Of a stretch of 29,452 bases of DNA, positions 1 through 29,452 are shown piece by piece. Below the pieces are notes generated by a model. That model did no database searches. It had not been told where the DNA came from and saw only the letters and a list, made by a program, of their open reading frames with translations. The position numbers were made by a program, and so were the translations under genes. Origin of the DNA: a virus (lineage: Duplodnaviria; Heunggongvirae; Uroviricota; Caudoviricetes); the IMG/VR virus record IMGVR_UViG_3300029517_000186; one strand, written 5' to 3'. Each line of letters begins with the position of its first letter. The stretch's first letter is position 1.

Positions 1-88
1 TATGTATGGATATTTCTTTCCAGCTCATTTTCGTAAAATCATACCCGAATTCTTCCTTGATTTTTTTTGCTGTTCTTTGACTAATCAT
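1..88 (-). CDS. Hypothetical protein, 5' part only (runs off window)
   Basis: ATG at 88 with AAAGGAG SD and upstream TTTTCTGTCATAT motif; open frame MISQRTAKKIKEEFGYDFTKMSWKEISIH to the window edge. Confidence 0.7.
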   Translation of the reverse strand, partial: MISQRTAKKIKEEFGYDFTKMSWKEISIH

Positions 89-121
89 ATGCAATTCTCC
101 TTTATAATTTTGATACTAAGA

Positions 122-134
122 ATATGACAGAAAA
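122..134 (-). promoter_or_regulatory. Conserved TTTTCTGTCATAT motif (putative element-specific promoter)
   Basis: 19 nt upstream of AAGGAG; one of 11 copies/variants. Confidence 0.7.
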
Positions 135-162
135 AATACCAGTCACAGAAAGCGACTGGTAT
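131..162 (-). terminator. Intrinsic terminator fused to the motif
   Basis: ATACCAGTC/GACTGGTAT stem (136-162) followed by T6 on the minus strand. Confidence 0.75.
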
Positions 163-213
163 GTACTAAAAATATTAATAATAAATTACTGTTTATTACT
201 CTACTTCAATAGG

Positions 214-813
214 TTATTCCTGATGAGCAAAATGCTGAGCAAAATCATGCAAGCACTGTTCTTCATAGGCTGCTTTTTGTGTTTCTTCAAGAATAATTTC
301 ATCTATAGTATCATAGTTATTGGACATAGTATTATCTCCTTTAAAGTCTTTTAATACATTTTTACATCTTGGATCATTATTTGTTTCAGCAAGTTTGCGT
401 CTGTTTGAAAGATTATTCAGCTTATTTTGATAAGATTCTTTCCTTTTTTCTTTTTCCTTATCTGACAAAAATTCAAAATCAGGAGTAAATGTATATATAT
501 CCTCAAAATGATGAATCATGTCACTTATAAGAATCATTATTATTTCTTTTGGGGATTCTTCAAGTTTTACAAGTTTTGATGTTTCGTTATTAAAAATTAT
601 ATATGCAATATCTGGAGTTAGGCATAAAGTAGCTGTAGAATCTTCTTCATCAAAATAACAGATTGCTGTTTTTCTGTTTAAATAATCTTCACACATCTGC
701 ATTAAATCATTAGGAACATCTCTTAAGTACGAAGCTTTAATTTCTGTTCCCTCAACTCCAGTTTTATCAAAGCACATATTGAACCAACCAAAAATTATAT
801 TTTTAATTATCAT
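214..813 (-). CDS. Hypothetical protein (possibly a fusion with a 37-aa gene starting at 327)
   Basis: 199 aa ORF with AAAGGAG SD; internal in-frame AAAGGAG-N8-ATG at 327. Confidence 0.75.
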   Translation of the reverse strand: MIIKNIIFGWFNMCFDKTGVEGTEIKASYLRDVPNDLMQMCEDYLNRKTAICYFDEEDSTATLCLTPDIAYIIFNNETSKLVKLEESPKEIIMILISDMIHHFEDIYTFTPDFEFLSDKEKEKRKESYQNKLNNLSNRRKLAETNNDPRCKNVLKDFKGDNTMSNNYDTIDEIILEETQKAAYEEQCLHDFAQHFAHQE

Positions 814-935
814 ATAATTTAATCTCCTTTATTAATTATTTTACTTCTTTATTAATTAAATATTTTCCAAGACTAGCCTGCTCCTCATGCGAAGTATAGA
901 TATCACATGTTTCACCAATACAATGATGACAATTA

Positions 936-993
936 TTATCCCACGAAGCTTTAAGCTTCGGGGTTTTGCCGATATTATTTGATATTATAAAAT
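936..993. repeat. 58-bp direct repeat, copy 1 (partial hairpin)
   Basis: Identical to 24351-24408; contains the CGAAGCT-TTA-AGCTTCG palindrome. Confidence 0.9.
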
Positions 994-1081
994 GCGAATC
1001 TAATGCCAACTTTCACAAGTAAAACTTCTATCAATCAATTGCTTTATTGTTTTTTTTGTAAGAAATTTTGTAATTTTATAT

Positions 1082-1318
1082 TTAGCATTTTTTTAATTCA
1101 AATCCAAAATGATTAAACCCATATTTATTTGTTAACCAATCTGAAACGTCTGGATAATATGTGTCAAAATTTGTACCATCATAACCTGCAAGTAATTTTT
1201 CAGGAATACTAACTTCTTTTGGAAGATGTTCAAAAATTGTTTTTTTAGTACTTATTGTTACTGTATCATTCCACTCTTCATCATTGAAATCCCATTTAAT
1301 ATTCACTACTTTAAACAT
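1082..1318 (-). CDS. Small phage/plasmid-type hypothetical protein
   Basis: 78 aa, GAGG SD; NIKWD...LP.EV.IP...SDWL...YGF.H.GF pattern. Confidence 0.75.
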   Translation of the reverse strand: MFKVVNIKWDFNDEEWNDTVTISTKKTIFEHLPKEVSIPEKLLAGYDGTNFDTYYPDVSDWLTNKYGFNHFGFELKKC

Positions 1319-1331
1319 ATGTTGCCTCTAA

Positions 1332-1568
1332 TTAATTGTTAAAATGTATATCTAATACCATCTCTTGTTTTCTCCAATAAACAATCCATGATATCATAAG
1401 GAAAAATACAATCATCCATGAAAATCCCTTATGATTTATTGATACGATATGTTTCTCATTTTTTCTTATCCAATCAATAGCCTCTTTAGATGAATTATAT
1501 GTTTTTGTCTGTGTTTTATGAGTTGAAAGATTCCGTTTATTTTCTGCCCAAATAATATTTATTGTCAT
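1332..1568 (-). CDS. Hypothetical protein, probably frameshifted near 1420
   Basis: AAGGAG SD; after HKG an alternative frame reads FMDDCIFPYDIMDCLLEKTRDGIRYTF, which better matches the local acidic composition. Confidence 0.55.
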   Translation of the reverse strand: MTINIIWAENKRNLSTHKTQTKTYNSSKEAIDWIRKNEKHIVSINHKGFSWMIVFFLMISWIVYWRKQEMVLDIHFNN

Positions 1569-1612
1569 TAATTTATCTCCTTATATAAACAAAACAAATA
1601 TATGCTTTATAT

Positions 1613-1777
1613 TTATTCAAAATCTACATCATCATCTACAACCTGTGCATCATCAGGATCAGACCAATCAAATTCTTTATCAGACATATTATTTGCTTTT
1701 TCTATAGCTTCAGCATCTGTATCCGCTTCTACAATTGCATACCCATATTTGATTACCATAACTCTCATTTTAGCCAT
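1613..1777 (-). CDS. Small acidic hypothetical protein (54 aa, not in ORF track)
   Basis: MAKMRVMVIKYGYAIVEADTDAEAIEKANNMSDKEFDWSDPDDAQVVDDDVDFE; AAAGGT SD. Confidence 0.75.
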   Translation of the reverse strand: MAKMRVMVIKYGYAIVEADTDAEAIEKANNMSDKEFDWSDPDDAQVVDDDVDFE

Positions 1778-1855
1778 AATTATTACCTTTTACCTTTCTT
1801 TTAAGCTACTTTAACTTTTAATTTTCACATGATTTTATTCTTAATATTTTTAAGA

Positions 1856-2281
1856 TCAATCAATCTCATCACATTCCATTACATCAACATCCCAATTAAG
1901 TTCATCAATTGGTTTATCCCATAACTGATTATCATCTGCAATGTAATTCATTATCTTTGCGAAATCACTTGCTTTTAAGTTCTCCATTTCTTCTGTAAAA
2001 TTATAAGTTGACTGCATTGCATCATCGGTTTCATAAATATACATATTAATTGTATTATCGCTATTTATATTTGCCTTAATAAAACCAACCTCATTTTTAT
2101 AAAAAATGAAAAACACACATAGTCTATTATTACAATTCCAATCAAAAGGTGTGCTGTCGTTACCATTCATATAATGAATCGCCCCGTTTGCATCAAGCAT
2201 TTCATCTGTTATATTAGGACACATGTTTCGTGCAACCTTAAAAATTCTTTCAATTTCTCTTTTAAATTCATATCCGTTCAT
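1856..2281 (-). CDS. Hypothetical protein
   Basis: 141 aa ORF with AGGAG SD. Confidence 0.8.
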   Translation of the reverse strand: MNGYEFKREIERIFKVARNMCPNITDEMLDANGAIHYMNGNDSTPFDWNCNNRLCVFFIFYKNEVGFIKANINSDNTINMYIYETDDAMQSTYNFTEEMENLKASDFAKIMNYIADDNQLWDKPIDELNWDVDVMECDEID

Positions 2282-2397
2282 ACAACTTATCTCCTAAAAA
2301 TTTCATTTATATTTTTTATATTATTTTTACAGCTTACAATGTCCAATCTGCTGCTGTCATGTTCCATTTAAGATACCAAGCGGGAATTCTCGTTTAT

Positions 2398-2562
2398 TCA
2401 ATTGCCGAGATGTTGAATATGCTTTATACCTAAATAGTTAAGTAGATCAATCAATGCATCGTTATATCCATCACTATAACCAATACAATATTCATTTCTA
2501 TTCTCAATCAAGAAATTTTCTTCGTTGGCTGTTATTAAATCTAAAATTATTTGTTCGACCAT
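2398..2562 (-). CDS. Small hypothetical protein (54 aa, not in ORF track)
   Basis: MVEQIILDLITANEENFLIENRNEYCIGYSDGYNDALIDLLNYLGIKHIQHLGN; AAAGGAGG SD directly after the promoter motif. Confidence 0.75.
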   Translation of the reverse strand: MVEQIILDLITANEENFLIENRNEYCIGYSDGYNDALIDLLNYLGIKHIQHLGN

Positions 2563-2598
2563 ATTCTTTATCCTCCTTTAATAATTTATTTAATATAT

Positions 2599-2611
2599 AT
2601 ATGACAGAAAA
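2599..2611 (-). promoter_or_regulatory. TTTTCTGTCATAT motif
   Basis: 20 nt upstream of AAGGAG. Confidence 0.7.
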
Positions 2612-2641
2612 AATGGCAGTTAAGAGAATCTTAACTGCCAT
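2608..2641 (-). terminator. Intrinsic terminator fused to the motif
   Basis: Perfect 13-bp stem ATGGCAGTTAAGA/TCTTAACTGCCAT followed by a T-tract. Confidence 0.8.
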
Positions 2642-2889
2642 ATGTTTATTTATTTGAATTTTTGTAGTTTTTATAATGAGCCTTCCATTTTGCAGCATTC
2701 TTTTTGGACATTCCATTATGGATTAACTGCTTTTCAACTCTATCTTCAAAACATAAGTCTTTCCACCGTGTTTTCCCTTTAGCCATTATTCTTATCCTTT
2801 CCATTCAACAGATGATACTGTACAACTTTGTGTTCTCTATTCCAATTACTCATTGTACCTTTATATTTGAATATTATTTTGTTTAGTTA

Positions 2890-3078
2890 CTAAACTTTAA
2901 TATGTCTCACTGTATCATTTATAACTTCTGCTACATCATAATATCTATCAAGATCTGCCTTAATATTATTAACCAAAATAGCTTCTTCTGATGATTCATC
3001 AGAATTTTGTAAATACAACAAATCTTTTGCTCTTTCGAGTTCATCAATTAGATTGTCTACCAAATCACTTCCGTTCAT
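2890..3078 (-). CDS. Hypothetical protein
   Basis: 62 aa acidic ORF, AAGGA SD. Confidence 0.7.
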   Translation of the reverse strand: MNGSDLVDNLIDELERAKDLLYLQNSDESSEEAILVNNIKADLDRYYDVAEVINDTVRHIKV

Positions 3079-3213
3079 TTCTTTTCATTCCTTCTTTTCT
3101 TGTACAATTCCTACACATATTTAATAGTAAGCTCATTTTAAAATTTTCTTCTCTTCTCTTTTGATACTGTGCTTTTTATCAAAAGCTTCAGCAGCTTTTT
3201 GCATACCTTATCA

Positions 3214-3229
3214 AGAAATCTTAGTTTCA
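3214..3229. repeat. 16-bp junction palindrome (putative att-like site)
   Basis: AGAAATCTTAGTTTCA just downstream of gene 3239-3886. Confidence 0.6.
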
Positions 3230-3238
3230 ACTGCCTAT

Positions 3239-3886
3239 TTAAATATGACAATCAACAACTGTTACTACTGTGTCTTCGTCCAAACTATCAATAAATTCTT
3301 TAAATTCAGTTTCCCAATCTTTCTCTTCCTTTTCGTTAGAAACTATAGCCCACCAACCCATTTTGCCTTTTTCATGCCATTCTCCATTAGGAGCAATAAA
3401 TGCAAATGGTGTACTTTCTTTCCAGTCAATTTTATTCACATACGCTTCGTTTACCTGTTCTCCATCTAATGTCTTAATGTGCTTATTCCATCTTCCTCCA
3501 ACACTATACCAATCCCATTTTGAATTTGGATTGTATGTAGAAAGTAAATCCCCGTTTGGCTTAATCATGTCTTCACTAAAACGATCTTTCATATCTTCAT
3601 AACATTCATCGTCTGTCCAATTCATTTTCTTTGGAAATGTATTTTTAAGATAATTTATATGATTTTCGTTGCTACAACTTTCTTCATATGCCTTTGGATC
3701 TGATAAATATTTTGCATACAATCCATTTTTATAATCTTCAATTTCTTTTCTAATTTCAGCTATTGCCTGTTCTCTTGTATACTTAACATATGGAGCATAT
3801 TCAATATTTTCATCAAATGGAGCAAGCAACTCCTCAACTGATTTCCCGTTTTCTTTTGTAAATACTAATGTAATAAAATGTGACAT
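3239..3886 (-). CDS. Conserved phage-type protein of unknown function
   Basis: 215 aa; STYNPNSKWDWYSVGGRW, W.E.G.MGWW and terminal VVDCHI motifs of a phage hypothetical family recognised from memory; AAGGAGG SD. Confidence 0.85.
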   Translation of the reverse strand: MSHFITLVFTKENGKSVEELLAPFDENIEYAPYVKYTREQAIAEIRKEIEDYKNGLYAKYLSDPKAYEESCSNENHINYLKNTFPKKMNWTDDECYEDMKDRFSEDMIKPNGDLLSTYNPNSKWDWYSVGGRWNKHIKTLDGEQVNEAYVNKIDWKESTPFAFIAPNGEWHEKGKMGWWAIVSNEKEEKDWETEFKEFIDSLDEDTVVTVVDCHI

Positions 3887-3911
3887 AATTTATCCTCCTT
3901 TTCCTTTCTGT

Positions 3912-3927
3912 TGAAATGCGAATTTCA
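3912..3927. repeat. 16-bp junction palindrome (putative att-like site)
   Basis: TGAAATGCGAATTTCA; contains the TGA stop of the upstream remnant. Confidence 0.65.
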
Positions 3928-4085
3928 AATACTATCATTATCATCAGATACTTTTGTTACTCTGTTTTTAAAATTTTTTAACGCCTTACTGCATCTTGAA
4001 TTATCGTTAATTTCAGCAATTCCATTTTTAACGTAGTTCCAATTACTTTCTGCCGTATCGTTTTTTTATCAAAATATGTTTTCAT
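3925..4085 (-). pseudogene. Truncated/frameshifted paralog of the C-terminus of gene 4402-4752
   Basis: AESNWNYVKNGIAEINDNSRCSKALKNFKNRVTKVSDDNDSI aligns with AEISWEYITSGISTINDDSRCENALIEFKNRVAEATDDDDCI; out of frame with ATG 4085 across an A7 run. Confidence 0.7.
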
Positions 4086-4144
4086 ACAAATACTTCTAAG
4101 CATAGGAAATACGCTTTTATGTGTTTATTTTTATTTTTTCTACA

Positions 4145-4369
4145 TTACAAATTCATATTAAAACTAATATCATATGAAAAATCTTCCCATTTAAAATCAT
4201 AGGTATCGCATACATAGTCCATAAGATCACAGCAATCTAAAAAATGAAATTCCTTTTGTGCATCAATTATTACCTGGTTTACATATTCTCTTGTATCATC
4301 CGCAAAAACTAAAAATAACAATGGGTCCTCGTCATCTATCCTGTGAATTGCTACAATGTATCTATTCAT
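4145..4369 (-). CDS. Hypothetical protein
   Basis: 74 aa, AAAGGAG SD. Confidence 0.75.
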   Translation of the reverse strand: MNRYIVAIHRIDDEDPLLFLVFADDTREYVNQVIIDAQKEFHFLDCCDLMDYVCDTYDFKWEDFSYDISFNMNL

Positions 4370-4401
4370 ATACTTATCTCCTTTTTAATACCTTGTTAAG
4401 T

Positions 4402-4752
4402 TTAAATACAATCGTCATCATCAGTAGCTTCAGCAACTCTGTTTTTAAATTCTATTAATGCATTTTCGCATCTTGAATCATCATTAATTGTACTAATTCC
4501 ACTTGTAATATATTCCCAACTGATTTCTGCATCAACTATTATACTGCGAACATAATTAGATATTTCTGGCGTATCGTTTAATGCTGCAAACAATCTATTG
4601 ATATTTGCTATAGCATTACCTGCTTCGCACTGATTAGCGAAACATCTATCAGAGCATTCAATTCTTTCTAGTGCCATGATCTCCTGTATAAGTTCTTCTT
4701 TTGATTTTTTGCTATAATCTGTTACTATTTTGTTGTAAATGAACTTTTTCAT
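4402..4752 (-). CDS. Hypothetical protein
   Basis: 116 aa, AAAGGAG SD, first gene after the promoter motif. Confidence 0.8.
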   Translation of the reverse strand: MKKFIYNKIVTDYSKKSKEELIQEIMALERIECSDRCFANQCEAGNAIANINRLFAALNDTPEISNYVRSIIVDAEISWEYITSGISTINDDSRCENALIEFKNRVAEATDDDDCI

Positions 4753-4787
4753 ATCTTTGTCTCCTTTAAATAAATTATTTAATGAAA

Positions 4788-4800
4788 ATATGACAGAAAA
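4788..4800 (-). promoter_or_regulatory. TTTTCTGTCATAT motif
   Basis: 21 nt upstream of AAGGAG. Confidence 0.7.
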
Positions 4801-4824
4801 ATAAAATTAATAAATTAACATATA

Positions 4825-4870
4825 TATCAAAAAAAAGCTCCTATGAATTCACATAGAAGCTTTTTTGATA
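4825..4870 (-). terminator. Intrinsic terminator (potentially bidirectional)
   Basis: AAAAAAGCTCCTATG...CATAGAAGCTTTTTT stem with A/T tracts on both sides, after gene 4881-5330. Confidence 0.75.
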
Positions 4871-4880
4871 ATTTGTTTAC

Positions 4881-5330
4881 CTATTTCTTAGTTTCTTTTA
4901 CGCTTAATGTTCCAGGTTCTATTGCATGGAAATATAATGCAGAACAATAATCATTATCAATTGATAATTCAAAGCACTTATCCTGTTCATTATATGTAAT
5001 CTGTCCTTCTAAAGTAGCTAATCCAGATTTTCGTATATTATCTGGTTTAAATCTCCAATTTGTTGCATTTACATCAAATGTACAGAAGTCTCCTTCATGT
5101 AATGGCTTTCCAAAATCATCATAGCCTATGACTCTTTTAGAAGTTTCTAAATCCTTTTCTTTTAATTTTTCAATAAAGTTGAATACTTTTTCATATGCGT
5201 TCATTTCTCCTGCATACCAGCCTTCATCATATCCAGCAGCAGCCATATTTGATTTTTTTGCACTTTCTTCTAATGATTCATTTAATAATTTGCTTACTTC
5301 TGATTCAATGCTTTCTATAATATTTTCCAT
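4881..5330 (-). CDS. Hypothetical protein with YopX-like C-terminal segment
   Basis: IGYDDFGKPLHEGDF...GQITYNE resembles the G..D..G..I.EGD motif of YopX proteins; TAGGAG SD. Confidence 0.7.
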   Translation of the reverse strand: MENIIESIESEVSKLLNESLEESAKKSNMAAAGYDEGWYAGEMNAYEKVFNFIEKLKEKDLETSKRVIGYDDFGKPLHEGDFCTFDVNATNWRFKPDNIRKSGLATLEGQITYNEQDKCFELSIDNDYCSALYFHAIEPGTLSVKETKK

Positions 5331-5345
5331 AATTTAATAATTCTC

Positions 5346-6311
5346 CTATCTCTCTTCTAAATCAATATCATTATCTCTTTCTGGCTCAGTAACCTTTTGA
5401 ATAGCATCAAAATCTTTAAAACCCACAAGCTTATTTATACCTTCACATTCTATAAGGTGTTCTATATTCTTACATGAATTAATCCAGTCTAAAGAATTAA
5501 TATAATAAAATGGACGCTTTCTATCATAAGAAAAATAGGCACTCTGATAAAATTCATCTTCAGCTTCAAACTTATCATAATGCATTAATGATAAAATCAT
5601 CATTTGATATTCAGGCTCATTATTAATCTCAATAGCAGTCTCTTTATTTATAAAACCATCCATTATGGCATCCGGTATTTTTTCAATTTGAGAAATCTTA
5701 TAAATATCTTCAAAACCAACAGGTACTTTATCATATAAATCATATGGGAAATCCCATGTTGATGAATACCTTGTAAGACTTTTATTGTCATCTATAAAAT
5801 AATATTTATTTTCCGGAAAATAAGATATAGAATTAATGTCTAAATTGTTCTTAAAATTTTCTAAAAATATCTGATATTCTAACTCACTGTTTATTTCAAT
5901 TATTATTCTTGAATCTAAAAATAAGTCCTTTATAATATCTGATATCTGAAATTTTGGATTATCATTATCCCTATCCTTATATACAGAATGCTCTGCTAAT
6001 TCAGCTCCACCACTGTATTTATCAAACATATCAGCCCATATATCTTCTCTTAATGTTCCGGCTTTGTATTTATCCCAGTCGTTACATAATACTAAATCAC
6101 CATTATCATTTTCTACAAATAAAACGTCTTCTAATTCATCCCATTTTTCTTCAAGCTCAATATCCGTTTTAAGCTGGTCTAATACACTTTCCCATTTATC
6201 TGTTTTGTAATTGACATATATAAGTGCATCTTCAAAGTTTTTTGCTTTAGAATCCATCTGACATTTATGGGCTTTAATAAAATTATCCAGTCTTTCTGTA
6301 TCAATTATCAT
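5346..6311 (-). CDS. Modular paralog-family protein (domain A + 2x domain B)
   Basis: 321 aa; N-terminus shared with 6844-8523, repeats shared with 8568-9848; ends DIDLEER. Confidence 0.9.
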   Translation of the reverse strand: MIIDTERLDNFIKAHKCQMDSKAKNFEDALIYVNYKTDKWESVLDQLKTDIELEEKWDELEDVLFVENDNGDLVLCNDWDKYKAGTLREDIWADMFDKYSGGAELAEHSVYKDRDNDNPKFQISDIIKDLFLDSRIIIEINSELEYQIFLENFKNNLDINSISYFPENKYYFIDDNKSLTRYSSTWDFPYDLYDKVPVGFEDIYKISQIEKIPDAIMDGFINKETAIEINNEPEYQMMILSLMHYDKFEAEDEFYQSAYFSYDRKRPFYYINSLDWINSCKNIEHLIECEGINKLVGFKDFDAIQKVTEPERDNDIDLEER

Positions 6312-6338
6312 AGTATTATCTCCTTATCATTATAATTT

Positions 6339-6767
6339 TTATCTTTCTTCATTCAAATCAATACTCTGATTATTTGAATTATCTGTATTTGATTTTATAT
6401 ATTCAGGCTCTTTATTTTCTCCTATTAAATCCAGACAATTATTTAAAATCTCAAGTGTATTAATATTTGTATCATAAAAATTCTGAATATTGACCTGTTT
6501 AATTTTTGAATAAATATGCCCTATAATTTTATTTTTATGGGCTCTGTTATAATCTTCTTTATCAGGGATTCTTATGCTTTTGCTTCTGCTCCATATATCT
6601 CTGTTTCCCATCTGTCTGCCATATTTATCAAACTGATAGTCTGTATATATATCTAACTTTATTCTTCCGGTTGGAGTAATTTTTATTACTGTTCCTATTT
6701 TATCTTCTGTTGGAAGTCCATTAGTTATAAGTACTTTATCTCCTATTTTAAGTTTTAATTCATTCAT
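6339..6767 (-). CDS. Hypothetical protein with N-terminal SH3/KOW-like beta barrel
   Basis: LKIGDKVLI...GTVIKITPTGRIK pattern; ends IDLNEER. Confidence 0.8.
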   Translation of the reverse strand: MNELKLKIGDKVLITNGLPTEDKIGTVIKITPTGRIKLDIYTDYQFDKYGRQMGNRDIWSRSKSIRIPDKEDYNRAHKNKIIGHIYSKIKQVNIQNFYDTNINTLEILNNCLDLIGENKEPEYIKSNTDNSNNQSIDLNEER

Positions 6768-6803
6768 AATATTTTATTCCTTCTGTTTTGTTTTTTTGTT
6801 TAG

Positions 6804-6839
6804 AAGGCTCTAACTGTTATTTTTTCCAGCTAAAGCCTT
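6804..6839 (-). other. Intergenic stem-loop
   Basis: Minus strand AAGGCTTTAGCTG/CAGTTAGAGCCTT 13-bp stem with G-U pairs; no U-tract on the minus strand. Confidence 0.55.
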
Positions 6840-6843
6840 ATTT

Positions 6844-8523
6844 TTAATCTAAATCTATAACAGGTTCATCTTCCTGTTTATTATCTTGTTTATCCTTATC
6901 TATTAAATCAGAAAAATTATAGCAATGCTCTATGCAATGAACGCTATTTATATTATTAAAATTATGGTTTGCTTTAAGCCTACCAGAAATTCTGTCAATA
7001 TAGAAATATGGAAATCTTGAATTATAATGTATATAAACGGGTGCTTTTACATCTTTATTTTGTAGCTGGGATAAAAGTATATCAAGTTCTTCCTGTGAAT
7101 TTATCTTAATTGCGATATCACCATTACAAAAGTTTTTAATATAGGAGTTTGTAATTAACTTGCTTATATCCTCTGGTTTAAGATTTATCAAAGTATCAAG
7201 TTTAAATGCATCCCCATCAACATCTGCTGTAAGATAAGCTTCTCCTGATGCCGGATTCAATTTCTTATATGGAAATATTATTTTTAAACCTACTTCCTTT
7301 GCAGCTTCAACAGTTTCTTTTTCATAAGCTTCTGCTATATAAGAGTTATCCTTTGGAAGTCTGAAATATAATATTGATGTCATGTCCTCATCACATTCTT
7401 CTCCAGCCTCAAGTTTATGCTCTATATCTTCTCTTCCAATATATTCAGCCTGTGATAACAGGGCTTTTGTATTATGTTTTTCATTATTTGAAGGTATATC
7501 CAATTCTATATTCTTTTCTCCTATTTTATAATATTCATTCGGAATGTCTTTTACAATAAAACAACCACCTCTTCTACTTTTACCTTTATCTTTCTTATGC
7601 TGTTGGATTTCTTTTATTAAGTTATTGAGACTTATTGTGGAATATTTAACTTTTTCATTATATCCATCTTCGTATTTTTTTATAAAAAGGTTATCATTAT
7701 CCGTCTTATAAATTTCTGTTGTATCACTCCATATTTGGTCGCCATCATTAAACTCATAACCATACTCAGCTATTTTTTTATCCTTAAAACACATTGATTT
7801 ATATTTACTTTGTTCAAGGATTGTTGAAAAATCTGTATAAATCATAAATTGAAACTTAAATGGAATTGTCTTAAAGTTACTGCAAGTTATATCATTATTT
7901 TTAAACCAGTAAGGCTTATTTGAATTATATTCAGGAATAATCCCAGTATAAGAGAATCTAGCTATATTATAGGCTAATATATCTCTTTCTTCCTTATTAT
8001 CTATTACAAAGACAATTTTTTCATTCATATATTTTGACATAATATTATCGGGTATTCTTATTTCACCACTATCATATTTCTTCTTTAAATTCTGATTGTT
8101 AAGTATATTCATATAAGGAGTCTCTTTATTATTGTTCCTCTCTACTGTTTCATAATTAACATCTTCATATTCTGTACTATATGTAAACTCTGCTCCTTTA
8201 CTATGAAGATTAAACATATCTTTCCAGATTGGTTCTCTTGGTGTACCTGCTTCATATGAATATATCTTTTCATTTATCGTAAATTCATAAGGTCCAGCTA
8301 ATACTAAATCTCCATCCTTATTTTCAACAAATAACACATCCTCAAGTGCATCATAAGTTTTCTCAACTTCGATATCAGTCTGTAGCTGCTTGAATACGCT
8401 CTCGTATCTGTTTGTGGTAAAATCCGGATAAGTTACCTTATCTTCCAAGGTCTTCTCTTCGTTTATTATGTGGCAGCTATGTGTTTTTAAAAAATCTTCA
8501 ATTCTCTGAGTATCAATCAACAT
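6844..8523 (-). CDS. Modular paralog-family protein (domain A + B + unique region + B)
   Basis: 559 aa; MLIDTQRIEDFLKTH...LEDVLFVENKDGDLVL shared with 5346-6311; AAAGGAG SD. Confidence 0.9.
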   Translation of the reverse strand: MLIDTQRIEDFLKTHSCHIINEEKTLEDKVTYPDFTTNRYESVFKQLQTDIEVEKTYDALEDVLFVENKDGDLVLAGPYEFTINEKIYSYEAGTPREPIWKDMFNLHSKGAEFTYSTEYEDVNYETVERNNNKETPYMNILNNQNLKKKYDSGEIRIPDNIMSKYMNEKIVFVIDNKEERDILAYNIARFSYTGIIPEYNSNKPYWFKNNDITCSNFKTIPFKFQFMIYTDFSTILEQSKYKSMCFKDKKIAEYGYEFNDGDQIWSDTTEIYKTDNDNLFIKKYEDGYNEKVKYSTISLNNLIKEIQQHKKDKGKSRRGGCFIVKDIPNEYYKIGEKNIELDIPSNNEKHNTKALLSQAEYIGREDIEHKLEAGEECDEDMTSILYFRLPKDNSYIAEAYEKETVEAAKEVGLKIIFPYKKLNPASGEAYLTADVDGDAFKLDTLINLKPEDISKLITNSYIKNFCNGDIAIKINSQEELDILLSQLQNKDVKAPVYIHYNSRFPYFYIDRISGRLKANHNFNNINSVHCIEHCYNFSDLIDKDKQDNKQEDEPVIDLD

Positions 8524-8567
8524 AATTTTTCTCTCCTTTTCATTTTTATGTATTGGCTTCTTATCTG

Positions 8568-9848
8568 TTATATATATTGTTTGTCTTCAGTTATTCTCTG
8601 AATATTATCCCAATCATTAAATTCTACAAACTGCTTTATGTTATCTATTTCAGCAATATCTTCCATATACTGTTTATCATCAACTTTATTCACCGTATTA
8701 ATACAATAAAATGGATGCTTTTTGTGATAAAAAGGATAATCTTTAAGAATGATTGTAAATTTACCTGAACCATATAATGTCAAAAATAACATATACTGTT
8801 CCAGTTTACTATTAACCTGAATAGCAATCTCTTTATTTATAAACATATTTATAATAACATCCGGTATTTTTTTAATTTGAGAAATTTCGTATATTTCTTC
8901 TAAATTAAGCTCTAATTTATCATCTAAATCAGGCTCCAATATTGCTGTTGAATATCTTGTGAGATTGTTACCACCATTGTCTGCTAAATAATAAGTATAT
9001 TCAGACTTATACGATAAAGATATTAATTTCATATCGTTTTTAAAATTCTCCAAAAATATCTGATGCTCACGTTCATTATTTATCCTAATTATAATTTTAG
9101 AATCTAAAAATAAATCCTTTATGATATCTGGAATCTTAAGCTTTGACTTTTCATTATCCTTTTTAGCTGATATACTTTTTTCTTTAGATAGCTTATTAAG
9201 ATCTCTTATATCTATTTCTAAGCTTTTTAAATTATCCAAGAATTCTGTTATATATCTTACTTCTACAGTATCACTGCTAAGAACAGTCTTAGGATCTTCC
9301 AGTGTTATGTTGCCGTAATTTCTTGCAAATTCAAATGCTGCATCTATATCTGAATATTTTAATTCCTTTAAATGTGCTATATATTTACAGATATTTGTGA
9401 AATTATCTCTTATGACCTTTTTATATTCATTGTTCGTAAGATTAAGTACTGGCTTTTTATATGTAACTTCTACATTTTTTACAAAGCTGTTCTTCTTTAA
9501 AATTTCAGTGATTTCTTCAACATCACTATCTTTCATATATCCTGTAAATTCTGCCGGATGCATATATACATTAAATAATGCTTCGGGATTAAGACATATA
9601 TTATTTCTTAAACTGTCTTTACTTACAAGCCTTAATTCATCACAGACACCATAAGTTCTTGAAAAATCAACCAGATATCCGGCTATTGCAAGTTCTGGAT
9701 ATAACTCTCTTTCAAATGCAGTTTTATCAACCAGATATCCTGTTCCATAAGCATATACTCCTTCAATACCTATTCTTACTTTCTTGTATTCACTGTATAA
9801 ACATTCTGGGGCAATGCTGCTAAAGTTCCATGTAAATTTCTCTGCCAT
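8568..9848 (-). CDS. Modular paralog-family protein (unique N-terminus + 2x domain B)
   Basis: 426 aa; IPDIIKDLFLDSKIIIRINN...QIFLENFKN nearly identical to the segment in 5346-6311. Confidence 0.9.
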   Translation of the reverse strand: MAEKFTWNFSSIAPECLYSEYKKVRIGIEGVYAYGTGYLVDKTAFERELYPELAIAGYLVDFSRTYGVCDELRLVSKDSLRNNICLNPEALFNVYMHPAEFTGYMKDSDVEEITEILKKNSFVKNVEVTYKKPVLNLTNNEYKKVIRDNFTNICKYIAHLKELKYSDIDAAFEFARNYGNITLEDPKTVLSSDTVEVRYITEFLDNLKSLEIDIRDLNKLSKEKSISAKKDNEKSKLKIPDIIKDLFLDSKIIIRINNEREHQIFLENFKNDMKLISLSYKSEYTYYLADNGGNNLTRYSTAILEPDLDDKLELNLEEIYEISQIKKIPDVIINMFINKEIAIQVNSKLEQYMLFLTLYGSGKFTIILKDYPFYHKKHPFYCINTVNKVDDKQYMEDIAEIDNIKQFVEFNDWDNIQRITEDKQYI

Positions 9849-9883
9849 ATATATTTTCTCCTTTATAAAATGATTTGAAATAA

Positions 9884-9896
9884 ATATGACAGAAAA
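9884..9896 (-). promoter_or_regulatory. TTTTCTGTCATAT motif
   Basis: 20 nt upstream of AAGGAG of gene 8568-9848. Confidence 0.7.
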
Positions 9897-9897
9897 T

Positions 9898-9930
9898 AAA
9901 AAAGCACCGGCTACAAATGTAACCGGTGTT
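9898..9930 (-). terminator. Intrinsic terminator adjacent to the motif
   Basis: Minus strand ACACCGGTTAC-ATTT-GTAGCCGGTGC followed by T6. Confidence 0.8.
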
Positions 9931-9999
9931 CATTGAACATATTATGAATTTAAAACTTCATGGTTTTATTTACATTATTATATTTTCAAGCATTAGCCT

Positions 10000-10374
10000 T
10001 TAATATAAGTTATGTATATTTCTTGTTAAATCTAATGTCGTAATTGGAGCTATACAAGCCATTTTTTTAAAATCCTTTACTGGGCAATCTCTATCTGCTG
10101 CCAGCTTTTCCCATGCGTCATCTAAATCATTTGCAAATATTAATCCTCCATTACAACCATCTGCAACATCAAACAAAAAGATGTTTTCAAGTTTTATAGA
10201 CGGCTTATTATCTTTTATAAGTTCAGCGTATTCACAATGAGTTAAAATATTTTCTTTATTGTATTCAAGATCTTCTGCTGTATCACAACATATTGTTCCG
10301 CCTAAACTTTGCTGTGCGTCCATATCTGCCACACATTTATCACAATAGGCAAATTTGCTATTACATTTAATCAT
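10000..10374 (-). CDS. Cys-rich hypothetical protein
   Basis: ATGA overlap with the upstream gene, AAAGGA SD. Confidence 0.75.
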   Translation of the reverse strand: MIKCNSKFAYCDKCVADMDAQQSLGGTICCDTAEDLEYNKENILTHCEYAELIKDNKPSIKLENIFLFDVADGCNGGLIFANDLDDAWEKLAADRDCPVKDFKKMACIAPITTLDLTRNIHNLY

Positions 10375-10703
10375 ATGCATATGTCCTTTCTCTTAAATTC
10401 CCCGGCTATATATAATTTAGCAAGATTATGTCCTTCTTTTAATAATCTTGCTGTAAATTCAGTTATATTTTTAAATTCGCCTGATGAATCTCTTAAATAA
10501 ATTTCAGGTCTATTAAGTTCATTATCCCAAGCATATGTATTATCAAAGGCAAAAATTGAATTGGTATAAATAACTGAATCCGGTACTTTTTCTTTAATAG
10601 CATCCAGCCAATATATATTAGCCATTACTCCTTCAGCGGCATCTACATGATAATCACAAAATGGTGGGTTATCTAATCTTCCATCTTCAAAATATATTTT
10701 CAT
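10371..10703 (-). CDS. Hypothetical protein
   Basis: 110 aa, AAAGGAG SD. Confidence 0.8.
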   Translation of the reverse strand: MKIYFEDGRLDNPPFCDYHVDAAEGVMANIYWLDAIKEKVPDSVIYTNSIFAFDNTYAWDNELNRPEIYLRDSSGEFKNITEFTARLLKEGHNLAKLYIAGEFKRKDICI

Positions 10704-10715
10704 ATTTTATCTCCT

Positions 10716-10925
10716 TTATGACATATAATAGCCATCCTTCTTTACTTTCTCAAATTCACTCTTCCAGAACATCTTCTTTGTTCTTTCAGTAACACCATAG
10801 CATACAGAAGTTAAGTCTACTTCAAATAATGTCTCTTTAGGTTCATAGCCACAATGCTTCATAAAGTCTTCTGTAACATCATTAACTGAATGTATTTCCT
10901 TTATATAGCTTTCTAATAAATTCAT
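10716..10925 (-). CDS. Hypothetical protein
   Basis: 69 aa, AAAGGAG SD, ATGA overlap. Confidence 0.8.
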   Translation of the reverse strand: MNLLESYIKEIHSVNDVTEDFMKHCGYEPKETLFEVDLTSVCYGVTERTKKMFWKSEFEKVKKDGYYMS

Positions 10926-11122
10926 GTCAATCTCCTTTCATCAGGTTCATATTTACATTCCAGTTCTCTACCACCCGGAGTCAAATGCTTTATCCTGTTT
11001 ATATCCTTATGTACGCTTATAACAAAATAGCTGCTTATTACGCATAGATAATCAATATCGTTATAGCTATTATTCCTTGGAATAGCTACACAATTTTTAC
11101 AATTAGCACAGCATTTTACCAT
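10922..11122 (-). CDS. Small Cys-rich protein (CANC..C...C)
   Basis: Start moved to ATG 11122 behind an AGGTGG SD. Confidence 0.7.
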   Translation of the reverse strand: MVKCCANCKNCVAIPRNNSYNDIDYLCVISSYFVISVHKDINRIKHLTPGGRELECKYEPDERRLT

Positions 11123-11135
11123 TTCATCCACCTGC

Positions 11136-11303
11136 CTATAAGTCAAGATAGTTTTCTAACTTTTCCAATGTATCAAATCTGCCAATCCAGTCAACATCAC
11201 ATATACAATACTTACCGTCTGAATCCTTAAAGTATGTTAAATCCATCTGCTCTGCCTTATGTTCTATTTTTATCAATCTATCATTAATGCTTGCATTATC
11301 CAT
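11136..11303 (-). CDS. Small hypothetical protein (55 aa, not in ORF track)
   Basis: MDNASINDRLIKIEHKAEQMDLTYFKDSDGKYCICDVDWIGRFDTLEKLENYLDL; AAAGGAG SD. Confidence 0.75.
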   Translation of the reverse strand: MDNASINDRLIKIEHKAEQMDLTYFKDSDGKYCICDVDWIGRFDTLEKLENYLDL

Positions 11304-11348
11304 ATTAACTCCTTTAATCAGGCTTTATAATTAAACCTTTGACCATTT

Positions 11349-11657
11349 TTATCTGTCATAATCACAATCATAGTTTTCTTTTGATGCAGCATCTTTGTCA
11401 ACCACATATAAATAGTTTCCTTCATCTACGACAGTCAGATATTCATTATCTCCTTCATCAAAGTTTCCGTTCTCGTCCACATAAGCTTGGTCTGTTCCAA
11501 AATATCGTCTGCCGGTAGGATTGGTTTCAGTAGCGTATTCACTATCATCTTCTATTTCATTAATTACTAATTCATGGTAAGATGTTCCCCCTGAATACTC
11601 ATCTAAACATACCACTTTGTCTCCAACCTTTAAATCTAAAAAATTTTTAAATGCCAT
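11349..11657 (-). CDS. Acidic hypothetical protein
   Basis: 102 aa, AAAGGAG SD; ends YDCDYDR. Confidence 0.8.
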   Translation of the reverse strand: MAFKNFLDLKVGDKVVCLDEYSGGTSYHELVINEIEDDSEYATETNPTGRRYFGTDQAYVDENGNFDEGDNEYLTVVDEGNYLYVVDKDAASKENYDCDYDR

Positions 11658-11681
11658 AATAAACTCCTTTATATTTACATA

Positions 11682-12245
11682 TTATTCTTTAGCCAGATTC
11701 TTATAGAATTCAACTGTCATAAGTTCTTCTCTTAGCTCATCATACATTTTATGCAATCTGGGATTTACATAAGACATCCAGAGCTTCCTATCATCTTTAG
11801 CCATAGCGGTTCTGACCATTGTAGCAGAGATAGGCATATCATAGCGGTTCATAATAAGTTCTGCTGTATTAGCAAGGTCTTTCTTATCAAACCAATTGCT
11901 TCGGGATTCATCATTTCCATAAATCATTATTTCAGGATTCTTATGAATGTATCTGTCAGTATTATTAAGTAAGTATCTGCCCCATTCCGGGCGGATATCA
12001 TTTTCATCTGTTAAATCAGCTAAACCATAAATCATCACTTCCGGTCTATCGCCATATATCTCTTTAAGAATCTTAGTCCTTGTATTAATATTAAAAGGAT
12101 TTCGCTCTGTACCACATTCCTGTGCAGAACCTATCAATATCAATAACCGGTCACACAACAATAATCCTGTATCTACAAGGCGTTCATGTCCTTTATGAAA
12201 TGTCTGAAATCGTCCACATATTAAACCTGTATCATAAACTTTCAT
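11682..12245 (-). CDS. Nicotinamide-nucleotide adenylyltransferase (NadM-like, HIGH-motif nucleotidyltransferase)
   Basis: GRFQTFHKGH (HxGH), IGSAQ...RNPF and ISATMVR motifs. Confidence 0.88.
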   Translation of the reverse strand: MKVYDTGLICGRFQTFHKGHERLVDTGLLLCDRLLILIGSAQECGTERNPFNINTRTKILKEIYGDRPEVMIYGLADLTDENDIRPEWGRYLLNNTDRYIHKNPEIMIYGNDESRSNWFDKKDLANTAELIMNRYDMPISATMVRTAMAKDDRKLWMSYVNPRLHKMYDELREELMTVEFYKNLAKE

Positions 12246-12259
12246 ATGCTTCTCCTTTT

Positions 12260-12442
12260 TTAATTTTCATGTGTTATTTTTCTCCATGCTCGAATCTCTT
12301 TACTTGGAAAATGCTTCCATTCAAGACCACCATGTTTGTTTTCAACAATCATATCTCTAAATATCATATCATCACTCACAAGTATCTCTACTTCTTCATT
12401 TACATTTGGAAGCTCATATTCGGGCTGTTTCCATTTATTCAT
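12260..12442 (-). CDS. DUF551-like phage protein
   Basis: W.....ELP.....V.IL...W......I.AW pattern. Confidence 0.65.
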   Translation of the reverse strand: MNKWKQPEYELPNVNEEVEILVSDDMIFRDMIVENKHGGLEWKHFPSKEIRAWRKITHEN

Positions 12443-12785
12443 ATGCTTCTCCTTTTTCTTTCAATTTTTTTAACCAAAAATAGGACTTAACCATCTATCT
12501 TCTTTTTTAATACCTGCTTGTTCATCAAGGAATTTGCTTATATCGCAATGATACTCACCCCTTTCGGCATATTTTGTATATTTATATTTATTGATTAAAA
12601 CCATTTTTATCTCCAATTTCTATAAAAATTACCTGTAATGTTTCTATTGCTAATTTATCTTTTATCTCTGATTCTGAAAGATAATCTAAAATAGCGTTTA
12701 CTTCATCATTTTTAAACCTATCTTTGATAAGAGTACCAAATTTCATCTGCCAACTATAACCTTTTCGATGAATTTTAGAGATACT

Positions 12786-13091
12786 TTAGTCTAAATCAAT
12801 GTCATTTATTTCTTCATTTTCATCAGACTCTTTAGCTAATTTACACTCTTTTTGCTTAAAATACTCATCCAACAGAGACATAAACATCTCTCCATTATCT
12901 CCGTCTCCACCACATTTGAAGCAGAACGCATCCCCATTTACAAAGTCCACCTCACTGATGAAATCATAAATTTCTTTTGATTTCGGATTATGCTCAACGC
13001 TCATTCCATAATTCTCAATCTTTGGCAGATTGTGAGCAGCTCTGTATTCTTCCAGTGTTATTAAGGTTTCTTTATCCATAACTAATTTCAT
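12786..13091 (-). CDS. Hypothetical protein
   Basis: 101 aa, D.FCFKCGGDGDNGE motif; ends INDIDLD. Confidence 0.8.
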   Translation of the reverse strand: MKLVMDKETLITLEEYRAAHNLPKIENYGMSVEHNPKSKEIYDFISEVDFVNGDAFCFKCGGDGDNGEMFMSLLDEYFKQKECKLAKESDENEEINDIDLD

Positions 13092-13113
13092 ACTTTTTCT
13101 CCTTTATAATGGT

Positions 13114-13455
13114 TCACATTTCTCTGTAATCACAATCCATACAGTTATCAGCATCACATTCCCTTGAAATTTCAATATTACTATTTAGCATCTTGTCAGC
13201 ATCATTTTTCATGGTGATTATTTCCTTATTTACAATAATTTCAGCCTCTTGGATAGCCGTAATGATACTTTTACTCTCCAATTTCATATTTGATATTCCA
13301 ACACAGTTTGAGGATAGATAAAATGTATCACCACGACCAGAAAATTTATTTTTCCGATATAAATGGATAGTGATATCAACTAATCCGCATTTCCCCTCGA
13401 AAATTGTTCCGCTTTCTACAGAAGTATTCATCTTTGCATTACTTACATATTTCAT
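13114..13455 (-). CDS. Hypothetical protein
   Basis: 113 aa, GGAGG SD; ends DCDYREM. Confidence 0.8.
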   Translation of the reverse strand: MKYVSNAKMNTSVESGTIFEGKCGLVDITIHLYRKNKFSGRGDTFYLSSNCVGISNMKLESKSIITAIQEAEIIVNKEIITMKNDADKMLNSNIEISRECDADNCMDCDYREM

Positions 13456-13491
13456 GTTATTATTTCCTCCATTTTCTTTTTATTTTCCATA

Positions 13492-13893
13492 CTACTCATA
13501 CTTTTCCTTTAACCTCTTCAATTCAGCTAATTCCTGTTCTTGCTGTTTTTGTTCTTCTTCTCGTAGCCTTTCCTGCTCTGCCTGCTCCTGCTTGTTTTTA
13601 TACCAGTCTTTATGCTGTTCTTCATCTTCAAACAGAAAATCTAAAGGAAAAGAGCCACCTCTTGAGTCATACAAATCATAATGGCTGTCATATGCAGTTA
13701 CATAAACTGTATCTTTTCCAAAATCGGTTTTTTCTGATTCAAATGCATCAAACTCCTCATTTGTAAAGCCAATCTCATCAATTACTTCTGCTACTCTATC
13801 CATGATTTTTTCATAATTTTCTAATGTTTGTAATACCTGTTCTTTTGTCAAATTAAACATAAGTTCCCTTTCTGCTATTAAGCCATCATTCAT
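13492..13893 (-). CDS. Hypothetical protein with C-terminal coiled coil
   Basis: Acidic ORF ending ELAELKRLKEKYE; true start may be the internal MFNL behind AAGGGA. Confidence 0.75.
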   Translation of the reverse strand: MNDGLIAERELMFNLTKEQVLQTLENYEKIMDRVAEVIDEIGFTNEEFDAFESEKTDFGKDTVYVTAYDSHYDLYDSRGGSFPLDFLFEDEEQHKDWYKNKQEQAEQERLREEEQKQQEQELAELKRLKEKYE

Positions 13894-13912
13894 CTGTTAT
13901 TATAATTCATCT

Positions 13913-14104
13913 CTATTCGTTATCATATTCCTTTAATAATTTATCTGTTTCATTAATAATGTCCATGCTTTGCTTTATTAGATTCTGAAGCTCTGGGTCA
14001 TTCTTAAGCTTTTCTTCTCTTTCTTCATAAGTTTCATAGTTCTCGTCTTCGCCATGTAGATACATTTCATACATAATCGCATTAATCAAACACATTTCTT
14101 TCAT
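13913..14104 (-). CDS. Hypothetical protein
   Basis: 63 aa, AAGGGA SD. Confidence 0.7.
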   Translation of the reverse strand: MKEMCLINAIMYEMYLHGEDENYETYEEREEKLKNDPELQNLIKQSMDIINETDKLLKEYDNE

Positions 14105-14106
14105 AA

Positions 14107-14298
14107 TTATTCCCTTTCGTTAATTACTACTCTATTATTCCATGTATTAATTATCTTTTCTTTATCAAAACTATTGTCAGTCATAATACAACAGTCGTCA
14201 CAATATATATAATATCCTTCCTGATTATCATATATCATTGTTGCATGTCCACCACAAAAAGGGCAGGATTTAAGTTTAATGTTAATTTCACTTTCCAT
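14107..14298 (-). CDS. Lar-family restriction-alleviation-like zinc-ribbon protein
   Basis: LKSCPFCGG...YIYC..C...WNNR signature. Confidence 0.8.
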   Translation of the reverse strand: MESEINIKLKSCPFCGGHATMIYDNQEGYYIYCDDCCIMTDNSFDKEKIINTWNNRVVINERE

Positions 14299-14390
14299 AA
14301 ATTCACCTTTTTATTCCTATCTAAAATTATCTCGTTCAAAATTCTTATTAACAGCTTTCATATTTGATAAAGCAGACTTTATAATTAAAT

Positions 14391-14564
14391 TCATAAAGAT
14401 TCATCATCATCTTCATCATCAGTACAATCCATTCCAAGCACCTGATGGACTTTATCAGGATTAAGTTTATGATTTACTTCTTTTCTAAAAAGCTTTTCTG
14501 CTTCTTCAATTGATTCTACATTATCAAATGCCTTACTGCATGATACTGTAACTAAAACTCTCAT
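14391..14564 (-). CDS. Small acidic protein (57 aa, not in ORF track)
   Basis: MRVLVTVSCSKAFDNVESIEEAEKLFRKEVNHKLNPDKVHQVLGMDCTDDEDDDESL; AAAGGAG SD. Confidence 0.7.
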   Translation of the reverse strand: MRVLVTVSCSKAFDNVESIEEAEKLFRKEVNHKLNPDKVHQVLGMDCTDDEDDDESL

Positions 14565-14610
14565 ACATTTCTCCTTTATATCCTTTTTAACTAAACAGTA
14601 AATTTCCGTT

Positions 14611-14796
14611 TCATCTTTTCTTAAATTTTTTATGTTCTTCTATCAATTCTTCTAAAATATCCAATGGAACAATATTTTTTAAATCATCAACATAAACTCT
14701 TATATGTTCAAACTTTCCATTCAGATAATTGTATCCACACTCAATACATGTTCCACAATTAAAGCCTAGTTTATTTTTACATATCGGACATTCCAT
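14611..14796 (-). CDS. Zinc-ribbon small protein
   Basis: MECPIC...CIECGY; start moved to ATG 14796 behind TAGGAG. Confidence 0.75.
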   Translation of the reverse strand: MECPICKNKLGFNCGTCIECGYNYLNGKFEHIRVYVDDLKNIVPLDILEELIEEHKKFKKR

Positions 14797-14810
14797 TTTA
14801 TCACTCCTAT

Positions 14811-15041
14811 CTAATTTAATTCCTGTTTGCATTCTTCTAACAAATCATCTACTGCTAATCCATCTGTGTTTCTCCACCATAACAGTAAATTATCGTCTTG
14901 TGTATTTACTTCTGCCAAAGCATCATCAAGCATTGGGATGTTTTCATTATCACTTTGCATATCCTGTACAAATGCTTCTTTTGAAGTCCATTCATATTCT
15001 ACATACTTATCGTCACAATTGATAATAACTATATTAAGCAT
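14811..15041 (-). CDS. Hypothetical protein
   Basis: 76 aa, AAAGGA SD. Confidence 0.75.
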   Translation of the reverse strand: MLNIVIINCDDKYVEYEWTSKEAFVQDMQSDNENIPMLDDALAEVNTQDDNLLLWWRNTDGLAVDDLLEECKQELN

Positions 15042-15129
15042 AATATTTTTCCTTTCTGTTTTAATCTTTTCTTATAGTTAAAGATTCAACTGAAACTCTT
15101 GTTTACTCATGCACCTGTAAATCCTCATT

Positions 15130-15345
15130 TCATTGTATCTCTTTTCCCATGTTAAAAATATGCATTTTTCCATCTTCACTCACATATTCGTCACCATCTT
15201 TTGATATCTTTGTCCATTCAGACACTTTTTTGACTTCTTTTGTTCCATATTCCATATCAACATCTGCAATAAGTTCTGGCAATGTATCTGTAAAACCATA
15301 CCCACCATTTCCTGTATCTACTTCTATTCTAAATATATTATCCAT
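15130..15345 (-). CDS. Hypothetical protein
   Basis: Start at ATG 15345 behind GGAGGT; stop inside a junction palindrome. Confidence 0.75.
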   Translation of the reverse strand: MDNIFRIEVDTGNGGYGFTDTLPELIADVDMEYGTKEVKKVSEWTKISKDGDEYVSEDGKMHIFNMGKEIQ

Positions 15346-15401
15346 TTTTACCTCCATTCTAAAAGACTTGAAACACTTGTTTACTTATGCATACTTGTAA
15401 A

Positions 15402-15659
15402 TCATTGATTCATTTGTCTTATCAAGTTTGCATAGTATCTACCTATACCTCGTCCATTATCAAATTTCTGATATTTATGAAACTTAATCGGATTATCTTT
15501 AATCAATCTAATTATATTGTCAGGAAAATTATTTTTATTGGCAATTTCTATCATCTTTTCGTTTGCAAATTTCTCTGTACATGAACCGAAAGGGCAACCA
15601 ATAGGATTCACTCCCCATGATTTTTCTATAATATTGATAATTTCTGTAATATTCTTCAT
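15402..15659 (-). CDS. Hypothetical protein
   Basis: Start at ATG 15659 behind GGAG; stop inside a junction palindrome. Confidence 0.75.
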   Translation of the reverse strand: MKNITEIINIIEKSWGVNPIGCPFGSCTEKFANEKMIEIANKNNFPDNIIRLIKDNPIKFHKYQKFDNGRGIGRYYANLIRQMNQ

Positions 15660-15693
15660 TCTTATTATCTCCATTTTCTGTTGAAGCTCTTGT

Positions 15694-15885
15694 TTACTCA
15701 TCAAGAACACCTATCATAGATGGTATCTGGCACACTTTTAGCTCACCATCAAATAATTCTCTATGTTCTCTGGATTCAAAATATCTTTTTGCTTTATTAT
15801 AAGCATCTCTTTTTGAATCTGCTTTTACTTCAATCATTCTATCGTAGAATATTGCTATATAATTTCCATCTTTAATTCTTACCAT
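15694..15885 (-). CDS. Hypothetical protein
   Basis: 63 aa, AAGGAG SD; stop inside a junction palindrome. Confidence 0.75.
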   Translation of the reverse strand: MVRIKDGNYIAIFYDRMIEVKADSKRDAYNKAKRYFESREHRELFDGELKVCQIPSMIGVLDE

Positions 15886-15919
15886 ATCTCTCCTTATAAC
15901 AAATCCTGAGTATTGTAAA

Positions 15920-16180
15920 TCATTGTTTCATATCCAAATTTACTTTAATCATTTCCATTGCATTGCTTTTAATTTCATTACGCACTTTCTGTAATTCACC
16001 CCATGTTATGTTATCTTTCATGCAACAATCACCATAATTACAGTACATGTATTCTGTGACTGTATCAATAATACTCATAATTACTTCATCACTTGCTACA
16101 GTTCCAATTTTTCTCATAGGCTCATTTAATGACATCTTATAAATTTTATTATTTTCTATATGATAAAGTCCATTTTCCAT
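15920..16180 (-). CDS. Hypothetical protein
   Basis: 86 aa, TAGGAG SD; last codons (MKQ*) are encoded by the palindrome. Confidence 0.75.
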   Translation of the reverse strand: MENGLYHIENNKIYKMSLNEPMRKIGTVASDEVIMSIIDTVTEYMYCNYGDCCMKDNITWGELQKVRNEIKSNAMEMIKVNLDMKQ

Positions 16181-16190
16181 ATTTTTACTC

Positions 16191-16373
16191 CTATACTATC
16201 TCAAAATCTTCATCAAATGATTTCATATCCGTTTTATATCCGCATTTATTTTCATCAATAAGTATCATATTATCACCATGATTCATACATCTGTATTCCT
16301 TTCCTTTTAGAAAATTGCTAAAGCGGTTATCTTCCATTAATACTTTAACATCATGTTTTGCTTTTGCTTTCAT
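16191..16373 (-). CDS. Hypothetical protein
   Basis: 60 aa, AAGGAG SD. Confidence 0.75.
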   Translation of the reverse strand: MKAKAKHDVKVLMEDNRFSNFLKGKEYRCMNHGDNMILIDENKCGYKTDMKSFDEDFEIV

Positions 16374-16404
16374 ATGCTATTCTCCTTATTTTCTTCCTTT
16401 CTTA

Positions 16405-16869
16405 TCAGCCTGCTGTTACTTTTATCTTGCATCCATCCTTAAGCTTATATGTATAAGTGCGGTTGCCCTTTAAATCAATGCCTGTATACTCAAGCATATC
16501 TTCACATGCTTTAAAGAACTGTATAGGAAGAAACATATACCCATGTTTAATAATCTCAATTTCCTTATCAAACAGGCTTTCATAATGTTCGTCATCATTA
16601 ACCAGACTATCGTAAATGTCTCCATTATCAAAAATACTCTGGCTGAAAAATTTTCCTCCGGCTTCCTTACGCTCTCGTCTTTTAGCTTCAATATTCATTG
16701 TAATCTTTTCAATGACCTCTAAGGCTTCCATAAAATCATCAAGTTCGCCCTCATATAAACCTTCATCACTGATTTTTATACCTTTACTTATAAGGTATTT
16801 GCCCCATTCGCCATACCATTCGTTATTGCCAAAAATCTGTGTACCATTTACATTTGTTCTGTAACTCAT
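16405..16869 (-). CDS. Hypothetical protein
   Basis: Start at ATG 16869 (MSYRT) behind GAGG. Confidence 0.8.
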   Translation of the reverse strand: MSYRTNVNGTQIFGNNEWYGEWGKYLISKGIKISDEGLYEGELDDFMEALEVIEKITMNIEAKRRERKEAGGKFFSQSIFDNGDIYDSLVNDDEHYESLFDKEIEIIKHGYMFLPIQFFKACEDMLEYTGIDLKGNRTYTYKLKDGCKIKVTAG

Positions 16870-17086
16870 ATAGTTTTGTCCTCTCTTTACTTTTAATATC
16901 ATTTAGATGTTCCATCTGAAAATTCAACAAGAATTTTGGTTGGATATTTTATATGTATGAAATTATTCTATTTCTAAAATATCCTTTAATAAAGCCGTCT
17001 TTCTGAGTTTTTCTATTAATTCTTTTACATTATTATTTTTCTTTGTTCTCATTTAATGGCCTCCTTTAAAAAATTATTTAATTTAT

Positions 17087-17099
17087 ATATGACAGAAAA
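17087..17099 (-). promoter_or_regulatory. TTTTCTGTCATAT motif
   Basis: 20 nt upstream of AAGGAGG of a short 29-codon ORF starting at 17052. Confidence 0.7.
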
Positions 17100-17110
17100 A
17101 ACATTTATTT

Positions 17111-17119
17111 TGTTATAAT
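17111..17119 (+). promoter_or_regulatory. SigA-type extended -10 (TGnTATAAT) upstream of the putative ncRNA
   Basis: TGTTATAAT about 14 nt before the closing helix of the structured element. Confidence 0.55.
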
Positions 17120-17132
17120 ATCAAACAATATA

Positions 17133-17360
17133 GATAAAACTTTGAAGTTTTAAGTTACAAATTTATGGTTTGTTGGGATAAACCGATTTTTTGTGTCAAA
17201 AAAATATTATATTTCCTATCATACATATGGTGGATTATATTTCTCGTTTTTATGAAAGGCCGGGCTTTAATATGAACATGTAATCAAGCTATGCAGTTGA
17301 AGTTATATACTGAGTACAAAGCATAAGTAAATATCCTGGACCAAAGCTTCGAAGTGTATC
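17133..17360 (+). ncRNA. Unidentified structured RNA, copy 1
   Basis: Non-coding; 13-bp closing helix 17139-17151/17343-17355; 5' and 3' blocks homologous to 28263-28587; upstream -10 and downstream terminator. Confidence 0.6.
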
Positions 17361-17365
17361 CAAAT

Positions 17366-17404
17366 AAAAAATAAGGGATTAAATTAATCAATCCCTTATT
17401 TATT
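17366..17404. terminator. Bidirectional intrinsic terminator
   Basis: AATAAGGGATT/AATCCCTTATT stem between the convergent ncRNA and minus-strand operon. Confidence 0.75.
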
Positions 17405-17482
17405 CCTTATTATTTAATTATCTAAAATTTGCTTCGCAATTTTTTAAGTTTTTGTTATTCTATGCGATTATATTTCCAATTA

Positions 17483-17925
17483 CCAGTTACATCTATTTTT
17501 CCAAACCAATTACTTTCTAATTTCTTTTGGTATCCATGCAACCGTAAGATGTCTTGCATTTCGAGCATTTACATCGTTTCATTATTTCGTTATTATATTC
17601 GTAATAGCTTTACTAAATTTCTGACATAACTCTTGTCGATGTTCCTCGGAAATAAGTCCCATTTGTCTAGCAAAATCTAATGAACCTAAATACGAATAAT
17701 ACCACGCATTTTTTACTGACAGCACATGTGCTGATTCTATCCTTCGTAAGTACTCAGTTTTCATGGCTTCTAATAGTTCTTCAGCAGTCTTTGAAAGTTT
17801 TATATTATCCGTTATCGTTTTATCGTTTCTATCCTTTTTTAATTTCATTTATTTTTCCTCCTATTGAAACTGCCAGTTACATCTGTTTTTCTAAACCAAT
17901 TACTTTCTAATTTCCTTTGATATCC
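17483..17925. repeat. 53-bp direct repeat (17483-17535 and 17873-17925)
   Basis: 49/53 identical; flanks gene 17582-17848. Confidence 0.85.
17582..17848 (-). CDS. Hypothetical protein
   Basis: 88 aa, AGGAGG SD. Confidence 0.8.
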   Translation of the reverse strand: MKLKKDRNDKTITDNIKLSKTAEELLEAMKTEYLRRIESAHVLSVKNAWYYSYLGSLDFARQMGLISEEHRQELCQKFSKAITNIITK

Positions 17926-17949
17926 TTCCTAATAGTAAATTTCTGATTC

Positions 17950-18246
17950 CTATGCTTTCTTTCCAAAATAATATTTAACAATTTTCTTGAAATCTTTATT
18001 ACTTGCATAAGCAACTCTAGGCTTACTTCCATCAATATTAAATTCTGTTACGCTTAAAATTGCATATCCTTGTACCGTTAATGTGGCAAGATATACAAGT
18101 AAGTTCAATTTGTATCCAATACTGTCAAACTGGATTTCTTTTCTTAGTTTCTGTACTTCTTCATCATAATTATCATCTACTTCAATAATGTGTGCAGAAA
18201 AATATGTATTAACTTTATACAATTTATTGTTAATTTTTCTTACCAT
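17950..18246 (-). CDS. Hypothetical protein
   Basis: 98 aa ORF flanked by junction palindromes. Confidence 0.75.
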   Translation of the reverse strand: MVRKINNKLYKVNTYFSAHIIEVDDNYDEEVQKLRKEIQFDSIGYKLNLLVYLATLTVQGYAILSVTEFNIDGSKPRVAYASNKDFKKIVKYYFGKKA

Positions 18247-18279
18247 ATTATTTTCTCACTTTCTTAGTCAATCATCGTT

Positions 18280-18477
18280 TCATTGCTTAATAACATATAG
18301 CCAATCTTCAAAATTCTCATAGTCAATAAGCCTTCCATCCACTTCGATATAGTTTTCCTGTTCTGATTCTCTTACTACAGAAAAACCATCAAAGTTTCCA
18401 TATACTCTTACGCATTTACTATCAACTTTTTCAAATTTTATATTCCATGAAATCAATCTTCCTAATATATATGCCAT
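18280..18477 (-). CDS. Hypothetical protein
   Basis: 65 aa, AAAGGAG SD. Confidence 0.75.
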   Translation of the reverse strand: MAYILGRLISWNIKFEKVDSKCVRVYGNFDGFSVVRESEQENYIEVDGRLIDYENFEDWLYVIKQ

Positions 18478-18497
18478 AGTTTACACTCTCCTTTTAA

Positions 18498-18981
18498 TCT
18501 AAAGAAACTCTTGTCTACTCATGCATACCAGTAAATCATCATTTTGTTGTATTTAAAATTATTTCTGAAAAATATTTTCTCTGTTCTTCTAAAGAACCAT
18601 ACTGTTCCCAATCAAAATAATTCACATTTTTATCTGTTAAAATTTCTTGATTTGCAACTACTCTTAATCTGTGTTCTATTTCTTTAATAGTCGGAAATGA
18701 TTCTGTGTCATTATTGGTATAAAACAAATACATGTAACCTCTTGATTTTTTTATACCGCTTGTATTACCAATAATAATTGCTCTAAATCCAGCATCATTT
18801 TCAACTGTAATTTCTGACTCTCCAAGGTCATTATTCCATATGACATTGAAAAGTTTATATACTTCATTTTGCTTTAATTCCTTATATGCATTCTTTATCT
18901 TTCTTGCTAATTCTAAATAGGTCATATCTTTCCTCCAATCTTCTAAAGAAACTCTTGTCTACTCATGCATACCAGTAAATC
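18498..18981. repeat. Identical 40-bp direct repeat (18498-18537 and 18942-18981) flanking gene 18539-18925
   Basis: TCTAAAGAAACTCTTGTCTACTCATGCATACCAGTAAATC twice. Confidence 0.9.
18539..18925 (-). CDS. Hypothetical protein
   Basis: 128 aa, GGAGG SD. Confidence 0.8.
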   Translation of the reverse strand: MTYLELARKIKNAYKELKQNEVYKLFNVIWNNDLGESEITVENDAGFRAIIIGNTSGIKKSRGYMYLFYTNNDTESFPTIKEIEHRLRVVANQEILTDKNVNYFDWEQYGSLEEQRKYFSEIILNTTK

Positions 18982-18991
18982 GCCAATTCAT

Positions 18992-19189
18992 TTACTTTAA
19001 TTCAATTAACTCTGCTTCTTCGACATATTTCTTTGCTGCATTATATCCATTTCTATTAAGTTCACCTTCAATGCTAAACCAAAGTGAATCTAAAAAATTG
19101 GGAATAGATGCAAAATCTTTATTTGGATATTTTTCTCTATATCGCTTATATGCAATTTTATACAATTCATCTACTAAATCACGCTTCAT
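18992..19189 (-). CDS. Hypothetical protein
   Basis: 65 aa, AAAGGAG SD. Confidence 0.75.
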   Translation of the reverse strand: MKRDLVDELYKIAYKRYREKYPNKDFASIPNFLDSLWFSIEGELNRNGYNAAKKYVEEAELIELK

Positions 19190-19222
19190 TATATTTTCTC
19201 CTTTTACATTAAGAAATTCGTT

Positions 19223-19546
19223 TCATTCGGTTTCCAAAATCTGTCCAATAAGTTCCTCTAAGTTTTCACTATTCAGATATGGACGCTGTGGATTTCCATT
19301 CTTATCATATAATGTCGCAGAATATCTATCATTTTCATATTCGTATATGACATCAAATGACACGTTATCTGTTTCAACGAATGCATGTGGTTCACCATAT
19401 GTATTTTCATTACCTTGTAAAAATTGCAACTCAATTTCTAAACAATGTTCTTCCACCTCGTTTTCATACAAGTCATTTTCAAGAATAGCTTCTATTTCTG
19501 TTATTCGCAGTTCTTTCTCCTGATTTTCATTATATTCTAGTCGCAT
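19223..19546 (-). CDS. Acidic hypothetical protein
   Basis: 107 aa, GGAG SD. Confidence 0.8.
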   Translation of the reverse strand: MRLEYNENQEKELRITEIEAILENDLYENEVEEHCLEIELQFLQGNENTYGEPHAFVETDNVSFDVIYEYENDRYSATLYDKNGNPQRPYLNSENLEELIGQILETE

Positions 19547-19596
19547 ATAATCATCTCCATTCTTCTATAAATCATTGTTTCGTGTTATTTTTTTCT

Positions 19597-19788
19597 TTAC
19601 TCAATTGTGATATATATTCCGTCTCTTTTATCCCATGCGAAAATTCGAATATTTAATAACTCTTCCGGTAATTCAGATATATTACCTTTAAATAAGTCTT
19701 TATTTTTATTGGTAGAAACAATAATTAAATTTGCATGATTTTCTTTTCGATTATTTAATAATTCTTTTAGTGTTGGAGCTTTTTCCAT
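19597..19788 (-). CDS. Hypothetical protein
   Basis: GGAGG SD; start at ATG 19788 or TTG 19797. Confidence 0.7.
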   Translation of the reverse strand: MEKAPTLKELLNNRKENHANLIIVSTNKNKDLFKGNISELPEELLNIRIFAWDKRDGIYITIE

Positions 19789-19840
19789 AAATATCAATCC
19801 TCCATATTTTTATTATTATCCCGTTAAAATTCTTGATTAC

Positions 19841-19951
19841 TTACCGTAATTTTCCATTCCTTGCATATTCTAAAGCTGCCTCTTTTCCATTATGTTTGAT
19901 TACTTCCTTATCTCCATCTGTGTTCCATTTAATATTTATTGCTTTTAACAT
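19841..19951 (-). CDS. 36-aa mini-ORF, probably chimeric or truncated
   Basis: AAGGAG SD; MLKAINIKWNTDGDKEV resembles the N-terminus of 1082-1318. Confidence 0.55.
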   Translation of the reverse strand: MLKAINIKWNTDGDKEVIKHNGKEAALEYARNGKLR

Positions 19952-19963
19952 ATAAATCACTCC

Positions 19964-20437
19964 TTACGCAATTTTCGTTATTTCCATATAACAGCCATCC
20001 ATACACTTATCATACTGTCTGATATCATATAGCCATTTGAAAGGTACTTTTACAGTTCTTTCATCCTTTAATTTTCCCATTATTTCGTCAATATCGAAAT
20101 AACCTTGCATAAATCCATAACCTGATAAATAATGTTGTCTGTCCAAATTACATAATCTGTCATGATATTTTATGGTATTTTTCTTTAGAAACTTAATATA
20201 TCTGTCAGATAAGCCAAAATTTTCTTTTGGGTTGTCTTCACTCCATTCTGATGATAAAAATGAACAACCTTGGAACAATTTAAGTTGCCACATAACTTCA
20301 CGCATATTATAAAGAGTCCTTGTGATTCCATTTATTGTGATCATATAATCATTCAATGTTCCTGGCTCCCAACTCTTTTTGCTGCATCTTTTACATTTAT
20401 ATGTATCTGTATTAATTATCATTTTATATCGTGCCAT
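19964..20437 (-). CDS. Hypothetical protein
   Basis: 157 aa, AGGAG SD. Confidence 0.8.
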   Translation of the reverse strand: MARYKMIINTDTYKCKRCSKKSWEPGTLNDYMITINGITRTLYNMREVMWQLKLFQGCSFLSSEWSEDNPKENFGLSDRYIKFLKKNTIKYHDRLCNLDRQHYLSGYGFMQGYFDIDEIMGKLKDERTVKVPFKWLYDIRQYDKCMDGCYMEITKIA

Positions 20438-20462
20438 ATATCATTTCTCCTATACTTATTAG

Positions 20463-20792
20463 TTAATTTTCTTCCCATAAAGCTTTGTATGCCTTTACAG
20501 CAGCTTCTTTTAATTTTTCCTTCCATCTGTTATCGGTAAAATTAATTTCGTATGCATACCATTCCTGACAATTGTCATGCTGCCACACGCCATCCTTGTC
20601 CTTTGAAAGTCTATAGAAAGCACTTAAATATTCTGTCTTGTCTGTAGAATTATCTACGCAGATGTTATACTCTACTGCCTGTCTGCTATTTCCGTACATT
20701 ACATCTCCCCAGGAGTCATAACAGTCGTGATTTTTAATTGTTTCCAGAATTTCATGTTTATTTACATTACATTTAAAATTAAATTTTCTCAT
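20463..20792 (-). CDS. Hypothetical protein
   Basis: 109 aa, first gene after the promoter motif. Confidence 0.8.
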   Translation of the reverse strand: MRKFNFKCNVNKHEILETIKNHDCYDSWGDVMYGNSRQAVEYNICVDNSTDKTEYLSAFYRLSKDKDGVWQHDNCQEWYAYEINFTDNRWKEKLKEAAVKAYKALWEEN

Positions 20793-20832
20793 ACATTATT
20801 TTATTTCTCCTTTATATTATTTACTATGAAAA

Positions 20833-20845
20833 ATATGACAGAAAA
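20833..20845 (-). promoter_or_regulatory. TTTTCTGTCATAT motif
   Basis: 20 nt upstream of AAGGAG. Confidence 0.7.
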
Positions 20846-20846
20846 T

Positions 20847-20883
20847 AAAAATATCTCACCCAATTAATTTTGGATGAGATATT
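20847..20883 (-). terminator. Intrinsic terminator adjacent to the motif
   Basis: AATATCTCA..CCAA/TTGG..TGAGATATT stem followed by a T-tract. Confidence 0.7.
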
Positions 20884-20897
20884 GTCGCTGCAATCTT

Positions 20898-21460
20898 TTA
20901 CAAATATTTTTCTACAGATACAATCTGACTACAGTTAATTAAAATTTCTTTATCCTGGTATCCTCCTTCTCCATATATCTTTGCTGCGGTTATGAACTAC
21001 TCACAACCGACATTAGTCAGATGAAGTTTCTATGTTACATATTTTTTCAACATGTAAGTAACCCTGTAATAATTACATTACGCAATCGTTACAGCATATT
21101 GGATACTACTATCCCTTGATCCTATTCTTTTATATTTGGAAATACTTTAAAATTAGATTATTGTGCAATTCATCTCACAATCAACTAATGTTGAATGGAG
21201 TTTTTTTACTTGATTGCGATAATACTCTCAACGATATCAACAGCCTTGTCTACAGATATAACTACTTCTTTATTATTATTATTATTCAAACATTCGTCAT
21301 CATCATATGTAGCCCCAGTCCACCAACTGCAAGCAGACATCTCATTAGAGGCTTCTTTAACTTCTCCTATTAAGGTATTTTTTACTGTATCTAATATACG
21401 TCTTTCATTTTCTGATTCTGCTTTTTCTATTAGTTCATTTATTGTATTAAGTGTCTTCAT
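20898..21460 (-). pseudogene. 113-aa hypothetical gene split by the 221-bp insertion
   Basis: Joining 21460-21213 to 20991-20898 gives an intact frame ...VESIIAI-TAAKIYGEGGYQDKEILINCSQIVSVEKYL*. Confidence 0.75.
20992..21212 (-). mobile_element. Non-autonomous IS200/IS605-like miniature element (LE + omegaRNA-like interior + RE)
   Basis: Minus strand starts CAAGTAAAAAAACTCCATTCAAC...GTTGATTGTGAGATGAATTGC and ends AGAAACTTCATCTGAC...GTCGGTTGTGAGTAGTTCAT, resembling Firmicute IS605-group ends; no target duplication; precise removal restores a gene. Confidence 0.7.
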
Positions 21461-21620
21461 AATTATTATTTCTCCTTATATTAACAGCTATTGCAGCCTG
21501 TTTTTTTAATAATTTACAGCTTCCACAATTATTCCTATTTTTACAGAACCAACAATTGTCATTATCCACCATCCACCATTTAGGGGGCTGTGGCCGCATT
21601 TTTCTTTTAACTTTTCCCAT
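21447..21620 (-). CDS. Small basic Cys-rich protein (57 aa, not in ORF track)
   Basis: MGKVKRKMRPQPPKWWMVDNDNCWFCKNRNNCGSCKLLKK...; AAAGGA SD. Confidence 0.65.
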   Translation of the reverse strand: MGKVKRKMRPQPPKWWMVDNDNCWFCKNRNNCGSCKLLKKQAAIAVNIRRNNNYEDT

Positions 21621-21627
21621 ATATTAT

Positions 21628-22365
21628 TTAATTATCCTTTATTATTTCTTTAAATCCGTATTTAGACAGGTATTTAGCAATCTCTTTCTGCTTCTGTTTT
21701 ATTTTAAGTATCTGCTCAGGAGCTTTCTGGATATATAGTTTCTGCCGTTCTATATCTTTATCATAACTCTTTTTTAAACATTTATTTGCTTCTTCAGCTC
21801 TTTTATATTCCTTATCAAATATCTTTTTTAAATACTGCTTAGACACAAATAAGCTGAAAAAGAAATCAGATATCCTGACACTGCATGTCTTATCTTTGTT
21901 AAATAAACAATGTCGTGCATTAGCCAGTCTCTTTTTAAATGTATAATTTTCGTATCTTTTAAAAATATCCTGTATCTCATAAGGCTCATACTCAGGTTCA
22001 TCATTCATTATTTTATTATAATATTTGATGCAATCGTCAATAATCTTGTAAGTATGATTTATGAAATCTATGCACATAATATTTTGACTGCGAAATTCGT
22101 CAAATGAAGAAATCTTAACCGTTACATTATCAACATCTGAATAAGGCGTTAAAAATATATCATCATTATTAAATACTTCAGCCTGCTTCAGATATTCTAT
22201 TAATGAAGCATAAAATGTTTTACCATTAACAGTTATGTTCTTAAATAAAAAATTATAATCGCTTATTCCGTATACGGATAAATCAGACATAATTAATTCA
22301 GGGTTATTAATAAAATTTTCTAAAATATCCAGTTCATGTCTGGCATCCTTTAACTCAATACTCAT
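21628..22365 (-). CDS. Hypothetical protein
   Basis: 245 aa, GAGGAG SD. Confidence 0.85.
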   Translation of the reverse strand: MSIELKDARHELDILENFINNPELIMSDLSVYGISDYNFLFKNITVNGKTFYASLIEYLKQAEVFNNDDIFLTPYSDVDNVTVKISSFDEFRSQNIMCIDFINHTYKIIDDCIKYYNKIMNDEPEYEPYEIQDIFKRYENYTFKKRLANARHCLFNKDKTCSVRISDFFFSLFVSKQYLKKIFDKEYKRAEEANKCLKKSYDKDIERQKLYIQKAPEQILKIKQKQKEIAKYLSKYGFKEIIKDN

Positions 22366-22403
22366 AAATTTTTCTCCTCATAAAAAATCGAAATTTCTTG
22401 GTA

Positions 22404-22787
22404 CTATTTTTGATTAATATTTAAGTAATAAGTTTTTCCTTTAATCTTGATATATCTTCCTTTTTTATTAAAATAACAAATCTTATTACAAGTCAGGTCA
22501 TGATAATAATTGTCCTTATATTTAATTTCAATGGTTAAACCATTATCAAAAACTATCTCTTTATCGTCTGCCAAATTATATGGTACTTGTCGTATATACG
22601 GTTTAACACAAGCATTGCAGTATATAAGTGTTCGCAAATCGGTGCATATAATATCTTGTACACCCATACTCTTACCGCATTTTTCACAAAATAGTTCAGC
22701 ACATCTATATGGCATGTATTCACTTTCTTTCCATTTTCGACCACTTTTATTTAACTTATTTTCTACTTTTTCCCATAATCGTCCCAA
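22404..22787 (-). CDS. Zinc-finger-containing hypothetical protein
   Basis: TTG start behind AGGAGGT; CEKCG...YCNAC. Confidence 0.75.
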   Translation of the reverse strand: MGRLWEKVENKLNKSGRKWKESEYMPYRCAELFCEKCGKSMGVQDIICTDLRTLIYCNACVKPYIRQVPYNLADDKEIVFDNGLTIEIKYKDNYYHDLTCNKICYFNKKGRYIKIKGKTYYLNINQK

Positions 22788-22874
22788 TACTTTACCTCCT
22801 AATGAAACCAATAATTCTTACTTGTTTATTCTATTCTTACATCTATTTCGTAGCTGCTCATCTTGCATGACTAA

Positions 22875-23348
22875 TTACTCAGAACAGTTTTTCTGAAGCT
22901 TTTGCTTATATAAGACTTCATCAACTATATCTGTAAAATTATAACCGAAATAATTATCATTCAGATAAGAATATATATTACTGTAATTACATTTTATCTC
23001 TGTCTCAAATTCTAAGTTATACAAAAAAGTATTAACAAATGGATAATCATCCTGAAGCCAGATATCAAGATAAAGATCCTTTATTATATAAATCCTAATA
23101 TCTTTATCTTTATATTCATATGTCCAACACATAAATGTATATTTATCTTCAATATATTTTTTTAGTTCTAACAGATAAAAATATCTGTATACCCAAAAAG
23201 AATAATCTTCATCTGAAGTAGTATCTGAATGTAACTCCCGTTTACATACATCTATCTTTTTATTTATATCAGTCAGTATCTTACTCTTTAATCTATTGAC
23301 TTTTTCCTGTCTTTTTGATTCATCTGAAATCTTTTCATAACCATTCAT
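22875..23348 (-). CDS. Hypothetical protein
   Basis: 157 aa, AAGGAG SD. Confidence 0.8.
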   Translation of the reverse strand: MNGYEKISDESKRQEKVNRLKSKILTDINKKIDVCKRELHSDTTSDEDYSFWVYRYFYLLELKKYIEDKYTFMCWTYEYKDKDIRIYIIKDLYLDIWLQDDYPFVNTFLYNLEFETEIKCNYSNIYSYLNDNYFGYNFTDIVDEVLYKQKLQKNCSE

Positions 23349-23573
23349 AAAAAATTCTCCTTCATATGTTTTTTAAGCTTTGCTGTTTTTTTATCCTGTT
23401 CAGAAAAAGCTTTATATCTTTATTTATCAGGTCTATTGTCTTTTTAATCATAATTTAGTTCTTCAATTTTATTTCTTGACTTAATTATAATTATTTTATG
23501 GTAAAACATTGTAAAAAACTAATTAAAAGAGCTGGTACAAAAATATATCACATTTAAGTACCAGTCTTAAAAT

Positions 23574-24113
23574 TTAAAGTTCTCTGTCAGAAATCTTTGA
23601 TTTAATATTATTTGTTTTTACAGGTGGTTCATTCATAAACTCTTTATACTTTTTAGCATAATCAATCAGTGCATTATTATCATAATTGCTCTCGACTAAT
23701 GCTCTGATAAAATTACTATATTTTCCATTGCCCGGCATTAATGCTTTACATTCTTTATTCCATTCAGATAATGTATCATAATCATAATTACATGCATCAC
23801 AAAGAGCTGCAAGCTCTTCATCAGTTGTAGCATCCGAAAGGTCAATAAGCTCTGAATGAACCTTTATTAATATTTCTTTCTTCTTATCAATAACAGGTTT
23901 AATTACCGGTTCGATTGTATCTTTATCTATTTCTGTAAAATCACTATCAAAAGATAACCCTGTAAGTCCACAATCAGTTATTATTTCAGGATTAACAATA
24001 AAATATCTGTCGTTTGCAGTAACAATATTACCTGTTACATACTGTTTTTCTTCATCTTTAACACTGGTTCTCCAATTTATTTTCTTTGCCTTGTATGTGT
24101 ATGCATTATTCAT
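23574..24113 (-). CDS. Protein with YopX-like N-terminal segment
   Basis: YKAK....W...YVTG.....YFI...EIDKDTI pattern; start at ATG 24113 behind AAAGGAG; ends ISDREL. Confidence 0.75.
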   Translation of the reverse strand: MNNAYTYKAKKINWRTSVKDEEKQYVTGNIVTANDRYFIVNPEIITDCGLTGLSFDSDFTEIDKDTIEPVIKPVIDKKKEILIKVHSELIDLSDATTDEELAALCDACNYDYDTLSEWNKECKALMPGNGKYSNFIRALVESNYDNNALIDYAKKYKEFMNEPPVKTNNIKSKISDREL

Positions 24114-24147
24114 AAATTTGTTTCTCCTTTTCATTTTGATAATTTAT

Positions 24148-24160
24148 ATATGACAGAAAA
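24148..24160 (-). promoter_or_regulatory. TTTTCTGTCATAT motif
   Basis: 18 nt upstream of AAGGAG; preceded by the hairpin at 24163-24203 and a T-tract. Confidence 0.7.
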
Positions 24161-24241
24161 AAAAGGATCTTACACTAAGAAATTTTTTAGTGTGACAATT
24201 CTTAAATTATTGTTAAGTATATATTTTACATTTCAGTTTCT

Positions 24242-24288
24242 ATGAACTATTCGCAACCGATTTTTGTTGAATGGAGTTTTCTTGCTAT
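24242..24288 (-). mobile_element. Collapsed LE/RE hybrid scar of the IS200/IS605-like element
   Basis: Minus strand TAGCAAGAAAACTCCATTCAACA (LE 5' half) joined to TCGGTTGCGAATAGTTCAT (RE 3' half). Confidence 0.65.
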
Positions 24289-24301
24289 TCTTCGATAATT
24301 A

Positions 24302-24312
24302 ATATGACAGAG
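24302..24312 (-). promoter_or_regulatory. Variant motif CTCTGTCATAT
   Basis: Core TCTGTCATAT retained; followed by the IS scar rather than a gene. Confidence 0.5.
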
Positions 24313-24338
24313 CTAAAATCTAATTTTGTCTAAAGCAT

Positions 24339-24408
24339 AAAAAAATCGGCTTATCCCACGAAGCTTTAAGCTTCGGGGTTTTGCCGATATTATTTGATAT
24401 TATAAAAT
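24339..24408 (-). terminator. Long terminator hairpin containing 58-bp repeat copy 2 (24351-24408)
   Basis: ATCGGC...CCC.CGAAGCT-TTA-AGCTTCG-GGG...GCCGAT stem followed by a T-tract on the minus strand. Confidence 0.7.
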
Positions 24409-24410
24409 CT

Positions 24411-24689
24411 TCAATATCCAAATCTTTGCATTTTTTCTATGTTAAATTTCCAATAAGTTACATTTAGCACACTATATCTTTTAATAGCATCTTGTTTTAA
24501 TCCTTCATTTGTAAAAATCAGATCGTACTTTTTTTAATCATTAAATAGTTTCTTACTCATTCTAACTGGGTAAGATTTAAAACCTTCGTTCTTTTCTTTC
24601 GTAATAATTTGATAACAAGCTCCATTATCCAAAATTAAATCATTATTATCAATATTAAGTATATCTCTGCCTACTTTTAATTTTACCAT
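24411..24689 (-). pseudogene. 92-codon hypothetical gene with an in-frame TAA at codon 52
   Basis: MVKLKVGRDILNIDNNDLILDNGACYQ...KKLFND*KKYDLIFTNEGLKQ...QRFGY; GGAG SD; stop at 24534-24536. Confidence 0.75.
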
Positions 24690-24717
24690 TTTATTATTAT
24701 CTCCAATCTATTTACCC

Positions 24718-24733
24718 AGAAATCATCATTTAA
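24718..24733. repeat. 16-bp junction palindrome
   Basis: AGAAATCATCATTTAA containing the TAA stop of 24730-24993. Confidence 0.55.
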
Positions 24734-24993
24734 TCAGCTAACGATAAAATATCATTTCTATCAAAGCCAATTAATTCATCAGATTCTATAATATCAGCCA
24801 ATATATTAACAATTTCTTTTTGTGCTTCAGAATCCCATTCCACAAGCTCCTCTTTTATAATCTTTGCACCATTTGATTTTGCAATATAATAATTTTCCAG
24901 TGTAGCAAAGAAAAATTCATATTGACTATCAAATGGTGGCATTTTACTATTCTTCATATCATTTAAATATTTTAATGTTTTTTTATTTTCCAT
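24730..24993 (-). CDS. Hypothetical protein
   Basis: 87 aa, GAGGT SD. Confidence 0.75.
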   Translation of the reverse strand: MENKKTLKYLNDMKNSKMPPFDSQYEFFFATLENYYIAKSNGAKIIKEELVEWDSEAQKEIVNILADIIESDELIGFDRNDILSLAD

Positions 24994-25003
24994 CTACATT
25001 ACC

Positions 25004-25204
25004 TCATTTCATCAATTCTTCAACTTCCTGCTTTATCATACTAATTTCCGATAAATCATACTGCCCAATCATTTTCTCTAATTCATCAGGTAGTCCAGTC
25101 ATTTGCGATAAATCCTCAATAGCTCTTTCCATATGTTCATAAGCAAGATCCAAATTATTCCATACTGACTGCAAATTATTTTGTGTTTTATTAATTTGGC
25201 TCAT
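25004..25204 (-). CDS. Hypothetical protein
   Basis: 66 aa helical acidic ORF. Confidence 0.7.
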   Translation of the reverse strand: MSQINKTQNNLQSVWNNLDLAYEHMERAIEDLSQMTGLPDELEKMIGQYDLSEISMIKQEVEELMK

Positions 25205-25214
25205 TTATATCACA

Positions 25215-25424
25215 TCAATCTCCTATTAGCCAATCTCTTCCATCACAAGATTTGTGTTCTTGGACAATTTCATCAGTTAATTTTATATTTTTAAAAAATC
25301 CACTACCAATTGCTGCACAACCATATGAACAATATTTATCTGTAAACCCAGTTCTTACAACAATAATTGAATTTTCAAGTAATGACTTGCCACATGTAGA
25401 ACATTCCATATATCTTTCCATCAA
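25215..25424 (-). CDS. Small metal-binding (TRASH/zinc-finger-like) protein
   Basis: CSTCG...YCSYGC; GAGGTG SD. Confidence 0.7.
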   Translation of the reverse strand: MMERYMECSTCGKSLLENSIIVVRTGFTDKYCSYGCAAIGSGFFKNIKLTDEIVQEHKSCDGRDWLIGD

Positions 25425-25431
25425 TCACACC

Positions 25432-25599
25432 TCACTTCATTACCGACACATCAATGATATTGAATCCTGCATCTTCAAGGTCCTGTTCGACACAATATTT
25501 CAATGTTTCTTCTGACGATTCATTATCATAAAATTTTCCTTCAACTTCTACAATCAGTTTTGCCTTTATCTTATTTACCTTATTCTTTAATATTTTCAT
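25432..25599 (-). CDS. Small hypothetical protein (55 aa, not in ORF track)
   Basis: MKILKNKVNKIKAKLIVEVEGKFYDNESSEETLKYCVEQDLEDAGFNIIDVSVMK. Confidence 0.7.
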   Translation of the reverse strand: MKILKNKVNKIKAKLIVEVEGKFYDNESSEETLKYCVEQDLEDAGFNIIDVSVMK

Positions 25600-25611
25600 C
25601 CATTTCCCTTC

Positions 25612-25776
25612 CTATTTTATAGCTTCGCCTTTATAATTTACATGACATTCTTCTTGCAAAAATTCCTCCGTCTGAAGTTCCTGGCAAGTATATCCATTAC
25701 TTCTATATGTAAATCGCTGCATAAGATGTAACACTTCTTCATCTGTTCCAGTTCTTAGCTTTTCTAAATTAGTCAT
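25612..25776 (-). CDS. Small hypothetical protein (54 aa, not in ORF track)
   Basis: MTNLEKLRTGTDEEVLHLMQ...; GAGGTG SD. Confidence 0.65.
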   Translation of the reverse strand: MTNLEKLRTGTDEEVLHLMQRFTYRSNGYTCQELQTEEFLQEECHVNYKGEAIK

Positions 25777-26127
25777 TTATACCACCTCTTCCAATCTTCC
25801 AAGTAAATCATTTCTGACTTCTGTTAATGTATTAAGTCTTGACATCATACGAGCTTCATAATCTTTATCGTCTGTATTAACAATTTCACTTTCAGCTCTT
25901 TTAATCTCCTCATCAAGTTGATTAATATATTCTCTTATTTTTTCTCTCATGTCTGGTTGATTTTCATATTGATACAATTTCTCTAATGGTCCCTGCATCT
26001 CTTTATTAGCTTCCACGCTTGCTTCACCATACATAAACATTTCCATTTGGGGAGAATTTGGCAATCCCCATTTTATTTTTTGTATTAATTTATCTTTTAT
26101 CATTGCTATCGCCTGTTTATTTTTCAA
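25777..26127 (-). CDS. Hypothetical protein
   Basis: 116 aa, TTG start behind GAGGTG. Confidence 0.75.
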   Translation of the reverse strand: MKNKQAIAMIKDKLIQKIKWGLPNSPQMEMFMYGEASVEANKEMQGPLEKLYQYENQPDMREKIREYINQLDEEIKRAESEIVNTDDKDYEARMMSRLNTLTEVRNDLLGRLEEVV

Positions 26128-26332
26128 AGTATCACCTCAATCCGGTTAAATTTACCTATATTCTATTTCCTTATATTCTAAAAATTTTTAACACTGTACA
26201 AAGCCATTAATATTATTTCTCGAACCATTTCTTTATGTGGATATCTATCAATATTTATATACACTTAGAAAAAGTATGCTTTAAAATAATCACTCATTTA
26301 TTTTTTAATTAATTATTTTATTTGACTAATAT

Positions 26333-26530
26333 TTAATTACAATCATAATCATAAGAATACTTTTCATAGGATTTAGTGAATGTCTTTTCAACCTTATACT
26401 TTTTTCCACATATATCACATTCTTTTATAATATCAATCTGGCATTCTTCATTATTCATATAATTAATTTCTTTCTCAATGATTTCATCATCATTCCCATC
26501 AGAATGACCGCAAAATGGGCAACCAAGCAT
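26333..26530 (-). CDS. Zinc-ribbon small protein
   Basis: CPFCG...CDICG; GAGGT SD. Confidence 0.75.
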   Translation of the reverse strand: MLGCPFCGHSDGNDDEIIEKEINYMNNEECQIDIIKECDICGKKYKVEKTFTKSYEKYSYDYDCN

Positions 26531-26560
26531 ATTTAATACCTCTCTTTTCTTTTATTCATA

Positions 26561-26998
26561 TTATTTAATATATTCCTTTACAACTTCTGATGCAATTTTA
26601 CTGTCTAACAATGCTCCAAACTTGAGCTTAAGTGATTTCATACATATTCCCATATTCTTTTCAATATGAGAGTCTAATAAATATTCAGCAATTTCCTGCT
26701 TTGATACAGACTTAGGTAAGAAATTATTTACAACTGCAATGCTTTCTGTAAGCTCTGAAAATCTCTTTGGATCACTCTCGTTTGTAATATATGAAAGAGT
26801 ATCCTCAAGCTGCTTTAATTCCTTTCTTGCTGCTCTTATTATATATTCATCAGCAATTACATCACATTTATTTTCTTTTGCATCTTTCTGAGCCTTGTCT
26901 AATATATTCTTGTATACAGAATAATTAATACTATTTCTTGTTTCAATCTTCTCCTTTAAAGAAATTTTAATATTGTTTCTTAAATCATCAATTAACAT
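26561..26998 (-). CDS. YqeY/GatB-domain protein
   Basis: 145 aa helical protein with KELKQ...FLPK...EI...MGICMK.LK...D.KIASEVVKE pattern. Confidence 0.8.
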   Translation of the reverse strand: MLIDDLRNNIKISLKEKIETRNSINYSVYKNILDKAQKDAKENKCDVIADEYIIRAARKELKQLEDTLSYITNESDPKRFSELTESIAVVNNFLPKSVSKQEIAEYLLDSHIEKNMGICMKSLKLKFGALLDSKIASEVVKEYIK

Positions 26999-27035
26999 AG
27001 TGAATTCTCCTTTATATAATATATTTTCCTATACT

Positions 27036-27048
27036 ATATGACAGAAAA
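27036..27048 (-). promoter_or_regulatory. TTTTCTGTCATAT motif
   Basis: 23 nt upstream of AAGGAG; TGTCAAA starts 24 nt upstream of TGTCATA. Confidence 0.7.
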
Positions 27049-27180
27049 TTAAATAAATTATTTGACACAAAATATTTGTTTTCAATATCTTTTTTAATGG
27101 TTCTTGTATTTGTTTTTGTCATTTAATTATATACAATGCTAACAATTTTTATAGTATTAAATGATTTAAAAACGCATCAG

Positions 27181-27208
27181 AAAAGCCGGCTACAAAAGTA
27201 ACCGGCTT
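27181..27208 (-). terminator. Intrinsic terminator
   Basis: AAGCCGGTTAC-TTTT-GTAGCCGGCTT then TT; core shared with the terminator at 9907-9926. Confidence 0.75.
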
Positions 27209-27223
27209 AAAGATATTTATATT

Positions 27224-27487
27224 TTATTTTAATCCTGCATTATTAAATGCATCTGAATCACATTTTACACCATTAGCTTTTAAAGCACTGGATAAGCTAC
27301 TTTTAGTTGTATATGTAGTTCCTTTATATATTACACTTGTTAAATTAGCACATTTATTAAATGCGTACATACTTATAGTTTTTACACTATCTGGTATTGT
27401 TATCTCTGTTAAACTTGTACAATTATTAATACCTACAATTTCTGTTAAATTTGTACAATTTTTGAAAGTATCAGAATTTTTTATCAT
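27224..27487 (-). CDS. Minimal BspA/TpLRR-type (LRR_5) leucine-rich repeat protein, probably internally deleted
   Basis: NCTSLTEITIPDSVKTISMYAFNKCANLTSV repeat consensus. Confidence 0.8.
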   Translation of the reverse strand: MIKNSDTFKNCTNLTEIVGINNCTSLTEITIPDSVKTISMYAFNKCANLTSVIYKGTTYTTKSSLSSALKANGVKCDSDAFNNAGLK

Positions 27488-27519
27488 TTTATGTTTCCTT
27501 TCTTATTTTTTGATTTTCA

Positions 27520-28077
27520 TTAATTAATCTGCTCTTTTATAGCTTGATATAATTTGCTGGGAATTACATAAAAACCCTCTTGGTTTTCCATAAAATTATA
27601 AAAACGATACTCATTATTGTTATTATCATTAAATATAAAACTGCTTCCTGAATTAAAAGAAGTTTCATTACTTGTTTGAAGTTTTGTTCCATCCGGTAAT
27701 GTGTATGTAGTTATTTTGATATTCCATTCCTACATGTCAAATTCAGCATTTTCTCCATATTTTTCTTTTACTTCTTGATTAATAGTTTCAGGGTCTGTAG
27801 GACCATCATAAGAAATTGATTCAGTATTGATTGTTACCGGTAATGTATTGGCATTTAATAAAGCTTCAGCTTCTTCTTCACTGTTTATAACTATTTTGTC
27901 ATATTCTTTGTTATCAATATAAGTCTGATTATTGTTTGAAACAGTACTTTCCTCTGTAACTATATTAATTGGTTGTACACTATTATTAAATAATCCACAT
28001 CCTGATAACAACAGACAAATTGCCGGAAAACAAAAAAACATTTTTTTGCTTCTTTTTAATAATTGTATTTTACTCAT
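27520..28077 (-). pseudogene. Lipoprotein (185 codons) with an in-frame TAG at 27730-27732
   Basis: Signal peptide with lipobox LLSGC; the frame continues 69 codons past the TAG (EWNIKITTYTLPDGTKLQ...KEQIN). Confidence 0.7.
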
Positions 28078-28114
28078 TTTTATTTCCTTTCTTGTTTATA
28101 TTTTTCATTTATTA

Positions 28115-28185
28115 ATATGACAGAATAAAAAAATATTTAAATTTTTTATTCAGAAATTTAAATTGTTAAAGTTAATATGGCAGAA
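28115..28185 (-). promoter_or_regulatory. Tandem variant motifs TATTCTGTCATAT (28115-28127) and TTCTGCCATAT (28175-28185)
   Basis: First copy is 25 nt upstream of the AAGGA SD of the lipoprotein; second has TGTCAAA 24 nt upstream, as at 27036. Confidence 0.6.
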
Positions 28186-28262
28186 TTTTAAATTAAATTT
28201 TTGACATAAAAAGCATATATCATTAAGTGTGTATATTTTCAAGTAATATCAGTAATCTTGCC

Positions 28263-28587
28263 GAAGCTTTAAGTTACTAATCTATGGTTTGATGGGAAAT
28301 CCATATGTAAAAAAATAAGCATATGATCTGATATCCAAACAGAAGTATCTGAATGTCAGAGAAAAACATAAAATACCCTGTTAACATTAAGAGCTATACA
28401 TGTGTTTAGCAGTTTAATGTAACAGGGTATGGATTCCGTCATCTTCTATACAAGAATCAGATTGTATTTAGTTTTAATGTGGTATGTCAGGATGTAAATT
28501 CTAAAGTGCAAATTTAATACTATATAAGATAGCGGATCAAGTTATACTGAGTACAAGGTATAAGTGAATCTTCAAAGGTTTAGCTTC
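28263..28587 (+). ncRNA. Unidentified structured RNA, copy 2
   Basis: GAAGCT/AGCTTC closing helix; end blocks homologous to copy 1; long internal hairpin 28373-28430. Confidence 0.55.
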
Positions 28588-28763
28588 TTAATACATTCAA
28601 TACAAATATCTAAAATTTCATTTTTAATAACTTCCCATTCTTCTTCAGTTTCAATGCCATATTCTTCAAAGCCATTAGTTTCAATATTTTCGATTGTTCT
28701 TTTTTTGCTTTCTTCGAGAAAAAATTCGTTTTTGCTCCTATTGCAGATTTTATTTTACTGTAA

Positions 28764-29054
28764 TTAATAATCCTCATCGTAATCAAAAATTTCTTCCTGC
28801 TCATAAATATTTGAATTAGGATTTAATAATTGATATATAAGTGTTTTCTCTTGTAGGTCACATAATGCGTCAATAGGATCAACTCCTCTTAATATATCTC
28901 GCTTAAATTCTAAATCAGCTATTGAATCTTCAAAGCTATATCCATCAGAATCATCAGAATATCCTTTATGGAATTTTGCATTTGCCATTTCAACACTCAT
29001 TTTTCCTATTTCTTTTTTATAATTATTCAAATCATGAAACTCTTTATCTGTCAT
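28764..29054 (-). CDS. Hypothetical protein
   Basis: Start at ATG 29054 (MTDKEF) behind AAAGGA. Confidence 0.75.
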   Translation of the reverse strand: MTDKEFHDLNNYKKEIGKMSVEMANAKFHKGYSDDSDGYSFEDSIADLEFKRDILRGVDPIDALCDLQEKTLIYQLLNPNSNIYEQEEIFDYDEDY

Positions 29055-29104
29055 AACTATCATCCTTTCTTTTAGAATTAAGAATAAAATCATTTGTTGC
29101 TTTT

Positions 29105-29452
29105 TCAATACATGTATTTTATAGGAACATACAAAATTATATTTAATGTATTTTCGTCATAAGTTAAATCAAAGTTATTCGATTCAGAATATTTTATTTC
29201 ACTTAAAGGTAACTTATATTCAGAATATATACTGCTATTTTTTTTTAAATAAACAAGCTCTGTAAAATCTGATTGAAAATATACTTCTTTATTCATGTCT
29301 ATTTCTTGAATAACCTTTTTTAAAGCTATTATTTTATCCCAATATTCTGAATTTTTAATACCTATAACAGTAGAATCAATGTCTTTACTGATACATATAA
29401 ATAGGCTTAAATATATAAAAACGCTAAAACCTATTAATGTAATTATTGAAAT
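29105..29452 (-). CDS. Membrane-anchored hypothetical protein, 3' part only
   Basis: Frame open to the window edge; hydrophobic ISIITLIGFSVFIYLSLFICIS segment upstream of the tracked ORF. Confidence 0.65.
   Translation of the reverse strand: MSIITLIGFSVFIYLSLFICISKDIDSTVIGIKNSEYWDKIIALKKVIQEIDMNKEVYFQSDFTELVYLKKNSSIYSEYKLPLSEIKYSESNNFDLTYDENTLNIILYVPIKYMY

Follow-up and report, generated by a model that had tools for sequence, protein, structure and literature searches.

Two-armed sites with six-base centres as candidate crossover points between plasmid-type elements and SPbeta-like gut phages

Sites and genes in the window

The window, the whole 29,452-nucleotide stretch of DNA analysed here, carries small genes punctuated by short palindromic sites in which two arms flank a six-base centre. 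Its features are listed below; sites are named by their centres.

3214..3927, minus strand: 215-aa gene (3239-3886, phrog_10079) with sites TTCGCA (3912) and CTAAGA (3214)
14598..14613, minus strand: site CGGAAA, overlapping the stop of the MECPICK gene
14611..15041, minus strand: two small genes, of 61 and 76 aa, not separated by a site; 88% likeness to phage locus L100 over 14792-15048
15091..15132, minus strand: paired sites TGAGGA (15117) and CAAGAG (15091), 10-bp linker; joints at 15110-15117 in public-run contigs
15130..15345, minus strand: 71-aa gene, CAAGTG-to-TGAGGA module; 15117-15383 is 79% like phage locus L105
15369..15412, minus strand: paired sites CAATGA (15397) and CAAGTG (15369), 12-bp linker, from site and flank comparison
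15402..15701, minus strand: small gene, CAAGAG-to-CAATGA module; 15395-15673 is 87-90% like phage loci L099 and L105
15682..15697, minus strand: site CAAGAG, followed by three different genes among relatives
15694..15885, minus strand: 63-aa gene also found in phages; 15693-15931 is 91-94% like 10 phage loci, both ends at sites
15915..15930, minus strand: site CAATGA, with four different right flanks
17051..17105, minus strand: head of a repeated AT-rich block with TTTTCTGTCATAT, predicted promoter of the lower block (repeat families D1/D2)
17369-17401, minus strand: terminator-like hairpin, putative function
17478..17925, minus strand: 88-aa gene (17582-17848) between 58-bp direct repeats D13, with degenerate site 17865 in the upstream repeat
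17935..18282, minus strand: 98-aa gene (17950-18246) with sites CGATGA (18267) and CAGAAA (17935); 89-96% like 14 phage loci from site to site
18280..18477, minus strand: 65-aa gene, CAAGAG-to-CGATGA module; in G002 and other relatives different genes take its place, starting at site 18503
18503..18546, minus strand: paired sites TGATGA (18531) and CAAGAG (18503), 12-bp linker; repeat D7; joints 14614>18505 and 17967>18498
18539..18925, minus strand: 128-aa gene flanked on both sides by directly repeated CAAGAG; this position is filled in G002 and empty in L040
18947..18990, minus strand: paired sites TGGCGA (18975) and CAAGAG (18947), 12-bp linker, which follows 10 different left flanks
18992..19225, minus strand: 65-aa gene and degenerate site 19210; 18989-19226 is 90-94% like 7 phage loci
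19223..19582, minus strand: 107-aa gene and site CAATGA (19567), with three different left flanks
19597..19840, minus strand: 63-aa gene and site CAAGAA (19825), from site and flank comparison
20797..20883, minus strand: repeated head of the upper block, predicted to act as its promoter; a terminator-like hairpin lies on the upstream side
24718..25023, minus strand: 87-aa gene ending in site TGATGA (24718; phage class TGACGA); up to 98% like phage loci, the likeness ending in the site

At site 14598 one left flank is found with five different right flanks and one right flank with four left flanks, and the complete relative G003 carries at this point about 1.37 kb between two CGATGA sites. The unit at 17478..17925 is missing from G002 and public run X4, that at 17935..18282 fits the phage slot CGATGA to CGGAAA, and 3214..3927 has its sites in the order of the phage slots, TTCGCA before CTAAGA, with the likeness to phage L145 stopping at 3921. 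The joint 18981>15693 is present in contigs from two studies. The family of the 107-aa gene was not seen in the phage loci of the swapped-partner identity comparison described below, and no tRNA or Rfam match was found in the window.

The original prediction had placed 20 main and four weak palindromes here, and each was found at its coordinate. Its strict pattern is exact in 11 of the 20 main sites and deviates in the other nine. The predicted enrichment over background was borne out, with 46 strand-matches of the strict pattern against 25.85 +/- 5.72, a count reached in 0 of 100 shuffles. A symmetric matrix found 13 sites in 14.5-19.9 kb against 1.14 +/- 0.98 (200 shuffles, maximum 4) and 12 outside this region against 5.3 +/- 2.3 (40 shuffles, maximum 12); it was trained on phage sites, and its seeds were chosen with a window-trained matrix, which makes these counts mildly circular. 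The weak copies (988, 2382, 17475, 17566) gained no support, none being listed at the score cut-offs of two site scans.

At gene junctions a six-base arm spacing forms a peak, with 9 matches, whereas no other spacing between 2 and 12 gives more than 3. On a hand recount sites do occupy 7/7 junctions in 17.9-19.8 kb and 5/6 in 14.6-15.9 kb; about 11 had been thought to overlap stop codons, and the hand count is 10 (one by a single base) plus 4 abutting. Site-encoded protein ends also occur as proposed, site 15915 giving the MKQ-stop terminus of the 86-aa gene at 15920-16180. The Y-N4-R spacer rule fits 13 of 18 phage centre classes and fails in the rest, and arms described as 5 bp long extend weakly further, with A at -6 (0.89), T at +6 (0.78), C at -9 (0.42) and G at +9 (0.72). 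The suggested tyrosine-recombinase site geometry is supported. Compared by hand with the phage classes, the 20 window centres comprise 9 identical, 9 one base off and 2 more distant.

Plasmid-type relatives and phage arrays

Judged by the DNA it shares with its relatives, the window is part of a large plasmid-type lineage. It has 10.5 kb in common with G003, which is 244 kb long, and 23-24 kb with G002 and G004, and window proteins were found on contigs of up to 0.67-0.83 Mb. Among 127 of its 137 ORFs of at least 170 aa, G003 encodes Rep3, Mob_Pre, T4SS-DNA_transf and P-loop_TraG; separate searches found no portal or YonB-like gene in it, and it has the gene set of a conjugative plasmid (Rep, relaxase, coupling protein and VirB4, without genes for a virion). 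G004 encodes a Mob_Pre relaxase and G002 a RecA. A role as a leading region tied to the relaxase was rejected, as the array lies more than 70 kb from the relaxase in G003 and G004. Searches of PLSDB found nothing that matched 14.3-20.5 kb, nor did VirB4, RecA or the relaxase point to a close relative there, and INPHARED gave two short matches only. The single hit of a GTDB scan, in an unrelated genome (L036), was dropped as chance, as was L033, which has nothing in common with the other loci. Four duplicates of one contig (L045, L060, L067, L072) were left out, L029 was reassigned to the phage side, and uncovered parts and small-share runs were excluded from the evidence in the public-run contig comparison.

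The same sites, with the same six-base centres, are present in SPbeta-like Lachnospiraceae phages. One of these, G005, has a terminase (45%), YonO (23%), YorL (38%) and YorG (56%) in comparison with SPbeta, and the portal family is present; the homology of its terminase, portal, YonO-like polymerase and DnaE to those of SPbeta indicates kinship, not genus membership. Upstream of the phage array-end recombinase gene lie 18 centres, each occurring once and in a single fixed order. This order is consistent in 1023/1023 pairs from 76 loci, in 748/748 pairs from 8 more phages, identified independently of the array-end gene, and in 2647/2660 pairs from 20 longer loci, where the 13 discordant cases all come from one pair that median ranking reversed. 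Every centre class has one reading direction on the coding strand in all phage arrays. No centre class is repeated in the 76-locus and 20-locus sets, so phage modules cannot excise by same-centre recombination.

Plasmid and phage arrays also share modules, a point that the original prediction had missed, as it had the ordered centres of the phages. The 233 common segments have 151 of 466 ends at phage sites, against 15.1 +/- 3.5 expected (maximum 29 in 500 randomisations), and the 30 segments with both ends at sites are all in slot order. A 446-bp module from CAAGAG to TGAGGA is 100% identical in G003 and G005. Neither end lies at a site in 112 of the 233 segments.

Exchange at the sites and rival readings

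Alignment of relatives placed breakpoints of gene gain, loss and replacement at the sites, as had been proposed, and flank comparison and filled/empty pairs show gain and loss of cassettes there to be precise. The 335 site occurrences gave 156 junctions, in which a single flank has up to 6 right or 10 left partners. Among phage junctions (n=439) the partners have the same centre in 376/422 and 318/408 pairs, against a 5.2% background, pair counts here and below being of non-independent events. Where the left flank is in common, the outer left-arm bases mismatch in 13%/8%, and where it differs in 57%/34%; the outer bases of the right arm mirror this pattern. On these alignments, each arm is shown to travel with its own flank, and flanks to switch at the site, mostly between sites of the same centre.

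The identity of swapped partners stops within the site or directly after it, at 14-20 bases, in 246/379 and 242/296 phage pairs and in 21/29 and 14/19 plasmid-side pairs, whereas the end points are scattered at site-free junctions. Partner diversity is 0.75 with a site and 0.45 without in phages (61 versus 94 families, p=1.5e-7), and 0.45 and 0.26, respectively, on the plasmid side (19 versus 49 families, p=0.011). Site-free junctions are themselves often swapped, as the phage value of 0.45 indicates. Filled/empty pairs with identical centres, the excision type, number 7/16 on the plasmid side and 0/13 in phages, where one whole centre is retained between unlike sites in 13/13. No excised-circle or cointegrate junctions were identified among the assembled contigs of public runs.

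We consider it probable, from these comparisons, that the sites are crossover points for which the six-base centre serves as an address, and that genes are exchanged among related elements of plasmid type and SPbeta-like gut phages, likely through a tyrosine (Xer-type) recombinase that comes from outside the plasmid.

Modular exchange in phages is associated with linker or boundary sequences and with PeSL cassettes, which are repeated homologies or promoter units. Like these, the sites are short conserved intergenic elements where unrelated early genes swap; unlike them, what the copies have in common is a dyad, and the centre is particular to each copy. The strongest competing explanation, which we regard as improbable but deserving real weight, is that the sites are bound by a dimeric protein and maintained in some other role, and that recombination by homology or by an annealing protein uses the 12-19 bp of same-centre identity as linker homology. 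It accounts for the same-centre preference, the collinearity and the absence of a universal recombinase, and a Sak4-like gene is present in G005 (56% to SPbeta YorG) and a RecA in G002. It is also favoured by SPbeta/phi3T hybrids, whose joins, in the excerpt of that study, are mostly at homology (10.1101/2020.05.06.055103). Against it, the identity is often just 14-15 AT-rich bases (158/379 and 134/296 phage pairs), and the 13/13 joins between unlike centres retain one whole site although only the short arms are in common. The sites are placed at the ends of genes, with the block heads at least about 1 kb upstream, and the Sak4 of G005 was not found in 4/4 other near-complete phages in a search that had no positive control.

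Integrons operate through IntI, attI and attC, and the original prediction was of an integron-like system, in which an integrase of the window's own replicon would excise single-gene circles and re-insert them at the sites. The small co-oriented genes without a block-head repeat of their own, the stops within sites, the precise filled/empty variants (16 plasmid-side pairs, 7 with identical centres) and the go-back joints 18981>15693 and 15673>15117 all recall such arrays. These joints, however, are explained by gene-order variants among relatives, no tyrosine recombinase was found in complete G003 or in G002/G004, and the never-repeated phage centres make same-centre excision impossible there. 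No attI-like single insertion site was identified; exchange takes place at many sites, and the block heads are predicted promoters. The centre acts as an address, and phage modules lie between unlike centres. No IntI gene was found in the window or G002-G004, and the four G005 enzymes (three recombinases and an integrase) scored 28-56 bits or gave no hit to TIGR02249 (cut-off 265). An attC-like hairpin was rejected, with z from -1.17 to +1.00 versus shuffles in 7 folds of four paired sites. With neither IntI nor a folded attC found, the integron model lacks support, and we hold it to be quite unlikely.

That the sites are operators or RNA/DNA hairpin signals with no part in exchange is very unlikely: their dyad symmetry, and an array-end recombinase-fold gene positioned like the SPbeta repressor MrpR as the source excerpt describes it (PMC10516654), would suit such a role, left possible by the original prediction, but both flanks are replaced while site and centre persist, arm pairing is below independence (0.41 vs 0.54; T..A pairs 9/444, p=3e-14), the window has no Rfam match, and the identity ends and shared-segment ends contradict it as a sole role. 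An attL/attR pair of a Tn916-like unit was rejected, since what looked like two orientations are variants of the arms of a single site.

Candidate enzymes, mechanism and meaning

The claim that no recombinase lies in the window agrees with our search, which found no tyrosine recombinase in the window, in the two nearer fragments G002 and G004 or in complete G003; the window's own replicon may encode one in cis beyond the window. Three phage enzymes were rejected as drivers. An orthologue of the 346-aa array-end recombinase is present in 14 of 29 records that were chosen independently, and phages that lack it still have intact arrays; a 339-aa recombinase occurs in 4/80 loci; and the late G005-type recombinase, considered as sole driver, has an orthologue in 21/47 phages. 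The late-region position of the G005 enzyme holds at least four recombinase types, 22-29% alike. Homologues of the late enzyme occur in the phages Sundance and LC76P1, yet the stretches scanned there (84-134 kb and 115-165 kb, respectively) show no six-base peak. Apart from an integrase match of 23-24%, a three-phage core (49 of 238 G005 ORFs, read from sequence starts) contained no conserved recombinase. Thus no phage recombinase type is universal, while the arms are constant.

Because the arms stay unchanged when phage recombinases change, a host Xer-type enzyme is our tentative preference over both phage candidates; the recombinase at the YomM position of phages seems a weaker prospect, and the array-end recombinase a poor one. 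A pdif site is 28 bp long, with a XerC arm, 6 bp and a XerD arm, and resembles the chromosomal dif of its host. The sites here are unlike the four predicted Firmicutes dif rows compared, an excerpted set with none from Lachnospiraceae, and this mismatch weakens the host-XerCD option to that extent.

In the excerpts of two reports, Acinetobacter Rep_3 plasmids carry pdif sites and dif modules with XerC/XerD, and replacement of a single module is modelled as cointegrate formation followed by resolution at a second pair (PMC13141974, PMC11705084). As so described, that system and ours share accessory genes between two-armed sites with a 6-bp centre, a recombinase encoded, in our case probably, off the plasmid, and recombination between identical or near-identical centres, here on the comparative evidence of 376/422 and 318/408 pairs. 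Our arrays differ from that account in their near-symmetric arms with about 6 strong bases and no match to the dif rows compared, in centres co-oriented with genes, with no alternating inverted sites and no inversions seen, and in about 20 addresses in fixed order, in phages and plasmids of Lachnospiraceae. XerS/difSL and XerH/difH, in the excerpt available, are single-recombinase systems with one site per chromosome beside the gene, for dimer resolution; the difSL GAAAA/TTTTC-type core and outer dyad bases given there resemble the GAAA/TTTC core here (PMC5357621). Unlike that difSL, the present sites have another arm register, and the phage enzymes fall far below the XerS cut-off.

By analogy with pdif modules, the best reading is a double crossover, matched by centre, between replicons that share a cell. 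The first crossover, at one address common to both, would join the two replicons, and a second, at another address, would resolve the joint replicon and replace the module in register with no deletion. Engineered recombinase-mediated cassette exchange uses heterospecific lox/FRT sites, where likewise unlike centres block deletion in cis and permit in-register replacement in trans; this case would differ in being natural and in having about 20 addresses. The plasmid would have acquired a few addresses (mainly CAAGAG, TGAGGA, CGATGA and CGGAAA) and then multiplied them by tandem duplication, many centres drifting by one base. With its slots duplicated, units between same-centre repeats would also be gained or lost there.

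A broader picture, offered as a speculative possibility, is a cassette-exchange grid read by the host. About 20 ordered addresses would form the conserved skeleton of mosaic SPbeta-like gut phages, giant conjugative plasmids would have captured and multiplied these addresses, and the two would trade slot by slot through a recombinase that neither need encode. No published description of such a system was found in the open-licence PMC and bioRxiv literature. Through the probable exchange at the sites, phages and plasmids would draw on one common, addressed pool of accessory genes. The site comparisons give a concrete, testable rule for the exact-boundary swapping of unrelated small genes in large temperate phages, and show that plasmid-type elements of the same hosts participate. 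Early phage genes are a frequent home of anti-defence and host-takeover functions, and addresses allow uncharacterised early genes to be classified and followed from phage to plasmid or back. Should a single recombinase prove to read many six-base centres, each excluding the others, on so short a site, it would be a ready-made multi-address exchange tool for gut Firmicutes.

The window and its plasmid-type relatives

The window has a GC content of 25-33%, and about 70 genes, most of them small, lie on its minus strand. Four of its 69 ORFs passed the Pfam cut-off (cytidylyltransferase, Lar, YqeY and LRR_5), and Pfam detected no recombinase among the 69. The Lar-family restriction alleviation gene lies at 14107-14298, the cytidylyltransferase/NMNAT-like gene at 11682-12245 and the YqeY-like gene at 26561-26998. 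The genes at 5346-6311, 6844-8523 and 8568-9848 encode three paralogues with shuffled domains that belong to no known family, and breaks in relatives fall inside them.

Three relatives align collinearly with the window: G002 over 23.9 kb, G004 over 22.7 kb and G003 over 10.5 kb. The G003 record spans 244 kb and has direct terminal repeats, and a scan of 127 of its 137 ORFs of at least 170 aa revealed genes for Rep3, ParA, an actin-like protein, a Mob_Pre relaxase, coupling proteins and a VirB4-type ATPase. A Mob_Pre relaxase is also present in G004. The portal and YonB-like families of the SPbeta-like phage G005 are absent from G002, G003 and G004. Because it is collinear with relatives that carry plasmid genes and lack these phage families, we treat the window as belonging to a large plasmid-type element. 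Window-encoded proteins are found on contigs of up to 0.83 Mb, and the named members of their clusters are Lachnospiraceae. G002 also carries a full-length Cas9 (1352 aa, L018:6150-10208) and, just past the start of the window-homologous region, three tandem genes of ~69-bp (23-aa) repeats (L019:71-3400). G004 encodes a PARP-domain protein (L024:6008-7294).

Repeats in the window other than the palindromic sites
103-134, 2563-2617, 4752-4806, 9848-9902, 17051-17105, 20797-20851, 24129-24160 and 28090-28136; AT-rich block-head repeat containing TTTTCTGTCATAT on the coding strand
936-993 and 24351-24408; 58-bp repeat D12, identical copies 23.4 kb apart with an internal palindrome

The block-head repeat heads gene blocks, is nearly missing from 20 phage arrays and is predicted to be a promoter or regulator site. 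Palindromes related to D12 occur near 17143 and 28262.

Palindromic sites and gene exchange

The roughly 20 palindromic sites of the original prediction, each with two short near-symmetric arms around a six-base centre, are all present; four further weak copies are unsupported. The predicted pattern gave 46 matches against 25.85 expected by chance, and a phage-trained matrix, whose seeds themselves came from a window-trained scan, found 13 sites against 1.14 by chance in 14.5-19.9 kb. Arm spacing peaks at six bases. Counting by hand reproduced the reported numbers of gene junctions occupied by sites, and the reported overlap with stop codons holds, but for 10 sites rather than about 11, with four more abutting a stop.

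Pattern scans recovered 11 loci from the viral collection (5 contigs) and 38 from gut metagenomes, and 335 site occurrences gave 156 junctions once duplicates and chance matches had been removed. Gene change at the sites, as proposed, was borne out by these 156 junctions, where a single flank pairs with many partners and the switch is located at the site. Site-adjacent gene families have more varied neighbours than those at site-free junctions, both in phages and on the plasmid side, a set that includes some metagenome loci only putatively plasmid. Between swapped partners, sequence identity extends across the site and stops at its far edge. Contigs from five studies contain joints at or beside sites (e.g. 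14614>18505, 17967>18498, 18981>15693 and 15673>15117); joint 17666>18929 lies away from sites, and some others have one end that does. Variation is seen at site-free junctions too; crossovers are therefore enriched at the sites without being confined to them.

Ordered phage arrays and shared modules

G005 is a temperate phage of 156 kb; its genes include those for portal, tail and DnaE and four that are tyrosine-recombinase-like, and it has clear homologies to SPbeta. The same arms and centres occur in 80 of its relatives. Across 76 loci, ten centre classes keep a single order in all 1023 pairs (here and below, pairs are not independent events), and no class is repeated. In twenty longer loci the series grows to 23 classes, of which 18 lie upstream of the array-end gene (a 346-aa recombinase gene that closes the array) and 5 downstream. 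Since classes and order were defined on these phage data, the real test is eight phages found without use of this gene, in which the order held in 748/748 pairs. For 89% and 78% of the swapped pairs the partners have a common centre, versus 5.2% in the background, and each arm travels with its own flank.

Junctions at 75-125 kb of SPbeta (L165) carry a related motif, TAAAA-N6-TTTTA, with varied centres and one more A per arm (12 matches versus at most 3 at other spacings). In phage Sundance (L170, 121-134 kb) a promoter-like unit is repeated before many small early genes, and this region has no six-base dyad peak.

G005 and G003 have a 446-bp segment in common, 100% identical, whose start and end coincide exactly with a CAAGAG site and a TGAGGA site. 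Comparison of 16 plasmid-lineage loci with phage loci gave 233 distinct shared segments, with 151 of 466 ends at phage sites against 15.1 expected. All 30 segments with sites at both ends obey the order of slots, the intervals between ordered centres; 112 of the 233 have neither end at a site. Phage matches in the window at 15693-15931, 17935-18283, 15395-15673, 18989-19226 and 24718-25023 run up to a site on at least one side, and its sites at 3912 and 3214 repeat the phage pair TTCGCA then CTAAGA. The sites are shown to be addressed crossover points, and the modules to be common to phage and plasmid.

Unlike in phages, centres repeat in plasmid arrays, CAAGAG occurring four times in the window. 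A 10-12 bp linker, resembling the flank before the CAAGAG that follows the 16405-16902 gene in relatives, connects the site at a gene's end with a further CAAGAG site, so that the slot starts anew. Filled and empty pairs have identical centres in 7/16 cases on the plasmid side and 0/13 in phages. Centres have drifted more on plasmids (45 exact and 30 one-mismatch) than in phages (446 exact and 31 one-mismatch), which would fit rarer use of the sites there; the frequent variants CAATGA and TGATGA each differ from CGATGA by one of the two transitions at its CG.

Proposed mechanism and candidate recombinases

Strand exchange would be site-specific and take place inside the six-base centre. We infer this because dyad arms are common to all classes, the centre has the 6-bp geometry given for dif in passages of PMC5357621, the identity used is short (often 14-15 bases), and joins between unlike centres keep one whole site. 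A double crossover via a cointegrate could then replace a module in register, as modelled for the pdif modules of Acinetobacter plasmids in parts of PMC13141974. The exchange system works like pdif modules, whether or not it is one of them. It is not an integron, contrary to the integron-like reading originally proposed, and hairpin models of the sites fail on arm-pairing and folding results.

A site-specific recombinase acting in trans is the somewhat favoured agent. Pfam and custom profiles detected no tyrosine recombinase in the window, G002, G003 or G004, and at least one in 47/47 phage records. The array-end gene retains all six catalytic residues in 47/47 variants. It is rejected as the driver, as only 14 of 29 independently chosen phages have it, and arrays are intact without it, with unrelated recombinase-fold genes in its place. 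At least three unrelated recombinase-fold proteins occupy this position among seven phages (G058, G066, G072, G074, G075, G057 and G078; L268-L277). They are possibly immunity types, and the position may be a repressor slot, by analogy with SPbeta MrpR/SroF as presented in parts of PMC10516654 and 10.1101/2025.11.27.690993.

The late-region recombinase gene, at the YomM position, is intact in 35/35 variants and comprises at least four types that are 22-29% alike, two of them 29-32% like SPbeta YomM. Arm base frequencies are equal across these types (9, 7, 3 and 1 phages), so the reader of the arms would be either external to the phage or a highly diverged family that shares a single specificity; ongoing exchange might by itself smooth out arm differences between types. 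The sites did not match four predicted Firmicutes dif sites of PMC3025954, none from Lachnospiraceae.

No published description of this exchange system was found in searches of open-licence PMC and bioRxiv papers, including the portions available of an SPbeta comparative preprint (10.1101/2021.11.22.469490). The addressed exchange system is real and well-supported; its carrier here is a plasmid-type element, which exchanges modules with phages.
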